Assembly (NCBI GenBank): GCA_038831915.1
Contig: JAWBKB010000004.1
Coordinates: 42,253 to 106,252, forward strand
Direction: 5' to 3'
Source: Candidatus Caldarchaeum sp.
GTDB lineage: Archaea; Thermoproteota; Nitrososphaeria_A; Caldarchaeales; Caldarchaeaceae
Length of the DNA stretch: 64,000 bases
The stretch's first letter is position 1; the number at the start of each line of letters is the position of its first letter. Under the pieces are notes generated by a model. The model was given only the letters and a program-made list of their open reading frames with translations, ran no database searches and was not told the DNA's origin. Below, one piece after another: positions 1 to 64,000 of this stretch. The translations under genes were made by a program, and so were the position numbers.

Positions 1-558
1 CTTCGAATCACCCTCTTTTTTTGTGACGATGATTCTGTTTGGGGCAAGGTCTTCGATGGCGACTATTACTCTTTCGGAGCCGTTGATGATAAAGTATCCT
101 CCGGGGTCTCGGGGGTCTTCGCCATGGGCGAGAAGCTCGTCGTGCGACATTTTCGAAAGTGGGCAAATGTCTGACTTTACCATTACGGGCACAGTTCCAA
201 TCCAGACGTTTTCAGGAGGGGCGAGAGGCTTCCCGTCTAAGTAGATGCTCATCTTAACATACAGCGGAGCTTCGTAGGTAAGGTTCCGCAGCCTCGCCTC
301 CCATGGATACAACGGCTGAGGGTTGGGCGCGTCAATTTCACGCTTGGTCGGAATGTCGACGGAAACCGTTCCGAACTTGACAACCACAGTTCCGTGTTTG
401 GTCTTTATCTCGTATTCACCGATGGAATTTATCAGCTGCTGCAGCCCTTCTTTTATGAAATAGTTATAGGATTTGATGTGATGCTGGACGAGCCCTTCGT
501 CCTCGAGGTTAGATTTGAAAACATCCCACAAATCATGTTGGTTGAGCTGTGGATTCAT
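1..558 (-). CDS. rpoB: DNA-directed RNA polymerase subunit B, N-terminal part (runs off the window edge)
   Basis: Manual translation from ATG 558: MNPQLNQHDLWDVF...GLVQHHIKSYNYF...PWEARLRNLTYEAPLY...DPGGYFIINGSERV; directly downstream of rpoH. Confidence 0.95.
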   Translation of the reverse strand, partial: MNPQLNQHDLWDVFKSNLEDEGLVQHHIKSYNYFIKEGLQQLINSIGEYEIKTKHGTVVVKFGTVSVDIPTKREIDAPNPQPLYPWEARLRNLTYEAPLYVKMSIYLDGKPLAPPENVWIGTVPVMVKSDICPLSKMSHDELLAHGEDPRDPGGYFIINGSERVIVAIEDLAPNRIIVTKKEGDSK

Positions 559-559
559 G

Positions 560-826
560 CTATGATTCACCCCATACAACTCTGTAATAAACCGCTTCGC
601 CGGCTGTCTGAGACCTTCGAGTTATTTTGATGATGTCGCCGACTTTTGCCTTCAGCCTTTTCACCATCGGGTCTGACGGAAGAATGTACGGAAGCTTGTC
701 ACGGCTGACGCCGAGACGGGCTAATAGCTCATCGGCCTCACGCGGGGACAAAACTTCATGCTTCGGAACCAACACATGCAGTGATATGTCTATTTCATGT
801 TGTTTCTCGGCTTTTTCCTTTACCAT
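560..826 (-). CDS. rpoH: RNA polymerase subunit H (Rpo5)
   Basis: HVLVPKHEVL...LPYILPSDP...GDIIKITRRSQTAGEAVYYRVV. Confidence 0.97.
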   Translation of the reverse strand: MVKEKAEKQHEIDISLHVLVPKHEVLSPREADELLARLGVSRDKLPYILPSDPMVKRLKAKVGDIIKITRRSQTAGEAVYYRVVWGES

Positions 827-942
827 GGCCTACACCAAAACAATTACGCTGTTTTCATACGTCTGAACACTCACTATTAAGTCTTGATTCAAATTTGAAA
901 CTTTCGCAACGCATAATTAATGGTTTACGTCTAGATAGGTGG

Positions 943-1374
943 ATGGTTGAACGCAGTTCTCGTCGAATACGTATCCTACTGGCGAAACCCGGGCTGGATG
1001 GACACGACCGGGGGTTGCTGATTTTGGCGCGGGCTTTCCGCGACGCAGGATTTGAGGTGGTTTACGGAGGCATTTTACGCAGTCCCGAAGAAGTGGTAGA
1101 AATAGCTGTCCAGGAAGATGTAGACGTGGTCGCTTTAAGCCTACACAACGCAGACCATATACCTAATTTCATCAAAGTTGCACGGCTTCTGAAGGAGAAA
1201 GGAGCCCACGACATTTTAGTGGTTGGCGGCGGCATAATCCCACCTGAGCACAAACCCATTCTCGAAAAAGAAGGAATAACCGGAAATTTCGGCCCTGGCA
1301 CACCTCTTCAAACCATCGTCGATCACATCTATGAAAGAGTAAAACGTGAAAAATGGGGAATCATTAAAACTTAG
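943..1374 (+). CDS. Acyl-CoA mutase small, cobalamin-binding subunit
   Basis: [10 protein letters not shown] (DxHxxG) B12-binding motif and GGGIIP; start moved to ATG 943 because the longer ORF overlaps rpoH. Confidence 0.92.
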
Positions 1375-3152
1375 ATGATCAAGGGTTCACGCCAAGTACC
1401 GAAAACTTCTCTGCCCACGTTCATTATCTCTTCGAGAGTCGCGTAGTTTTTCACAGCATCGATAATGTACGGCATGACGTTTGTCGCAGGGTTTTCGAAA
1501 GCTTTTCGAAGATTTTCCAGTGATTGTTGGACTTCTGAGTTGTCCCTGCTGTTTTTGACCTCGTTCAGCCGTTGAATTTGTTTTCTCGCAACGGATTCGT
1601 CAACTACGAGGTAGCTGATTTGCTTTTCCTCGGCGACAACGTATTTGTTAACTCCCACGACCACTTCTTCGCCCTTCTCGTAGGCTATCTGAGTCCTGTA
1701 AGCTGATTCATGTATTTCACGTTGGGGATATCCGGCTTTGATAGCCGCGAGCATTCCGCCAAGCTCGTCTATTTTCTCGAAATATTTCACAGCTTCCTCC
1801 ACCATTTGCTGCGTAAGCCATTCGACGTAGTATGAGCCGGCGAGGGGGTCGATGGTGTCGGCCACACCCGTTTCTTCCGCGATGATTTGCTGTGTTCGCA
1901 ACGCTATCATCACGGCTTCTTCTGTGGGAAGGGCCCATGCTTCGTCGTAGCTGTTCGTGTGCAGCGACTGTGTTCCTCCGAGAACAGCGGCCAACGCTTC
2001 GATGGTTGTCCTGACTATGTTGTTCAATGGCTGTTGCCATGTCAGAGATGCTCCTGAAGTTTGTGTATGAAACCTCAAAGTTAACGACCTTGGATTCCGA
2101 GCTCCGTAATATTCTCTCAGAACCATGGCCCAAATTTTCCTTGCTGCCCGGAATTTTGCTATCTCTTCGAAGAAGTTCATGGTTGAGTTGAAGAAGAATG
2201 AAAAACGTGGAACGAATTCGTCGACTTTCATGCCGGCTACGATTCCTAGGTCTACGTATGTGAAGCCATCCATCAAAGTGAAGGCGAGTTCCTGCAACGC
2301 GGTGGCTCCTGCCTCACGTATGTGATAGCCGCTGATGCTGATGAAATGCCAGTTCGGCATATGTTGGGTGCAGTACTGCATCATGTCGCGAATGATTCGT
2401 AGATGTGCTTCCGGCGTGAACGCCCATTCCTTCTGCGCTATATACTCCTTTAAAATGTCTGTCTGCGTCGTGCCTCTCAGCTGTCGCTGGCTAACTCCCT
2501 GCTTTTCCGCTACGGCGATAAGCATGGCGAGCAGAACCGCGGCCGGCGCGTTAATCGTCATCGAAACACTTGCCGAGTTTAGCGGAATCCCGCTGAAAAT
2601 TATTTCCATGTCTTTCAACGTGGCCACTGAGACTCCGCATTTTCCTACTTCCCCTTCACTCCGCGGGTTGTCTGGGTCGTAACCATAGAGTGTCGGCATG
2701 TCGAAAGCGACGCTTAACCCTGTTTCACCGTGTTCAAGAAGAAATTTGAAACGTTTGTTTGTTTCCTCCGGTGTTCCAAACCCGGCGAACTGTCTCATAG
2801 TCCAAAGCTTTCCACGATACATGGTCGTGTAAACTCCACGCGTATACGGATACATGCCGGGATAACCCAGATCGAATTCATAGTCGAGCCAAGAAACGTC
2901 GAGCGGGGTGTATATCGGCTTGACTTCAAAACCGGAGGACGTTTTGAAGACCTTTTTCCGTTCATTCGAAACGGAAACCGCTTGGCTGTATTGTTTCGCC
3001 CAATCTGCAAACGATCGTTTAATTGTCTCCAAAGCTTCAACGTTGAATAGAGATGTTTTACGGTGTTTTGTTTGGAATTCATGTATTTTTCGCCGCCAGT
3101 ACGGTAGCCTTTTATTGCTGGCTTCAGAGAGATTATGGGAAATGTCGTCCAC
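1371..3152 (-). CDS. B12-dependent acyl-CoA mutase large subunit (methylmalonyl-CoA mutase family, isobutyryl-CoA-mutase-type residues)
   Basis: [51 protein letters not shown]; true start may lie downstream. Confidence 0.93.
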
Positions 3153-3185
3153 GTATTGTATATACCGTTGCTCGGTTATAAGAAT

Positions 3186-4112
3186 TCAGTTTTTACGGAA
3201 AACGGTTCGGATGATTTTTAGGCTGGCACGGTATGGATTCTGCTCCTGTTCAGCTATTTTCGCGATAATCTGCTGGTTTTCTGGTTTTTGAAGCGCCGTT
3301 CGAACCTGTTCCTGGACGATGGTCTTGATTTCAGCGATCAACTGTGATTTGCGACGTTTTTCGACTTCACCCGAAGCCCGAAGTTGCTGCCATGTATGAA
3401 GTATTGCATCGGCGAGCTCTTTCGCTCCTTCACCTGTCAATGCATTCGTTCTCAACACGGCGACGTGGTCTTTTCTTCGGTGCAGAAATGTTTCAAGCAT
3501 TTTGGCTGTTAGCGATGACCTTGGGTCGTCTGATTTGTTGACAACGTACAAGTCTCCTACTTCGAGCAGGCCTGCTTTGACTGCTTGAATGCTGTCGCCC
3601 ATGTCTGATGTAACAACGACGACAACCAGGTCGACCGTTTCGTGAACCGCGACGTCGGTTTGTCCGGCTCCGGCTGTTTCGAGAATTATGATGTCGTAGC
3701 CGGCGGCGTCGAAGATGCGTAGAACTGGTTTCACAGGGAGCGCGATGCCTCCGCCTGCGCCGCGTGTCGCCATGCTGCGGATGAAAATTTGTTTGTCGGC
3801 CGGTAGATGCGTCATTCGCACTCTGTCGCCGAGGACGGAGCCTCCTGTGAATAGGCTGGAGGGGTCGACGGCGAGAACGGCTACGCTGAGCCCCGATTTT
3901 TTGAAATGTTCTAGTGTTTTTCCGATGAGAGTGCTTTTGCCTGAGCCGGGAGGGCCGATAAACCCAATCACGGGAACACCTCTTACCTTCGAAGAAATTT
4001 TAGTTACAAAATCCCATGCGTTGGGTGACAGAGATTCTACCAGGCTAATCGACTTGGCCACAGCTTTGACGTCTCCAGCCAAAACCAGTTGAACAAGCTC
4101 GTCGACGTCCAA
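3186..4112 (-). CDS. meaB: MeaB/ArgK G-protein chaperone of acyl-CoA mutase
   Basis: GPPGSGKST, AVDPSS, GSVLGDRVRM, ETAGAGQ, VNKSD; TTG start at 4112 preceded by GGAG. Confidence 0.9.
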   Translation of the reverse strand: MDVDELVQLVLAGDVKAVAKSISLVESLSPNAWDFVTKISSKVRGVPVIGFIGPPGSGKSTLIGKTLEHFKKSGLSVAVLAVDPSSLFTGGSVLGDRVRMTHLPADKQIFIRSMATRGAGGGIALPVKPVLRIFDAAGYDIIILETAGAGQTDVAVHETVDLVVVVVTSDMGDSIQAVKAGLLEVGDLYVVNKSDDPRSSLTAKMLETFLHRRKDHVAVLRTNALTGEGAKELADAILHTWQQLRASGEVEKRRKSQLIAEIKTIVQEQVRTALQKPENQQIIAKIAEQEQNPYRASLKIIRTVFRKN

Positions 4113-4160
4113 CCCACTCCTTTTACCCTGCAACAGATAATAACTTTCACCGCACCAAAC

Positions 4161-4172
4161 AAAATTTAAATT
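4161..4172 (+). promoter_or_regulatory. TATA box upstream of the tRNA 5' half
   Basis: AAAATTTAAATT about 26 bp upstream of 4196. Confidence 0.5.
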
Positions 4173-4195
4173 GAAACCAGCCGACACCGATACAC

Positions 4196-4230
4196 GGGCC
4201 CATAGCTCAGCCAGGTTAGAGCGGCCGGCT
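4196..4230 (+). pseudogene. tRNA 5' half only (Ile/Lys-like), ending just before the anticodon
   Basis: GGGCCCA-TA-GCTC-AGCCAGGTTA-GAGC-G-GCCGG-CT gives the acceptor 5' strand, D arm and anticodon-stem 5' strand, then unrelated AT-rich sequence; no 3' half seen. Confidence 0.8.
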
Positions 4231-4642
4231 ACGATATTATATTCTTTGATGTGATGTTGTTCTTCTTTTTTCTCGGCTTTTTTCTTAATACTCTGTTGCG
4301 GTAGGGACATCTATCCCTGTTCTCGAACGTTTGATGGCATACACTGCAGAATGACTGTCCTCTGCTGTATTGTGGATGGATGCCTGAGGGTATGGAAGGA
4401 GATTCTTCATAGTCTTTATAGTTGAATCGTGGTGTTCCATCCTCAACCCACACATCTATCCTAATCTGTCTCCCGTCGTTAGCCTCGTAATGAGGCAGGT
4501 TTTTAAACATGCTGGGTATTCTAAGCCTAAAACCAGCCGATACATCGTATCTTCCTTTAAAATCCTCCCCCTTACACAACCACCATGATACCATGTCTTC
4601 AGCATTTCGTGAAAGATGGTAATTTGCTCCAGTAAGCTGCAC
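4229..4642 (-). CDS. Hypothetical protein, possibly decayed, ending in a Zn-ribbon-like basic segment
   Basis: ORF with CSVCHQTFENRDRCPYRNRVLRKKPRKKK; lies in the accessory island. Confidence 0.3.
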   Translation of the reverse strand: MQLTGANYHLSRNAEDMVSWWLCKGEDFKGRYDVSAGFRLRIPSMFKNLPHYEANDGRQIRIDVWVEDGTPRFNYKDYEESPSIPSGIHPQYSRGQSFCSVCHQTFENRDRCPYRNRVLRKKPRKKKNNITSKNIIS

Positions 4643-4660
4643 AAGGGTTACGGATACGTC

Positions 4661-5400
4661 TTAGACATGATTGAAACCCCAGTGGTCTAGGTCTGTTGTG
4701 CTGAAGGTTCTGAACTCCCTGACCATGACGTAGTCTAGGTCTGTTAAGAAGGTCATGGACCCTATCCTGCTTCCGTCATCGCCTTTGAAGACTGCTTTTA
4801 TTCTAAGCTCGGCCTTAAGCCTTCCGACCGGAGAGTCCTGAGGAGGATTGACACTCAGGTTGAAGTATGTGTCGAGGGGCTTGGGTAGACCCTGCCCCGT
4901 GCAGATTGCCAGAACCCTATAGGCCACTCATACCCCGACACCATAAGCTTTATGCTTGTTATGTTGAAGACACCCTGCTCGAAGTTCTTCAGCCTGACCA
5001 AACCCCATCCAGCTCCTCCAGCATGTATGTCTCCCTGCCAGCTGAGAAGGTCTGAGACAACCCTCCAAAACCCACCAGCCTCCCTCAAAAGACATACTGT
5101 GAAAACCTCTCCTATTGAGAACCTTCTCTCACCATGGGTAAACCTATAACCGCTTCCAGTAATATAATAGGTGTAGTGCCATGCGTAGCCCTGTATCTCA
5201 TCATAACCCGTCATGTTTATGACTGACGAGGCCCTGTGGCCTGGGTTATCTAAGTTGACAGAGGCTCCTACTATGGGCTGCTGGTTAGAGCAGTCCAAAA
5301 CCCTTACATAAAACTTACCGTATGGTGTTCCAGAAGGGGAAGTGGTGCCCGCACTGCAGCAACATAGTTGAGAGGCTGTACCAAGCCTATAGTGACAGGG
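4661..5400 (-). pseudogene. Frameshifted remnant of a beta-rich, probably secreted or surface protein
   Basis: Overlapping ORFs 4855..5298 and 4661..4927 in different frames; FYVRVLDCSNQQPIVGASV resembles a carboxypeptidase-regulatory-like domain start. Confidence 0.4.
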
Positions 5401-5930
5401 TTGTGTTCATAATAGTGGCCGGGGGTATACAGGTTGTGTGAAGGCTAGTTGAAGCGGCTCAGGAGGCTGAGAAACATGATAGTGTCAATCATATAGTTTT
5501 AGACAACTGTTGTAATATCATGCCTATTTTTAGATAGCTGTCGAAGCAAAAATTGTCATGAAAACTCTACGGTGTTTCCTACGCTTCAACAGCCATTACT
5601 ATGGGTTCTGCTGCTTTGGGCAAATTGGTGTTCGACGGCTGTCGTTCGTCTGAAACAACACCTGATTCACGTAAATTTCGGCTTTCTACACAGTGTTTTC
5701 TCCATGTGTTATGGTAGTACGTTTCGGAGAATTTTTGACATTTTGAAACCCTGCCTAAATCCCTGAAGTTTCGCCTACCCACAGAGGTGGAGTGTAAAAA
5801 TAATGACGCTTTACGTCAAACGTCTAAGCATAATCAGTACAACCTTAGCAAAACCTGTCACTGCTCTCCAGTGTTTCGCCTCCACAGTACATTTATCTGC
5901 TTAAATCCATGTGAGTTGAACAAACATGTA

Positions 5931-6090
5931 ATGAGCGGGACGATGGTCCCGTGATGGAAGACCTGAGGCCATCCCCTCCGGACGGGGAAGGGATGTGAAG
6001 GCTTAGGGTCGTCCCGCGAACACACATGGGAAAACTCCGCCAAAAACAAACCCTCACCCACACCCGCCGTAAAAGGCGGCCACCCCATTC
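5931..6090 (+). ncRNA. Candidate structured non-coding RNA or mobile-element end
   Basis: GC-rich intergenic segment with GCGGGACGA/TCGTCCCGC outer stem, ATCCC/GGGAT inner stem, CCGCC-GTAAAA-GGCGG hairpin and an upstream CTTAAAT box. Confidence 0.45.
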
Positions 6091-6362
6091 AGAGATATCG
6101 TGGGATGGCGGGGGAAAGTTTGGCTGGAACCAGTCCTTGGGACGGTTCGCTCGGACCGACAGGCGTGCAGTAGGGAGACAGACGATTAAGATAACATCCA
6201 GAAGATGATAGACGACGTCCTCCACATCCATTCCCAAACACCCCTCAACATTTTCCCCGATGGGAGGGCCTTCCGCTGGAGAACGGTTCTTCAATACTCT
6301 GGCTGGAGGCTATGAAGAAATGACTACCCCGAAAAGAGGCTTATAAACCTCTCGGGAGAGAA

Positions 6363-7142
6363 GTAAGAAGGTTCTTCGTTGATGTTCACACGTCTGCAAA
6401 CGGTCGTAGAGGGAAGGCGCATCTTGTCTTCGACGGACATCAGTGTGTTAAGACGTCTCGTCTTGTGGATGTTCCCGCAGGTGAAGGTGATGAGGTCTAC
6501 GTTGACGTCATACCTTCAACCATGTATGACGATGTTTCTACGCTTCTAAGCCGTGGAGTCAGGGTTTTCAGGCTGAGGAGAACAGACATCATAGCCGCTT
6601 ACAGAGACAGGTTCTCACTACCGAAGAACGACGAAAACGACGCTAAAATACTATCGATGGTTGAAGGCGAATGCTTCGTGGACGTTTCAGCAAAATACGT
6701 GGAACTGATGAAACTCTTAGAAGAATACAACAAACAACTCAACCTCCTAAAACTGTTGAAACAGTTCAAAACATCCGCAGAAGCTATAAAACCCATACGT
6801 AGAAACAAAAACAGGCTGGCACGACAGATAATAAGCATGGCAACGAACACAATAAGCATATACAGGCCTTTATGCGAGACTCTCGGTTTATCAGACGACT
6901 GTCTCTATGGAAAGGTTGCTCTAGCAGACCTCCTACTACACGTAGACTTCACGACTGGTCTGAGAAAAATCATCTGCTACACCGGACTCTACAAACCAAA
7001 CAACCGCAAATACAACCATCGACTGAAACAGGCTGCCCACTCCCTTGCATTAAGCCACTACAGGAAAAACAAGGTCAAAGCCAGACACATACGAAAACTC
7101 CTAAAAACAATCAAACAAACAATAGCTGGAGGCCCGGCCTGA
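6363..7142 (+). CDS. Compact IS110-family-like protein (RuvC-like DEDD domain, helical linker, Tnp/Nop-like domain)
   Basis: Frame stays open upstream of GTG 6465 and reads RRFFVDVH (first acidic motif); also VYVD, KNDENDAKIL and ICYTGL. TTATAAA box at 6341. Start codon uncertain (GTA at 6363). Confidence 0.7.
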   Translation, partial: VRRFFVDVHTSANGRRGKAHLVFDGHQCVKTSRLVDVPAGEGDEVYVDVIPSTMYDDVSTLLSRGVRVFRLRRTDIIAAYRDRFSLPKNDENDAKILSMVEGECFVDVSAKYVELMKLLEEYNKQLNLLKLLKQFKTSAEAIKPIRRNKNRLARQIISMATNTISIYRPLCETLGLSDDCLYGKVALADLLLHVDFTTGLRKIICYTGLYKPNNRKYNHRLKQAAHSLALSHYRKNKVKARHIRKLLKTIKQTIAGGPA

Positions 7143-7264
7143 CAACGGGGAAAAACCAGATGAAGGCCGGGCAATAGAGCGCCAAACGCCATATAGGCGA
7201 TACGCCAGGCAATTCACGGTTTTCATCCAGCTTCCCAGACGTTGCCAGATGAAGGGCCTCCAGC
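7125..7264 (+). ncRNA. Candidate guide or bridge-like RNA overlapping the 3' end of the IS110-like gene
   Basis: Stems 7125-7135/7254-7264 (11 bp) and 7132-7140/7164-7172 (9 bp); CCAGATGAAGG repeated at 7156 and 7245. Confidence 0.45.
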
Positions 7265-7398
7265 CAAACTCTCCCCTCATTTTTCCCTTTCGGACATATT
7301 CTTATATAAGCGCCGTTGGCTTATTTAGCTAGGGGCTCTATTCCTGGAGTTGTTTGAACGTATTTAAATAACGGCGTTATAAATCGTGCGATAGAACC

Positions 7399-8172
7399 AT
7401 GGAACTCAAAATAGTAGACCTCTACGCCAGCGTAGAAGGACGACAGATTCTCAAAGGCGTAAACCTCACCGTCAGAGAGGGTGAAATACACAGCCTCATG
7501 GGGCCGAACGGCTCGGGGAAAAGCACTTTGGCGTCCATCATAATGGGTCATCCAAAATACACAGTCGACAGCGGAGACATCCTACTCGACGGCGAAAGCA
7601 TCGTAGACCTATCCCCTGACGAAAGAGCACGCCGAGGCCTCTTCCTCGCATTCCAATATCCCGTCGAAATTTCTGGAGTCACCCTCGCTAACTTCCTCCG
7701 CAGAGCTTACATCAACATGAAATACAGCAGAGAAGCCGACAAATCAAAAATCAGTGTCCCCGAATTTCAAAAGCTCCTAAGAGAAAAAATAGAGATGCTG
7801 AAGCTCGACCCGTCCATCGCACGACGCTATCTCAACGAAGGTTTTTCGGGAGGTGAGAAGAAACGCTGCGAAATCCTCCAGATGGCCATTCTTTCACCAC
7901 GTATCGCCATTTTGGACGAAACTGATTCAGGACTCGACATCGATGGTGTCAAAATCGTCGCCGAAGGAGTTAGAACAATTTCGCAGAAAACAGGAATGGG
8001 AGCACTCGTAATCACACATTACCAGCGAATACTCAATTATCTTAAGCCAGACATCGTTCACGTTATGTATGGGGGACGCATCGTCGAAACAGGAGCTCAA
8101 GATCTCGCTCATTTGCTCGAAGAAAAAGGGTATAGTGTTATTGAGCAGAAGTACGGCCCGCCTAACGGCTGA
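7399..8172 (+). CDS. sufC: Fe-S cluster assembly ATPase SufC
   Basis: GPNGSGKST, LFLAFQYPVEISG, RYLNEGFSGGEKKR, LDETDSGLD, ITHYQRIL. Confidence 0.96.
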   Translation: MELKIVDLYASVEGRQILKGVNLTVREGEIHSLMGPNGSGKSTLASIIMGHPKYTVDSGDILLDGESIVDLSPDERARRGLFLAFQYPVEISGVTLANFLRRAYINMKYSREADKSKISVPEFQKLLREKIEMLKLDPSIARRYLNEGFSGGEKKRCEILQMAILSPRIAILDETDSGLDIDGVKIVAEGVRTISQKTGMGALVITHYQRILNYLKPDIVHVMYGGRIVETGAQDLAHLLEEKGYSVIEQKYGPPNG

Positions 8173-8893
8173 TCGGCGTCGTTGGAATTCTCGCCCTAAC
8201 GGCTTTGTACACTGGTATTGCGACAGCTGAACCCACGACGACCTGGCCGATGTTTAATGGAATTTCGGCGACTGGCACGATGTCAGGCAACACTCCGAGC
8301 CACACCGCTAGCATCTCATAGAGGAAGTAACCTGTCACCATTACGAGTCCCGCTGCAAGAAGCGATATGACGAGCCATGCTTCAACCTCTTTTCGGCGGA
8401 AAACGTAGTACGCTGGGACGGCGGAGCCGAGCAGCGCCAGAACCACCCATGTCACGGGGCTGACGAGAACCGTGAATGTTTCTCCACCCAGTGGAGTTAT
8501 TTCAACCAACCCGCTCATGAGGAAAATGCCGACGGAAATCAGAATTCCGAAGTAAACCCCCACCATGATGGCTGATAATAGCAATGCATTTGGGAAGTTG
8601 ATTCGCCGCAGCCTTTGATATAGTATGGCGGCGACTGCTCCTTCAGCGGCTTTGATGACCAAAGTTCCAGGCGCAAAGACTGCGTAGCCGAGCACAATGT
8701 CAGCAATCGCTGAGCCTACTCCTCCAGCGAAAGCACCTACGAATGGCCCGCCGATGAGAGCCGCAAGATATACCATGGTTTCGCCGAGGTTGAAATAGCC
8801 ACGGGTGAGCGGGAAGTAAACGCTCAAAACCATTGTTGCTGCCGCGACCAACGCGGTGAAAACCACGGCCAATGCAATGGTGGAGCCTTTCAT
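8162..8893 (-). CDS. ECF transporter S component
   Basis: GYFNLGETMVY...GGVGSAIADIVLGYAVFAPGTLVIK; multiple TM helices. Confidence 0.8.
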   Translation of the reverse strand: MKGSTIALAVVFTALVAAATMVLSVYFPLTRGYFNLGETMVYLAALIGGPFVGAFAGGVGSAIADIVLGYAVFAPGTLVIKAAEGAVAAILYQRLRRINFPNALLLSAIMVGVYFGILISVGIFLMSGLVEITPLGGETFTVLVSPVTWVVLALLGSAVPAYYVFRRKEVEAWLVISLLAAGLVMVTGYFLYEMLAVWLGVLPDIVPVAEIPLNIGQVVVGSAVAIPVYKAVRARIPTTPISR

Positions 8894-8925
8894 AAGACGT
8901 CGGTGTGATTTTGGAATAATAAATT

Positions 8926-9492
8926 TTATGGCTTTTCAACCAATGAAAGCTGGAATGTTTTTTCGGAGGCTTCTGCTTTTCGCATTTTATCAACCATGTC
9001 ACGGAGGTCGAGTTCGCGGTATCTGTCTGGAGCCGCTGACAAAGCCCTCAGCGCTCTTTTAATGATTGAATGGAATCCATTCCTGTCATTTTTCTGCAGA
9101 TGTACATACGCCGCTGCCGTCAGAATAATACCGTGCAAAATTGTTTTTTCCTCACCTTTGGCCTCTTTCCACAGCGGTTCAAGTGCTTCATGAGCCTCCC
9201 AAAACCGCTCAGCGTTGAAGAGCTCCAGCGCCTTCACGAACTCCGCATCCCTGTCGATTACAGTTTTTTCGACAAGCTCGACGACTTCGATTATCTCAAA
9301 GCCGTGGAGAATTGGATTTTCACCGCTCTGTACATCGATTTCAACATGGTTCGAAGCAACACGAACGTCGACGACTTTCAAACCCTGCGACCGTACGACT
9401 TCAATCAGCCGCCTCGAATCTTCAGGCCCATAGCCATCATTTCTAACGATGATGATGAAACGCTTCATCTCGACGTAGTTTCCATTACCCAT
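8926..9492 (-). CDS. DUF309 domain protein with an N-terminal extension
   Basis: LFNAERFWEAHEALEPLW...GIILTAAAYVH. Confidence 0.8.
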   Translation of the reverse strand: MGNGNYVEMKRFIIIVRNDGYGPEDSRRLIEVVRSQGLKVVDVRVASNHVEIDVQSGENPILHGFEIIEVVELVEKTVIDRDAEFVKALELFNAERFWEAHEALEPLWKEAKGEEKTILHGIILTAAAYVHLQKNDRNGFHSIIKRALRALSAAPDRYRELDLRDMVDKMRKAEASEKTFQLSLVEKP

Positions 9493-9806
9493 TCGAGATA
9501 ATCCTTGTTCACGTCGGAAAGCAGCAGCTCTAAAATCGCCGGGACCCTGTATGGATGCTCGGCCTTAACGACCTTTTTCAGTTCGTCAGCTTTCTCACGA
9601 CTTGTCTTCATCACGAGAATAATTTCGTCCTCTACATGCAGTCTACCCTCCCAGAAGAGGAAGGATTTCCCATGCAAGGCGTTTATGCTCGCAGCCAACT
9701 TTCTCTCCATGAGGCTTTTGCACCAGGCTGCGTAATCGCGGTCCGCCGGGAAAGGCACATAAAGCATGCAGATCAATTTCACATCCAAAACCTCCAACCG
9801 TCTCAC
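9465..9806 (-). CDS. cutA: Divalent-cation tolerance protein CutA
   Basis: RKLAASIN...FWEG...MKT...HPYRVPAI...NKDYLEWV. Confidence 0.85.
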   Translation of the reverse strand: MRRLEVLDVKLICMLYVPFPADRDYAAWCKSLMERKLAASINALHGKSFLFWEGRLHVEDEIILVMKTSREKADELKKVVKAEHPYRVPAILELLLSDVNKDYLEWVMETTSR

Positions 9807-9857
9807 ATCTCACGGTGACATTAAAATTCTTGTAGAAAGCCTTTCTCTGGGAAAATT

Positions 9858-11771
9858 ATGTTACCATACGCGCCTTGGCTGGCGTGGATAACACCCCTCA
9901 TCGGCAGCCTCTTCGTTCCTCTGGCCTTTCGCGGAGGAAAGAGGGTGGGAGAAATTTATTCTGTCCTCGTCGCGTTTGTCGCCGCTGCTTTCAGCCTCTC
10001 CATGATTCCAGACGTCTATGGGAAAGCGCGTGGAGAGGTTATAGAGGTGCCTTGGATACCTTTGGGCGGGGACCGTTACATCGAAGCGAGCCTGCTGGTC
10101 GACCCGCTGAGCGTCTTGATGGCCTCTATCGCGACGGGAATAGGCGCCCTAATCGTGCTTTACAGCGTTGGATACATGGCTCATGAAGACGGGCTGCCTC
10201 GTTACTACTTCTTTATGCTGTTTTTCATCGGAGGCATGACCCTTCTCGTCCTGTCTGAAAACCTGTTGATGCTATACATCGGATGGGAAATCGTCGGACT
10301 GTGCAGCTACGCCCTCATCGGTTTTTACAACAAAAAACCCGAAGCAAACCACGCCGGCATCAAGGCTTTCGTGACGACAAGAATCGGAGACGCGTCAATG
10401 CTCGTTGGAATTGTGATTCTGTTTGTTGTTTTCGGCACATTCAGTTTCACAGAGCTTGAAAAAGCCATGCTTAAAGGCATTCAGGAGGGAACTGTTTCAG
10501 CGGCGTTTCTATTCATACCGTTTCTACTGCTGTTTGGAGGAGCGGTTGGAAAGTCCGCGCAATTCCCGCTTCATGTTTGGCTTCCCGACGCCATGGAAGG
10601 CCCGACACCTGTTTCCGCGCTTATCCACGCTGCAACCATGGTCAAAGCAGGCGTATACCTCGTTGCCCGGATTATCTACACAGTCATCCCGTTCGAAGCC
10701 TTTCCACCGGCTCTTTTTGCAGACTGGTACCTCACCATCGCGCTAATCGCTGGCTTCACCGCATTCTTTGCAGCCACCATGGGCCTTGTATCGCCTGACA
10801 TCAAACGGGTTATAGCCTATTCGACCATCAGCCAGCTTGGGCTTATGCTCGCCGCATTGGGAATGGCTTCTGAAATAGGCTGGTTCGGCGGTGTCTTTCA
10901 CGTCTTAAGCCACAGCATCTTCAAAGCACTGCTATTCCTCGCAGCCGGGGCGGTCATCCACGCAGTTCACACAAACAACCTCGACGAAATGGGAGGCCTT
11001 CGCAACAAAATGCCTATCACATTCTGGACATCCACGGTGGGAGTTCTCTCCCTCGCAGGAGTGCCATTACTCAGCGGTTTCTGGAGCAAAGACATCATCA
11101 TCGAATCATCCCTGAAATCAGCAAACTACGTCGTCTACCTTTTCATCGTAGGTGCATCAGTTTTGACCGTGGCATACAGCCTACGGTGGCTTTACAAAGT
11201 TTTCCTTGCACCGTCCAACCACGTCCATCATAACCATGTTCACGAAGCGCCGAAAGTAATGACTGTTCCGCTAATCATCCTCGCAGCACTTTCCGTAATC
11301 GTCGGCGTAACAGGACTCTGGTTCGAAGAAGAATTCCATCACTATCTCGGGCTGCATGGAAAATTCTCCGTAAGCCCCGCGACCTATGCAACCACTGCAG
11401 CCATTCTCGCAGTGGGCGGGGGGCTAGGATACATCTTCTACATCGGCGCTGTGCGAAACCCCGCGGACATAAGGCAAACACCACTCGGAGCATCACTACA
11501 CAAACTTTTCATCAATAGATACTACATCGACGCATTTTACTACAGAGCCTTCGTCGAGGGGCTTGACAGACTTGCCTCAGCAATCCATAAATTCATAGAG
11601 CTGAAAGTAATTGATGGGTTCAACTACTTCATTTCACGCGTCACCGTAAGCTTCGTACAGGTTTTCCGAAATATTCAGACGGGAGAAAGCAACATTAACA
11701 TTAGCGGCCTCATCATAGGTCTCGCAATCTTCCTTCTACTCATCCTAAGATTTCTGTACGGGCTTGGTTGA
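9858..11771 (+). CDS. nuoL: NADH-quinone oxidoreductase subunit L (antiporter-like)
   Basis: GWEIVGLCSYALIGF, KAFVTTRIGD, GKSAQFPLHVWLPDAMEGPTPVSALIHAATMV, KRVIAYSTISQLG. Confidence 0.92.
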   Translation: MLPYAPWLAWITPLIGSLFVPLAFRGGKRVGEIYSVLVAFVAAAFSLSMIPDVYGKARGEVIEVPWIPLGGDRYIEASLLVDPLSVLMASIATGIGALIVLYSVGYMAHEDGLPRYYFFMLFFIGGMTLLVLSENLLMLYIGWEIVGLCSYALIGFYNKKPEANHAGIKAFVTTRIGDASMLVGIVILFVVFGTFSFTELEKAMLKGIQEGTVSAAFLFIPFLLLFGGAVGKSAQFPLHVWLPDAMEGPTPVSALIHAATMVKAGVYLVARIIYTVIPFEAFPPALFADWYLTIALIAGFTAFFAATMGLVSPDIKRVIAYSTISQLGLMLAALGMASEIGWFGGVFHVLSHSIFKALLFLAAGAVIHAVHTNNLDEMGGLRNKMPITFWTSTVGVLSLAGVPLLSGFWSKDIIIESSLKSANYVVYLFIVGASVLTVAYSLRWLYKVFLAPSNHVHHNHVHEAPKVMTVPLIILAALSVIVGVTGLWFEEEFHHYLGLHGKFSVSPATYATTAAILAVGGGLGYIFYIGAVRNPADIRQTPLGASLHKLFINRYYIDAFYYRAFVEGLDRLASAIHKFIELKVIDGFNYFISRVTVSFVQVFRNIQTGESNINISGLIIGLAIFLLLILRFLYGLG

Positions 11772-13146
11772 CAGACTGCAACTTGAAAACACATTTTCTT
11801 CCATGCGTCGCACAACATTCGACTTCAACACACATCATTCCTCTGCCAATGAAAACGGTTGAACTAGCCGCGATTAAATTGGCTAAACAACCACAAACCG
11901 GCTCAGCAGCTTTTATTCCAACGCATAGCTTACACGAGCTGAACTCCACAACATAAGTGTCGAAACTTTCTTTTCTGATTCGGGGCTTCATCTCCGTAAC
12001 TTCTATCAAAAACTTTTCCATGGTTTTCTCAAAGTTGCGCTTTCCATTTTCAACGCTCATAGCAGCTGCCAAGAGCCTCGCGTACAATTCCGTCAGGAAA
12101 AGCGTTAATGATTCGCTTTCCCATGCTTTGGGGAAGTTGACGGAGACATAGCTCGAAATAGTGTCCAGCATATCCTTTGTTTCCACACACGCTAAAGTCC
12201 GCAGTTTCTGCAGAACTTTTCTCCTGTAATCACCCTGTCCTATTAACCGCTCTTCGTCATCATCATGTCTGAACATTTTAACAAACCCTCTGTCGACAAA
12301 GGCAGCAATCTTTAAAGCAAGATCATCGAGTTTGTCAGGATAAACACGTTTCAGCATGCCCATCGTCAACCCATTAATCTCTTTCAACAGGAGCAAGTCA
12401 TTCAGCGGTAAAAGCGGAGAAGAAGCTCCGGTGTAGACGACTTTTAACCGATCGTCTGCCAAAAGCTTATGCGCTAAATTTTTTACAGCTGCCTCAACAC
12501 CTACTACAGGTTCCACGACGATCAGTTCGTCGTTTTTTATCAAATACGGAATTGGTCTAAGGTGAAAACCCTCTCGGGCTATTCGCATCGGAACGAAAAA
12601 GTTTTGAAATTTGCTGGCGCTTTTCTCGGTCGTAAGCTCGATTGCGCCGTCCACAATCGCGATGAGTTTTTTTTCAAAATCGCTAAATGTCTTTTTGGGT
12701 AAGAGGAAAAATTCGAGATGGCCTGTCTGTTTTATTTCGGCTCTCCAAAAATCGATGAGCCTGAGAACCTGCTCCGCGCCATGTTTAACCAGAAGCTCGG
12801 GTAAATAGACATGGACGAAAATTCGGGGAGTGGAAGCTCTCCTAACCTTGTTAACAGCTATCGAAAGTTCTTGAAGGTTGTCGACCTCGACGATGGATCT
12901 GTTAAAACGGCCTACGTAGCTTTGCCTAGGTGAAACAAACTCTGTCAACGGCTGGTTTTTGTAAAGTTTCCGAATAAACTCAGCCGCTTCGCTAAAAGTT
13001 TCGTCCAAAACAAGAATAGACATCCCCCATGAAATATCAACGATGTTATCAAACTGCCTATTTCCCGTTAAAGCAGGTGTAACATCATGTCCTGCGACCT
13101 TCAAAATATCGTTCCCGACTACGACCACCACCTTTTGATTTGTCAC
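11740..13146 (-). CDS. Degenerate KaiC/RecA-like domain fused to a C-terminal V4R domain
   Basis: N-terminal LTGNRQFD...IVDGAIEL without an intact Walker A; C-terminal CKLC...VCG...VEVECCATHGRKCVF. Confidence 0.65.
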   Translation of the reverse strand: MTNQKVVVVVGNDILKVAGHDVTPALTGNRQFDNIVDISWGMSILVLDETFSEAAEFIRKLYKNQPLTEFVSPRQSYVGRFNRSIVEVDNLQELSIAVNKVRRASTPRIFVHVYLPELLVKHGAEQVLRLIDFWRAEIKQTGHLEFFLLPKKTFSDFEKKLIAIVDGAIELTTEKSASKFQNFFVPMRIAREGFHLRPIPYLIKNDELIVVEPVVGVEAAVKNLAHKLLADDRLKVVYTGASSPLLPLNDLLLLKEINGLTMGMLKRVYPDKLDDLALKIAAFVDRGFVKMFRHDDDEERLIGQGDYRRKVLQKLRTLACVETKDMLDTISSYVSVNFPKAWESESLTLFLTELYARLLAAAMSVENGKRNFEKTMEKFLIEVTEMKPRIRKESFDTYVVEFSSCKLCVGIKAAEPVCGCLANLIAASSTVFIGRGMMCVEVECCATHGRKCVFKLQSVNQARTEILG

Positions 13147-13365
13147 AATCCTATATTAGCCTTAACAGGCATCAGACCAACTATTTGCACGAATACATCG
13201 CGAAACACGTGCATTGGCCAATAGGTGTACGATGTAGACAGGACACCTTTGGCCGATTTCTCTCTATATTTATAATGTGTCGCAATCTTTATAAGTTATT
13301 GTGTAAAATCAAAACGAAAAACTTTTTTCCAACCCAATCCGCTATAAATCGAAATGATCGGAATA

Positions 13366-13503
13366 ATGAACCAAATCAGGTTTGTCCTATCAATCGGCCC
13401 ATCCAGAGAATCGTTGATAGCTCTTGCCGCCTTGGCGGCCGTTCTCGCCATACAGCTTATCGCAGCAGCATCAGCGGGTAGGCTTATCGACGCGTCAGAT
13501 TAA
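13366..13503 (+). CDS. Small single-TM peptide (45 aa), not in the ORF track
   Basis: MNQIRFVLSIGPSRESLIALAALAAVLAIQLIAAASAGRLIDASD; TATAAA box at about 13343. Confidence 0.5.
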   Translation: MNQIRFVLSIGPSRESLIALAALAAVLAIQLIAAASAGRLIDASD

Positions 13504-13511
13504 ACGCAGTA

Positions 13512-14519
13512 TCATACCCGTATTGTTTTCAACATTTTTTCTGCTTCAGCTATGAATTCAGCGACACCAGTCCAGCCAATTTCGAGCTGAAGTTCCACTG
13601 GTACCGCATATCGTCTTACTTCATATGGATTGATGATATGCATTTCTGCTTTTTCAGCGGGTTCAAGCCAAGGTGGCATGTGAAGACGAACTAATGCCCT
13701 TTTTCTGCTTATCGATACAGAGTGGAGAAAGTCTTCGTAAAACTCGTTTGTACTGTTAGGCAAGCTGACAAGCATGTATTTGACGTCTTCGTGATGTGTT
13801 TGCCTCACAGGCACGTATCCGGTCACGAGTCTTCCCGCCTCGACATGTTTCTCACGATGATAACTAATGAGTTGCGGCGAAACGTTGCAGTTCTTCGAGA
13901 TTTCTTTCATCTTTATCCTAGGGTTTAGCTCTAGTTCTTCGAGTATTGCCAAATCCAATTTATCGAAAAAGGTTCTCGCGTTGGTTTCACTGTACGGTAT
14001 GGTTGGAACAATCAGTTGCATTTTTCGGTCCCAGCGAGTTTGGTCAAAACTATACATCGATATCCATTCGGGTTTGTAGTAACCGTCGACGATTTCCTCG
14101 ACAAGGCAATTTTCGAAGACACCCGCGTCCTGCAAAAATTCAAACAGCCGAACATAGTTGTCTTTGTCGTCCTCAGGCGGAACCGTTTGGAAGAAGAACT
14201 CACCGCTGTTTTGAAGCGACGCTCTGTAAACAGTGTAGACGCGGTCTAGCCAATTAACAACCGTGTTTCGTATTGATTCGTTTATTTGCCTACTGAACCT
14301 GACAAACACCATGTGCGGCGAAAGCCCAATCGCTCGATAGTCAACGACTGGTAGAAACCTGAAACCAGCTTCGTGAAACTTCTTCAGATAGTATCGACAT
14401 GTTTCGACCGGGATGTCCAAGTCGAAGGCAATTCTGTTGACGCGAGTCGGGCCGTATTTAATCGCTGCTGCGATCACTGACGTGAAGGCCCATCGTGTGT
14501 CCGGTGATGATAGTTTCAT
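13512..14519 (-). CDS. Tandem Lrp/AsnC-like transcriptional regulator
   Basis: Two HTH regions (RIAFDLDIPVETCRYY; DKLDLAILEELELNPRIKMKEIS...SPQLISYH) and VDYRAIGL. Confidence 0.75.
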   Translation of the reverse strand: MKLSSPDTRWAFTSVIAAAIKYGPTRVNRIAFDLDIPVETCRYYLKKFHEAGFRFLPVVDYRAIGLSPHMVFVRFSRQINESIRNTVVNWLDRVYTVYRASLQNSGEFFFQTVPPEDDKDNYVRLFEFLQDAGVFENCLVEEIVDGYYKPEWISMYSFDQTRWDRKMQLIVPTIPYSETNARTFFDKLDLAILEELELNPRIKMKEISKNCNVSPQLISYHREKHVEAGRLVTGYVPVRQTHHEDVKYMLVSLPNSTNEFYEDFLHSVSISRKRALVRLHMPPWLEPAEKAEMHIINPYEVRRYAVPVELQLEIGWTGVAEFIAEAEKMLKTIRV

Positions 14520-14633
14520 CGGTTATAGAAACATTTATTAGTATTTATGCGTTTTAAAATCGCTTTTGGTTTTTTGTTTAGCCAACACGCGGCTCTACAA
14601 GCATTAAATTGTAGTTTTTAAAATTGTTGGCGG

Positions 14634-16121
14634 ATGTTGCCTGGAACGGAGCTCAAAATTCCACTGCTTTCTCTCGCTGTCATCCTTCCCATCGTTTTGA
14701 CTCCTTTCACGTTTCTGGTTGGCCGCGTTGCCTCGTGGAGAGCCGCGGCACTTTTCACCGCCGCCACCCTGTTTCTTCCTCTGGCCATGACTCTCATTTT
14801 GACACCGGCGGTTTTGGCGGGACAGTATTTTCACGAGGAATATGAATGGGTTCCGGCTTTCGGGCTGAAGGTCGGCTTCGTCCTAGATAGTCTAAGCTAC
14901 CCATTCATGCTTCTCATAACTCTGGTAGGCTTCCTCGCCGCAATCTATTCCACCAAATACATGGAAAAGGAGCACGGGTTGACAGCTTACTATACGTTGC
15001 TTCAATTGTTCGTCGCTGGGATGATTGGCGTCGTCCTCGTCACAAACCTCTTTCTGTTCTACATTTTCTGGGAGCTGATGTTAATACCTTCCTACGGTTT
15101 AATCGCTTATTGGGGAACCGGCAACCCTCGCTTAATAGGGTTCAAATATTTCATATTCACACATGCCGGAGCTCTGTCCTTGTTGATCGGCATCGCTTGG
15201 CTCGCCGCTGTCTTCGGCGACCTAAACATTTTCACACTTTCAAACCTCGCCCTGAGCGCGGCCGAATCACTGAGGCCCGTTCTCACGATCATCGGGTTGT
15301 TGATTTTCATAGGAGCGGCGGTCAAGATGGCTGTTTTTCCGTTTCACACATGGTTGCCAGATGCTCACGCTGAAGCTCCAACACCAATAAGCGTCTTGCT
15401 AAGCGGTGTGATGATTAAAACAGGTGTTTACGCGGTGGCGAGGCTTGTGCTCGGCATACTGCCTTTCACCATGGTCGACCTCCGTCTCCCCATTGCCGTG
15501 CTTGCTCTCATCAGCATGGTGTGGGGAGGAGTGATGGCCTTGGTTCAAACAGACATCAAACGACTTCTGGCCTACAGCAGCATCAGCCAAATCGGCTACA
15601 TAGTTTTCGGCCTTGCCACGGCAAACGTCGCGGGAATTCAAGGCGGACTATTCCACGTTCTAAACCATGGGTTTGCAAAAAGCCTACTTTTCATGGGCGC
15701 CGGCGTCTTAATCCACGAAGTAAACGAACGAGATATCCGAAAGCTAGGCGGCCTCGCCTCCAAAATGCCTTTGACAGCCATTGCGATGCTTCTCGGCGGC
15801 TTATCCATCGCGGGCACTCCACCGCTCGGCGGGTTCATGAGTGAATGGATGATTTTCGTCGGCGGCGTAGACGCGGGATGGACACTTTTCGTCGCTGTCG
15901 CTATCTTCGCCACCGCGATCACCGCGGGTTACTATCTTCGAATGATTCGAGCGGTCTTCTTCGGTGAAGGGACGCTTAAAGCATCCGACCCGGGTTTAGC
16001 CATGCTGGGCCCGATGTCACCGCTCATAGTGCTCGTTATTATCCTCGGTTTTCTCGCATCTCCTTTGATAGCCGTTGTCTCTCAAACCGCTTCATCGCTT
16101 GCCCTTTTCGTCCCTGCTTGA
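14634..16121 (+). CDS. nuoM: NADH-quinone oxidoreductase subunit M / MrpD-like antiporter subunit
   Basis: FYIFWELMLIP, KMAVFPFHTWLPDAHAEAPTPISVLLSG, DIKRLLAYSSISQ. Confidence 0.85.
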   Translation: MLPGTELKIPLLSLAVILPIVLTPFTFLVGRVASWRAAALFTAATLFLPLAMTLILTPAVLAGQYFHEEYEWVPAFGLKVGFVLDSLSYPFMLLITLVGFLAAIYSTKYMEKEHGLTAYYTLLQLFVAGMIGVVLVTNLFLFYIFWELMLIPSYGLIAYWGTGNPRLIGFKYFIFTHAGALSLLIGIAWLAAVFGDLNIFTLSNLALSAAESLRPVLTIIGLLIFIGAAVKMAVFPFHTWLPDAHAEAPTPISVLLSGVMIKTGVYAVARLVLGILPFTMVDLRLPIAVLALISMVWGGVMALVQTDIKRLLAYSSISQIGYIVFGLATANVAGIQGGLFHVLNHGFAKSLLFMGAGVLIHEVNERDIRKLGGLASKMPLTAIAMLLGGLSIAGTPPLGGFMSEWMIFVGGVDAGWTLFVAVAIFATAITAGYYLRMIRAVFFGEGTLKASDPGLAMLGPMSPLIVLVIILGFLASPLIAVVSQTASSLALFVPA

Positions 16122-16862
16122 CATTTGATCGACTAAGGCCGAAATTCGGCCAGTTAACTCGCTTATCAAAGCGTCACGGTTTTCTGGATTCGCTACGACG
16201 AGTTCAATCTCCGCGTCAACCGAGGATTGTCCAAATTTTTTGACAGTAAACATAGGTGGAAACCGATGGTCGAAGTTGGCCCGGTATTTGTAGACCTGCT
16301 TCAAAATAGCTGCTTCAGCTTCTGGCAGGCTTATGGTCGCTGGAATTGAAACAGGGATAGTTAACCTTCTCGACGCGACCGATGTTTTGTTAACAAGTAC
16401 TTGTTTTAGAAACAGAGAGTTGGGCACCGCGATTAGAGAGCCTTCGGAGCCGAGGAGAAGAGTTGTTACTTGGTTGATTTCGATTACTTTCCCCGCATAC
16501 TTACCGATTTGAATTTCATCCCCTTTTTTAAACGGCAAGTACACGCCTACGAGCACCTTCGAGAACAGGTTGGGTAGCAAATCACGCAAGCCGACGACGA
16601 CAAAAATCCCACCTAAGGCGATTAAAAGCAAAAGTACGTCCAGTACCAGTCCAAGCTGGTTTACCGCGACCAGTAATCCAACAAGCCAGACGAACAACGT
16701 GGCTAGACGCGCAGCCTGGTCAACCGTCAGCACAGGCACCGCTCTTAACGCGGTTCTCACCACTGCGTTCACCAATCTCGCCAAAACAAACGTGACTAAG
16801 ATGACGGCTGTGAAAACAAGAACACGTGAAAAAACCATCGATAAATCCATCCAGCCAAGCAT
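16092..16862 (-). CDS. Small-conductance mechanosensitive channel (MscS family)
   Basis: Three TM segments, then PFKKGDEIQIGKYAGKVIEI...VPNS. Confidence 0.85.
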   Translation of the reverse strand: MLGWMDLSMVFSRVLVFTAVILVTFVLARLVNAVVRTALRAVPVLTVDQAARLATLFVWLVGLLVAVNQLGLVLDVLLLLIALGGIFVVVGLRDLLPNLFSKVLVGVYLPFKKGDEIQIGKYAGKVIEINQVTTLLLGSEGSLIAVPNSLFLKQVLVNKTSVASRRLTIPVSIPATISLPEAEAAILKQVYKYRANFDHRFPPMFTVKKFGQSSVDAEIELVVANPENRDALISELTGRISALVDQMSSRDEKGKR

Positions 16863-16873
16863 CGGTGATACGT

Positions 16874-18223
16874 CTATCCCTCGATCACCTCTCTTAGAAC
16901 TCTACTTTCCTCGGTCATTCCTCTTTCGATGCTACACATCATCGCAGATTCTAAGCTTCTGTCACCAATTTCTTGTCGAAGTTTTTCGTCTTTGGCAAGC
17001 TTTGTTATGGCCTCGGCGAGTTCATCGACGCTTCGAATAACAAAGCCATTTGTGCCATTTTTAACCAGCTCCGCGATGCCTGCATTAGCGCTGACCAACG
17101 GCGGTTTCCCGTAAAGCCAGCTTTCCACTACAACCAGCCCAAACCCTTCCGCTTTCGACGGTAACACCGTCAGCGCGCATCTTTCATAAGCCGCGCCTAA
17201 AGCGGTTGAATTTACGTGACCTGTGAAAACAACCCTTCCATCCAAACCGTGAAGAGCGACCAACTCAACCAGCTTTTCCTTCCATCTCTCGGCCTTCGAC
17301 AACTTCAGACCTTGACTTGAGCTAGAGAAACTACCGTTGCCTACAATCAACAACTTGATATTTGGAATATGCTTAACGCATTTTGCTACGGCCTGAATGG
17401 CGATATCGTGTCCTTTTAGAGGGTCCAGCCGCGCCACCATCGCAACTACAAAGTCGTCTTCACGTATTCCATACTTGTCGCAGAATGCTTGAACTTCGCC
17501 TTTCGAAGGTTGAACATAGTCTTCAAAATCGATATAAGGATAGACTCGGTATATTTTCTTAGTGTATCCTAACTTTCGGAGAGAGTTTTCGTAGGAGCTG
17601 GAGCTCACCACTACGGCGTCGTAGGCTTCAAAATATTTCAACAAATAGTCCCTCCATTCGGCCGGGATCGCGAAATGGTTGAAAGGGATATGCCACCTGA
17701 AGATTTTCGGCTTTACCGTCGACAGCATTTTGCCTGTGGGCAGCTGCTGGAAATCATGAACATAGAATACGTCGAAATCTTTTTCCTTGTCAGCCTTTTT
17801 CAGCAGTTCGCTGCACAACCTATTGTATAAGTTGTAGTCCGCGTAATCCTCTTGCCAGACGAGTTCAATTATGTTTTTCTTACCTGAATCGAACATTCCA
17901 TGAAACAGGTTCCAAAAAGCTTCCTTGACAGCGCCGTATCCTTTTAGAAAAGGTTCATGGATTTTGACGTAGTTAAGTTCAATGTTTCCAATAGTGATTT
18001 TTTCGGGTCCATGCGGGTTTAAGGAAACCCAGACAGCAGATTCGAGCAGGTTTGTTCTGATTAATCGCTTGAGTAATGGATACAGCATGCGTGTAACTCC
18101 GCCCGGGGAGAAGACATAGTCAACGTCCTCCTTTAACTCAGACAAGTTGACGAAAACTCTATTTAGAAGGTTTGGATTCTTTATCCTAACCAACGGCGTC
18201 TGTGAACAGACCCCGATATGCAT
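16874..18223 (-). CDS. GT4 glycosyltransferase, trehalose synthase TreT-like
   Basis: VHDFQQL, FRWHIP, VARLDPLKG, EGFGLVVVESWLYGKP. Confidence 0.8.
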   Translation of the reverse strand: MHIGVCSQTPLVRIKNPNLLNRVFVNLSELKEDVDYVFSPGGVTRMLYPLLKRLIRTNLLESAVWVSLNPHGPEKITIGNIELNYVKIHEPFLKGYGAVKEAFWNLFHGMFDSGKKNIIELVWQEDYADYNLYNRLCSELLKKADKEKDFDVFYVHDFQQLPTGKMLSTVKPKIFRWHIPFNHFAIPAEWRDYLLKYFEAYDAVVVSSSSYENSLRKLGYTKKIYRVYPYIDFEDYVQPSKGEVQAFCDKYGIREDDFVVAMVARLDPLKGHDIAIQAVAKCVKHIPNIKLLIVGNGSFSSSSQGLKLSKAERWKEKLVELVALHGLDGRVVFTGHVNSTALGAAYERCALTVLPSKAEGFGLVVVESWLYGKPPLVSANAGIAELVKNGTNGFVIRSVDELAEAITKLAKDEKLRQEIGDRSLESAMMCSIERGMTEESRVLREVIEG

Positions 18224-18251
18224 AACGAATTTGAAGGTGTGATGTATATAA

Positions 18252-18941
18252 CTATGTTTGTTTCGACTCTTCCCTTCTTATTAGTTGAGAGGTTTCAATT
18301 TTTTCGAATAGTTCAGGAAAGTTTTCGCGAAAATATAGGCGGACAATGTAAACTGTTAATGCCATTGCTAATGCGCCTGCGAGGAATAATATCCATCTTG
18401 GATAGAAAAGTGATTCAGTCAGGAAGAGCGAAACTGCTATCCAGAGAGCTGGCACGAAAAGGAGAAAAATCGCGACAATTGCTTTTGTGACGAGCATTTT
18501 ATCAGCAAGCAGCCTCGCCAACGCCGAGCTGAACCCATCTTCAAGCTCGAGCTGCGACTGTGTATCAAAGCCAAGCCCGTATAAGACTTTTCCGATAACT
18601 TCGAACAACTCAGGATTCGAGGCGGCGTACAAATCCGGCCTCAACACGGCTTTTCTGGTCCCGGTTTTGTCGATTAAATCGATAGTGTTTCCTTCTGTTT
18701 TGATAATCAAGCCTCTTCTTTTAGCAATTTTTTCGACTTTAGCGAGGTTTTCAGCAGTGATCTGGAAGACCGGGTTTTTGAACGCCATGCCCAAGAGCGG
18801 AGGAGAATAAGGAATGTATTTGTTTACGACGAATGAGCCGTCCCTGAATTCAGGCATTTTCTCCTGAATGACGGCATCGGGAACGTTTTTGCTTATTTGT
18901 TCCTTGACGTGTTTGAAAGCTTTGACGAAAGCTTCGGACAT
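18252..18941 (-). CDS. Hypothetical membrane protein with two C-terminal TM helices
   Basis: ATG 18941 avoids overlap with the upstream ABC ATPase; hydrophobic C-terminus. Confidence 0.6.
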   Translation of the reverse strand: MSEAFVKAFKHVKEQISKNVPDAVIQEKMPEFRDGSFVVNKYIPYSPPLLGMAFKNPVFQITAENLAKVEKIAKRRGLIIKTEGNTIDLIDKTGTRKAVLRPDLYAASNPELFEVIGKVLYGLGFDTQSQLELEDGFSSALARLLADKMLVTKAIVAIFLLFVPALWIAVSLFLTESLFYPRWILFLAGALAMALTVYIVRLYFRENFPELFEKIETSQLIRREESKQT

Positions 18942-18967
18942 CACTATTCCGCCGGGCTTTCGCCTAT

Positions 18968-19966
18968 TTATGCCTGTTTTGAAGGCGGGGCCTCCACTTC
19001 GTGTAGGAAACACGCGGAGAACCTGTTTTCGCCTGTTTGGAACATCGGCGGCACCGCGGTCTCGCATTTTCCCTTCATGTAGAATGGACATCGTGGATAG
19101 AATCGACAACCAGAGGGGGGGTTGATAAGGCTGGGCGGCTCACCAGCCACGACTTTCCTCAAAACAAGCCTGTTCCGGGGGTCTGGGTCAGGAATAGCTT
19201 CGATCAGGAATTGAGTGTAAGGATGCTTCGGGTTTCTTAGAACCTCTTTAGTCGGACCTGTTTCCACAAACTTGCCCGCGTACATCACTACTATGCGGTC
19301 TGAGAAATATTTCGCGGTAGCGATGTCGTGAGTGATGTAAACCATGGTTAGGCCTAGTTTTCTTTGAATTTCCCGGAGCAGTAACAGAATTTCAACCCGT
19401 ATAGAGGCATCGAGCATTGTCACTGGCTCGTCGGCTACGATGAATTCGGGTTTCGAAATGATGGCTCTAGCGATTGCAACTCTCTGTCTCTGGCCTCCGC
19501 TTAACTGGTGCGGATACTTGTATGCGAAATCGGACGTTGGTATCAGTTTGACGTCTTCCAGGGCTTTCATCACCATTTCTTCACGTTCTTTCGGCGTGCC
19601 TATTCCGTGAACCACCAACGGCTCCTCCACTATTCGGTAAATGGTAAACATCGCGTTGAGGCTTGAATACGGGTCCTGGAAGATTGCCCCTACTCTTCGT
19701 CGGATTTTTCTTAACTCACTTCCGTCGACGTTGTTTATATCGATTCCGTCGAAGAAAATTTTTCCAGAATACGGTTTTACGGCTCCGAGCAATGCCTTAC
19801 CGAAGGTGGTTTTTCCGCATCCACTTTCTCCTACCAACGCTACTGTTTCACCTTTGTTTATTGAGAGCGATGCGTCATCAACGGCCTTTACCATCCCAAT
19901 TGTTTTGAACAGCTTTCTAATTGGGAAGTAGACTTTTAGGTTTTCTACTTTGATGAATTCCGTCAT
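18968..19966 (-). CDS. Oligopeptide ABC transporter ATPase (OppF/DppF)
   Basis: GESGCGKT, LSGGQRQR, ADEP, HPYT, GCRFYPRCP. Confidence 0.93.
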   Translation of the reverse strand: MTEFIKVENLKVYFPIRKLFKTIGMVKAVDDASLSINKGETVALVGESGCGKTTFGKALLGAVKPYSGKIFFDGIDINNVDGSELRKIRRRVGAIFQDPYSSLNAMFTIYRIVEEPLVVHGIGTPKEREEMVMKALEDVKLIPTSDFAYKYPHQLSGGQRQRVAIARAIISKPEFIVADEPVTMLDASIRVEILLLLREIQRKLGLTMVYITHDIATAKYFSDRIVVMYAGKFVETGPTKEVLRNPKHPYTQFLIEAIPDPDPRNRLVLRKVVAGEPPSLINPPSGCRFYPRCPFYMKGKCETAVPPMFQTGENRFSACFLHEVEAPPSKQA

Positions 19967-20926
19967 TTATTTCTCACCAAGCAGCCAACACGACGCAACA
20001 TAGTCTTCCGCGATTTCGATTGTCGGCGGCTCTTCAACGTTGCATTTGTCCTGTATTGCGTAGGGGCATCTCGGATGGAAACGGCAACCTAGTGGAGGAT
20101 TTATCAGGTCCGGCGGCGCTCCTGGAATGAAGCGCGGCTCTTTCTCGGTCCGAAGCGTCGGAACGCTTTCGATGAGTAGTTGTGTGTATGGATGTTTGGG
20201 TGTGGTGAAAATCTTGTCGGCCGGGCCGTTTTCCACGATTCTGCCCGCGTACATGATCGCGACCTTGTCGGCCAGCTCGCTCGCCAAAGCCAAGTCGTGT
20301 GTGATGAAAATGTACGAAGTTCCAATGTCGTTTTTCATTTTTTTCAACAGGTTCATGATGTTGGCCTGAGTGATGATGTCCAAAGCTGAAGTTGGTTCGT
20401 CTAGTATGACTATTTTGGGATTAGTTACTAACGCCATGGCTATCGCGACTCTTTGCCGCATTCCGCCGCTGAGTTCATGAGGATACCTTGAGGCCATGTC
20501 TGGGTTGATGCCGAGATACGAAAGAGTTTCCACTGCTTTCTTTTTCGCTTCCTCTTTCGATACGCCGAATTCATAGATTAAAGGCTCCGCTACCTGTCGG
20601 AAAATGGGAATGACGGGGTTTAAAGTGTTCATCGCCCCTTGAAACACTATCGAAATTCCGTTCAGACGAACTTTTTTCCTAAATTCTTCTTCGTTGAGCT
20701 TCATCACTTCCATTCCGTTGAAGAAAATCTGTCCTTGGAATTTTGCTGTGTTTTTCGGCGGCAGGCGGATGAGACATAAGGCAAGGGAGGATTTGCCTGA
20801 ACCGCTTTCCCCGACGATCGCGAGAGTTTCGCGTTCGCCGAGTTCGAAGCTTACGTCATCAACAGCCTTGACTATTCCCCGCTCTGATTCGTAGTAAAGG
20901 AATAGATGGTCAGCTTTGAGGACCAA
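19967..20926 (-). CDS. Oligopeptide ABC transporter ATPase (OppD/DppD)
   Basis: GESGSGKS, LSGGMRQR, LDEPTSALD, GCRFHPRCP. Confidence 0.93.
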   Translation of the reverse strand: MVLKADHLFLYYESERGIVKAVDDVSFELGERETLAIVGESGSGKSSLALCLIRLPPKNTAKFQGQIFFNGMEVMKLNEEEFRKKVRLNGISIVFQGAMNTLNPVIPIFRQVAEPLIYEFGVSKEEAKKKAVETLSYLGINPDMASRYPHELSGGMRQRVAIAMALVTNPKIVILDEPTSALDIITQANIMNLLKKMKNDIGTSYIFITHDLALASELADKVAIMYAGRIVENGPADKIFTTPKHPYTQLLIESVPTLRTEKEPRFIPGAPPDLINPPLGCRFHPRCPYAIQDKCNVEEPPTIEIAEDYVASCWLLGEK

Positions 20927-20969
20927 CTTATTCCCAAAAAAAAGTTAAGGATGATTTAAAAAACTTGTT

Positions 20970-23720
20970 TTAGCTCGGTTTTGGCCTGCGGACCACGGAC
21001 AAGACGGAGATAACCAGTGCGATTATCGAAACAACGAGGACCAGCTGTGCAGTCAATAGTATGGTACCAGCGGTTCGCGTCAGTTCTCCAACGCTTTCGT
21101 TGATAGTCGTTGCCGAAGCCGATATGGTGTTCACTGCTGTCTCGACTCTTGACACACGGTCGCTTACTGCCGTAACACGTTCGCCGACAGTGTTTACAGC
21201 GCCTTGGACACCTGTCAACGCCGCCGCCAAGTCTCTGCTAATCGCTCCAAGCCTCTCAAGTACCTCTCGAGAGACGACTTCGATGCTTTCGACAAGCGGC
21301 TCGATGTTTAGAACGTCGACGAATTCTTTGACTGCGGCTACAGACGCTACTTCATCGCTATAAGCTGCTATGGTGAATTCATAGAGTCCACCGGGTCTTA
21401 ATGTTTTGGTGAAGTCGGGCGACAGCCTGATGATGAATCTAGTGGGTGTCACTCGGTCAGCTGTTCCTACCGCTAGAATTTCGCCGGTCACAGGGTCTTT
21501 CACCAAGTAGATGGCGTAAAGTGGTGCGGGGCCACTTACATCGATGAGTAGCAGTGATTCGCCTCCGGGTGTGATGGTGCTTTTGCCGACGCCGGCGATT
21601 TCAACTGTTGGGGGCAGTCCGAAGAAGTGGTCTCCTGGTCTGTACGGATATGTTGGGTCTCTGAAAGCTTCGAGCTTGAGGTACTGGGCTGCGCTGTCGA
21701 AAGCGGTCAGCATGTACGGGCCGTTGCTAACCCAGATGATACCATATCTTGAATGCCATGCCAGAGCCGCGTCGAATCTTGCTACTGCGTTTTCACGTGT
21801 TTCAAAGACCCGTCCACCGACCGTGAACACGCCTTCTGGGAAGAACCCGGCTGCTTTGAATTCTGATATCTTGCTGGCGACAGCCGCGGCGTGGTCTCTC
21901 AACACGATGCTCAGCCAAGGAACGCCTCTCGCCGTTGCGGCTGAGTCGCTGTAAGCATATGTTCGGTCAGTGTAAACTAGCGCGTCCATGGCTGCTTGAA
22001 TTTCCCATGGTACAATCATGCATGGAGCTGATGTGAGCCAGACATTGGCTTGGCTGGCGATGTAGTTGGGGCTAAAATGCCAATAGTCGATGTAGACTTC
22101 GACACGGTTGTCGGGAAGGATTCTGATTCCTCTCAGTATTTCGAAGAATGGCCGGTTAGCTGAAGCGGCGGCGCTTTCAAGCGCGGATTTCGCAGGGTCA
22201 GCTGTCAAGTCCCACATGCTCGACAACATGTACAGCAAGTCCGCCATAGATATCCAGATTCCATGATGCCACTTTGAGGCGAAGAACTTAGAGTAGTCGA
22301 AGGTTACTCTGCTGGTCGCTTTCACACCTGAGCCGACTGCCACCCATCTGTCGTTCGCCGCATCCCAGACGACCGCGTCGGATGGCACGTCAAGTTTTCC
22401 ATCTGGCCCAGCAGTGGTCACGTCAAAGGAGGCTCTGACAGGTATTGGAAGACCGTTGAACGGATGAGGATAGATCGCAGGGTCGCATGTGCTCCCAGCC
22501 GGGTCAACAGAATACACATCTCTGAATCCACCGATTGGGTTCCATGCCGTTCTTTCCGTCCAAACCCAGAGATGCCCAACTTTTAGAGTTGCTTTGTCAG
22601 GCACGTAAGCGTTACGAATGACGTGCCAAGCTCTCAGACCCGCGCCGACGTCGTTTGTGATGCCGACGACCTTGTCCGATGTGATGTAGGCGTCAAGCCG
22701 TGTAACACCCCAGATTCTAATGGATTCTAAGATGCCCAATTCAGCAAGCTGTCGATACAACCGGTCTCTTTCTTCTTTGCTTTTGAATTCACCCTTGTAT
22801 ATTTTCTGGCCTATTTCGTCTGCTAACTTGTTTTCGTACTGCCAGAAGCCTTCTTCAGCCCATCCCGGCATGAAAGTGTACCAAGGTGCGTTAAACTGGT
22901 TTATCGAGCCCACGTCGTACTTGGCGACAGCGGTTTTACCCCATCCTTCGGTGTATAGATGCCACTGGAAGTCCTTGGGGTCTGTGCCGTAGATGATCTG
23001 TATGGCAGGGCCGAACGTCAGATAAATTCTTTCAACCGTGAACCCAAGTTTTTCAAGCTCAACCGCAAAAGAGTCGCCCATCTGCCTTCGCTCGTCTTCG
23101 ATTCGGATGATGAACTTCAGTGTAACTGGTTTGCCTTGGAAAACCCATTTTCCAGCGACTTTCTCAGCACCGAGTTTTCTCATCTCTTCGTCGACTATCG
23201 CCGCCGCGAGGGCCGGGTCATACTTGAATTCGTACTTTGCCAGAATGTCGAAGATTGTTGTGTAGTCTGGGTCGACTGAGCTCAAGAATGAATACATAGG
23301 CAGAGCAAGGCCTCCGAAGACATCGCGCACTAAGAATTCACGGTTGAAAACGTAGTTCAGAGCGAAACGAATTCTTTCATTTGATAATGGGTTGAGCTCG
23401 CCCGCGGGGGCTGGAGCCGGGTTTAGAACAATATTGTTGAGGCCCGATGCAGCGGTGTAGAGACGTACTTCCCTGACTCCAACCAAAGCCCTCGCTTGAG
23501 CAGCTCTCAGCCCGAACTGGTAAATGTCGATGTCTCCTCTTCTGACCGCTTCAGGCGCTAGGTCGAGAGGCACCCGTGTGTATTCAACCACATCAGCCGC
23601 GGGACCAGGTCGGGTGTGTGGTGCTGTGTACTGTGCCGCTGCAAGTGGCAATGTCGACAACGCCAACAACGCTACGACAACACCGACGAATAATGTGTAA
23701 AATTTTGTTGCGTTTTTCAT
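20970..23720 (-). CDS. Oligopeptide ABC transporter substrate-binding protein with coiled-coil stalk and C-terminal TM anchor
   Basis: Signal peptide, NPLSNERIRFALNY, SNGPYML, heptad-rich tail and terminal TM helix. Confidence 0.88.
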   Translation of the reverse strand: MKNATKFYTLFVGVVVALLALSTLPLAAAQYTAPHTRPGPAADVVEYTRVPLDLAPEAVRRGDIDIYQFGLRAAQARALVGVREVRLYTAASGLNNIVLNPAPAPAGELNPLSNERIRFALNYVFNREFLVRDVFGGLALPMYSFLSSVDPDYTTIFDILAKYEFKYDPALAAAIVDEEMRKLGAEKVAGKWVFQGKPVTLKFIIRIEDERRQMGDSFAVELEKLGFTVERIYLTFGPAIQIIYGTDPKDFQWHLYTEGWGKTAVAKYDVGSINQFNAPWYTFMPGWAEEGFWQYENKLADEIGQKIYKGEFKSKEERDRLYRQLAELGILESIRIWGVTRLDAYITSDKVVGITNDVGAGLRAWHVIRNAYVPDKATLKVGHLWVWTERTAWNPIGGFRDVYSVDPAGSTCDPAIYPHPFNGLPIPVRASFDVTTAGPDGKLDVPSDAVVWDAANDRWVAVGSGVKATSRVTFDYSKFFASKWHHGIWISMADLLYMLSSMWDLTADPAKSALESAAASANRPFFEILRGIRILPDNRVEVYIDYWHFSPNYIASQANVWLTSAPCMIVPWEIQAAMDALVYTDRTYAYSDSAATARGVPWLSIVLRDHAAAVASKISEFKAAGFFPEGVFTVGGRVFETRENAVARFDAALAWHSRYGIIWVSNGPYMLTAFDSAAQYLKLEAFRDPTYPYRPGDHFFGLPPTVEIAGVGKSTITPGGESLLLIDVSGPAPLYAIYLVKDPVTGEILAVGTADRVTPTRFIIRLSPDFTKTLRPGGLYEFTIAAYSDEVASVAAVKEFVDVLNIEPLVESIEVVSREVLERLGAISRDLAAALTGVQGAVNTVGERVTAVSDRVSRVETAVNTISASATTINESVGELTRTAGTILLTAQLVLVVSIIALVISVLSVVRRPKPS

Positions 23721-23877
23721 ACGCGTATATAGTCTCTCATCCTCTTTATATTCTTTCCCCAAAACGACGCCGGAAAGTAGTTATGTGTTCTTAAACAAAG
23801 GGTAATTGTCTTGATGGTTTACCGTCGAAAATACGCTAAAGATTTTTAGTAGCACTGTAGTTTATATTGCGAAGGTC

Positions 23878-24924
23878 ATGGGTTTAGGCAGGACGTTAGC
23901 CATTAAAGCCATAACGCTTGTAATCGTCCTTCTAGGAGTTCTTCTACTGACTTCCGCAATTCTCGGAGCGACAGGAGTTTCTAATAAGATTTTAATGGCG
24001 ATTGTAAACGAAGAAGTCCGCGGTTTTCGACAATCGATTTCCAGGACGATTACTGACCCTGAAGCGTTGAACCGAGCGGTAAGAGAATATGAACAGCAGC
24101 TTATAAGAAGCTACGGACTCGACCAGCCATGGTATCTACGGCTTGGAGACATGGTCTTTCGCATCGTGTTGCTTGATTTAGGGAACGCGAAAAATCTGCA
24201 AAGCTTCGCAGGAAGCAAAAGAGTCGCCGACATCATATCAGAAAGAATCCCTATCACAGTGCTCCTGGTAACAACAGCTATCGCTATAAACTCATTCATA
24301 GGGGTTGTTGTAGGACCGAGGCTTGCTATGAGAATCGGGTCTAAATTCGACCAAGTCGTTTCTTATTTCTCGGCTATTAGCTATGCATTGCCAACATGGT
24401 GGACTGGAATACTTTTCATCCTAGTGTTTGCTTTCTACCTGCGAGTCTTTCCGTTCGGCGGGATGTATAGTTCTCCGCCGCCTGCGGACGAACTTGGGAG
24501 ATTTCTCGACTTGTTGTGGCATGCGGCTTTACCGGTCACAGTGCTGGTGCTGGCCAACGTAGGGGTGAGCATCTACGTTACACGAACCCTTGTTCTAAAC
24601 GTCTCCCAAGAAGACTTTGTAATGGCCGCCAAGGCCAGAGGATTGCCTGAAAAAATTGTCCGCCGAAGATACGTGATGAGAGTAGCTGCTCCACCCATCT
24701 TAACAAACATTATCCTAGCGTTGGCGGGGTCGATAGGCGGGGCCATTCTCACTGAAGCTGTGTTTAGCTGGCCTGGGCTGGGAACACTTTTCTACCAAGC
24801 AATCACGACTTCAGACGAAGCGTTAATCCTCGGCCTCACATACATATTTACTTTGATTTATGTGGTGGCGAGATTTTTGCTCGAAGCCATGTACGTCGTG
24901 CTCGACCCAAGGGTGAGAATTTAG
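23878..24924 (+). CDS. Oligopeptide ABC permease (OppB/DppB)
   Basis: YGLDQPWY, EDFVMAAKARGL, LTEAVFSWPGLG, LDPRVR. Confidence 0.92.
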   Translation: MGLGRTLAIKAITLVIVLLGVLLLTSAILGATGVSNKILMAIVNEEVRGFRQSISRTITDPEALNRAVREYEQQLIRSYGLDQPWYLRLGDMVFRIVLLDLGNAKNLQSFAGSKRVADIISERIPITVLLVTTAIAINSFIGVVVGPRLAMRIGSKFDQVVSYFSAISYALPTWWTGILFILVFAFYLRVFPFGGMYSSPPPADELGRFLDLLWHAALPVTVLVLANVGVSIYVTRTLVLNVSQEDFVMAAKARGLPEKIVRRRYVMRVAAPPILTNIILALAGSIGGAILTEAVFSWPGLGTLFYQAITTSDEALILGLTYIFTLIYVVARFLLEAMYVVLDPRVRI

Positions 24925-26355
24925 TTGGCGATAACTCCGCGGGATTCGTTCAAAATTTTTTGGTCCTATGGCAGGTCCAAAGCAGGGGTTTTTCTCTTGG
25001 TTTTCTTCATCGCGGTCTCTCTATACGTAGTGGCGACCTATTCGCCCGAATATTCTCGATTGATCTGGAATAACCCTGCAGCCTGGGAAGAATATCCCAA
25101 AAGCGTTCCACCAGTTTGGACAAACTTCTTCTCACCTATCACTCGACTTGAAAACACTATCTTGACGACGGGGTCACCCCGTGTGACAACCATGGGTTCA
25201 GACAGGATATACACATGGACCATACGGTACAACTATGTCGCTGATGAATTCCCGACTTTTCTGTTATTCCGAGTTGAAGAGCTCCGTTACTGGAGATCTC
25301 CGCCCATCATAACGCTCTCCGTTGAAAGACCAGACGGCTCCAAAATCGACCTTTTCACATTCATTCCGCCGCCGCCACGGCCCGGCGAAAATCCTCCAAT
25401 AATAAGGTTTGACGCATCGCCATACAGGGTTAAGCTTGACGCAGAAACCCAGACGACGAGAGCCGTTTCAAGCTTCCTATTCGAAAAATATCAGTTAGTG
25501 ATTTCGCCATCGGACATTGCGTCAACGGGTGTCCAACCATATGTCTTCGGTCAGCCTCGGGCAGACAAAAACTTCACCGTGCTCAAAGGTGTGTACGAAT
25601 TTCAGATAAACGCGCGTGTATTCGATGAAAGAGATGCCATCTCCCGGAGTGCTGTTGTATTGGGAGGGGCGGTCTATGGGTTAATGGGCACGGATACGAT
25701 TGGCCGAGACCTCGCTGTGGGGCTTCTTCTAGGTTTTCCAACATCGCTTTTCGTAGGAGTTATCACATCGGTGTTTGTGACGGCGATAGGAGCTGTTCTG
25801 GGAACAGTTGGTGGTTACCTGGGTGGTAGAGTCGACGAACTCATACAAAGAGCAGCGGACATCGTGAACAACATCCCCCTACTTCCGCTAACAATTTTCC
25901 TCATTTTCGTCATCGGCCCATCGATCACTAACATCGTTCTCGTGCTTGTGGTGTTCGGCTGGCCCGGCCTGACGATAATAGTGAGGTCGGTCGTCCTGCA
26001 AGTCCGTGAATCTCAATTCGTCGAAGTCGCAAAAGTACTTGGCAGCTCTACTTCACGACTCGTTTTCCTCCACATAATGCCTCAAGTTCTTCCTTTCATC
26101 GTTGCACAGATGATTTTCTTCGTTCCCAACTTCATCCTTCTCGAGGCAGCGCTGAGCTTCCTCGGACTCGGCGACCCGTCTCTGCCAACATGGGGGCAGC
26201 TCCTCGAGCTAGGGTTTAGAAACAACGCCGTCTACCTTGGATACTGGTGGTGGATACTGCCGCCCGGGCTCCTCATCGTCATAGTCGCCGTCGTCTTCGT
26301 CTTAATAGCGCTCGGCATGGAACCAGTGGTCAACCCGCGTCTAAGAAGAAGATAA
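24925..26355 (+). CDS. Oligopeptide ABC permease (OppC/DppC)
   Basis: MGTDTIGRD, EAALSFLGLG, WWWILPPG. Confidence 0.92.
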   Translation: MAITPRDSFKIFWSYGRSKAGVFLLVFFIAVSLYVVATYSPEYSRLIWNNPAAWEEYPKSVPPVWTNFFSPITRLENTILTTGSPRVTTMGSDRIYTWTIRYNYVADEFPTFLLFRVEELRYWRSPPIITLSVERPDGSKIDLFTFIPPPPRPGENPPIIRFDASPYRVKLDAETQTTRAVSSFLFEKYQLVISPSDIASTGVQPYVFGQPRADKNFTVLKGVYEFQINARVFDERDAISRSAVVLGGAVYGLMGTDTIGRDLAVGLLLGFPTSLFVGVITSVFVTAIGAVLGTVGGYLGGRVDELIQRAADIVNNIPLLPLTIFLIFVIGPSITNIVLVLVVFGWPGLTIIVRSVVLQVRESQFVEVAKVLGSSTSRLVFLHIMPQVLPFIVAQMIFFVPNFILLEAALSFLGLGDPSLPTWGQLLELGFRNNAVYLGYWWWILPPGLLIVIVAVVFVLIALGMEPVVNPRLRRR

Positions 26356-26409
26356 AGCCTAAAAACACTCATTAAAAATAAATAACGCTGACACGATATG
26401 ATGTTTTGG

Positions 26410-26486
26410 GCCCAGGTGGTATAGCCAGGTTAGCATCGCCGGCTGTCGCCCGGCGGACCCGGGTTCAAATCCCGGCCTGGGCGCCA
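26410..26486 (+). tRNA. tRNA-Asp(GTC), intronless, CCA encoded
   Basis: GCCCAGG/CCTGGGC acceptor stem, GCCGG-CT-GTC-GC-CCGGC anticodon arm, GGTTCAAATCC T arm. Confidence 0.95.
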
Positions 26487-26492
26487 GTCTTC

Positions 26493-27752
26493 CTACAACC
26501 TATATCCTCGCAGTGATTTTTCGAAAGTCATTTCTTCGAAGTTGATTCCGAGTTGTTTCGCGTAGCGGTATGATTCTAAGATTTCCTCCCTTGTTGGGTA
26601 GCGGGCCATTTCGGCATAGCGTTTGTCAAACCTTGGGTCGGCTGGGTTGCAGTAGCAATCGGGATGATATTGATCCATTATGTTAACAGGCGTTTCCGGC
26701 ATATTCTTCGCTATCCATTCGAGAACAGGTTTCGTGCAGCACTCCACATGGCTAGGCATGATGAGATGCCTAATCACGATGTCTTCTTCATGGTCATATA
26801 TGATTTTATGGTTCTGAGAAACGGTTTCAAAATACCATGGAGTCCGTGACAGATGGATAGCGCATCGGTTGTTGCCGAACTTAAAATCTGGAAGCCAAAT
26901 GTCCACGAGGTCGAGAATAATCTCCATGGTGTCACCGCTCATGTACATGTTTGAGTTCCAAAGTATCGGTGTGTTGAACTCGCCTTCATAGTATGCGTTG
27001 CGGACGTCAAGCGGGTAGGGATAGTAACCGTCGGCCTTAACTTCCAGCGCTTCGGCGTAAACCTCTTTAAAGAATTTGAGCATGCTAATTGCTTCTACGA
27101 TGGTGTGAAGATGAATAGTCGGCTCACCGCCCACGAGGTTGATGTTATGGCATCCTTCCATGCGCAGCTGCCACATCACCCATGAGAGTGTCTGCGGGGT
27201 GAAAACCATTCCGTTATTTTTGTCGTGGCTGATGTCGGCGTTCTGACAGAAAACGCATCGCATGTTGCATGACGTGAAGAATATGGTTCCGGAGCCTTTG
27301 GTACCTCTTATGGGAAGTTCTTCGCCGCTGTGGTGGAAGTAGCTTGATACACGTGATTCGGATTCTAGCTGACAGGTGCCATGCTTGGTTCCAGCAGTTC
27401 GATCAACTCTGCAGTTCCACTTGCAGAAATTGCAATGGGTCAGCATCTTTTTCACCAAAGCTACTTTCACATCCAGATAGTTGGGCCTTGCTGGGGTAAG
27501 TTCTTTCAAAGAAATTGTTCCATCCCTTATTTCACGCCGAATCTTGTTGAACTTCTCAGCGGCTCTGCGATGAATTTGCCAAAGAGATGCCTCATCGAGC
27601 AGCGACGGATTTTCATCAACTTCCACTCTTCTGCAGAGGAGGTATTTCGCCGGCATTTTGTTTATGGCGACTTCATAATACCAGCTCAGCTTGCCCCGGA
27701 TTTCGGGGGTCTGCCACACTTCGAGAGTGGCGAAGCTAGCCATTCCCCGCAT
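26493..27752 (-). CDS. Radical SAM protein, PflX-like
   Basis: GSGTIFFTSCNMRCVFCQN, NINLVGGEP, PDFKFGN, RHLIMP. Confidence 0.88.
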   Translation of the reverse strand: MRGMASFATLEVWQTPEIRGKLSWYYEVAINKMPAKYLLCRRVEVDENPSLLDEASLWQIHRRAAEKFNKIRREIRDGTISLKELTPARPNYLDVKVALVKKMLTHCNFCKWNCRVDRTAGTKHGTCQLESESRVSSYFHHSGEELPIRGTKGSGTIFFTSCNMRCVFCQNADISHDKNNGMVFTPQTLSWVMWQLRMEGCHNINLVGGEPTIHLHTIVEAISMLKFFKEVYAEALEVKADGYYPYPLDVRNAYYEGEFNTPILWNSNMYMSGDTMEIILDLVDIWLPDFKFGNNRCAIHLSRTPWYFETVSQNHKIIYDHEEDIVIRHLIMPSHVECCTKPVLEWIAKNMPETPVNIMDQYHPDCYCNPADPRFDKRYAEMARYPTREEILESYRYAKQLGINFEEMTFEKSLRGYRL

Positions 27753-27815
27753 ACACGTCTGCGTGACGGGTTGAAAAACTTATGCTTTTATCAAAGTTGT
27801 CGACGGCTAATTGCC

Positions 27816-28835
27816 GTGTACAGCGTCAGCGTTATCAAAGGCGATGGAATCGGGCCGCACATCGTCGAAGAAACTCTGGGCCTGCTCAGATGGCTCGGCG
27901 ACGCCTTCAATTTCAGCATGGCGTTTCGAGACGCACCAGCCGGCGACAAAGTCTTAAGTGAAACAGGTATCGCCCTACCCGCAGACTCGTTCAAAACCAT
28001 CGTCTCGAGCGATGCCTGTCTTAAGGGCCCTGTGGGCCAAACAGCTAGAGACGTCATAGTTTATCTTCGGCAGAAGCTCGACCTCTACGCAAACATCAGA
28101 CCTTTCAAAAATCTGCCAGGTATAAAATCCAAATGGAGCGGTGTCGACTTCGTAATCGTCCGCGAAAACACGGAAGATTTGTACAGGTCTGTTGAAGACG
28201 TCGGCGTCGACCACGCCGTCGCTTTACTCGTGATTACTCGGAAGGCGTCTGAAAGAATCGCACGAACAGCTTTTGATATTGCTTCGCGTAGGAGGAAAAA
28301 AGTGACGATCGTGCACAAGTCGAACGTGGTCCGCTCGTACACGCTTTTTAGAGATGTCTGCTTTGAAGTGGGGAAAAGTTTTCCACAGGTAAGCGTTGAT
28401 GAAATGTATGTGGACAACGCTGCGTATCAAATGGTTATAAACCCTCAAAATTTTGATGTGATTTTGACTCCGAACATGTTTGGCGATATTTTGAGCGACC
28501 TCGCTGCCGGGATAGTCGGAACCATCGGCGTGGCAGGGTCTGCGAATGTTGGTGATAACTTCGGCTTGTTTGAGCCTGTTCACGGCTCCGCTCCAACACT
28601 GAATCCGGAGTTGGCGAACCCAACAGCCCAACTATTCGCGGCCAAAATGATGCTCGAATGGCTGGGCGAGAAAAAAGCCGACAGAAATTTAATCGAAGCA
28701 GCCAAAATACTCGAGAACAGTATTGTTGAAGTTCTCCGGGAAGGTAAAGTTTTGACCATGGATTTAGGAGGAAATGCGACGTGTAGACAATTCGTCGAAA
28801 CACTCAAAGCGAAAATTCGGGCATCGATTGGGTGA
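27816..28835 (+). CDS. Isocitrate/isopropylmalate dehydrogenase family (LeuB-like)
   Basis: KGDGIGP, LDLYANIRP, VRENTE, NMFGDILSD, FEPVHGSAP; start moved to GTG 27816. Confidence 0.88.
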   Translation: MYSVSVIKGDGIGPHIVEETLGLLRWLGDAFNFSMAFRDAPAGDKVLSETGIALPADSFKTIVSSDACLKGPVGQTARDVIVYLRQKLDLYANIRPFKNLPGIKSKWSGVDFVIVRENTEDLYRSVEDVGVDHAVALLVITRKASERIARTAFDIASRRRKKVTIVHKSNVVRSYTLFRDVCFEVGKSFPQVSVDEMYVDNAAYQMVINPQNFDVILTPNMFGDILSDLAAGIVGTIGVAGSANVGDNFGLFEPVHGSAPTLNPELANPTAQLFAAKMMLEWLGEKKADRNLIEAAKILENSIVEVLREGKVLTMDLGGNATCRQFVETLKAKIRASIG

Positions 28836-29818
28836 ATAATTTTTTGACCAGAGGGGTTTTCCTGTCGCCGGCGAGCTCAGCGAACCTTGGTCCTGGTTAT
28901 GATGTTTTCGCTCTAGCACTTGCCAAGCCAAACTTAAGACTTTCGATAGAAATTTCTGATGGAACGGGAACTTCCATAGAGGTGGAAGGACGTTATAGAG
29001 ACGAGATTCCACGCGACCCGAATATCAACGCCGCTGCCAAGGCAGCGAAAATAGTTCTCCAGACCTACAGAATCGAGAAGGAAGTTCATCTCAAACTCGA
29101 TGCATCGATTCCTCCCCGCAAGGGCCTAGGGGCCAGCGGCGCCGAAGCTGCAGCAGCAGTTTATGGCTTGAACGAGCTTTTGAACCTGAGGTTAACTAGG
29201 GATGAAATGGTGTTTTTAGCGGCCAAAGCCGAGCCGGGTGAGCATCTAGATAACGTTTCAGCATCCATTCATGGTGGATTCGTGATCTGCCTGCGCGACG
29301 TACTCGGGTATCGAACAGCGACTTTACCGCCGCCCCCTGGACTCGGTCTGATAATCATAGTGCCCAACGTCTTCAAAGAATCAACCGCGGCCGCGCGGAA
29401 AGCAGTGCCAGAAACAGTCTCCATTACTGAGCAGGTGGAAATAGCGGCAAAAACGGCCGCCACTGCGGCAGCAATCGCTACAGGCGATGTAGGTCTCTTT
29501 CTGCGGGCTGTTTTGTTGGACCCGGTCGTTGAACGGCGAAGAGCCGAAACCGGTGTTTACGGGAAAGTGAACTGGGATGCTCTTTTCGAAGAAAAGAAGC
29601 TACTGTACCAGAGATATGGAGTCTCTGAGGTTATCAGCGGCGCGGGGCCTTCGCGGCTACTTCTATTTGATAAGCGACTCGACAAAGCAGAAATGGGCAA
29701 AAGAAAGGTTGATGAAGCTGTGGCCACAGTAGTCGCCAATATTGAAAAAACCGGGGTGAAAGTATTAGAAATAATTGAAACCGAGCCCGATGTTTTTGGA
29801 TGTCGCAAAATAGACTAA
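28832..29818 (+). CDS. thrB: Homoserine kinase (GHMP family)
   Basis: PASSANLGPGYD, GLGASGA, HLDNV, ISGAGPS. Confidence 0.9.
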   Translation: MNNFLTRGVFLSPASSANLGPGYDVFALALAKPNLRLSIEISDGTGTSIEVEGRYRDEIPRDPNINAAAKAAKIVLQTYRIEKEVHLKLDASIPPRKGLGASGAEAAAAVYGLNELLNLRLTRDEMVFLAAKAEPGEHLDNVSASIHGGFVICLRDVLGYRTATLPPPPGLGLIIIVPNVFKESTAAARKAVPETVSITEQVEIAAKTAATAAAIATGDVGLFLRAVLLDPVVERRRAETGVYGKVNWDALFEEKKLLYQRYGVSEVISGAGPSRLLLFDKRLDKAEMGKRKVDEAVATVVANIEKTGVKVLEIIETEPDVFGCRKID

Positions 29819-29834
29819 ATAATGCAGTTGGCCG

Positions 29835-30728
29835 GTGGAATTCGTGGGCTCTGATTATAGAAAATTCGTCGACAACGAATACAAGGACTACATGGTTTAT
29901 ACCTTGCTTGCACGGATCGAAAAAAATGGTGACAGGAAGGAACTTTTGGAAAAGCTCGCTCAAATCGAGAAAACGCATTTCGATTTCTGGGGTAGCCGTT
30001 CACCAGACTATCGGCCGAGCGTTTCGAGAGTTTATTTGTTTCTGGTGGCGGTTCTTCGCATGCTTTTCGGAGTGGTCTTCGTCGTTAAGATGCTGGAAAA
30101 CCACGAACGCCAGACCCTTCAAAACTATGTCGCGATAGCTGAAAAACTCGAAGAAGATGAACCCGAGAGATTAAAAATTGAGAAAATTATCAAGGAGGAA
30201 TCGCAAATCGAGACTTCTCTTGTCTCTAGCATCGACGAAGCCATAGTTAAGTATGTAGGTTTCTTAATGCTTGGGTTGGCTGATGCGATAATAGAGGTGA
30301 CAGGTGTTCAGGCCGGTTTCCTTGGTGTAACTAATTCAGCTCCCGTCGCAGGTTTAGCCGGGTTGCTAGTTGGCGTCGCCGCATCTATCTCCATGGGTGC
30401 GGCAGCGTATTTGCAGGCGAGGCAAAGCTCTTCGGAAAACGCATCCATACCGGGCATTTTGACAGGGGCAGTCTACTTTGTAACAGTTTGTTTTATCGCT
30501 TCGCCGTTCTTCATCATTCCAAACCTAATCATAGCTTTCATCGCATCGATAACTGTGTCAGCTCTGCTCGTGGCATTTTTTTCCTTCTTCATTTCTGTGG
30601 TTCAGGAAAGAAGCTTTCGAAAAGAATTCCTAATTAACATTTTGATCTTAGCTTCGGTTATCCTCATCACTTATTCGGTCGGACGGGTCCTCGGCGAATA
30701 CTTTAGCATACCTCAGCTGATAACCTAG
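29835..30728 (+). CDS. Ferritin/rubrerythrin-like plus VIT1/CCC1 membrane protein
   Basis: EKTH-type ExxH motif at the N-terminus; LGLADA, AASISMG; TM C-terminus. Confidence 0.8.
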   Translation: MEFVGSDYRKFVDNEYKDYMVYTLLARIEKNGDRKELLEKLAQIEKTHFDFWGSRSPDYRPSVSRVYLFLVAVLRMLFGVVFVVKMLENHERQTLQNYVAIAEKLEEDEPERLKIEKIIKEESQIETSLVSSIDEAIVKYVGFLMLGLADAIIEVTGVQAGFLGVTNSAPVAGLAGLLVGVAASISMGAAAYLQARQSSSENASIPGILTGAVYFVTVCFIASPFFIIPNLIIAFIASITVSALLVAFFSFFISVVQERSFRKEFLINILILASVILITYSVGRVLGEYFSIPQLIT

Positions 30729-31888
30729 AACTCGTCTATTAGCTGGAAGATTTTGACAAGATGGTTGACAGTGGGAATTACGACATCGGCCTCGTTTTCA
30801 AGCATGTAGTCAAGCTTTCGAAAATCGTTGTCAGTAACTCCCGCAAACAAAAGCTCTTCCATTTGCTGTTTGGCTCTTACATACATGAGATGGTCTTCGG
30901 CTGAATTTCCCACGTAGAGCACCGGCCCCTGCTTTTCCAAATTTTTGACGGCTTCTATTAACGACCACGGATTAGGTTTTTCGTATATGTTTGCGTGGCC
31001 CGGGTCTCTGATAATGTGGTCTCCGATGAATATGCACGAAGGTTTATGGAAGTACCTTTCGAGACCGCCGAGAGTTTTCCAAGTTTCCCATGAGCCTCTG
31101 CCCGTGCAGATACCCAAAGCGAACCTTTTCTCGGCCAAGAAATTCATAGTGGCTTCAGAAACTAGGACTTTTTCGTTTTTTAGACGTCCTTCAAAGTCGA
31201 AGAAAGGACCGCTGTTCCTAACACGTGTTATTTCGGAAGAACCGTAGAACGATTCGTCAAACACTGTGACCAACAATCCCTTCCCGTATGGCTGCTCAGG
31301 CTGCAAGACCTTTTTCACGGCGGCGGTCAAAATCGGGTCTAGTGAAAGCTCTTCTTCAACTGAGCCAAGCGGCGCCGCAGTTCCCTCCAATTTAGAGATT
31401 TTGGCTTTCAACTCGTTCAACCATCTCTCCAAAACAGGCGCGGCAACGTATCCCTTTAGCTGCCGATATGCCAGAATCTCGTCGAACGATTTCCCGGCCA
31501 AAACTTCGAGCCTCTTCATCACTTCGGGGTCGAGCTCTGAATCAATTTTGGCGAGGGTCCATTCGACTAGGAGCTGAATGGTATGAGCGTCGTTGTTGAA
31601 GCTTCCGACTGCGCGGATGTCGTAAAGCGTCTTGGTAAGAGGTTCATTAGATTCAAGCCGGTAACCCGTTAGAATTTCTGTCAAAAGGGTCGTTGATTCC
31701 TTGATTACTTTGTCATATGATGTTTTTTCGTCGATTAAAACTCCGTCGCAGTCAAGGATGACAGCCACTACGTTGGAAAGTTTTTCGAAACACGAGTATT
31801 TGACGTAGCTGGTGCCGCCGCCCGCTCGGTATTCAAGGTAGAGTCTGGCTTTCTGTGACACAGAAAGGCTCATTTCTTTGATTAGCAA
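30725..31888 (-). CDS. HAD-superfamily hydrolase
   Basis: LDCDGVLID, CTGR, EKPNP, YVGNSAED. Confidence 0.8.
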   Translation of the reverse strand: MLIKEMSLSVSQKARLYLEYRAGGGTSYVKYSCFEKLSNVVAVILDCDGVLIDEKTSYDKVIKESTTLLTEILTGYRLESNEPLTKTLYDIRAVGSFNNDAHTIQLLVEWTLAKIDSELDPEVMKRLEVLAGKSFDEILAYRQLKGYVAAPVLERWLNELKAKISKLEGTAAPLGSVEEELSLDPILTAAVKKVLQPEQPYGKGLLVTVFDESFYGSSEITRVRNSGPFFDFEGRLKNEKVLVSEATMNFLAEKRFALGICTGRGSWETWKTLGGLERYFHKPSCIFIGDHIIRDPGHANIYEKPNPWSLIEAVKNLEKQGPVLYVGNSAEDHLMYVRAKQQMEELLFAGVTDNDFRKLDYMLENEADVVIPTVNHLVKIFQLIDEF

Positions 31889-31911
31889 CTGCTCTTAAAA
31901 GACTTTTTACC

Positions 31912-32298
31912 GTGGCCTGTCAGTTTGTGAACATGGCGAAACCTTCCAAAGTGTCATTGGAAAAAATGCCCTGGGAAAAAGTTCGGGATGATTTTCAACG
32001 GAGAATTGTCAGCGGTGAAAAGCTGATGGTTGCCCAGCTCTCGATTGCTAAAGGCGCTAAGGTTGCGTTTCACCGCCATTTCCACGAGCAATTCACAATC
32101 GTCTTGCAAGGCATGATTAAGTTTGTCTTCGAAGACGGAGTGGAATTTGTGGCGGGTAAAAACGAAGTTGTCGTGATTCCGTCTAACGCTGGGCACGAGG
32201 CCGAGGCGCTCGAAGATTGTGTGACCTTTGACATATTCGCTCCCCCGAGAGAGGACTGGCTCACGGGGAACGACGATTATTTGCGGCAGAAAAGTTAA
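31912..32298 (+). CDS. Cupin domain protein
   Basis: HRHFHEQ...IPSNAGH...DIFAPPRED. Confidence 0.85.
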   Translation: MACQFVNMAKPSKVSLEKMPWEKVRDDFQRRIVSGEKLMVAQLSIAKGAKVAFHRHFHEQFTIVLQGMIKFVFEDGVEFVAGKNEVVVIPSNAGHEAEALEDCVTFDIFAPPREDWLTGNDDYLRQKS

Positions 32299-32639
32299 CC
32301 GTCTCGGCGGAAAATCCATTCAGTCATAAAGCGGTCGTGCCAGTCGACAGACTCTTCGATCACGGTGTAGATGTCGGTCAAAAGAGCTATTTTCACAGCC
32401 ACTAAGTGGTAACACATCGGTTTCTCATGGCTCATTACTCTGAAGAAAAAGTCTTCACAGGAACAATAACCGCTTTCCGGCAACACGAGGTAGTCTCGTT
32501 TTTTGCCTACAACCACCCATCTGATTCTGTCACCTGGTTTGAACACGTATTTTTTCACTCTGCCCTGTTTGACGGCTTCATATCCTTCTGCGAATAAATC
32601 TGGAAATTCTTTTTCAATTTTGGGGAGTTCAGAATTCAT
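32295..32639 (-). CDS. SWIM zinc-finger protein
   Basis: YCSCEDF...CYH. Confidence 0.8.
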   Translation of the reverse strand: MNSELPKIEKEFPDLFAEGYEAVKQGRVKKYVFKPGDRIRWVVVGKKRDYLVLPESGYCSCEDFFFRVMSHEKPMCYHLVAVKIALLTDIYTVIEESVDWHDRFMTEWIFRRDG

Positions 32640-33493
32640 GGCAATGCATCTCTCAACTCTTTCAATGTGCCGAGATAAGTGCCGTCGATTCCAAATATTT
32701 CCGCCTCAGAAAGGTTAAACGCTTTGGTTCTCAGGAGCGGCCCTCGAACAATTGCTGATTCGCTGAGCTCCGTCACCGAGCGTCCTTGCAATATTTTGTT
32801 GAAACTTGGCATGATGAGCAAGGTAATTTCTCCTTCGAGATTTGCGGCCTCTCTTCCGTAAAGAGCTTCAGCGGCTTTGCGCCTATTTCCTTTGAGCTTC
32901 AACCAGACTCCTAACCTCGCCGCCGTAACTCCCGTGCCTATTTTCAACACCGGATGAAGATGACCCATAACCACGACATCCATCGACAAAATGCTTTTAT
33001 CGGGTTTCACATGTCCATGCGTGAACGCAATCCTTTCCTCTTCAACTATGAATCCTTTCGCAGGTTTTACTTCCGCTATTCCTTGAAGCACCTTGCCTAT
33101 CTTCCCATCATGATTTCCGGGCACGACGACTATTTCGTCGACAACTGTTTTTAGAGGTTTTAGGAGTTTTGGTATGATTTCGAATTCGAGGAGAGAGGGC
33201 CCGGGCACGGCGTGTTTCAAATCTCCTACTACCACGAGTTTTTTCGCCTGCGTCCTCGAAATCAAGTCCAAAAGTTCATCGATGATTTTGGGGCTTTGAA
33301 GCGGTACTTTAATGCCTTTTGACCTAAGCTCTTCTTCGAAACCGAGGTGAAGGTCTGCGACCGCCACTGTCTTGATAGGTTTTTCGAGCAACAGAGCTCC
33401 GTAGCCTTCGACGAACTTCAAACCATTCTCATTTTTTCGTAAGCTCAGCGAGTTTTTCCGGCAAGTAGTCAGACACGATGTATTCGAGACCAT
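32636..33493 (-). CDS. Calcineurin-like metallophosphoesterase
   Basis: ADLHLG, GDLKH, GNHD, HGH, GHLHP; start uncertain. Confidence 0.85.
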   Translation of the reverse strand: MVSNTSCLTTCRKNSLSLRKNENGLKFVEGYGALLLEKPIKTVAVADLHLGFEEELRSKGIKVPLQSPKIIDELLDLISRTQAKKLVVVGDLKHAVPGPSLLEFEIIPKLLKPLKTVVDEIVVVPGNHDGKIGKVLQGIAEVKPAKGFIVEEERIAFTHGHVKPDKSILSMDVVVMGHLHPVLKIGTGVTAARLGVWLKLKGNRRKAAEALYGREAANLEGEITLLIMPSFNKILQGRSVTELSESAIVRGPLLRTKAFNLSEAEIFGIDGTYLGTLKELRDALP

Positions 33494-34526
33494 ATCGGCT
33501 GAGCGCTTCGAGCTCTGCTTTTTTCTGGAGCTTCCGGAAATTGGCGATTTCGCGTTTCCAGGGGTCTGAAACGTAGCGTGGGTCTCTTTCCAGCTCGGCT
33601 ATGCGGCGGATGTCTTCTTCGTTGAATTTCATCGCAGGCAGTTTGTAACGTGTGATGTCGCTGGCCCACATCCCCGCCCAGACAGCGTCTGGCACGTTGA
33701 GCTCTCGAACATGCGCGGACAAGGCGGAGCCGAAAACAATCACGCTGGCGATGTGCATCCCCCATGGGTCTGCGTCTGTGAAAACATACACCGGCAGGTC
33801 GAGCTCAATATTCAGTCTCCGGATAAATTTCCGCGTGGCCCTCGGCGCCTGCCCAGCTGTGTGAACCACGATGGCTTTGTATTTCGAAGGCACGTCTTCT
33901 TCGAGAAACCTTTGGTAAACAGCTCCTTTCTCAACCACAAACACCTGTTTCGCAGAAGTTTTCACGAATTTAGCGGTTGTCATCGCGGGCCCTATCATCG
34001 CACCGTCGGGTATAGTCGTAAGGTCCAGTCTTCTACCTTGATATCCCGGCACGTCGTATTCGATGACGAGAGGCCCGAAAACACTCGACCTTTCCTCCGG
34101 ATAGATGTTAAAATCTTCCCTAACAATCTGTAGGATTGTTTCGAGTTCCGTAACAGCTTCGTCGCTTTCCTGCTGGTCTTCAAAGTCGACTTCATAGCCT
34201 AATGCATTGTAGAAAGCATCTCTCAGAGTACTTGTTTTCCTCGTTTGAATAAGCTGGGAAGCAAACATCGCCATCCAGCAAAGCTGAGCTAGAGGCCTTA
34301 GATGTTTGATGTTTCGGGCTGTTCGGATGATTTTCTTATCGCCGAGAACATACTGCCTCAATTCCGGGTTGTATTCGATGTTCGATGTTGTACGCGCTGG
34401 AATGCTGACTTCTGGGAAGGTTTTTTTCTCTAAAGCTTCAACGACTGATTGGGCAAATCGTCTAATCCTTTCTAGGATTTCAGACTTGTACTCTTTCTGT
34501 GAAGTAGGTTGTCTGGTTTTTTTCAC
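33429..34526 (-). CDS. top6A: DNA topoisomerase VI subunit A (Spo11 homologue)
   Basis: STLRDAFY catalytic Tyr, VVEK, GQAPRATR, TDADPWG, KAELEAL. Confidence 0.93.
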   Translation of the reverse strand: MKKTRQPTSQKEYKSEILERIRRFAQSVVEALEKKTFPEVSIPARTTSNIEYNPELRQYVLGDKKIIRTARNIKHLRPLAQLCWMAMFASQLIQTRKTSTLRDAFYNALGYEVDFEDQQESDEAVTELETILQIVREDFNIYPEERSSVFGPLVIEYDVPGYQGRRLDLTTIPDGAMIGPAMTTAKFVKTSAKQVFVVEKGAVYQRFLEEDVPSKYKAIVVHTAGQAPRATRKFIRRLNIELDLPVYVFTDADPWGMHIASVIVFGSALSAHVRELNVPDAVWAGMWASDITRYKLPAMKFNEEDIRRIAELERDPRYVSDPWKREIANFRKLQKKAELEALSRYGLEYIVSDYLPEKLAELTKK

Positions 34527-34559
34527 TATGTTTTGTATGTTGTTTGGGTGTTCTTAAGT

Positions 34560-36020
34560 CTAAGCCGTGAAGTTGAACGAAATGTTGATTGCTGCTTCGA
34601 GGAACGGTGAGGGGTAAATTCCCATGACTATGGCGGCTGCCGCGAGCACGATGAGAGGCAGTCTCATGGAGTTTGTAACTGGTTTGACTACGTTGAGTTC
34701 TTTGGAGGGTTCCTTGAGGAAGATGGTTTGAACCAGCCTTAAGTAATAGGCCACGCTTAGCAATATGTTGACGACCATGATGGCGCCGAGAACCGGGTAT
34801 ATTCCTCCAGCCGCCAGAGCCGCTGTGACAATTGTGAATTCGCTCCAGAAAACGTTGAGTCCGGGTATCCCTGCGAGTGAGAAGGCTCCTATGCTGAAAC
34901 ACGTTGCGGCGAGTGGTAATTTCTTACCTATTCCAGAAAGGGCATTGATGTTGCGGGTTTCAGTTGCATGGATAAACGCTCCTGCACCGAGGAAGAGTAG
35001 GGCCTTCATCAGGGCATGGTTGAGAACATGGAACAACCCGCCTGCAACTCCCGTGACAGTTGCGATGCTGAGCCCGAAAACGATGTAACCGATGTGCGCT
35101 ATGGAGCTGAAAGCCAAGAGCCGTTTGATGTCTTCTTGCAGCAGGGCGAGGATATTTCCTATGCTCATGGTAAGGATTGCGAAGAAAGCGAGACCGAGCT
35201 GCCAGTCGAATAGCGCCGGCGGGAAAATTCCCAAGAGGATTCGAATCAAGGCATAGACCCCGGTTTTGATGACTACCCCTGAAAGCAGGGCGCTGATGGG
35301 GCTAGGAGCGGCTGGATGTGCATCTGGAAGCCATGAATGGAAAGGAGCCATGGCGGCGTTGACGCCAAACCCGGTCACCAGAAAAGCGATAGCTAGATAA
35401 GCCCAAGGCTCGCCAGCCACAGCAGCAGTTCCGATCACAGGTCCGAGCTTTGAGAGCTCAAGCGTTCCAGCCAAACCGTAAACAAGAGACATGCCGAATA
35501 GAATCGCTGCGGCCCCAGCTGCGCTCATAATCAAATATTTAAGCGAAGCTTCGACGGCTTCCCATGATTTATAACGGAAAGCAACTAAAAGGTAGGACGA
35601 TACTGACATCAATTCCCAGAAGACGAAGAAGGTGAACAGGTCGCCGGAAAAAACGACGCCGACCATGCCAGTTATCAGCGCGAACACAAGCGGATAGAAT
35701 TCAGGTTTTCTCTCTTCCAAATAACCGATTGAAAAAATAGCAGATAACAACCCAACGAAAACGAAAACAACAGTGAGAAATATAGCGAGTTTATCGACCA
35801 GTATCTGCGAGCCATAGGGCCCATATGAAATGACGTATGTTGCCCCTGAAAAAACCGTTAAAGCTTGCTGAATGGTCACGACTGAGGCTACGGCGAAAGC
35901 GGCGACAGCGAAGCCGTCTATGATTCCCGGTCGGCGGGTTTTTCTGCTGATGAGTGAGAAAAGCGGTGAAACGATTGTTAAAATTATGAGTGTATTTAGC
36001 GTCGGCGTAAAGTCAATCAT
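34560..36020 (-). CDS. Proton-translocating antiporter-like subunit (NuoN/MrpD family)
   Basis: FFVFWELMS, EASLKYLI, PFHSWLPDAH, DIKRLLAFSSIAH. Confidence 0.85.
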   Translation of the reverse strand: MIDFTPTLNTLIILTIVSPLFSLISRKTRRPGIIDGFAVAAFAVASVVTIQQALTVFSGATYVISYGPYGSQILVDKLAIFLTVVFVFVGLLSAIFSIGYLEERKPEFYPLVFALITGMVGVVFSGDLFTFFVFWELMSVSSYLLVAFRYKSWEAVEASLKYLIMSAAGAAAILFGMSLVYGLAGTLELSKLGPVIGTAAVAGEPWAYLAIAFLVTGFGVNAAMAPFHSWLPDAHPAAPSPISALLSGVVIKTGVYALIRILLGIFPPALFDWQLGLAFFAILTMSIGNILALLQEDIKRLLAFSSIAHIGYIVFGLSIATVTGVAGGLFHVLNHALMKALLFLGAGAFIHATETRNINALSGIGKKLPLAATCFSIGAFSLAGIPGLNVFWSEFTIVTAALAAGGIYPVLGAIMVVNILLSVAYYLRLVQTIFLKEPSKELNVVKPVTNSMRLPLIVLAAAAIVMGIYPSPFLEAAINISFNFTA

Positions 36021-36062
36021 TTAGCCTCGAAAAGTTGGTTTAAATGCAGTTTTTATAGATAA

Positions 36063-39000
36063 TTAGGAGCAGCCGGTGGTCGAGCCGCAGTTGACACAGA
36101 CGTAGCAGGTTCCGCTTCTAGCCATGATGCTTCCGCATTCGGGGCATGGCGGGGCGTCGGGGGCAGGTGCTGCAGAAATGTGGTGATAGCGGACATCTTC
36201 CAGGCTTTTCGGCTTTGAGTCTGGGTTCGATGACAATCCAAGTTCCGCCAAATCTTTTTCGGGGAGGAATTTGATTGCGAGCCATTTGAAAACGTAGTCA
36301 ACTACCGATGTCGCGAACCTTATCTGCGGGTTGTCGGTGAACCCGGACGGCTCGAATCTTGTATGGATGAATTTGTCAACCAAAACCTTTAGCGGCACAC
36401 CGTACTGCAACGCGATTGAGGTCACGATCGAGAAGGAATCCATCAATCCAGCGAGTGTACTTCCCTCTTTCGCCATCTTGATAAAGATTTCACCCGGCGA
36501 ACCGTCTTCGTAAAGTCCGACGGTTATGTAGCCCTCTTGTTCACCGACCCTGAATTTGTGTGTTATGGCTGTCCTTTCCGTTGGAAGTTTTCTCCGAACC
36601 GGTTTCGCAGTCTGTTCCTCCTTCTTTTTACCCGCGGTTGACAGCGGCTGTGAATGTTTGCTACCATCCCGGTAAATCGCAATACATTTGAGTCCAAGTT
36701 TCCAAGCATCCATGTAAACTGAAGCCACATCGTCTACTGTCGCTTCGTTAGGCATGTTCACCGTTTTGCTTATAGCCCCGCTGAGAAACGGCTGAACAGC
36801 GGCCATCATCAATAAGTGAGCTTTGTAGTGGACAAATCGCTTACCTTTTTTTCCAGACGGGACCGCACAGTCGAAAACTGCGATGTGTTCAGGCTTTAGA
36901 TGAGGAGCACCTTCGACTGTGAACGAGCCGCAGATTATCTCTTCGGAAATCTCTATTTCTGTATCGCTGAACCCTAGGTGTTTGAGCAATGAAAACCAAG
37001 GGTCTTTGTAAACGTTTTCGGGAATGTTTAACCTTTTCATAGTCTCAGGTCCGAGCACGTATGGGTTAATAACGTCGCTCAGTTTCGAGGCTGATATCAG
37101 CAGTTGCTCGATTTTGTTGAGCTCATCTTCCTTCAACCCCCGCGCCTTAAGTGAATAATAGTTGACGGGCTGGGTTCCGTAAAGGGTGTTGGTTCCGATA
37201 ACATACTGTACTATGTCGCGTATCTCCTTCTCGCTGTAACCGAGTTTTCGCAAAGCAGGTTCGAGAGAACGGTTGACCAGTTTGAAATAGCCACCACCGA
37301 CTAATTTCTTCATTTTAACTAATGAGAAGTCGGGCTCGATTCCAAGGGTGTCGCAGTCCATCAAAAGTCCTATCGTTCCGGTAGGGGCTATCAAAGTGGC
37401 TTGCGCGTTGCGGACGCCGTACTTTTCGCAAAATGAAACAGCTCTATCCCATGAGCTTCTCGCCGCGTCAAGCAAATATTTCGGAGCAAGCTCCAGCGGA
37501 GGAAGATAGGGCTTGATTTCAAGGCCTTCATATTCTTCTGGCTTAGCCCCATAGATAGCTTTGCGATGATTGTTCAACACACGTAAGACATGGCGTTTGT
37601 TTTTCTCGTATTCAGCAAAAGGGCCTGCGAAACTCGCGATTTCGGCGGATGTGGCGTAGACTTCTCCAGTCATTAAAGCCGTTATGGCCGCGGCGACCGC
37701 CCGACCAACGTCACTATCGTAGGGATAGCCCATTCTCATCAAAAGCCCTCCGAGATTCGCGTAACCGAGGCCAAGGCTCCGCGTGCGGTAACTCATTTCA
37801 GCGATTTCGGGGCTTGGATATTGAGCCATTCCAACCGTAATTTCGAGGACGATTGTCCAGAGCCTGACAGCATGTCTGAAGGCTTCGACATCGAAGACCC
37901 CTTTCTCTTCGTCGTAGAATTTGACAAGGTTTAGGGAAGCGAGGTTGCAGGCGGTGTTGTCCAAGAAATTAAATTCTGAACATGGGTTTGTCGCGTTGAT
38001 TCGGCCAGTTTCCGGACATGTGTTCCATTCGTTGATAGTTGTGTCGAACTGAAGACCTGGGTCTGCACACGCCCATGCAGCTTTGGCAATCTTCTCCCAA
38101 AGATAACGGGCTTTCACTCTCTTCGCGACCCTTCCATCAGTACGCCAAGTCAAGGCCCAATCTCTGTCTTCGAGAACTGCCTTCATGAATTCATTAGTGA
38201 CACGGACAGAGTTGTTAGAGTTTTGGCCGGAAACCGTTTGATAAGCCTCTCCTTCAAAATCAGCAGGATATCCAGCAGACACCAATGCAGCGACCTTCTG
38301 CTCCTCCTTCACCTTCCAATCGATGAAATCCTCGATTTCCGGATGGTCGATGTTTAGAACAACCATTTTCGCAGCTCTTCTGGTGGTTCCACCTGATTTT
38401 ATCGACCCCGCCACTGTGTCGCCTACTTTTAGAAAAGACATTACGCCGCTTGAAACGCCTCCGCCTGATAGAGGCTCTCCTTTGGCTCTCAGAGTCGAAT
38501 AGTTGCAGCCTTCTCCACTGCCGTATTTGTATATTCTCGCCTGTTTGACCCACGTGTCCATAATTCCGCCTGGGTTGACCAAATCATCTTTAATCGAAAG
38601 AATGAAGCACGCATGTGCCTGCGGCCGTGTGTAGGCGTCCTTTGAGGGGACCACTGCTTTAAGCTCTTCGTCGTAGTAGTAGTGGCCTTGAGCCGGCCCA
38701 GTTATTCCGTATGCCCAGTTGAGGCCTGTGTTAAACCACTGCGGAGAATTGGGCGCGGCTATTTGCGCGATCAACATGTATTCGATTTCGTCTTGAAACG
38801 CCTGAGCGTCTTCGGCTGAGGCGAAGTAGCCGAATTTTTCACCCCAGTATCTCCAGCAACCCGCCAGACGCCTCACCACCTGTTTCAGAGACCTTTCAGA
38901 ACCTTTGACCTGTTTTCCTTCGTGGTCAACAACTGGATTGCCGTTTTCGTCGTAAAGTGGAACACCGGTTTTGCGGAAATACTTCTGCGCGAGAATATCC

Positions 39001-39185
39001 GTCGCGACCTGGGACCAGAAGCTGGGAACTTCAACGTCCTTCATCTCGAAAATGATGTTACCGCTTAGGTCTTTGATCTGAGACGTTCTTCGTTCCCATT
39101 TGAAGTAAGAAAACACATCTCTTCCATCTGTGTAAAATCGCTTTATCCGCAAACCGGCTGCCTTAGCTTGTTCCACTACAGTCAT
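36063..39185 (-). CDS. nrdJ: Class II (B12-dependent) ribonucleotide reductase
   Basis: APNSPQWFN, HACFI, TNPCSE, IAPTGTI, ISKTVN, YRDGSK; C-terminal TSCPD-type domain and Zn ribbon. Confidence 0.95.
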   Translation of the reverse strand: MTVVEQAKAAGLRIKRFYTDGRDVFSYFKWERRTSQIKDLSGNIIFEMKDVEVPSFWSQVATDILAQKYFRKTGVPLYDENGNPVVDHEGKQVKGSERSLKQVVRRLAGCWRYWGEKFGYFASAEDAQAFQDEIEYMLIAQIAAPNSPQWFNTGLNWAYGITGPAQGHYYYDEELKAVVPSKDAYTRPQAHACFILSIKDDLVNPGGIMDTWVKQARIYKYGSGEGCNYSTLRAKGEPLSGGGVSSGVMSFLKVGDTVAGSIKSGGTTRRAAKMVVLNIDHPEIEDFIDWKVKEEQKVAALVSAGYPADFEGEAYQTVSGQNSNNSVRVTNEFMKAVLEDRDWALTWRTDGRVAKRVKARYLWEKIAKAAWACADPGLQFDTTINEWNTCPETGRINATNPCSEFNFLDNTACNLASLNLVKFYDEEKGVFDVEAFRHAVRLWTIVLEITVGMAQYPSPEIAEMSYRTRSLGLGYANLGGLLMRMGYPYDSDVGRAVAAAITALMTGEVYATSAEIASFAGPFAEYEKNKRHVLRVLNNHRKAIYGAKPEEYEGLEIKPYLPPLELAPKYLLDAARSSWDRAVSFCEKYGVRNAQATLIAPTGTIGLLMDCDTLGIEPDFSLVKMKKLVGGGYFKLVNRSLEPALRKLGYSEKEIRDIVQYVIGTNTLYGTQPVNYYSLKARGLKEDELNKIEQLLISASKLSDVINPYVLGPETMKRLNIPENVYKDPWFSLLKHLGFSDTEIEISEEIICGSFTVEGAPHLKPEHIAVFDCAVPSGKKGKRFVHYKAHLLMMAAVQPFLSGAISKTVNMPNEATVDDVASVYMDAWKLGLKCIAIYRDGSKHSQPLSTAGKKKEEQTAKPVRRKLPTERTAITHKFRVGEQEGYITVGLYEDGSPGEIFIKMAKEGSTLAGLMDSFSIVTSIALQYGVPLKVLVDKFIHTRFEPSGFTDNPQIRFATSVVDYVFKWLAIKFLPEKDLAELGLSSNPDSKPKSLEDVRYHHISAAPAPDAPPCPECGSIMARSGTCYVCVNCGSTTGCS

Positions 39186-39285
39186 GCCGGCTACACTGTG
39201 AACCCTGGAATATAATATTGTCTTTCCTCCCTTTTTTCGACAGTTGTTTAATTGGAGAAGCTAACAATTCGAAAGGATTATTTGC

Positions 39286-40377
39286 TCATCTTGTGATTTC
39301 TTGTTGTTTGACGAATTCGTACAGCTCTTTGGCCCTTGGCGATGCTTCGAACCATTCTCTCACCGGCCACAGCAGTTTGTTCAAATATTCAGCTACTGCG
39401 TTTTTCAAATCGAGAGGATGAATCCGGCCGTCGACATAGTCTTTCTCTAAAGAAGAGTAGTCGTGATAGACAATTTCTCCACCGAACTTCGGAGGTCTTT
39501 CAACCCGAATCGACTCCGATAGAGGAAAGATGATGTATCGGCAGTATTCGAGAACAGGGTTGCCTGCTGCTTGTTTCGGAGGGCAATACGCGTTATGTAT
39601 TTTCCTCTTGATAGTTTTAAAGTCGTCGTGGACATAGATGCTTGACTCGGGAATGCTTTTGCTCATCTTTGAGCTGATCTGCACATCGAGCGATTCTTCC
39701 TCTTCAAAGCCTGTCGGCCCGGTTGGACCTGACAACCCCATCAACATGTGATGATGCACTGCCACAGGTTTCCAAAAACCCAGCTTGGGCCCTAACTCTC
39801 TCGCTAGAATGTTGGCCCGACGCTGGTCAAGTCCGAGCTGGCATATCTTAGCTTCGAGCTTGAAAATGTCAGCGACCTGCATCCCCGGGTACAACAGTTG
39901 AGCGGCCTCCTGTAATTCTCCTTCCTTCCTCCCCATGATCGGCAAGCACCTCATAACTCGTCGAAGAGTGGAGTTTCGCAAAACTTCGATGACAAGGCGC
40001 CAGTAATCTTTGTCATCAGCCAAATCACTCGCCCAAACAATTTCGACTTTGCTAATGTCGATTCCCGAAGCTTTCCAAACTTCGATGAAATATTCGCCGA
40101 CTCGGCGGATTTTTTCCAAGTCTCCGCCCATTTTCCTGTTGATTGCTGCGTGCCAGTCAGCAAGCAGAAGCTTGAACCTACATCCGGCGGCAAGCATGTC
40201 GCGGAGCTTGATGGCTCGCAGGAGGGCGAAAGGAATGTGGGCTAGACCGCTGGGTTCGAAGCCGTCATATGCGACTGGATGACTCTCGGTTTCGAGGATG
40301 ATTCTCAGTTCTTCGGGTGTCAAAACCTCTTCTGTGGGCTGCCGCATAATCAATTCCATCCGTGTTTCCACGTCCAT
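39286..40377 (-). CDS. tyrS: Tyrosyl-tRNA synthetase (archaeal type)
   Basis: [40 protein letters not shown]. Confidence 0.95.
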
Positions 40378-40456
40378 CTACGCCTCAGCCGCTAAACGCC
40401 TCCCTTTGCCTAGTTATATGAATATGCTCTTTAACCGCCAAATCCCTCAAAAAACA

Positions 40457-42505
40457 ATGCATAAACCCAACCGACTTATCAACGAACGCAGCCCCTACCT
40501 GCTTCAGCATGCCTACAACCCGGTAGATTGGTACCCATGGGGAGAGGAAGCCATAAACAAAGCCAAAACCGAAAACAAGCCCATTTTCCTCAGCATCGGC
40601 TATTCTTCTTGCCACTGGTGCCACGTCATGGAGAAAGAGTCTTTTGAGGATGAGAAAATCGCCGAAATCCTGAACAACCATTTTGTGCCGGTCAAAGTCG
40701 ATAGGGAAGAAAGACCTGACATCGATGAAATTTACATGAAAGCGGTGCTGATGATGACGGGTCATGGTGGATGGCCGCTTTCAGTGTTTCTGACACCGGA
40801 TTTGAAGCCGTTTTTCGGCGGAACGTATTTTCCACCAAGGCGGAGAGGCGGCTTGAGAGGATTCGATGAAATCCTGCGAGCAATCGCTGACCTCTGGAGC
40901 CGAAACCCGGAGGAGGTGAAAAAAGCCGCTGAACAAAACACGGAACTCCTCAAAACTTTCTATTCCCTAGGAAAGTCCGGCGAAGTTCCGAGCTACAACC
41001 TAGTGGTGCAGACCTTCGACATCATAGCATCTTCGTATGACAGCCTTTACGGAGGATTCGGCACAGCACCAAAGTTTCCCATGCCTGTTCTAATCGAATT
41101 CCTGCAAACGTTCAGCGTACTTGACAGCAACTTAGCTGCTCTGAAAATGGCTTCTACGACGTTGGAAAAGATGGTACGTGGTGGGATTTACGACCAGTTG
41201 GCCGGAGGGTTCTTCCGTTATTCTACTGACCGCGTCTGGCTGATTCCGCATTTCGAAAAGATGCTTTATGACAACGCTTTGCTAACCAAAACGTATCTTC
41301 AAAATTATCAGCTTACTGGAAATCGATTTTTCCGAGACATCGCGATCGAAACCTTGAACTGGATGCTTTCCGATTTATATCGCGAAGGAGGTGGATTCTA
41401 TTCGGCTGTCGACGCCGACAGCCCAGAAGGCGAAGGTGCGTACTATGTTTGGCGGCTGAAAGAGGTTCATGATGTTTTGGATGAAGAATCTGCGAAGCTT
41501 GCATGCCGTGTTTTCGGCATAACCGACGCTGGAAACTTTGAACATGGAAGAAACATCTTAACGTTCAAAACAGAGCTCGAAACTATCGCGGCGCAAACCG
41601 GGTTAACCGCCGAAGAAGCGGGTGAAAAAATTAGGGAAATCAAGCGTCGAATGCTTGAAGCCCGTCGCAAACGGCCTGCGCCTGCTGTCGACGATAAAAT
41701 CATCGCTTCGTGGAATGGGTTGGCTATTTCCGCGTTTTCCCTTGGCTACAGGGTGCTGGGTGATAGGAAGTATTTAGAGGCGGCGAAGGCCACCGCAGAC
41801 TTTATTCTGTCGAATATGTATGACGGTGAGAGGCTTTACAGGATTTACCGAGGGGCAGCTGCTGTTAACGGATTTCTCGACGATTACGCGTTTATTGCGA
41901 ACGGTTTACTCGACCTTTTCCAGACTGATTTTGACCCGAAATACCTCTGGGCCACAACCAACCTCGTAGACAGAATGACCTCTCTGTTTTGGGACATGAA
42001 AGATGGTGGGTTTTTCTATTCAGAGTCTGAGACAGCTAACATTTCACGGATCAAGGAAGCGTACGATGGTGTTATTCCGTCGGGGAATTCGATGGCCGCA
42101 TTAACGCTTCTGAAATATGTTGACATAACAGGGCGAACAGAATATTTTGATTATGTTGAGGGTTTGTTCAGAGCGTTCGCCGCGAAGATGGAGACTTCTC
42201 CATCTGAGTATGCGTTTTTGATGACTGTTCTCGCCGGCTATCTAAAGACGAGGACTCAAGTTGTTTTAGCTTGCGGCCAACGAAGCGAGGCGTCGGAATT
42301 TCTCAAAATCCTTAACGAAAGATATTCGCCGTTCTGTAGCATTATAGTGGTCGATGACACCAATAGGTCTGAATTGATTGAATTGTCCCGCTTAGTTGCA
42401 GACAAGCCTGTCCGAGAAGGTAAACCAACTGCTTACGTCTGTGAGAACTTTTCGTGTAGAATGCCGGTGACTTCTGTCGATGAATTCATGAAGCTGATTC
42501 GGTGA
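40457..42505 (+). CDS. YyaL/SPATA20-like thioredoxin-domain protein
   Basis: [36 protein letters not shown]; start at ATG 40457. Confidence 0.92.
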
Positions 42506-42511
42506 TAGTTT

Positions 42512-43678
42512 TTGCAAAAGTCTTACATCGTGCTGCTGTTCACTTGGATTTCATGGTTTTGGAGCCACGGCACGCGTGTAGGCATATCGGCTGTGACACC
42601 TTTTCTTCGTCAACGATATTCGATGTCAACAGCTGAAGCAGCTGCGGTTCCCGGCATTTTCAACCTCGGTTTCTATATATTCGCCGTTTTGTCGGGCAGA
42701 GTTCCAGGAAAAATTGGCTTCAAAAAAACCGCGGCCATAGCTGCGGTAGGAGCTTCGGCCATGATGATTTTGGCGAGTCTTTTCGACAGCAAATTCATCC
42801 TTTATGGTCTTGTTTTTGCCGCTGGAATTTTTCTTTCGCTTCATCTGCCTTCAGCTATTCCATGGCTTGGAACGCTGTTTAAAGGCGGTCGTCAAGGATT
42901 TTACATCGGAATTCATGAATCGGCAGCGCCGGCCGGCCAAACCTTTGGCCCCATCGTCCTCGCTTTGTTGTTCTCCCTGCTGGGAACACAGTTTTCATTT
43001 TTAATTTGGGCGTTCATACCGTTTTTGGCCGGAGTCGGTATTCTCGCTGCCTTCTACGGAGACAAAAAATCCGAAACAACGAGGCCGGCTCTTTCTGGAG
43101 GTGTCTGGCATGGGCCTAGTTTCTACGCCCTGTCGCTAGTCACCGTCGCCAACTTAGTCGGAAACCTCGGAGTCGTGGCCATCGTCCCATTACATCTCGT
43201 CGACACCTTCGGGCTTGACAAAGCCTTCGTCGCCACGATAGTCGGCGTAAGCAGATTTCTCGGAGTCTTCGGCCAGCCACTCGGCGGGTACCTGCATGAT
43301 AAACACGGGTTTTTCCGAATGGCTACAATCCTCACCATCGTTAATTTCCTGTCAAACATCTACCTCGCAATCGGCCCCTTCAACATCGTTTACTTAGCGG
43401 CGATGACCGTGCAGGCATTCGCCACCGCCATGTATTTTCCGTTAATCTATAGCTACCTGGTAAAACTTCATGGACCGGATGCTTCCCGTTATCTGGGCAA
43501 AATGTTTTTCATCGCCGGCATCGCAGGCCCCACAACAGCCCCAATACTTGCCGGATTCCTGGCCCAAAACATCAACTACACGGCGGCGCTTCTCTACCCG
43601 ACCGCTCTCGCGTTTATCGGAGTTGTTCAGGTCCTGAGTTTAAGCAGAAAACAAGCGAAAAGCTCTGCTTATATATAG
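42512..43678 (+). CDS. MFS transporter
   Basis: About 12 hydrophobic segments; GGYLHDKHG motif-A-like loop. Confidence 0.85.
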   Translation: MQKSYIVLLFTWISWFWSHGTRVGISAVTPFLRQRYSMSTAEAAAVPGIFNLGFYIFAVLSGRVPGKIGFKKTAAIAAVGASAMMILASLFDSKFILYGLVFAAGIFLSLHLPSAIPWLGTLFKGGRQGFYIGIHESAAPAGQTFGPIVLALLFSLLGTQFSFLIWAFIPFLAGVGILAAFYGDKKSETTRPALSGGVWHGPSFYALSLVTVANLVGNLGVVAIVPLHLVDTFGLDKAFVATIVGVSRFLGVFGQPLGGYLHDKHGFFRMATILTIVNFLSNIYLAIGPFNIVYLAAMTVQAFATAMYFPLIYSYLVKLHGPDASRYLGKMFFIAGIAGPTTAPILAGFLAQNINYTAALLYPTALAFIGVVQVLSLSRKQAKSSAYI

Positions 43679-43700
43679 ACCCGCAGACAAGTATACCGTC

Positions 43701-44837
43701 ATGGTTGTTCTCAGGTTTCCCGACGTGGGCGAGGGTATCGCCGAAGGCGAAGTTATCAAGTTTCTCGTCAACGAAGGTGACGTCGTCGAAAAATACCAAC
43801 CCATCGTCGAAGTGATGACGGTGAAAGTTACGGTTGAAATTCCGTCCCCGGTGAAAGGAGTTGTTAAGAAAATTCTCGCCGCGCCGGGCCAAATTCTAAA
43901 GGTCGGTGACCCCTATATCGAAATTGAAACAGAGGAACCATACGCCGAGCAGCCAGTGGAGAAACCACCAGCCCCTATGCAGGAAATATTCGCAGAAAGG
44001 CCGAAAGAGATCTCGAAAGTTCTAGCCACACCCGCTGTGAAAAAACTCGCGAAGGAACTTGGAGTCGACCTCTCAACCTTGGTTGGAACCGGGCCCGGCG
44101 GAAGAATAACCGAAGAAGACGTGAGGAAAGCAGCAGCTTCCGTCGAGGAGAGAATACCCATCAAAGGCCTTCGGAGAATGATCGCTGAAAAACTCGTTCA
44201 AGCTAAGAACAAAGCAGCTCTCGTGACGGTTTTTGAAAACGTCGACGCCGGTGAGTTGGTAAACCTGCGGGATGAAATGAGAAAAGTTCAGGATGAGAAA
44301 GGGGTTAAGATGACTTATCTTCCATTAATCTTGAAAGCGGTGGTTGCTGCTGTCAAGGATGTTCCTCAGCTTAATGGATGGATAGATGAAGAAAGAAATG
44401 AAATTGTATTGTCACGAAACGTAAACATCGGAATCGCTGTTGACACACCTGACGGCTTGCTGGTTCCCATCATCAAAAATGTTGAAACCAAAGATGTATG
44501 GACCCTGGCACGTGAAATCGACGAGCTTGCTGAAAAAGCTCGGCAGGGACGGCTTACGTTAGACGATGTTCGCGGCGGGACCATCAGCATTTCAAACTAC
44601 GGCTCGTTGGGGTCGTTATCTGGAACACCGATCATCAACTTTCCCGAAATCGCAATAATCGGAGTTGGGAGAGTTGAGAAAAGGCCTGTCGTCAAAAACG
44701 ACTCGATAGTCATAGGCCATGTGATGGAAATCGCTGTTACGATGGACCACCGCGCAGTCGACGGAGGCTCCATGGCGAAGTTCGTCAACGCTTTGCGAAC
44801 TTATCTTGAAAACATTCGCACAGTCGTGCAAGGTTGA
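43701..44837 (+). CDS. 2-oxoacid dehydrogenase E2 (dihydrolipoamide acyltransferase)
   Basis: Lipoyl domain (EVMTVKVTVEIPSP), E3-binding GTGPGGRITEEDV, catalytic DHRAVDG. Confidence 0.93.
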   Translation: MVVLRFPDVGEGIAEGEVIKFLVNEGDVVEKYQPIVEVMTVKVTVEIPSPVKGVVKKILAAPGQILKVGDPYIEIETEEPYAEQPVEKPPAPMQEIFAERPKEISKVLATPAVKKLAKELGVDLSTLVGTGPGGRITEEDVRKAAASVEERIPIKGLRRMIAEKLVQAKNKAALVTVFENVDAGELVNLRDEMRKVQDEKGVKMTYLPLILKAVVAAVKDVPQLNGWIDEERNEIVLSRNVNIGIAVDTPDGLLVPIIKNVETKDVWTLAREIDELAEKARQGRLTLDDVRGGTISISNYGSLGSLSGTPIINFPEIAIIGVGRVEKRPVVKNDSIVIGHVMEIAVTMDHRAVDGGSMAKFVNALRTYLENIRTVVQG

Positions 44838-45457
44838 CCGATTTATCAAGTCTCGGATTCGAGCCGAACGTCTGGTATGAAACAATAGTCACCACGTACA
44901 ACGATGACCACCGCCCTAACGCCGCCGCCATGGGATGCATTACCTTCAACCAGCAACATCTTGTTCTGAGGCCTTTCAAAAACACCGCGACATATTCAAA
45001 CATCATGAGGCGGAGAAGGGCAGCTGTAAACATCACCCATGACCCTGAGCTGTTCTACCGCGCAGTGTTCAAGAAAGAAATGTTGTTCACGGCCGGCGAA
45101 TTCGCGGATGTGCCGGTTTTGAAGGAATGCGACGCCGCTATCGAAGTCATCATCGATGATGTGAAATCTTTCGACGAACAACGGGCTGAAATAGTAATGT
45201 CCCCAACACATATCCACAAGTACGCGACTGGAATCCACCCCTATTCACGGGTAGAAAGCGCCTTGATAGAATCACTCATCCATTACACACGCGTCGCCGT
45301 TTTTCTCCACACCGAACGACATGGAGAAGCCCTAAACTTAATTGAAAAAATCCGCGAAAACATCCAACTCGTCCGACGACTATCGAAAAAACCGATGCAT
45401 CTACAGATCTGCGAAGAAATCATCAATTCTGTTAAGCAAAGCGTGAAGAATCCGTGA
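44834..45457 (+). CDS. DUF447 family protein
   Basis: YETIVTT...PNAAAMG...TATYSN...ALIESLIHYTR. Confidence 0.75.
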   Translation: MTDLSSLGFEPNVWYETIVTTYNDDHRPNAAAMGCITFNQQHLVLRPFKNTATYSNIMRRRRAAVNITHDPELFYRAVFKKEMLFTAGEFADVPVLKECDAAIEVIIDDVKSFDEQRAEIVMSPTHIHKYATGIHPYSRVESALIESLIHYTRVAVFLHTERHGEALNLIEKIRENIQLVRRLSKKPMHLQICEEIINSVKQSVKNP

Positions 45458-46386
45458 AAATCCGCGTAACAGCTTACTCGCGCCTTCATCTGGGGCTGTA
45501 CGAGTTGGGCGCCCATTTCGGAAGACGGTTCGGCGGCTTGGGAGTGTATGTTGAGGAGCCTCGAATTATCGTCGAAGCCCAGCCGCATGAGTACTTGGTG
45601 GTTTCCGGCGACCGAAAACAAGACACTCTGGAAACGGTTCAAATTATCAGAAAAAGTTTCGGGAGGAAAGCACGTTTGCTTATTAAAGTGTCGGCTCAAA
45701 CCCCCTTACACAGAGGGTTCGGCTCCGTCACGCAGCACAAACTCGCAGTGGCTATGGCTGTTCTCAACACATGGAACATCGACCATGACATTTACCAGCT
45801 TGCGAAAATTCTGGGCCGAGGCACCATTTCAAACATCGGAACCATCCTATTCCATCAAGGCGGGTTCGTCGTAGAATTTCCGAAAAAAGATACGACGCAA
45901 AGACCCTCATTTATCCGGATAAGCTTTCCCGAAACATGGAGTTTCGTCGTAGCCTATCCCCTGCATGAATCAGGGCCCGACGACACGACCGAATCAATTC
46001 TATTCCGCCAATTGAAACCCATGGAGCAGTATGAATGCATGCAACTCAGCCACATAGTATTCTCTATACTCGTGCCGTCGTTGCTGGAACATAATTTCGA
46101 CGAATTCGCAGAAGCACTCTCTAATTTCCAAAAACTCGTCGGCAGGTATTTTTCACATGTTCAGGGAGGAGTTTTTCGGTCGGCGAAAGCCGTTGAAGCG
46201 TTGGAAAAGTCTGGGGCGGTTGGTGTCGGGCAAAGTTCATGGGGGCCGGCGGTTTACGGGCTTTGCCAAACAATGGATAAAGCTGTAGAAGTAGCGCGTG
46301 CAGTTCGTCAGCTCCTCGGCCCTGATTGGGTTGTGTTCTCTGCCAAAGCCGTCAACCACGGCGCGGAAATTTCAGTCACTCCGTAA
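45454..46386 (+). CDS. Beta-ribofuranosylaminobenzene 5'-phosphate (RFA-P) synthase family
   Basis: SRLHLG, GGLG, HRGFGSVTQ, GRGTISNIG, GQSSWGP. Confidence 0.85.
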   Translation: MKIRVTAYSRLHLGLYELGAHFGRRFGGLGVYVEEPRIIVEAQPHEYLVVSGDRKQDTLETVQIIRKSFGRKARLLIKVSAQTPLHRGFGSVTQHKLAVAMAVLNTWNIDHDIYQLAKILGRGTISNIGTILFHQGGFVVEFPKKDTTQRPSFIRISFPETWSFVVAYPLHESGPDDTTESILFRQLKPMEQYECMQLSHIVFSILVPSLLEHNFDEFAEALSNFQKLVGRYFSHVQGGVFRSAKAVEALEKSGAVGVGQSSWGPAVYGLCQTMDKAVEVARAVRQLLGPDWVVFSAKAVNHGAEISVTP

Positions 46387-47478
46387 ATTTTTGACTATTT
46401 CCTCGGCTTTGAATCCAACGAGCTTCACGTGGTCTAAAACCGTACCAGAAGATTTTCTAATTTCGAGAACATCGACGAGCTCACTGTAGCGGCCGCCGCC
46501 GAAACCATCAGCGACGAGCGCAGCCCCCATCGCCACGTCCTTAGCACGTCTCGCAAAAACGTTAACCGGCCTTCTAGCCCGTAATTCCAGCTTGCGGTAG
46601 ACCGCCGACTTAACTTCACGTCGAATAGTTTCGACACGGGACAAACGACCCGTCAAAACAACTTCCATCGGCTTACGGTCCATGACTGATGTAAGGGCTG
46701 CGACAGCTTTTAACACTCCTTCCACAAAGCTTTTCGCATATTCGCTGTATTTATTGTGCCATCCCGAAACGAATTCGTCTAACGGTGTTTCCTTTCCCGT
46801 GGGCATCCAAGCGATGCCTCCCTCGAACAACCTTTTCTTGCTAAACTCGCCGAGAAGATATGCGAGTTCTCCGTCCATCATTCCAAGTGAAAGATAGCCG
46901 GGGCCGGGGAATATTGTGCCGCCGATTCCGTCGATGATTTTTCCATTTTCAACCGCTATCGCCGCGTTGTAGCCCAGACCCATTTCAACACAGATTAGAC
47001 AAGTATCTTCGAAACTGATGTTACGTGTTTTTGCTTGGTCCCACACCGCGTAAGCTGTTACGCAGGTTTTGTCGGCCGTTCCCATGTCAATTTTGTTAAA
47101 CTTCCTATGAATTGGAACGGTGGGAAGCTGCACCACACCAGGAACGGTATAAGCCTTGACTCCGGCGTTTTTCATCGACTTCAACAAACGTCTGACAGCA
47201 GAAAGAACGGGCGCTCCGTAATCGCTCACCTTCTCCAAAGTCGTTAACGAAACATCGTTTTCAGTGAGTTCTGATACTGGCATGAATCTTAGCCCGTATC
47301 CCGATGGCCCTGCCACGACATCCGGCTCCAGCTCAAGAATCATTTTCATAATTTTTTCCGTATAGGTTGCGACCGTTTTCGACGGAACCGATTCGTCCAA
47401 CAAAACTTTGTTAACGTCGTCTTCGATGCAGCAAAAGTCGAAGTTGCCTGTTCCAGGGTCTATTCCAAGGGCCTTCAC
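46372..47478 (-). CDS. DUF1464 family ASKHA-fold kinase-like protein
   Basis: GIDPGT, GPSGYG, LPTVPIHRKFNKIDMGTADK, DGIGGT. Confidence 0.8.
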   Translation of the reverse strand: MKALGIDPGTGNFDFCCIEDDVNKVLLDESVPSKTVATYTEKIMKMILELEPDVVAGPSGYGLRFMPVSELTENDVSLTTLEKVSDYGAPVLSAVRRLLKSMKNAGVKAYTVPGVVQLPTVPIHRKFNKIDMGTADKTCVTAYAVWDQAKTRNISFEDTCLICVEMGLGYNAAIAVENGKIIDGIGGTIFPGPGYLSLGMMDGELAYLLGEFSKKRLFEGGIAWMPTGKETPLDEFVSGWHNKYSEYAKSFVEGVLKAVAALTSVMDRKPMEVVLTGRLSRVETIRREVKSAVYRKLELRARRPVNVFARRAKDVAMGAALVADGFGGGRYSELVDVLEIRKSSGTVLDHVKLVGFKAEEIVKNLRSD

Positions 47479-47505
47479 AAACCAAGAAAAAAGAGGGTGG
47501 AATTT

Positions 47506-48699
47506 TTAGCGTTTCTGCTGCGGTATTATCGTTGTTTTGAACGCTAAGAAGCGTTCTCGAATTCCGGTGTCGATGCTTGCACCGTAAAGGATAAGGGTTG
47601 TACTGAAGAGAAGCGGTAGTAGGTATGCGAATGTCGGGTTAATGGAGTAGAGGCTGAACGACGGGAGTATCTGCGGCAAGGCAGCGAGCCAGAAGTCGTA
47701 GTGAAGAGCCAGCGCTGGCATTCCGAGGAAAATCGTCGACAAAAGCACGACGATGGAATAGATGCTTCCGCTTCCCGCTCTCCATTCCGTGCTGAAGATG
47801 CATGACCCTGCCAACGATATTCCGATGCCGAAGATGATTCCCCCTACGGCTATCTGCAGTTGGCTGATGTTCGGCACAACTCCCGCGAAGTTATAGGGTA
47901 CGCCGAGCTGCTGAAGGATGTATACACCGGTGGAGAATGTCAGTAGAAGCAACCCGATTGCTTGAACCATTACTCCGCTTGCGAGCTGACGGTTCACCAA
48001 GTCACGGTAGCATGTTCCAAAGCATATTGCCGAAAAGGTTCCGAGAATTCCAAACGCGATCCCAGCGACCCAGAACAAAGCGACAAGTGGCGGAACGTTG
48101 GGTACCAAAGCTACCGAAGCAATCAGCAACGCGGCTCCTGCTATTTTCTGAATTTTTGTCGGCGGCAAATAGCTGAACTTCAAAGCTTTCGCCCTAAACA
48201 TGAAAAACCGCTGAGTTAATTTGAGGCCAACGGCGACTCCTGCTATAAGTGCAGCCGTGAAAGTTACCGCGTTGATGCCGGCCGCTGTCCATCCCGAAAG
48301 AAAATGTCCGATATTGCATCCGAGCGCGAGACGTGCACCGTATCCAAGCAGGAAACCTCCGACTATGGCCTGAACTAACATCCATTTGTTAGGTAGATGA
48401 CGTAGTAGAAACCGGCCTGTGAGAAGCGCTGGAATAGAGCCGCCTACTAGTATTGCGACTACGATGGTCTGTGTCGGGTCTTGGAAAACTGGAAGCAGTT
48501 TAAACTGTTGGTAGTAGCTGAGGGATGTGACAGGTAGGCCGAGAAGGTTGTAGAGGTGTCCGCCGATTTTAGATTCGCCACCAGTGATTCCCCAAAGAGT
48601 TGCTCTGCCGGTCAACGCGTACACTCCGTAGGATAGAGCTACTGAAACGAGGCCGATAAGAACAGCCGAGATGTACACCCTCTTTGACAAGCTGACCAC
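47506..48699 (-). CDS. YeeE/YedE sulfur-compound (thiosulfate) transporter
   Basis: GARLALGCNIG, ICFG and LAGSC Cys motifs; divergent from a TusA-like gene. Confidence 0.82.
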   Translation of the reverse strand: MVSLSKRVYISAVLIGLVSVALSYGVYALTGRATLWGITGGESKIGGHLYNLLGLPVTSLSYYQQFKLLPVFQDPTQTIVVAILVGGSIPALLTGRFLLRHLPNKWMLVQAIVGGFLLGYGARLALGCNIGHFLSGWTAAGINAVTFTAALIAGVAVGLKLTQRFFMFRAKALKFSYLPPTKIQKIAGAALLIASVALVPNVPPLVALFWVAGIAFGILGTFSAICFGTCYRDLVNRQLASGVMVQAIGLLLLTFSTGVYILQQLGVPYNFAGVVPNISQLQIAVGGIIFGIGISLAGSCIFSTEWRAGSGSIYSIVVLLSTIFLGMPALALHYDFWLAALPQILPSFSLYSINPTFAYLLPLLFSTTLILYGASIDTGIRERFLAFKTTIIPQQKR

Positions 48700-48742
48700 C
48701 TGCTGTAGCTTTTGGTAAGAATAGGTCTAATATAAGGTTGTG

Positions 48743-48758
48743 ATTAGTTCAGACTAAT
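48743..48758. promoter_or_regulatory. Palindromic operator candidate between yeeE-like and tusA-like genes
   Basis: ATTAGT-TCAG-ACTAAT, with an additional ACTAAT half-site downstream. Confidence 0.45.
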
Positions 48759-48811
48759 AATTCACTAATAAACAGGTCAAAGCTAAATACTGCCAATTCA
48801 CCGAACTGCCC

Positions 48812-49084
48812 ATGAGCGAAGAAATCAAGCAAATGATGACAAAAGTTGGCGACAAAACCTACGTTCTCGATGTTCGCGGCTATTCATGCCCGTATCCGCA
48901 ACTTTTCCTCGCTCAAGCTCTGAAAGCGGTTGAGAAAGACGATATCATAGAAATCTTGACTGACAACCCACCGTCGACCGAAACCCTTCCCAAATCCATT
49001 AAGAACAACAAACAAGAGTATGTGAAAACTGAAAACATTCAACCGGGTGTCTGGAAAATCGTTGCAAGAAAAATCAACGCATGA
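48812..49084 (+). CDS. TusA/YeeD sulfur carrier
   Basis: LDVRGYSCPYP motif. Confidence 0.88.
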   Translation: MSEEIKQMMTKVGDKTYVLDVRGYSCPYPQLFLAQALKAVEKDDIIEILTDNPPSTETLPKSIKNNKQEYVKTENIQPGVWKIVARKINA

Positions 49085-50137
49085 CTACAGCGATAAGGAC
49101 GATTTTATGAAGGAAATATCTTTGATTCCTTCTTCGATGTATTTCGCGATAGTGGCCAAGTTTCTCACTTCGTTTTCTTTGAGAACAAGATAGCTGACGA
49201 CCAAAGCCTGTCTGAACGGTGTTTTGTAGAAGCTTTCGTACGCCCATCGAAGCTTCATTTTTTTCGCATTTTCTTCAAGCATTGATAACATGGCTGAAAG
49301 GTTCTGTTCACTCCTGACCTTCGCGAACAATTCGTTTTCAGGAAGCTTCTCCAACCCTTTCTTCACGTCTTCAATTTCTGCTAGGCTCGTTAGGAATTCC
49401 GGGTCAAGTGTAACAGTTTCAGCTGGCAGCAGGTTTCTCACCTGAGAGGATGTCAACTTCCAAAAACGAGCCCGCAAAGCAGTGGCCAAGGCCTTTACAT
49501 CAAGTTCATAAATCATGAAAGGCGTCAAAAACTTCCTTTCACTTCTGCCAACCTTCTTAAAAGCCTTGTAAAGACCTTCGAGATAGGCTTTGTCGATTAT
49601 CGCGTCGGAGGCGGAAAAATCTTTCCGCTCGCTCCAAACTTTTACGGCGGTTCTGATAGTTTCGGCGAGCTCGGTTTCCAGATATTCAGTGAGAAATTCG
49701 GAAGGGTCTTTCGCGTTTAACGCTTTCAGTGTTATATCCCGAATGCCCAGCAATTCTTCAGGATAGAGATCAACGTTTTTGATGATTTCGTCAGGACTTT
49801 TGCCTAAAGCTTTCGATTTCAAAACCGTTTTCACATTGAAGTAAACGTATCGCATGAAAAGTTGTTCGAGGAATTTTGGCTTCACAGATGTTTGGATGAG
49901 TCGGTAATGATGGTCAACGAGGCTTTTCCAAAGTGCTTTCTCGATTTCAGCTGCCGTAAAAGGTTTTAACAGCTGTGCAAGAAAAGGCCCATAGAGACTT
50001 GGTCGTAAGATGTCGACGAGGTCACTGAGGTTTTTTGCGTATGCAAGTTCTTCCAAAGCGGTGGCCGACAGTAGATAAGACTTGAGACCGTATGTTTTGG
50101 TTACCGCGTAGACGGGGTCTCCTCGAAGGGTCACCAT
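49085..50137 (-). CDS. A/V-type ATP synthase subunit C
   Basis: YAVTKTYGLKSYLL, NVKTVLKSK, IDKAY, YLVLKENEVRNL. Confidence 0.8.
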   Translation of the reverse strand: MVTLRGDPVYAVTKTYGLKSYLLSATALEELAYAKNLSDLVDILRPSLYGPFLAQLLKPFTAAEIEKALWKSLVDHHYRLIQTSVKPKFLEQLFMRYVYFNVKTVLKSKALGKSPDEIIKNVDLYPEELLGIRDITLKALNAKDPSEFLTEYLETELAETIRTAVKVWSERKDFSASDAIIDKAYLEGLYKAFKKVGRSERKFLTPFMIYELDVKALATALRARFWKLTSSQVRNLLPAETVTLDPEFLTSLAEIEDVKKGLEKLPENELFAKVRSEQNLSAMLSMLEENAKKMKLRWAYESFYKTPFRQALVVSYLVLKENEVRNLATIAKYIEEGIKDISFIKSSLSL

Positions 50138-50157
50138 TTCATCCAGCCTCCAGTGGG

Positions 50158-50484
50158 TCAGCGAAGGCCGAGAAGAGCTTTTCTCACAAATTCCTCGGCC
50201 TGAACACGGATTTCGGCAGCTCTTTTGCGGACCTTATTCACTTCAAAAACACCTTCAGCAAGCCGTTTCTTCATCTGCTCCTCAGCCTTCGCAACCTCCT
50301 CCGCGTATGTCCTATTCTCCCATGCCCTCGCTTCCTCCAGGATTAGCTGCCGCTTCCTCTCAGCCTCGCGGGCGGCGAATTCGACTATTGATTTCTTAAT
50401 CATGGCGGCCGTTTCATTTATTTCGTCAACTTTCAGCTCTGCTTCACGTAGCTTTTCGAAAACTTTTTCGATTTCCTCGGCCAC
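50158..50484 (-). CDS. A/V-type ATP synthase peripheral stalk subunit H/G
   Basis: Charged coiled coil (KLREAE...) directly upstream of subunit C. Confidence 0.6.
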   Translation of the reverse strand: MAEEIEKVFEKLREAELKVDEINETAAMIKKSIVEFAAREAERKRQLILEEARAWENRTYAEEVAKAEEQMKKRLAEGVFEVNKVRKRAAEIRVQAEEFVRKALLGLR

Positions 50485-50544
50485 ATTTCAGCGAATTACA
50501 CCTATGTAATAACTTTATTTGCTGGAGACAGGTGATTAAACTCG

Positions 50545-50829
50545 ATGCAGAATTTATCCGAAAAAGTTCGTCAATCACTCGCCAGACTGAAAGATCCTGT
50601 TTCAAACGCGCCTATCCTTTTTCTCGAGGCAGATATCGAAGTGAAGGAAGTGGCGCAGGGAGAAATTCTTGTACTTTTCTACGCAAAAGACCCCTATTCT
50701 CCAAACGTTATGACTTACGCGGACGCCGTGAAAAAGATTGCATCAAAAGTCGAAGGTGTTAAGAGAGTAGTGGTCGATGTCCGAAATCACGTGATGTCAG
50801 ACTTGTTCAACATCAGAGTTAACGATTAG
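50545..50829 (+). CDS. DUF59/MIP18-like small protein
   Basis: LARLKDPVSNAPI...VEGVKRVVV; the usual Cys appears absent. Confidence 0.55.
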   Translation: MQNLSEKVRQSLARLKDPVSNAPILFLEADIEVKEVAQGEILVLFYAKDPYSPNVMTYADAVKKIASKVEGVKRVVVDVRNHVMSDLFNIRVND

Positions 50830-50879
50830 CGGTAACTTTTTTATCCTTTTAACTGAGCGAAATCAGCGGTATCGTTGGA

Positions 50880-52067
50880 ATGAGTAGCAGTTTTTTTGGC
50901 GAAAGAACCATTTTGATGATTCCAGGCCCGACCGAGCTTCATCCCGCTGTTCAGAAGGTTCTCAACACGCCGATCATGGCGCACTACGGCTCTGAATGGG
51001 CGCCTATCTACAACGAAACACTGAAACTCGCGGCCGCGATTTTCAAAACCAAGCAGGAAGTTTTCATGATGCCCACCCCGGGAACCGTAGCGCTCGAGAC
51101 TGGGATAAACAGCTTGGTTGAACCGGGTGAAAAAGTTGTTGCTGTTGTAAACGGTTTTTTCAGCGAAAGGATGGCGGACATAGCTTGTCATTTAGGTGCT
51201 GAAACGGTGAAGGTTGAAGCCGAGCCGGGAAGCTTAGTGGACCCAGCCGTCTTGGATAGTGTTTTGAGCAAAAACCATGGAGTCAAAGCGGTTCTCGCGG
51301 TCCAAAACGAAACATCGACAGGGGTTCTAAACCCAATTCCCGAATACGCGAAAATAGCTCGTGAACACGATGTTTTGTTTATCGTTGACGCCATTTCCTC
51401 CTATGGCGGTGTCGAAATGCGATTTGATGAATGGGGAATCGATTTCTGCGTTGGATATGCCAACAAATGTTTGGGCAGCATTCCGGGCACCGTGCCAGTC
51501 GCCGTCAGCGATAGGGCCTGGGAAGTTTTTCGGAGAAGAAGGCAGCCGCCGCGTTCTTTCTTCACGAACCTCGGTGTTTGGCGCCATTACATCGACGAAT
51601 GGGGGCCGGTTGGCCACCCGTATCCAACCACCATCAGTCCTCACGCGGTTCTCTGCTTTAAAGCGGCCGCGGAAGCAGCCCTTGAAGAGGGGTTGGAAAA
51701 CCGATACAATAGACATTTGAAAATGGGAGCGGCTTTCAGGAAAGCCATCAGAGCCATGGGTTTAGAGATCCTGCCCAACGAAAAAGATGCTTCGCCTGTG
51801 GTGACCGCAGTCAGTTTGCCGTCCACACTTTGGAAAGACGGTGGAAAAGTCAACCAAATCATGCTACAGAAACACCGCATAATGATTGGCGGCGGACTGG
51901 TTAAACTTCACGGCCGAATAATACGAATAGGCCACATGTGCGTCACTGCGAGCACACGATACATCGTCCCTACTTTGGCAGCACTAAGAGATACTTTCAA
52001 CATCCTGGGGCTGACGCTCAACGACGGAATCGAAACCTTCATGAAAAACGTTTCTGAAACGCATTAA
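50880..52067 (+). CDS. Class V aminotransferase (alanine-glyoxylate/serine-pyruvate type)
   Basis: LMIPGPT, QNETSTG, VDAISS, ANKCLG, IRIGHM. Confidence 0.9.
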   Translation: MSSSFFGERTILMIPGPTELHPAVQKVLNTPIMAHYGSEWAPIYNETLKLAAAIFKTKQEVFMMPTPGTVALETGINSLVEPGEKVVAVVNGFFSERMADIACHLGAETVKVEAEPGSLVDPAVLDSVLSKNHGVKAVLAVQNETSTGVLNPIPEYAKIAREHDVLFIVDAISSYGGVEMRFDEWGIDFCVGYANKCLGSIPGTVPVAVSDRAWEVFRRRRQPPRSFFTNLGVWRHYIDEWGPVGHPYPTTISPHAVLCFKAAAEAALEEGLENRYNRHLKMGAAFRKAIRAMGLEILPNEKDASPVVTAVSLPSTLWKDGGKVNQIMLQKHRIMIGGGLVKLHGRIIRIGHMCVTASTRYIVPTLAALRDTFNILGLTLNDGIETFMKNVSETH

Positions 52068-52099
52068 GCTTTTTATCATGCAGAACTGAGCTAAAAGCC

Positions 52100-52747
52100 G
52101 TGCCGATACTCACTGAAAGGGATAAACGGGCTGTTCGCAGCAGGCTTCAAGGAAACCTCGAAAACCCCGTGAGGATGAAAGTCTTTACACAGGAATTCGA
52201 ATGCCAATACTGCAGCGACCTACGTACCCTAGTCGAGGAATTATCGGAGCTCGGCGATGGTAAACTCGAACACGAAATCTACGACTTCGAGAAAAACGCA
52301 GACCTTGCGGCGCGATGGAAGGTCGACAAGATTCCGGCGCTGTTAATACATGGTTTAAAGGAGTACAAGGTACGATACTTCGGGCTACCAGCCGGATATG
52401 AATTCGCGGCGTTACTTGACGACTTGATAGACGTGAGCAGGGGAGTTTCGAGGCTTTCCCCATCGGTTAAACAGAAAGTCAAAGAAATCGACAGACCGGT
52501 TCACATACAGGTCTTTGTAACACCGACATGCCCCTACTGCCCGAGAGCAGTCCGCACAGCACATCAAATGGCTATCGAAAACGAATTGATAACCGCGGAC
52601 ATGATTGAAGCCATCGAATTTCCTCATCTCGCTAACAAATACAACGTGATGGCCGTGCCAAAAATTGTAATCAACGACAAAATTTCATTTGAAGGCGCTT
52701 TGCCCGACGCCCATTTCGTCGAACATGTTTTGATGGCTCTCGAGTAG
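52100..52747 (+). CDS. Protein disulfide oxidoreductase (two thioredoxin folds)
   Basis: CQYC and CPYC; GLPAGYEF. Confidence 0.9.
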   Translation: MPILTERDKRAVRSRLQGNLENPVRMKVFTQEFECQYCSDLRTLVEELSELGDGKLEHEIYDFEKNADLAARWKVDKIPALLIHGLKEYKVRYFGLPAGYEFAALLDDLIDVSRGVSRLSPSVKQKVKEIDRPVHIQVFVTPTCPYCPRAVRTAHQMAIENELITADMIEAIEFPHLANKYNVMAVPKIVINDKISFEGALPDAHFVEHVLMALE

Positions 52748-52767
52748 AAAAATGAGGTGAAAAAGTT

Positions 52768-53673
52768 TTGAAAGCTGTTTGGATGGACGGCGAACTTGTG
52801 CCATGGGAACAGGCCAAAGTCCACGTTTCAGTAAACGCTCTTCACTACGGCACCGCCGTTTTCGAAGGAATCCGAGGATATTTCCATGAAAACGAAATAT
52901 ACGTTTTCAGGCTTCGTGAGCACATCAAAAGACTTGTGGAATCGGCGAAAATAGTGATGCTCAAAAACCCCTACTCAGTAGACCAGCTCGTCGGAGCAGT
53001 GGTGCACACCATATTTCACAACGGCTACAGGTCCAACGTTTACATCAGACCTATTATCTACGCTGGCGAAAACATAATGTCGCTCAACGCGCTCAACCTC
53101 CCTGTAAGAGCGGCGATACTCGTCTTTCCTCTGGACAAATTCTTCTCCAAACAAGGGTTGAGAGTTTGCGTCTCCTCTTGGCGCAGATTACCGGATTCAT
53201 CTATGCCGCCACGGGCTAAAGCATCAGCAAACTACCTAAACTCAATTCTCGCATCGACAGAAGCACACATGATGGGTTATGATGAAGCCATTTTACTAGA
53301 CCAATCTGGATACGTGAGCGAAGGAGCTGGCGAAAACATCTTTATCGTAAAAAACGAGGTACTATCCACTCCGCCCATAAGCTCGTCGATACTAGAGGGA
53401 ATCACGCGTGATTCGGTGATAAAGCTGGCTTCCGACATGGGCTTCCGAGTGTTGGAAAGACCGATAACTCGCACCGAGCTCTACACCGCCGATGAGCTCT
53501 TCTTCACGGGAACGGCTGCTGAAGTTACACCCATCATCGAAGTAGATGGGCGAACAATTGGAAACGGTGCAGTGGGACCAGTAACGAAGCAACTCATGGA
53601 AAAATATCAGAGGGTTGTGCGTGGGCTTGAGCCAGCGTATCGTTCATGGCTGACATCGGTGTATGGTCGCTGA
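52768..53673 (+). CDS. ilvE: Branched-chain amino acid aminotransferase
   Basis: ALHYGTAVFEGIR, AKASANY, EGAGENIF, LEGITR, FFTGTAAEV. Confidence 0.95.
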   Translation: MKAVWMDGELVPWEQAKVHVSVNALHYGTAVFEGIRGYFHENEIYVFRLREHIKRLVESAKIVMLKNPYSVDQLVGAVVHTIFHNGYRSNVYIRPIIYAGENIMSLNALNLPVRAAILVFPLDKFFSKQGLRVCVSSWRRLPDSSMPPRAKASANYLNSILASTEAHMMGYDEAILLDQSGYVSEGAGENIFIVKNEVLSTPPISSSILEGITRDSVIKLASDMGFRVLERPITRTELYTADELFFTGTAAEVTPIIEVDGRTIGNGAVGPVTKQLMEKYQRVVRGLEPAYRSWLTSVYGR

Positions 53674-53680
53674 TCGGTGA

Positions 53681-54007
53681 ATGGATTTGCGTTGTTTCCT
53701 TTGCGGTGAAAGCGTTCCATATGCTTTGCTTCGTCTCGACATGCCAAGATGCCCGAAAGGCCACGAGCTAGGCGTATGGGTTGCATGCGGAAACCCTGAT
53801 GAGACACATGTTTACCTCAAAAGGGACCAATCAGGCTGTCCCTACTGCGGCAACAGGCAGGCAACGCCTATGGTGAAAGGAGTTAAAGTGAAATGCATGA
53901 ACGTCGGACCCGCCGGTCCATGCAACTATCCCTACTATGTCTGGCTCGAAGACGGCCCTCCATGTCACCTAAATCACTTAAGCAAGATCGTAGTTGTCAA
54001 GCAGTAA
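53681..54007 (+). CDS. Cys/His-rich multi-zinc-ribbon hypothetical protein
   Basis: CFLC, CPKGH, CPYC, C..C and CHLNH in 108 aa. Confidence 0.65.
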   Translation: MDLRCFLCGESVPYALLRLDMPRCPKGHELGVWVACGNPDETHVYLKRDQSGCPYCGNRQATPMVKGVKVKCMNVGPAGPCNYPYYVWLEDGPPCHLNHLSKIVVVKQ

Positions 54008-54599
54008 GCTAGTACAGGTTAAGAAAGCGGTTGAAGTCGTATCGCGCGGAGGAATAGTAATCTACCCGACCGATACGCTGTATGGGATAGGGTGCGACCC
54101 GTTTTCGGTCGACTCGGTCAAAAGAGTTTTTGAAATCAAAAGAAGAGAACCGAAGCCGATGCCCGTCCTTATCCCTGACATCGAAATGCTTTACAGGGTC
54201 GCTGAACCTGCTGAACACGAAATCGAAGCGGGGTTTAAACTCTGGCCTGGCCCGGTCACGATAATTATCAAAAAACGGCGTGAGCTTCCCGACCTCGTCA
54301 CAGCAGGCGAGCAAACAGTCGGAGTAAGAATTCCAGGTCACCTCATACCTTTGACCATAATGCAAGAAACAAACAAACCTCTCGTGGGAACCAGCGCCAA
54401 CATCTCGGGCCAGCCTTCAGCCCAAGAAATCGGTCAAATCGACCCATCTATCCTCGAAGCCGTTGACGCAGTGGTCGACGGTGGACCAACGTTCTACAAC
54501 GCTCCATCAACCGTCATAAAAGTATCGTTGGATGGGTTCGAAGTCATCCGCGAAGGCGCAACATCACGTAGCGAAATCGCGCGGAGACTCGGGTTCTAA
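53994..54599 (+). CDS. sua5: Threonylcarbamoyl-AMP synthase (Sua5/TsaC, YrdC domain only)
   Basis: YPTDTLYGIG, KRR, WPGPVT, GVRIP, GTSANISG. Confidence 0.93.
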   Translation: MSSSKLVQVKKAVEVVSRGGIVIYPTDTLYGIGCDPFSVDSVKRVFEIKRREPKPMPVLIPDIEMLYRVAEPAEHEIEAGFKLWPGPVTIIIKKRRELPDLVTAGEQTVGVRIPGHLIPLTIMQETNKPLVGTSANISGQPSAQEIGQIDPSILEAVDAVVDGGPTFYNAPSTVIKVSLDGFEVIREGATSRSEIARRLGF

Positions 54600-55129
54600 A
54601 CCATAGACGAAGCGATCTTTTGGATCACGAGAAGCTTTACGGCGTCTCTTCTAGTCTGCGCTTGGACAGCCGCTATCTGTTCATCCGTTAAACCGTAGCT
54701 CTGCTGTAACTCGTTTATTTCCACATCGGTTAAAAGCTCCTTTTCACTTGTTTTGGTAAATTGTAAAAGCTTGTGAACGGTGTCAACGACCGATTCAGAA
54801 TCATCTCCCACGACATAAAAGACCGCCTCCTTCGAATTGGGAGTCAGCCCCAGTTTCTTTATCGCTTCATCCACCTGTGTGGTAGCTGCCAAGCGGATCA
54901 GGATTTCATTTGCGATGGTTTTGGCTTTTTGTTTAGGTGTACCGAAAGCTAGAACCGCGTTGACCACCGCAGCGTCGAAAACGTCCCAATCCATCACCTT
55001 GCTGGCGTCTACCAGCTGCACGTTCTTGAAATTCTTCAACACCGAGTCCAGCAGCTCAGAAACATTTGTGTCAGCTAGGGGGATGACACCAGCAGCAACG
55101 TATTTGTTGCGAAACTGTAAAAGCCTCAA
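54596..55129 (-). CDS. cgi121: KEOPS complex subunit Cgi121
   Basis: QLVDA...AKTIANEILIRLAATTQVDEAIKKLG. Confidence 0.8.
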   Translation of the reverse strand: MRLLQFRNKYVAAGVIPLADTNVSELLDSVLKNFKNVQLVDASKVMDWDVFDAAVVNAVLAFGTPKQKAKTIANEILIRLAATTQVDEAIKKLGLTPNSKEAVFYVVGDDSESVVDTVHKLLQFTKTSEKELLTDVEINELQQSYGLTDEQIAAVQAQTRRDAVKLLVIQKIASSMV

Positions 55130-55401
55130 ACACGTCCACCGTGAATAGATGGAATCAAAGTCACGGTATCTGTCTCGCTTATCTCGGTGTCAAGCCATGA
55201 AAGATATCTAACGTCAACGCCGTTCACCAATACGAGTACCCCCGCAACAGGCTTCCCTAAATCATCGACAACATATTTTCTGATATCCTTGTCGAGCCCC
55301 GTCAATAAGTCACTTAATTTCATTTTTCCCTCTACTGGAATCTCGACGAATTTTTTCCCTACGATAGCTCGGAGAGGTCCGAGAAACTCCACTTTCAACA
55401 T
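55126..55401 (-). CDS. Ubiquitin-like Urm1/SAMP/MoaD family protein
   Basis: LVLVNGVD...DTVTLIPSIHGG followed by RV. Confidence 0.85.
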   Translation of the reverse strand: MLKVEFLGPLRAIVGKKFVEIPVEGKMKLSDLLTGLDKDIRKYVVDDLGKPVAGVLVLVNGVDVRYLSWLDTEISETDTVTLIPSIHGGRV

Positions 55402-55484
55402 CTACTGCATATTCCTATTTTTTAAAAAGCTTGTGCGAAAACGCGTCGCGATAACACTTTATAAAAGCATTCACGAGTTTCCTC

Positions 55485-55988
55485 ATGTTCGTTCCAGCCG
55501 AAAGAATCAAGGTATTTTTCGAAATGGAGGAGAAATACCGTGAAAAGGACGCCGAATATTTCCGTGGGCTTCTTTACTCGGACGACTTTGTTGTCAGGGC
55601 ACGTGCGATATGTGTCTTGGCGGAAATAGCTGGCAGGGAGTATATTTCGGATTTGGCTAAAGTTCTACTATACGATGAAAACCCTATCGTGAGACATGAA
55701 GCGGCGTACAGCCTTGGACAGCTAGGCTATAGAGAAGCGATACCTTACCTGGTTCAGTCTATGAAAACAGACCAGAACCCCATAGTGCGTCATGAATCAG
55801 CAATAGCTTTGGGCGTAATCGGCAGAGAGGACCCTATGCCGGAGTTGCTTGAAGCGTTGAAAGATTCGTCGCAGGAGGTTGTGGATTCGGCGATAATTGC
55901 GTTGAGCAACATCGAATTCTGCAAAAAACTGTTTCAAACCGAAAAGTACGAAGCTGCACGTGAGTTTGCGAGGAAGACAGGTGGTTAA
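55485..55988 (+). CDS. HEAT-repeat protein with two His-Glu motifs (deoxyhypusine hydroxylase-like half molecule)
   Basis: VRHEAAYSLGQLG and VRHESAIALGVIG. Confidence 0.75.
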   Translation: MFVPAERIKVFFEMEEKYREKDAEYFRGLLYSDDFVVRARAICVLAEIAGREYISDLAKVLLYDENPIVRHEAAYSLGQLGYREAIPYLVQSMKTDQNPIVRHESAIALGVIGREDPMPELLEALKDSSQEVVDSAIIALSNIEFCKKLFQTEKYEAAREFARKTGG

Positions 55989-56035
55989 CGAATCAAATGA
56001 ATCGGTGATAGGTATAATAACATCGTTAGGCATCT

Positions 56036-56509
56036 TTGGACGAAATGCCCGGTCGCATCATAAAGGAGTTTAGCTTCATGTTGAACGGGGAGCCTGTGAA
56101 GGTTTCCGCTCCCCCGGGCCATACGTTGCTCGAAGTTCTGCGTTACATATTACATTTGACGGGAACTAAAGACGGATGCAGTAGCGGCGACTGCGGGGCC
56201 TGCACAGTACTTCTTGACGGGAAACCTGTTCATTCCTGTTTAACGCTTATTTCTCAGGTTGAAGGCCGCAGCGTTGTAACGGTCGAAGGCGTCGATGATT
56301 ATGTCGTCAAAGCATACGCAGATGAGGGCGCTGTTCAATGCGGCTACTGTACACCCGGACTCGTAGTTACAACCTACGCGTTGCTGCAGGAACAGCCCAC
56401 CACCTCGGTGGAAGAAATCAAAGACATGTTAAGGGGGAATCTCTGCCGATGCACCGGATACACGAAGATTATCAAGGCAGTTCAGAAGGCGGCCGGTGAA
56501 AAGGTTTGA
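56036..56509 (+). CDS. Xanthine dehydrogenase family 2Fe-2S subunit
   Basis: GCSSGDCGACTV, QCGYCTPG, NLCRCTGY. Confidence 0.93.
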   Translation: MDEMPGRIIKEFSFMLNGEPVKVSAPPGHTLLEVLRYILHLTGTKDGCSSGDCGACTVLLDGKPVHSCLTLISQVEGRSVVTVEGVDDYVVKAYADEGAVQCGYCTPGLVVTTYALLQEQPTTSVEEIKDMLRGNLCRCTGYTKIIKAVQKAAGEKV

Positions 56510-57384
56510 AGTCTCTCGCTCACATCGACGTTGTCTCGCCGCGAAGCCTTGACGAAGCTCTCAACATACTGAGCGGTAACTCGGGCAAAGTCCGCGTTCT
56601 CGCCGGCGGAACAGACCTAATAATCCAGCTCAGAAAATCATCCATAAAAGAACTCACCCTCCTCAACATTTACTCCATCGACGAACTGCGCTACATCCGT
56701 TATGAAGACGGCATTGTTAAAATCGGAGCTTTGACGGATTTCATGACGATTTCACAATCACCACTTGTACACAAATACGCACCTGTGCTCGCCGAAGCTG
56801 CGCGGTGGATTGGCTCCGTTCAGATTTTGAACAAAGCATCAATTGGTGGAAACATCGTCAACGCATCGCCAGCGGCCGACTCCTTGCCCGCGCTTTACGT
56901 GCTCGACGCAAAGCTGACGCTTGCGTCAAAAAAAGGCCGTAGGCACGTTCCCATAGCTGATTTCTACAGAGGCTACAAACAGCTTGACATGAATCCCGAG
57001 GAGCTTCTCGTTGAAGTTTCCTTCCAGGCGATGAATCAACGGCAGCTGGGCATGTTTTTCAAGCACGGGCTGCGGCAGGGTGACGCGATTTCTGTGGTGA
57101 ACGGGGCTGTGTTGCTTGAAGTTGCACCCTCGAACAGGTCAGTGGTCGAAGCCCGGATAGCGTTAGGCGCGGTCGCGCCAACCGTAGTAAGGGCTAAAGA
57201 AACTGAAGCGTTTCTCCGCGGGAAAAAGCTGGACGAAGAAACCATCAAAAAAGCTTCGGAGCTTGTTATTTCTTCGATTTCACCTATAGACGATGTTCGC
57301 GGCTCCGCTGCATATAGGACGGAGATGTGTAAGAACTATGTTTACATGACTTTGTGGCAAATTTCAAAGGTGTTGGGAGGGTGA
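56506..57384 (+). CDS. Xanthine dehydrogenase family FAD subunit
   Basis: LAGGTDL, ASIGGNIVNASPAAD, DVRGSAAYR. Confidence 0.92.
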   Translation: MKSLAHIDVVSPRSLDEALNILSGNSGKVRVLAGGTDLIIQLRKSSIKELTLLNIYSIDELRYIRYEDGIVKIGALTDFMTISQSPLVHKYAPVLAEAARWIGSVQILNKASIGGNIVNASPAADSLPALYVLDAKLTLASKKGRRHVPIADFYRGYKQLDMNPEELLVEVSFQAMNQRQLGMFFKHGLRQGDAISVVNGAVLLEVAPSNRSVVEARIALGAVAPTVVRAKETEAFLRGKKLDEETIKKASELVISSISPIDDVRGSAAYRTEMCKNYVYMTLWQISKVLGG

Positions 57385-59639
57385 CATCGGAAACTCGCTG
57401 GGTTGGAAAAGAAATCGCAAGGCGTGACGCCTACGAAAAAGCCCGTGGCATAACGAAGTATGCGTCAGACATGTTTCTGGAAAACATGCTATGGGTCGCA
57501 ACCCTTCGAAGCAAGTATCCACACGCAAAAATTCTCAAAATCGATGTTTCGCAGGCTTTGAAGATGCCGGGCGTGGTGGCGGTTTTTACGCACAAAGACG
57601 TTCCGAACAACAGGTACGGGCTTTTCGTCAAGGACAGACCTGTTCTCTGCGATGATAAGGTGCGTTACATCGGCGATCCCGTGGCATTGGTTGCGGCTGA
57701 ATCAAAGGAAGAGGCTGAACAAGCTATCGATGAAATAGTGGTGGAATACGAGCCTCTGCCCGTTGTCACAGACCCCTTGGAAGCGATGAAACCAGATTCG
57801 CCAGCCGTACACGAGGGGGGAAACATTTCCCGAAGCACTCGCATCACATTCGGCGACGTCGTCAAAGGCTTCTCCATGTCGAAGGTAGTAGTCGAAAACA
57901 TGTATAGAACAGGAACTCAGATACATGCTTTCCTCGAAACAGAGGCTGGGATTTCATACATCGACGAAAAAGGCCGCATCACAGTTGTTGCTGGCGGTCA
58001 ATCCCCATACAGAGATCATCACGAAATTGTCTCAACGCTCAAACTACCACCAGAAAAAGTCCGCGTAGTGATTCCCCATGTTGGAGGAGCTTTCGGCGGC
58101 AAAGACGACATCTCGGTTCAAATTCACCTAGCACTTGTCACATGGAAAACAGGAAGGCCCGCAAGGCTTGTCTGGGACAGGGAGGAATCGACGATTTCCG
58201 GAACAAAGCGTCACCCATCCATAGTGAAGATGAAGACAGGAGCTTCTGCAGACGGCCGGTTGATGGCGAACGATGTTGAAATCATATATGACACAGGGGC
58301 ATACTGCGCCCTTGGCCACGCAGTCCTCGACGTAGCGATAGAGAACTGTGACGGGCCCTACAAAATTCCACATGTCGACATAAAGGCGTGGCTCATTTAC
58401 ACCAACAACATGGTTGCGTCGGCGTTTAGGGGATTCGGCGCACCACAGGTGTTGTTCGCGATGGAGCAACAAGTTGATGCTTTGGCGCGTGAACTCGGCA
58501 TGGACCCGGTTGAGTTTCGGTTGGTAAACGCGTTGAGAAAAGGAGATTACATGGTTTTCGGAAACAAGCTCGAGACAAGCGTCGGAATCAATAAATGTCT
58601 TGAAACAGCGAAAAACCATCCATTGTGGCGGGAGAAAGAGAAAATCAAATCGGTGCAGGGATTTCCATGGGTCAAACGTGGGGTCGGCGTCGCGGCTGCA
58701 ATCAAGGGATACACTATTGGTGCTTTACCGGATAAAGGAGCAGTGTCCGTAGAAATTCGTCGAGACGGCGGAATCACGGTGAAGGGAAGCTTTACAGAAA
58801 TCGGGCAGGGCGTTATTCAATCTGTTTCGCAGATTGCCGCAGAGCTTTTCAACGTTGAAGTTGACAAGGTTGACGTGGTTTTTGCGGACACGGACAAAAC
58901 ACCTGACACAAGCGTTACGTCAGCATCGCGGCAGCTATTCCTCGCCGGCAACGCTTTAAAAGCGGCGGCTGAAAAAATGAAACAACACATAGCCGAATTC
59001 ATCCGCCGTGAATTCAACCTTCACGTGGACCCGGTTCGTTTTGAAAAAGGAAACGTAGTTGGCCGCGATTTCAGTATGTCTTTAGCCGAACTAGCTGAAG
59101 CGATGGAACGCGCCGGTGTGAGCCGTGAAGTTCTAGGTATTTTTGAGGTCCCCCGCATTCAGCCAATACCTGGTTCTCTTGAAATTCCTCATCTCTTCTA
59201 CATGTTCGGCGTCACTCTTGTTCTTGTCGAAGTGAACACTTTGACCGGAGTGGTGACAGTTCCTAAACTCGTTTCAATTGCTGATGTTGGACGAGTTGTT
59301 AATCCGCAGACGTTGACGGGCCAGCTCGAGGGGGCGGCTGTTCAGGGCCTTGGCTACGCCCTTCTCGAAGACGCGAAAATTGAAAACGGAATCCTCAAAA
59401 CAAACAACCTATCAACATACCTCATTCCAAGCATCATGGACACACCTGACATCGAAGCCATACCTGTCGAAGACTATGAAGAATCAGGACCCTTCGGAGC
59501 AAAAGGAATCGGCGAAATCGGAATAATTTCAGTGGCACCAGCAGTTGCGAACGCAATCTACGACGCCGTCGGTGTAAGACCGACATCAGCTCCGATGACA
59601 CCTGAGAAAATCTACTGGCTCATCAAAGCCAAAAAATAG
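57381..59639 (+). CDS. Xanthine dehydrogenase family molybdopterin-binding subunit
   Basis: GGAFGGK, AFRGFG, ASRQ, GAKGIGE; GTG start preceded by GGAGG. Confidence 0.92.
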   Translation: MTSETRWVGKEIARRDAYEKARGITKYASDMFLENMLWVATLRSKYPHAKILKIDVSQALKMPGVVAVFTHKDVPNNRYGLFVKDRPVLCDDKVRYIGDPVALVAAESKEEAEQAIDEIVVEYEPLPVVTDPLEAMKPDSPAVHEGGNISRSTRITFGDVVKGFSMSKVVVENMYRTGTQIHAFLETEAGISYIDEKGRITVVAGGQSPYRDHHEIVSTLKLPPEKVRVVIPHVGGAFGGKDDISVQIHLALVTWKTGRPARLVWDREESTISGTKRHPSIVKMKTGASADGRLMANDVEIIYDTGAYCALGHAVLDVAIENCDGPYKIPHVDIKAWLIYTNNMVASAFRGFGAPQVLFAMEQQVDALARELGMDPVEFRLVNALRKGDYMVFGNKLETSVGINKCLETAKNHPLWREKEKIKSVQGFPWVKRGVGVAAAIKGYTIGALPDKGAVSVEIRRDGGITVKGSFTEIGQGVIQSVSQIAAELFNVEVDKVDVVFADTDKTPDTSVTSASRQLFLAGNALKAAAEKMKQHIAEFIRREFNLHVDPVRFEKGNVVGRDFSMSLAELAEAMERAGVSREVLGIFEVPRIQPIPGSLEIPHLFYMFGVTLVLVEVNTLTGVVTVPKLVSIADVGRVVNPQTLTGQLEGAAVQGLGYALLEDAKIENGILKTNNLSTYLIPSIMDTPDIEAIPVEDYEESGPFGAKGIGEIGIISVAPAVANAIYDAVGVRPTSAPMTPEKIYWLIKAKK

Positions 59640-59761
59640 TTAAATATCTGAGGCCGCAGACAAGTCTGTCGCACTTGACTGCCAACCTTCTCTCACCGAG
59701 ATACCGTGCGACGTTTTATCGCTATTATTGAATCTAGTTCTCTGCAAAGAGGTGAAATTTT

Positions 59762-60982
59762 TTGGCAAAACTTGTCGTGAAACTTGGGGGGTCTGTTCTC
59801 GCCGATGAAGTGAGCATCGACAAAGCCGGTGAATGGGTCAAACAGCTGGTCGAGAAAAGGAATGAGGTTGTAGTTGTTGTTTCAGCGATGAAGGGAGTTA
59901 CTGACGACCTTTTGCGAAGCGCGCAGAGAATCAACCCTGAGTCCCCGCCTGAACTTCTCGACGAAATATTGGCCATGGGTGAAAGAACAAGCGCGCGACT
60001 TTTCGCTCTTGCTCTACGGAAAAAGGGAGTTGAAGCCGTGGTCATAGACCCCGATTCTGAAACATGGCCTGTGATAACCGACGACAGACACCTGGACGCC
60101 AATCCCATTCTATCCATATGCAAGGAGAAAGTCCAGCGTCATCTCGAGAGAATCGTCGAAAGCGGAGTTGTTCCGGTTGTCTGTGGATATGTTGGAAAAA
60201 CCGAAGATGGAAAAATAACAACCATGGGCCGAGGAGGAAGCGATACGACGGCGGTTCTTCTTGCGAACTGTCTTAACGCTGATGAGGTGATTTTGGTAAA
60301 AGACGTCGCAGGGGTTTTTTCAGCCGACCCGAATAAAACCTCTGAAGCTCATGTTTTAGAGGTTTTGACCACGGACGAAGTCTTCCGGCTAAGCAAAGGC
60401 GGTGCGAAAATCGTTCATTCCAAAGCTCTCGCATTCCTTCATCCAAAAGGCAAAATCAGAATAGGCTCTCTCGACACACTGGAACAAACCGCCACAATCA
60501 TACTCGGAGGTGGAATACCTAAGCTCAACGTTGTTGTCGACGACACAAACGTAACCATGGTCACTATCATAGGTGATTCGATGGGAGAGCCGGCGAAGCT
60601 TTCAGCAGCCATTAAAGCGGTCGAAAACTCAGGCGGAAAACTCGTCGCAGCGTCAGCCGAAGAAGAATCCCTCATCCTGTATCTCAGAGGAGACGGCGAA
60701 ATCGTGGAAAAAATCCACGACTACTTCGTAATTCACAGGCTGGGAAAAGCCGTTAGCCATTTTCCGAACCTCAGCGCGGTTCGGATTTACGGCGCCATGC
60801 TTGAACTAGTCCCGGGTGTTGTGTCCAAAACAGTCCAACCACTCGCTGCTCAGGCGGTCAACGTTTTCGGCGTCCTAACCATAAGCTCCTCAATACGCAT
60901 ATTCGTCTCCACGAAGGACCTTGAAAAAGCCCTTCGCCTAATCAAAGAACAGCTCTCCGACTACATCGAAGAACAAAGCTAA
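59762..60982 (+). CDS. Aspartate kinase with ACT domains
   Basis: VKLGGS, VVSAMKGVTD, TTMGRGGSDTTA, KDVAGVFSADP. Confidence 0.92.
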   Translation: MAKLVVKLGGSVLADEVSIDKAGEWVKQLVEKRNEVVVVVSAMKGVTDDLLRSAQRINPESPPELLDEILAMGERTSARLFALALRKKGVEAVVIDPDSETWPVITDDRHLDANPILSICKEKVQRHLERIVESGVVPVVCGYVGKTEDGKITTMGRGGSDTTAVLLANCLNADEVILVKDVAGVFSADPNKTSEAHVLEVLTTDEVFRLSKGGAKIVHSKALAFLHPKGKIRIGSLDTLEQTATIILGGGIPKLNVVVDDTNVTMVTIIGDSMGEPAKLSAAIKAVENSGGKLVAASAEEESLILYLRGDGEIVEKIHDYFVIHRLGKAVSHFPNLSAVRIYGAMLELVPGVVSKTVQPLAAQAVNVFGVLTISSSIRIFVSTKDLEKALRLIKEQLSDYIEEQS

Positions 60983-61908
60983 CGCTTTTTCTCCAAGTCT
61001 TGAAGCAATGCCAAAACAATGAATGGCAGCGCCACAGTGACGTCTGTTCTCACAAAAACATGCCGAGCACGGCTTGAAATTTTATGCCATGTGACCGCCT
61101 CCCTCGGCCTCGCACCGCTCAAACTTCCGTCATATTCATCCGCAGATGAAATATACACCGCGTAGTCCAATCCATCGCCGCCGAACTGGGACCACCAAAG
61201 GAGATGATGCTTCGAAATTCCACCGCCTAAAATCAAACCCGCCTTATACTCGTGGGTCCACACCAAATCGTTCAAAACGTCGAGGTCTTTGTCATAGTCG
61301 ATTTTCAAGTTGATTGACTTGCCCTGAAGCCAAAGCTGATATCCGAAACTGCCGTCGTAGATTCCCGGCACGAATACTGGGATTTGCAGCCGCCAACACC
61401 AGTAGAGCAGTGATTTTTCGGAGTTAAGGTTTCGCCCTACTTCGTGAAGAATTTCCAAAACCGACTTGTTCGTATTTTTCGGCAGAGTCTCTAACAGTTG
61501 CTTTACTTCTTTTTCGATTGTGGCTCCATAGCTTGGCTGGTCAATGAATACGTTTCCCAGCCGATGTATGTTTTGTTCTGCGAGCTCCCAATCGTCCGCG
61601 TCGAAGCTTCCGCATCGATAATTTCCACGAGTGCGGGCTATGTCATGGTCAACGGCACCACATGTCGTAAAGACGACGTCAAACCATTTTCTCCTCAGCA
61701 TTTCGACCAACACCCCCCTTAAACCCGTTGAAACCAGGTTGCCCGTGAATGAAATCATCCGCAGACAATTTTGTTCTTGGATGATGTTTTTGAGAAGTCG
61801 GTAGGCTTCTCCGAGATGAGAACCCATAAAGCCTCCCATCAAACTCATTTGATTGATTAGCTCTGAAACAGTGGTCGAAGCTGCCAGCTTGATGTCTTCG
61901 ACAAACAT
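60979..61908 (-). CDS. dys: Deoxyhypusine synthase
   Basis: FTGNLVSTGLR, HRLGNVF, GGGISKHH, DGSLSGARPREAVTWHK (catalytic Lys position retained). Confidence 0.92.
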   Translation of the reverse strand: MFVEDIKLAASTTVSELINQMSLMGGFMGSHLGEAYRLLKNIIQEQNCLRMISFTGNLVSTGLRGVLVEMLRRKWFDVVFTTCGAVDHDIARTRGNYRCGSFDADDWELAEQNIHRLGNVFIDQPSYGATIEKEVKQLLETLPKNTNKSVLEILHEVGRNLNSEKSLLYWCWRLQIPVFVPGIYDGSFGYQLWLQGKSINLKIDYDKDLDVLNDLVWTHEYKAGLILGGGISKHHLLWWSQFGGDGLDYAVYISSADEYDGSLSGARPREAVTWHKISSRARHVFVRTDVTVALPFIVLALLQDLEKKR

Positions 61909-62068
61909 ACGTCACCGTATATACCGCTGATGGTTAAAAACCTAAAGCCCGCGCTTTAACGATCTCAGAGCTTAGAACCGCGAACCCTATGTTTGTGCCC
62001 TGATGTTTGAAAGGTTAAACATAAAAGGCGGGCGTGCCGCCGTTCGGGAGGGGCCTAGAGGTTCAACA

Positions 62069-63322
62069 ATGCAGGTTACTTTCCTCGGCGGAGCGTTAGA
62101 AGTCGGAAGGTCGGGAATACAAATATCTTACAAAGATACACGGATTCTTCTCGACTACGGCGTGATGCTCAACGACCACCCGGAGTTTCCGCTACCGGTC
62201 GAAACTAAGAACCTTAACGCTGTTATACTTTCCCATTCCCATCTCGACCATTCTGGCGGGATCCCCATGCTATACATAAGCAGGAATCCCAAACTCTACA
62301 CTACGTCCATGACTTTAAGCACATCAGAGCTCCTAATCAATGATTTCATCAAGCTTTCTGGCGAATATCTGCTGTTCGACAGATATGAAGTCCAGAAAAT
62401 GTTCAGAAATTCTAAAACCGTCTACTACCGTGAGCCCTTCAACGTGGGGAACATCGAAATAGAGCTTGTCGACGCAGGTCACATTCCTGGAAGCGCGCAA
62501 ATCATCGTAAACGCTGACAAAACGCTTGTTTACACCGGAGACTTCACGACCATCAAGACCAGAATGCTTGACGGCGCGGACACAGCCATAGGAGATGTCG
62601 ACGCAGTAATAATTGAATCAACATATGCACACGAAGAGCACAGGCCTCGGTTGGAGCTTGAAAAGGAATTTGTCAAGGCCTGCAGGGAAGTAGTGGAAAA
62701 CGGCGGCAGAGTTCTGGTTCCAGCTTTTTCGGTCGGCAGGGCACAGGAAATTATCTGCATCTTAGCCGCTCATAACTTCAAATACCCAGTCTGGCTCGAC
62801 GGAATGGCGAAAAAGACATTAGAATACTATCTTGCAGATAAAAGGTTCGTTGACAACGCTGACATATTGGAAAAAGCGAGCCGCCGAACAAGATTCGTTA
62901 AAGGCCGGAAGGGCCGTGAAAACGCTTTGTCACAGCCAGGCATCATAGTCGCTCCGGCTGGAATGTTGAAAGGAGGACCAGCACTTTATTATGCTCCTGA
63001 AATTGTGGAAGACGAGAAATCAGCCATCTTTCTCGCCAGTTTCCAAGTCCCGGGAACACCTGGCGAAATTCTGCTTAACCAAGGTAAGTTAGTAATCGAC
63101 AGCATGGAAAAACCAGTTAACTGCATGGTCAAGCAGTTCAGGTTTTCGGGCCATGCTGGACGAGCTCAGCTTCACGACTATCTCCGACGAATCGAGAACG
63201 CAGCCCATGTTTTCGCAGTTCACGGCGAACAACCGATGTGCAAACTATTGGCCGACTGGGCCGCCAACGAACTCGGCCACAAAGCCACTTCACCACAGAG
63301 AGGAGAAACTTACGCTCTCTAA
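62069..63322 (+). CDS. Beta-CASP metallo-beta-lactamase ribonuclease (aCPSF2-like)
   Basis: GGALEVGRS, SHSHLDHSG, AGHIPG, YTGD, ESTY, FSGHA, VHGE. Confidence 0.9.
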   Translation: MQVTFLGGALEVGRSGIQISYKDTRILLDYGVMLNDHPEFPLPVETKNLNAVILSHSHLDHSGGIPMLYISRNPKLYTTSMTLSTSELLINDFIKLSGEYLLFDRYEVQKMFRNSKTVYYREPFNVGNIEIELVDAGHIPGSAQIIVNADKTLVYTGDFTTIKTRMLDGADTAIGDVDAVIIESTYAHEEHRPRLELEKEFVKACREVVENGGRVLVPAFSVGRAQEIICILAAHNFKYPVWLDGMAKKTLEYYLADKRFVDNADILEKASRRTRFVKGRKGRENALSQPGIIVAPAGMLKGGPALYYAPEIVEDEKSAIFLASFQVPGTPGEILLNQGKLVIDSMEKPVNCMVKQFRFSGHAGRAQLHDYLRRIENAAHVFAVHGEQPMCKLLADWAANELGHKATSPQRGETYAL

Positions 63323-63560
63323 ATTAGCGGTCACTTTAATCATCATGTACGAAAGCCTTCTGCTGACACCAGGACATCACTCTCATATTCACGCCACTAC
63401 TCGTGCAGCCGGAAAACATATTCCAATCACTAGTTGAAACAAACGCAAAGTTGTTTATCAGCTCCCTGCTGGTTACTATTGACATCGATGAACCGGCTGT
63501 AGTCGGCTTTGAAAGTTTTTATTATTCTCAGTACGGGTTGAAAATGAAGACGTAACAGTT

Positions 63561-63663
63561 GCGGCGGTCGTCTAGCCTGGTAGGACACCAGCCTGCCACG
63601 CTGGGAGTTCTGCGGGCGTTTCGCTCCGGACCCGAGTCGCGGGTTCAAATCCCGCCCGCCGCA
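63561..63663 (+). tRNA. tRNA-Gly(GCC) with a 29-nt intron in the variable loop (about 63608-63636)
   Basis: GCGGCGG/CCGCCGC acceptor stem, CCAGC-CT-GCC-AC-GCTGG anticodon arm, GGTTCAAATCC T arm; the insert forms a BHB-like motif. Confidence 0.9.
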
Positions 63664-63679
63664 TATTTTATATTTAGAT

Positions 63680-64000
63680 GGTGTTGTTGGGGAATAGATA
63701 GTGGAGTGTTTGGCTGGAGGCTTGGTCGTCCAGTTCTTATAAGGAAGTCTTTCAGTGGTTGTTGTTTTCTTTTTATCGTAAATCCTATGTATTTGTAGAA
63801 GTTCAGCCGATAGTCAGATGGGATGTAGAAATAATAGATGTCTTTCTTTGTATAGTAGGTTTTTCCACTTGGTTTATGAAGGGTGTCCCATGTTTCGTTC
63901 CAAGTCTTGGTCCACTTGTCTCTATCTTCAGAGAAGTTTGACGTATCTAAGTAGTTTTAAATCGGTGTTGTAGACCAGTATTTTTCCGGTTTTGTCTATT
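63680..64000 (-). pseudogene. Frameshifted LAGLIDADG-like homing endonuclease, 3' part (runs off the window edge)
   Basis: Three frames read ILVYNTDLKLLRYVKLL / IETSGPRL / KKDIYYFYI...FYKYIGFTIKRKQ; AT-rich; adjacent to tRNA-Gly. Confidence 0.6.
63701..63721 (-). repeat. Copy of the GCCTCCAGCCAAAC motif also found at the end of the IS110-like element
   Basis: GTGGAGTGTTTGGCTGGAGGC matches the reverse complement of 7256-7276 at 19/21 positions. Confidence 0.7.

Follow-up and report, generated by a model that had tools for sequence, protein, structure and literature searches.

In archaeal box C/D RNPs, the inactive RuvC-like domain of Nop5 docks fibrillarin, and the K-turn guide RNA is bound by L7Ae. 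A RuvC (DEDD) domain combined with a Nop-like domain is also found in the IS110 proteins (IS621, 8wt6; ISCro4, 9t56), which are mobile, contain a catalytic-Ser loop and use a structured guide RNA with separate target and donor loops. TIGR-TasR (TaTasR, 9mty), with a RuvC domain, a coiled coil and a Nop domain in about 270-290 aa, has no such Ser. It is served by an array of 36-nt units, in which two 9-nt guides with a loop element between them address opposite strands of a contiguous 18-bp site (Faure et al. 2025, PMC12045711). The rules described for TaTasR are 9-nt spacers on opposite strands, tolerance of gaps up to 2 bp and a staggered cut with a 3' overhang (PMC12045711).

The origin of introns at odd positions and of broken tRNA genes in archaea has been an open question since their discovery. 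In Caldiarchaeum subterraneum, filled and empty sites were compared in fosmid clones (Sugahara 2012, PMC3293823). A 1,868-bp insertion extends there between a 5' fragment of tRNA-Thr(GGU), comprising positions 1-27, and position 27 of a tRNA that was rebuilt and gained an intron at 24/25. Its ORF of 813 bp, of which there are seven copies, was called a putative DNA recombinase by SVMProt, and the element was linked to pNOB8-type plasmids (PMC3293823). That population study showed the insertion to cause the intron and the fragment; its account of the insertion does not say what recognises the tRNA, and names no RNA, RuvC/Nop fold or guide-target rule.

The DNA analysed here, referred to as the window, is a stretch of 64,000 nucleotides from a Candidatus Caldarchaeum sp. 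genome. It contains an ORF followed by a hairpin RNA, and we consider it likely that the two form the targeting module of a Caldarchaeales mobile element aimed at tRNA genes. In our literature search, neither Caldarchaeales nor tRNA introns were linked to IS110, TIGR-Tas or an RNA guide; the supplementary Nop-family lists of TIGR-Tas lay outside this search and may include the family. The features of the locus are as follows; C-numbers denote contigs of the same genome and L-numbers loci carrying copies of the element.

4196-4230 (+), tRNA 5' fragment comprising positions 1-33, preceded by a TATA-like box of its own (pattern scan; no T-arm downstream)
4231-4574 (+), left-end module of the element, a repeated sequence (Blast, own genome)
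4575-6326 (no strand), additional DNA separating the left-end module from the ORF module
6324-7142 (+), RuvC, coiled-coil and Nop-like ORF without Ser loop; acidic D20, D61, D103 and D106 conserved
6327-6377 (+), 51-nt block, conserved, in which a hairpin encloses TTATAAA (6343-6349); candidate promoter or site of recognition
7123-7278 (+), guide RNA gene, a long hairpin of 156 nt (covariance model, covariation, folding energy)
7176-7184 (+), guide segment A, AGAGCGCCA, in sense orientation relative to tRNA positions 21-29
7202-7210 (+), guide segment B, ACGCCAGGC, reverse complement of tRNA positions 30-38
7279-7284 (+), T-run (7280-7284) closing the conserved module, a likely transcription stop (alignment of 14 loci)
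7285-7329 (+), outward-facing tRNA-type promoter region, TTATATA at 7302-7308, plus GC
7330-7362 (+), host DNA, 3' end (~10 codons) of a gene for 246 aa, the main part of which is at C10:50806-51519

The initial annotation had described an ORF with RuvC-like acidic motifs and without a Ser-Gly loop, and this is confirmed. The stop-to-stop frame 6324-7142 (+) comprises 272 codons, with VDVH at 6378-6389 (+) and with VYVD and KNDEND also present, and the residues following YTGL are YKPNNRKYNHRLK, in which there is no Ser-Gly. The family consists of 193 clusters at 50% identity. The loop is absent after GL(Y/F) in all 41 aligned sequences, where the chain enters the next helix directly, and likewise in 11/11 relatives of a smaller alignment. 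Some of the aligned copies, forming a distant subfamily, are only 30-36% identical to the window protein. Of the 41 sequences, at least 90% retain each of D20, D37 and D61, and every one retains K101 and D106, while D103 is replaced by Ala or Ser in one subclade. Neither a Ser nor a Tyr nucleophile is found among the conserved residues of these 41 sequences. The window frame is under purifying selection, with dN/dS values of 0.14-0.36 in 11 of 12 pairs and the remaining pair saturated. The loss of the Ser loop is a trait of the entire family. The gene is multi-copy, and its copies are often broken or located at contig ends.

The AF2 model of the window protein (pLDDT 86.6, pTM 0.82) has the fold that had been expected, RuvC plus Nop, with a predicted coiled coil between these parts as in TasR. 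The top Foldseek match is TIGR-TasR 9mty (E 9.9e-8), followed by ISCro4 and IS621. Superposition of the model with VIA-align gave Z 14.0 for TasR 9mty_B over 234 residues (rmsd 4.9), Z 12.5 for the TasH Nop domain, Z 11.6-11.7 for IS621/ISCro4 over 243 residues and Z 6.9 for Nop5 (PDB 3pla). TasR has a residue identity of 13% with the window protein and does not match it at the sequence level. The range of the alignment sets D20 opposite D11 of TaTasR, whose D11A mutant is inactive (PMC12045711). The Nop-type C-terminal domain, the coiled coil and the archaeal origin are shared with Nop5. However, the structural match to Nop5 is much weaker, and the RuvC-like part of the present protein retains its acidic residues; it does not belong to the box C/D Nop5 proteins, which combine an inactive RuvC-like domain with a K-turn guide RNA.

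It is important to compare the family with IS110 as well. [quoted passage not shown] The motifs K-x-D-x-x-D-A and (A)GL align: IS621 is the best match of the family profile among PDB sequences (E 0.042), and this profile alignment pairs KsdenDA with KTDTVDA and GLy with AGLTP. Together with a weak Pfam match to DEDD_Tnp_IS110 in one relative (E 0.0098, below threshold), this is what could be said for a decayed IS110 transposase in which the Ser loop was simply lost, the fallback reading of the initial annotation. That reading is contradicted by the absence of the loop from every aligned member, the feature in which the family differs from IS110, and by the dN/dS values; in addition, none of 40 proteins scanned passes the Pfam threshold, PF01548 (DEDD_Tnp_IS110) and Transposase_20 not being matched above it. 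We give it next to no credence.

The second component of the proposed targeting module is the RNA. The initial annotation had pointed to structured flanks and suspected an RNA partner, and both suggestions hold on the 3' side of the gene, where a conserved hairpin RNA with readable guide segments was found at 7123-7278. The fold of this flank has an energy of -66.1 kcal/mol (z -5.1), which was equalled in 0/200 shuffles. In the alignment of the RNA, 96.2% of cells are paired, and 6 compensatory pairs were counted compared with 2.0 +/- 1.1 in shuffles. The hairpin shares its first 20 nt with the end of the ORF, where a conserved AGGPA* tail is encoded. Every full-length gene copy has a copy of the hairpin RNA 3' of it; the covariance model (R1) finds 8 sense copies in the same genome, and among 34 sources it gives 29 sense matches, located 3' of the ORF also in the subfamilies of 30-36% identity. 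The conserved module ends near 7284, as judged by comparison with an empty tRNA upstream region at C19:26890 of the same genome.

The apical loop of the hairpin holds two variable 9-nt segments, A and B, in the layout CAA-U-[A]-AA-CG, small hairpin, CGA-U-[B]-AA-UG. One variable loop is seen, in place of the separate target and donor loops of IS110; the remaining internal loops are conserved and might still serve in recognition of the element's ends. The CAA/CGA and CG/UG flanks of the guides fall within the motif sets described for stem-loop tigRNAs (preprint 10.64898/2026.09.09.750476), but they are 12 nt apart, compared with the box-C/box-D spacing of 9 nt given there. The RNA differs from that of TasR in this spacing and also in its organization, each gene having one guide unit, set in a 156-nt hairpin that overlaps with the ORF at its 3' end; a TRF search of the whole window found no TIGR array. 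A box C/D reading of the 3' RNA was considered and rejected. Its CUGA and two GAUGA strings, which resemble K-turn motifs, pair with UUCAUC in the consensus fold, and the distant subfamily has other pairing sequences in their place; being base-paired and not conserved in the other subfamily, the GAUGA strings are not box C. In an Rfam search of the window only two tRNAs were recognized, plus chance-level matches near the locus. Approximately 4 raw reads cover 7144-7255 in data set X4 and none in X5, but these are reads of relatives and too few to decide either way; RNA-library contigs of relatives cover parts of the locus sparsely.

The nature of segments A and B became apparent when guide k-mers were compared with the right flanks of the elements, which led to the match with tRNA. 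Because A has the sense of the tRNA and B is its reverse complement, the two would pair with opposite strands of one 18-bp site. Such pairing is predicted from the sequences, and its geometry would agree with the TaTasR rules. In the window copy, segment A is identical in 9/9 positions to the tRNA-Met gene of the same genome at C21:10474 and in 7/9 to tRNA-Ala(GGC) of relatives. The reverse complement of B, GCCTGGCGT, matches positions 30-38 of tRNA-Ala(GGC) in 9/9 positions in 7 related genomes. ARAGORN confirmed tRNA-Ala(GGC) in 4/4 fetched loci, and a control pattern gave 0 matches. Within the same genome, no site matching segment B of the window was found.

A strict scan of the genome was performed with 16 guide pairs; it replaced an earlier scan allowing for wobble, an intron and a mismatch, which was swamped by chance matches. 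All five zero-mismatch matches, involving four guides, fall in tRNA genes and at identical tRNA positions. The L002/C34 guide matches tRNA-Asn(GTT) perfectly at C1:148609 and again at C19:26961, where the site is split by an intron after the fourth base of A. The L012 guide perfectly matches tRNA-Thr(GGT) at C34:452, the L013 guide tRNA-Leu(CAG) at C1:97426 and the L082 guide tRNA-Arg(TCG) at C9:57391. The number of perfect matches expected by chance is estimated at <0.05. Letter-shuffled guides gave 2-7 matches per replicate, a count made at up to 2 mismatches and not of perfect matches alone, and two controls of wrong geometry gave 3 matches each.

The guides were also compared with the adjacent tRNA in 19 parsed RNAs. 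The reverse complement of B agrees with the anticodon loop of the tRNA directly downstream in 8/8 positions in L005, L008 (=L074), L018 (=L080), L012, L013 and L085, and in 7/8 positions in L011, L034 and L082. The guides of L002 and L075 do not fit the adjoining tRNA, and those of L009, L027, L034 and L020 have no convincing target. In L094 the adjoining tRNA-Ala is on the opposite strand and has no intron. For the 30-36%-identical subfamily, an unbiased 8+8 search for guide segments gave mostly self or chance matches, and among the matches listed there was none to a tRNA for its loci L003 and L004.

A correspondence between a mobile element and tRNA sequence could have a different basis, in which a protein-only integrase acts and the loop segments are an element-borne copy of the tRNA att site. 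Archaeal integrative elements do carry tRNA-derived att sites, and the 2012 study (PMC3293823) read its element in this way. In the RNA described here, however, the segments are not collinear with the tRNA, A being in the sense orientation and B inverted with a conserved hairpin between them, and the CAA/CGA and CG/UG flanks inside a covarying RNA helix have the layout of a tandem guide. The modelled fold is also that of RNA-guided proteins and not that of a tyrosine integrase. This explanation appears extremely unlikely.

The perfect and intron-less tRNA-Asn target at C1:148609 coexists with its matching guide in the same genome, which counts against cleavage by the module. The copy with this guide may be inactive, its ORF being truncated at a contig end, or targeting may be non-lethal, or the complex may bind without cutting. 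The last possibility, extended to the whole family, would make the complex an RNA-guided binder that represses or marks tRNA genes, with its link to insertion being historical. Catalytically dead, transcription-repressing TasR proteins have been described (preprint 10.64898/2026.09.09.750476), and the loss of D103 in one subclade would also fit. We judge such a regulator to be very unlikely, in view of the family-wide conservation of D20, D61 and D106, of the many copies, which like mobile DNA are frequently broken and situated at contig ends, and of the introns and fragment ends located inside the site.

These introns and fragments provide the second link between the targeting module and tRNA genes. 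The intron is located exactly at 24/25, as fixed by comparison of the intron-less L080 (=L029) with the intron-bearing L018, and in the neighbouring tRNA genes this position falls inside the 18-bp site. Position 33 is the last one retained in the tRNA 5' fragments of the window, of L008 and of C33:6733 in the same genome. In L008, positions 25-33 are found on both sides of the insertion, like a target-site duplication. In L012 a 270-codon frame adjoins a gene for tRNA-Thr(GGT) that has its intron at 24/25. The layout of the 2012 element, namely an ORF of ~813 bp, a tRNA with a 24/25 intron and a 5' fragment on the far side, is found in L012, L008 and L018, whereas the window retains the fragment and the ORF and has lost the tRNA. 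Judged by this layout, the 2012 insertion is most likely the same kind of element.

The fold, the conserved RNA with its covariation, the complementarity of guides and tRNA with its geometry, the position of the intron and the ends of the fragments are thus shown. On this basis the following mechanism can be proposed, of which we infer the RNA binding, the cleavage, the insertion and the factor that joins the DNA. The RuvC, coiled-coil and Nop protein would bind the 156-nt RNA. Guide A would pair with the antisense strand opposite tRNA positions 21-29 and guide B with the sense strand at 30-38, so that, as in TIGR-TasR, both strands of a contiguous 18-bp site would be read. The RNP would then make a staggered break within this site, where the element would end up inserted. 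The element would come with a tRNA promoter of its own, a 5' exon (positions 1-24) replacing the original one and, at its end, a hairpin of ~30 nt. The hairpin would stay as an intron at 24/25 and the tRNA gene would be restored, while the original 5' part of the tRNA would be left behind as a fragment. Since the intron splits the 18-bp site, the repaired gene would no longer be a target.

In its most specific form, the proposal is that the Ser-less RuvC-Nop protein, with one tandem-spacer RNA, cuts tRNA genes near 24/25 and 33/34 and inserts its own element, the hairpin of which becomes a spliceable intron. We put this forward tentatively, at somewhat less than even chances. The general mechanism, in addition to the coexisting tRNA-Asn target and the guides that do not fit, has against it that the 24/25 and 33/34 junctions are each within ~1 nt of the TaTasR rule and are not strictly symmetric, that D103 is lost in one subclade, that many copies are broken and that the spacing of the boxes is 12 nt.

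The same arrangement of site and intron might be produced by a nuclease that joins nothing. In such a homing or drive cassette, the RNP would cut intron-less alleles, and homologous recombination of the host would copy the cassette together with the intron, using as template an allele that has both. The lack of a Ser or Tyr nucleophile among the conserved residues would be explained, TasR as the closest structure is a hydrolytic nuclease, and the intron within the site would protect the carrier allele. However, simple allele replacement would leave no duplicated tRNA 5' fragment, and such fragments are present in the window, in L008, on C33 of the same genome and in the 2012 clones; the positions 25-33 on both sides of the L008 insertion also speak against it. 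A cassette of this type is considered unlikely.

If insertion by the element is accepted, it would be RNA-guided insertion without a serine recombinase step. It would also give a molecular origin for the non-canonical D-arm introns and the scattered tRNA fragments of archaea, and introns at 24/25 and 30/31 might represent immunity against re-targeting. The element may thus explain how some hot-spring archaea acquired introns in their tRNA genes and fragments broken off from them. The rule of recognition can be read from the sequence, as positions 21-38 of the tRNA are spelled by two 9-nt RNA segments encoded beside the gene. The multi-copy gene within an inserted element and the targets, which are the host's own tRNA genes, distinguish the family from TasR. 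It fills the gap between IS110 (mobile, with Ser) and TIGR-Tas (non-mobile arrays, without Ser), being mobile, with a single guide, without Ser and archaeal; the related Nop5 arose in archaea. A protein of ~260 aa with one re-codable 18-bp guide and possible insertion activity is of practical interest.

The window copy itself, which the initial annotation had regarded as a possible functional system, is probably inactive. No in-frame ATG, GTG or TTG precedes GTG 6465 in the window ORF, so that standard gene calling yields a protein of only 225 aa, from which the VDVH strand is missing; there is no start codon that keeps D20. Some relatives, unlike the window copy, have a GTG or ATG a few codons ahead of FYVDVH. 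The guide is a hybrid, with A fitting tRNA-Met and B fitting tRNA-Ala(GGC), and the partner tRNA exon and its intron are gone. The region 7285-7329 is homologous to the upstream regions of tRNA genes in L008, L010, L034 and C19 of the same genome, and its terminal GC corresponds to the first two bases of the tRNA exon, after which the rest of the tRNA gene is missing. The sufC side is conserved in 13/13 genomes of the genus, and synteny is lost at 7330. Contig C10 carries the other half of the gene that is interrupted here, adjoining other repeats. The window site is thus rearranged and does not provide a clean pair of filled and empty sites.

A TATA box had been assigned to the ORF, and a TATA-like TTATAAA is indeed present in the 51-nt block. 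This block is almost invariant in 12/12 aligned copies, including those with proteins of 30-36% identity. Its conservation despite the divergence of the proteins suggests that in the apparent N-terminus, PRKEAYKPLGREVRR, it is probably the DNA or RNA that is conserved and not the protein. The 18-bp inverted repeats that had been noted around the ORF are real, with arms at 6111-6128 and 7259-7276 (18 nt, 94% complementary). As boundaries of the element, or transposon ends, they were rejected: all copies in the genome have the right arm at their 3' end, but the left arm occurs only in the window and in the related locus L018, so the repeat does not mark the termini.

The left arm belongs to the extra DNA at 4575-6326, which also contains other repeats (4768-5127) and a block common to L018 (5894-6234); its three ORFs have no Pfam match. 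The fragment at 4196-4230, where neither Rfam nor ARAGORN calls a tRNA, matches the 5' portion of the intact tRNA-Met at C21:10474 with 91% identity over 35 nt and is probably the displaced 5' part of the tRNA gene entered by the element. The left-end module that follows it has Blast matches on contigs C19, C1, C33, C12, C18 (three), C2 and C17. This module is located between the tRNA 5' fragment and the ORF in L008, and just upstream of the ORF in L009, L010 and L024.

The frame that carries the RuvC and Nop signatures in the window is the following.

6324-7142 (+): ORF of the RuvC-Nop protein, an open frame of 272 codons

The motifs VDVH, VYVD and KNDEND, named in the initial annotation, are all found in this frame. 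Its first ATG, GTG or TTG is GTG 6465, and since a start is absent before this point a standard gene call gives 225 amino acid residues, the same as the database entry of the protein, P0001. The Ser-Gly loop is indeed absent, as YTGL is followed by YKPNNRKYNHRLK. Searches with the window protein gave zero matches in Pfam and NCBIfam and none of significance among PDB sequences.

The genome that contains the window (34 contigs, 95.6% complete) has seven matches to the protein, three from the window's own subfamily and four at 31-35% identity; two of the former three, at 86-88% identity, are truncated where their contigs end. Across the taxonomic family the protein is matched in 11 of 18 genomes, up to 24 times in a single genome, and many of these matches are fragmentary or sit at the edge of a contig. 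A large protein database holds 16 relatives, those with names being hypothetical proteins of Candidatus Caldarchaeum or Nitrososphaerota, and 193 clusters were found when 1.84 billion representatives were searched with a profile. None of 39 full-length family representatives passes the Pfam thresholds; one has a sub-threshold match to DEDD_Tnp_IS110 (E 0.0098). The consensus of 41 aligned sequences reads (F/Y)VDV ... Y(V/L)D ... KSDENDA ... GL(Y/F) ... YN, where K101 and D106 are invariant, D20, D37 and D61 are present in at least 90%, and D103 is replaced by Ala or Ser in one subclade.

It is important to compare this family with a decayed IS110 transposase, the fallback explanation of the initial annotation. 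Some copies are broken: that at locus L009 has a stop codon within KSD*ND, and that at L008 lacks the first strand and is interrupted by an internal stop. The Ser loop is found in none of the 41 aligned sequences, and in 11 of 12 pairwise comparisons dN/dS lies at 0.14-0.36, the remaining pair being saturated. Loss of the serine is thus a property of the family under purifying selection, and the window protein is a member of a conserved Ser-less RuvC-Nop family and not a degenerate transposase.

The AlphaFold2 model, calculated with an 11-sequence alignment as input (pLDDT 86.6, pTM 0.82), consists of a beta-alpha N-domain, two long helices and a helical C-domain. In a Foldseek search of the PDB the best match is TIGR-TasR (9mty, E 9.9e-8), followed by ISCro4 and IS621 at about 1e-5 to 5e-4. 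The VIA-align comparison gives the same order: Z 14.0 for TasR (234 residues aligned), 12.5 for the Nop domain of TasH, 11.6-11.7 for IS621 and ISCro4 (242-244 residues), 7.4 for phage RuvC and 6.9 for Nop5. The predicted fold is that of RuvC plus Nop, as had been proposed, with TasR nearest. At the level of sequence, the best PDB entry for the family profile is IS621 (E 0.042); KsdenDA is aligned with KTDTVDA, and GLy with AGLTP, which precedes the Ser loop of IS621. The segment bearing this serine is present in IS621 but deleted in the window protein.

Alignment of the 3' flanks of 14 loci revealed a conserved stretch of about 150 nt. It begins inside the final codons of the ORF, which explains the conserved AGGPA* tail of the protein, and it ends with CCAGCCAAAC-N-CUCCCC followed by a T-run. 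RNAalifold folds it into a single long hairpin of 43 pairs. In an alignment of 13 sequences, 96.2% of cells pair, compared with 27-41% in slid controls, and changes on both sides occur at 6 pairs, against 2.0 +/- 1.1 in shuffles, none of 500 of which reaches 6. The window sequence has a folding energy of -66.1 kcal/mol (z -5.1), in agreement with the structured flank noted in the initial annotation; the 18-nt inverted repeat reported there is also present (arms 6111-6128 and 7259-7276, 94% complementary). A covariance model built from the same 13 sequences finds the RNA, in sense and 3' of the ORF, at eight places in the genome, and also in 29 of 34 sources. These include subfamilies only 30-36% identical, in which all three main helices are rebuilt from sequences that differ yet still pair.

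The apical loop of the hairpin has the form GGCAAU-[A]-AACGCC..GGCGAU-[B]-CAAUGC, and the only hypervariable parts are the two 9-nt segments A and B. Segment A corresponds to tRNA positions 21-29 in sense (the 3' strand of the D-stem, position 26 and the first part of the anticodon stem), while B reads as the anticodon loop and stem positions 30/31 in reverse complement. Since A is sense and B antisense, pairing of both with the tRNA itself is impossible; what they fit is the tRNA gene, one strand each. The half-sites abut, 18 bp in total, when the conserved C after B is counted.

When 16 guide pairs were searched strictly against the genome, with up to two mismatches allowed, five matches had no mismatch. 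All five lie in tRNA genes in identical register: tRNA-Asn(GTT) twice, tRNA-Thr(GGT), tRNA-Leu(CAG) and tRNA-Arg(TCG). Six further matches had one or two mismatches; five of these lie outside tRNA genes and the sixth overlaps the tRNA-Thr match on contig C34. Letter-shuffled guides gave 2-7 matches per replicate, a pooled count of 0-2 mismatches at any location, and two wrong-geometry controls gave three each. The adjacent tRNA was compared for 19 parsed RNAs, several of them orthologous. The reverse complement of B agrees with the tRNA directly downstream at 8 of 8 positions in six independent loci and at 7 of 8 in three; in the same loci A, compared by eye, shares 7-9 of its 9 positions with the spliced tRNA, and most differences are G:T or U:G compatible. 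The guides match the spliced sequence, and the tRNA-Asn guide matches both the intact gene on C1 and the insert-split gene on C19. Taken together, these comparisons indicate that the family has a single tandem-spacer guide RNA whose guides point at tRNA genes, so the RNA-guided system suggested initially stands. Cleavage, and the way in which DNA would be joined, are inferences; the same holds for the role of the TATA-like block, for the start codon and for how the distant subfamily encodes its guides. In two metagenome contigs (L094/L095) an intron-less tRNA-Ala(CGC) gene lies on the opposite strand, its 3' end towards the right end of the element, and the guide is only partly like that tRNA (A 6/9; B 7/9 plus two G:T).

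Most same-strand tRNA genes that follow the element contain a hairpin insert of about 30 nt after the D-stem GAG, with the sequence AAAATATTAC...GTAATATTTCTGCAn or a variant. Orthologous tRNA-Lys loci with the insert (L018) and without it (L029, the same locus as L080) place it unambiguously at 24/25, after the fourth base of the A half-site. By the same comparison with L029/L080, the genome's own tRNA-Lys(TTT) (C7:63939, -) has a different insert, of 24 nt, at 30/31, exactly between the half-sites of the relatives' Lys-type guide. The orthologue of this gene in relative G005 lacks the insert. The two tRNA-Asn(GTT) genes also differ, C1:148588 being intact and C19:26939 having the 24/25 hairpin intron; upstream of the latter there is an element-type region, but neither an ORF nor a guide RNA.

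At three sites, tRNA 5' fragments lie on the opposite side of the element, all stopping at position 33.

Window 4196-4230: tRNA 5' fragment, ends at position 33
L008:997: tRNA 5' fragment, ends at position 33; its positions 21-29 equal A of the orthologous L074 (9/9)
C33:6733, own genome: tRNA 5' fragment, ends at position 33

At L008, positions 25-33 flank the element on both sides with one mismatch, resembling a 9-bp target duplication. Two ORF-less mini-elements, L082 (G009:C4) and L085 (G005:C52), have a tRNA 5' fragment joined directly to the RNA gene; the fusion point shares ACAGCG, and an intron-bearing tRNA-Arg gene comes next. Neither C33:6733 nor C33:462, both tRNA-Thr-like 5' fragments, has a 3' half. 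One of the two stops at position 33, and after it comes the repeat that is also found at the C10 contig end.

These introns, fragments and duplication agree with the insertion described in the relevant passages of Sugahara et al. 2012 (PMC3293823), where clones of a single natural population were compared. There, a tRNA-Thr(GGU) 5' fragment is separated from a rebuilt tRNA-Thr, which has gained an intron at 24/25, by an insertion of 1,868 bp; this includes a repeated region of 545 bp and an ORF of 813 bp, the latter with seven genomic copies. Site-specific recombination by a plasmid-derived integrase was proposed. Those passages give neither a protein fold nor an RNA, and both are added here.

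The layout of the guide, two segments for opposite strands, is that of TIGR-Tas as outlined in PMC12045711, where the two spacers, A and B, are 9 nt long and pair with one strand each, and gaps of 1-2 bp are tolerated. The interval between motifs is 9 nt in TIGR-Tas but 12 nt in the present RNA. TaTasR is described in the same source as making a staggered break with 8-nt 3' overhangs, cutting 3' of the nucleotide opposite the fifth spacer base. By analogy, position 24/25 is where this rule would nick the antisense strand, to within about 1 nt.

The window copy is made up of the following parts.

4196-4230: tRNA fragment, leftmost part
4231-4574: left-end module, repeated in the genome; just upstream of the ORF in L008, L009, L010 and L024
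Between this module and the 51-nt block: other DNA, about 1.7 kb, including a block common to L018 (5894-6234) and the left repeat arm
6327-6377: conserved 51-nt block with TTATAAA, listed ahead of the ORF
3' of the ORF: RNA gene, then T-run
7285-7327: tRNA-type promoter region, resembling that before the own tRNA-Asn at C19; GC after it
7330-7362: last ten codons of an unrelated gene, its body on contig C10

The split gene codes for 246 residues, and in relatives its place is immediately upstream of sufC. Its codons 1-238 stand at the C10 contig end (C10:50806-51764), followed by other repeats, while the last ten or so follow the element. The promoter region and GC run into the end of this unrelated gene, which indicates that the site has been rearranged and has lost its partner tRNA exon and intron. 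The guide is a hybrid. Its B matches tRNA-Ala(GGC) at 9/9 in seven related genomes (a reversed control pattern gave 0 matches), and ARAGORN confirms this tRNA in all four loci fetched; its A matches the own tRNA-Met (C21:10474) at 9/9 but the relatives' tRNA-Ala(GGC) at only 7/9. The full 18-mer has no site in the genome within two mismatches. In view of the missing exon and intron, the rearranged site, the lack of a start codon and the hybrid guide, the window copy is probably a relic despite its intact frame.

Several copies and genomes have a pair of genes just upstream of the ORF, coding for an SPPY-motif protein and a 105-residue protein (L027:242-1491, L021, L011, L030, L015/L016, L003), neither of which has a Pfam match. 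The SPPY motif is typical of DNA methyltransferases. The stop of the 105-residue gene is in frame with the ORF in three contexts, including the window (…LWLEAMKK* then LPRKE…). Copies in relative G011 (L067-L071) are about 1,610 bp long, and their 5' part, 596 nt in length, holds a divergent ORF of about 190 residues that may be PCNA-like, judging from its end, ...YQAPRIE. A 137-nt piece of this part recurs inverted about 700 nt further upstream. In two cases (L021 and L027; L012 and L002) one chromosomal locus is occupied by different subfamilies in different genomes, and this arrangement suggests that elements replaced one another through their conserved ends.

Two minor features of the window were also recorded. 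A sub-threshold Rfam match to CRISPR-DR24 at 5583-5656 (-), with 22.3 bits, E 0.37 and a 53-nt insertion, is probably due to chance. The tRNA match at 63561-63663 (+) spans 103 nt and is therefore probably an intron-containing tRNA gene.
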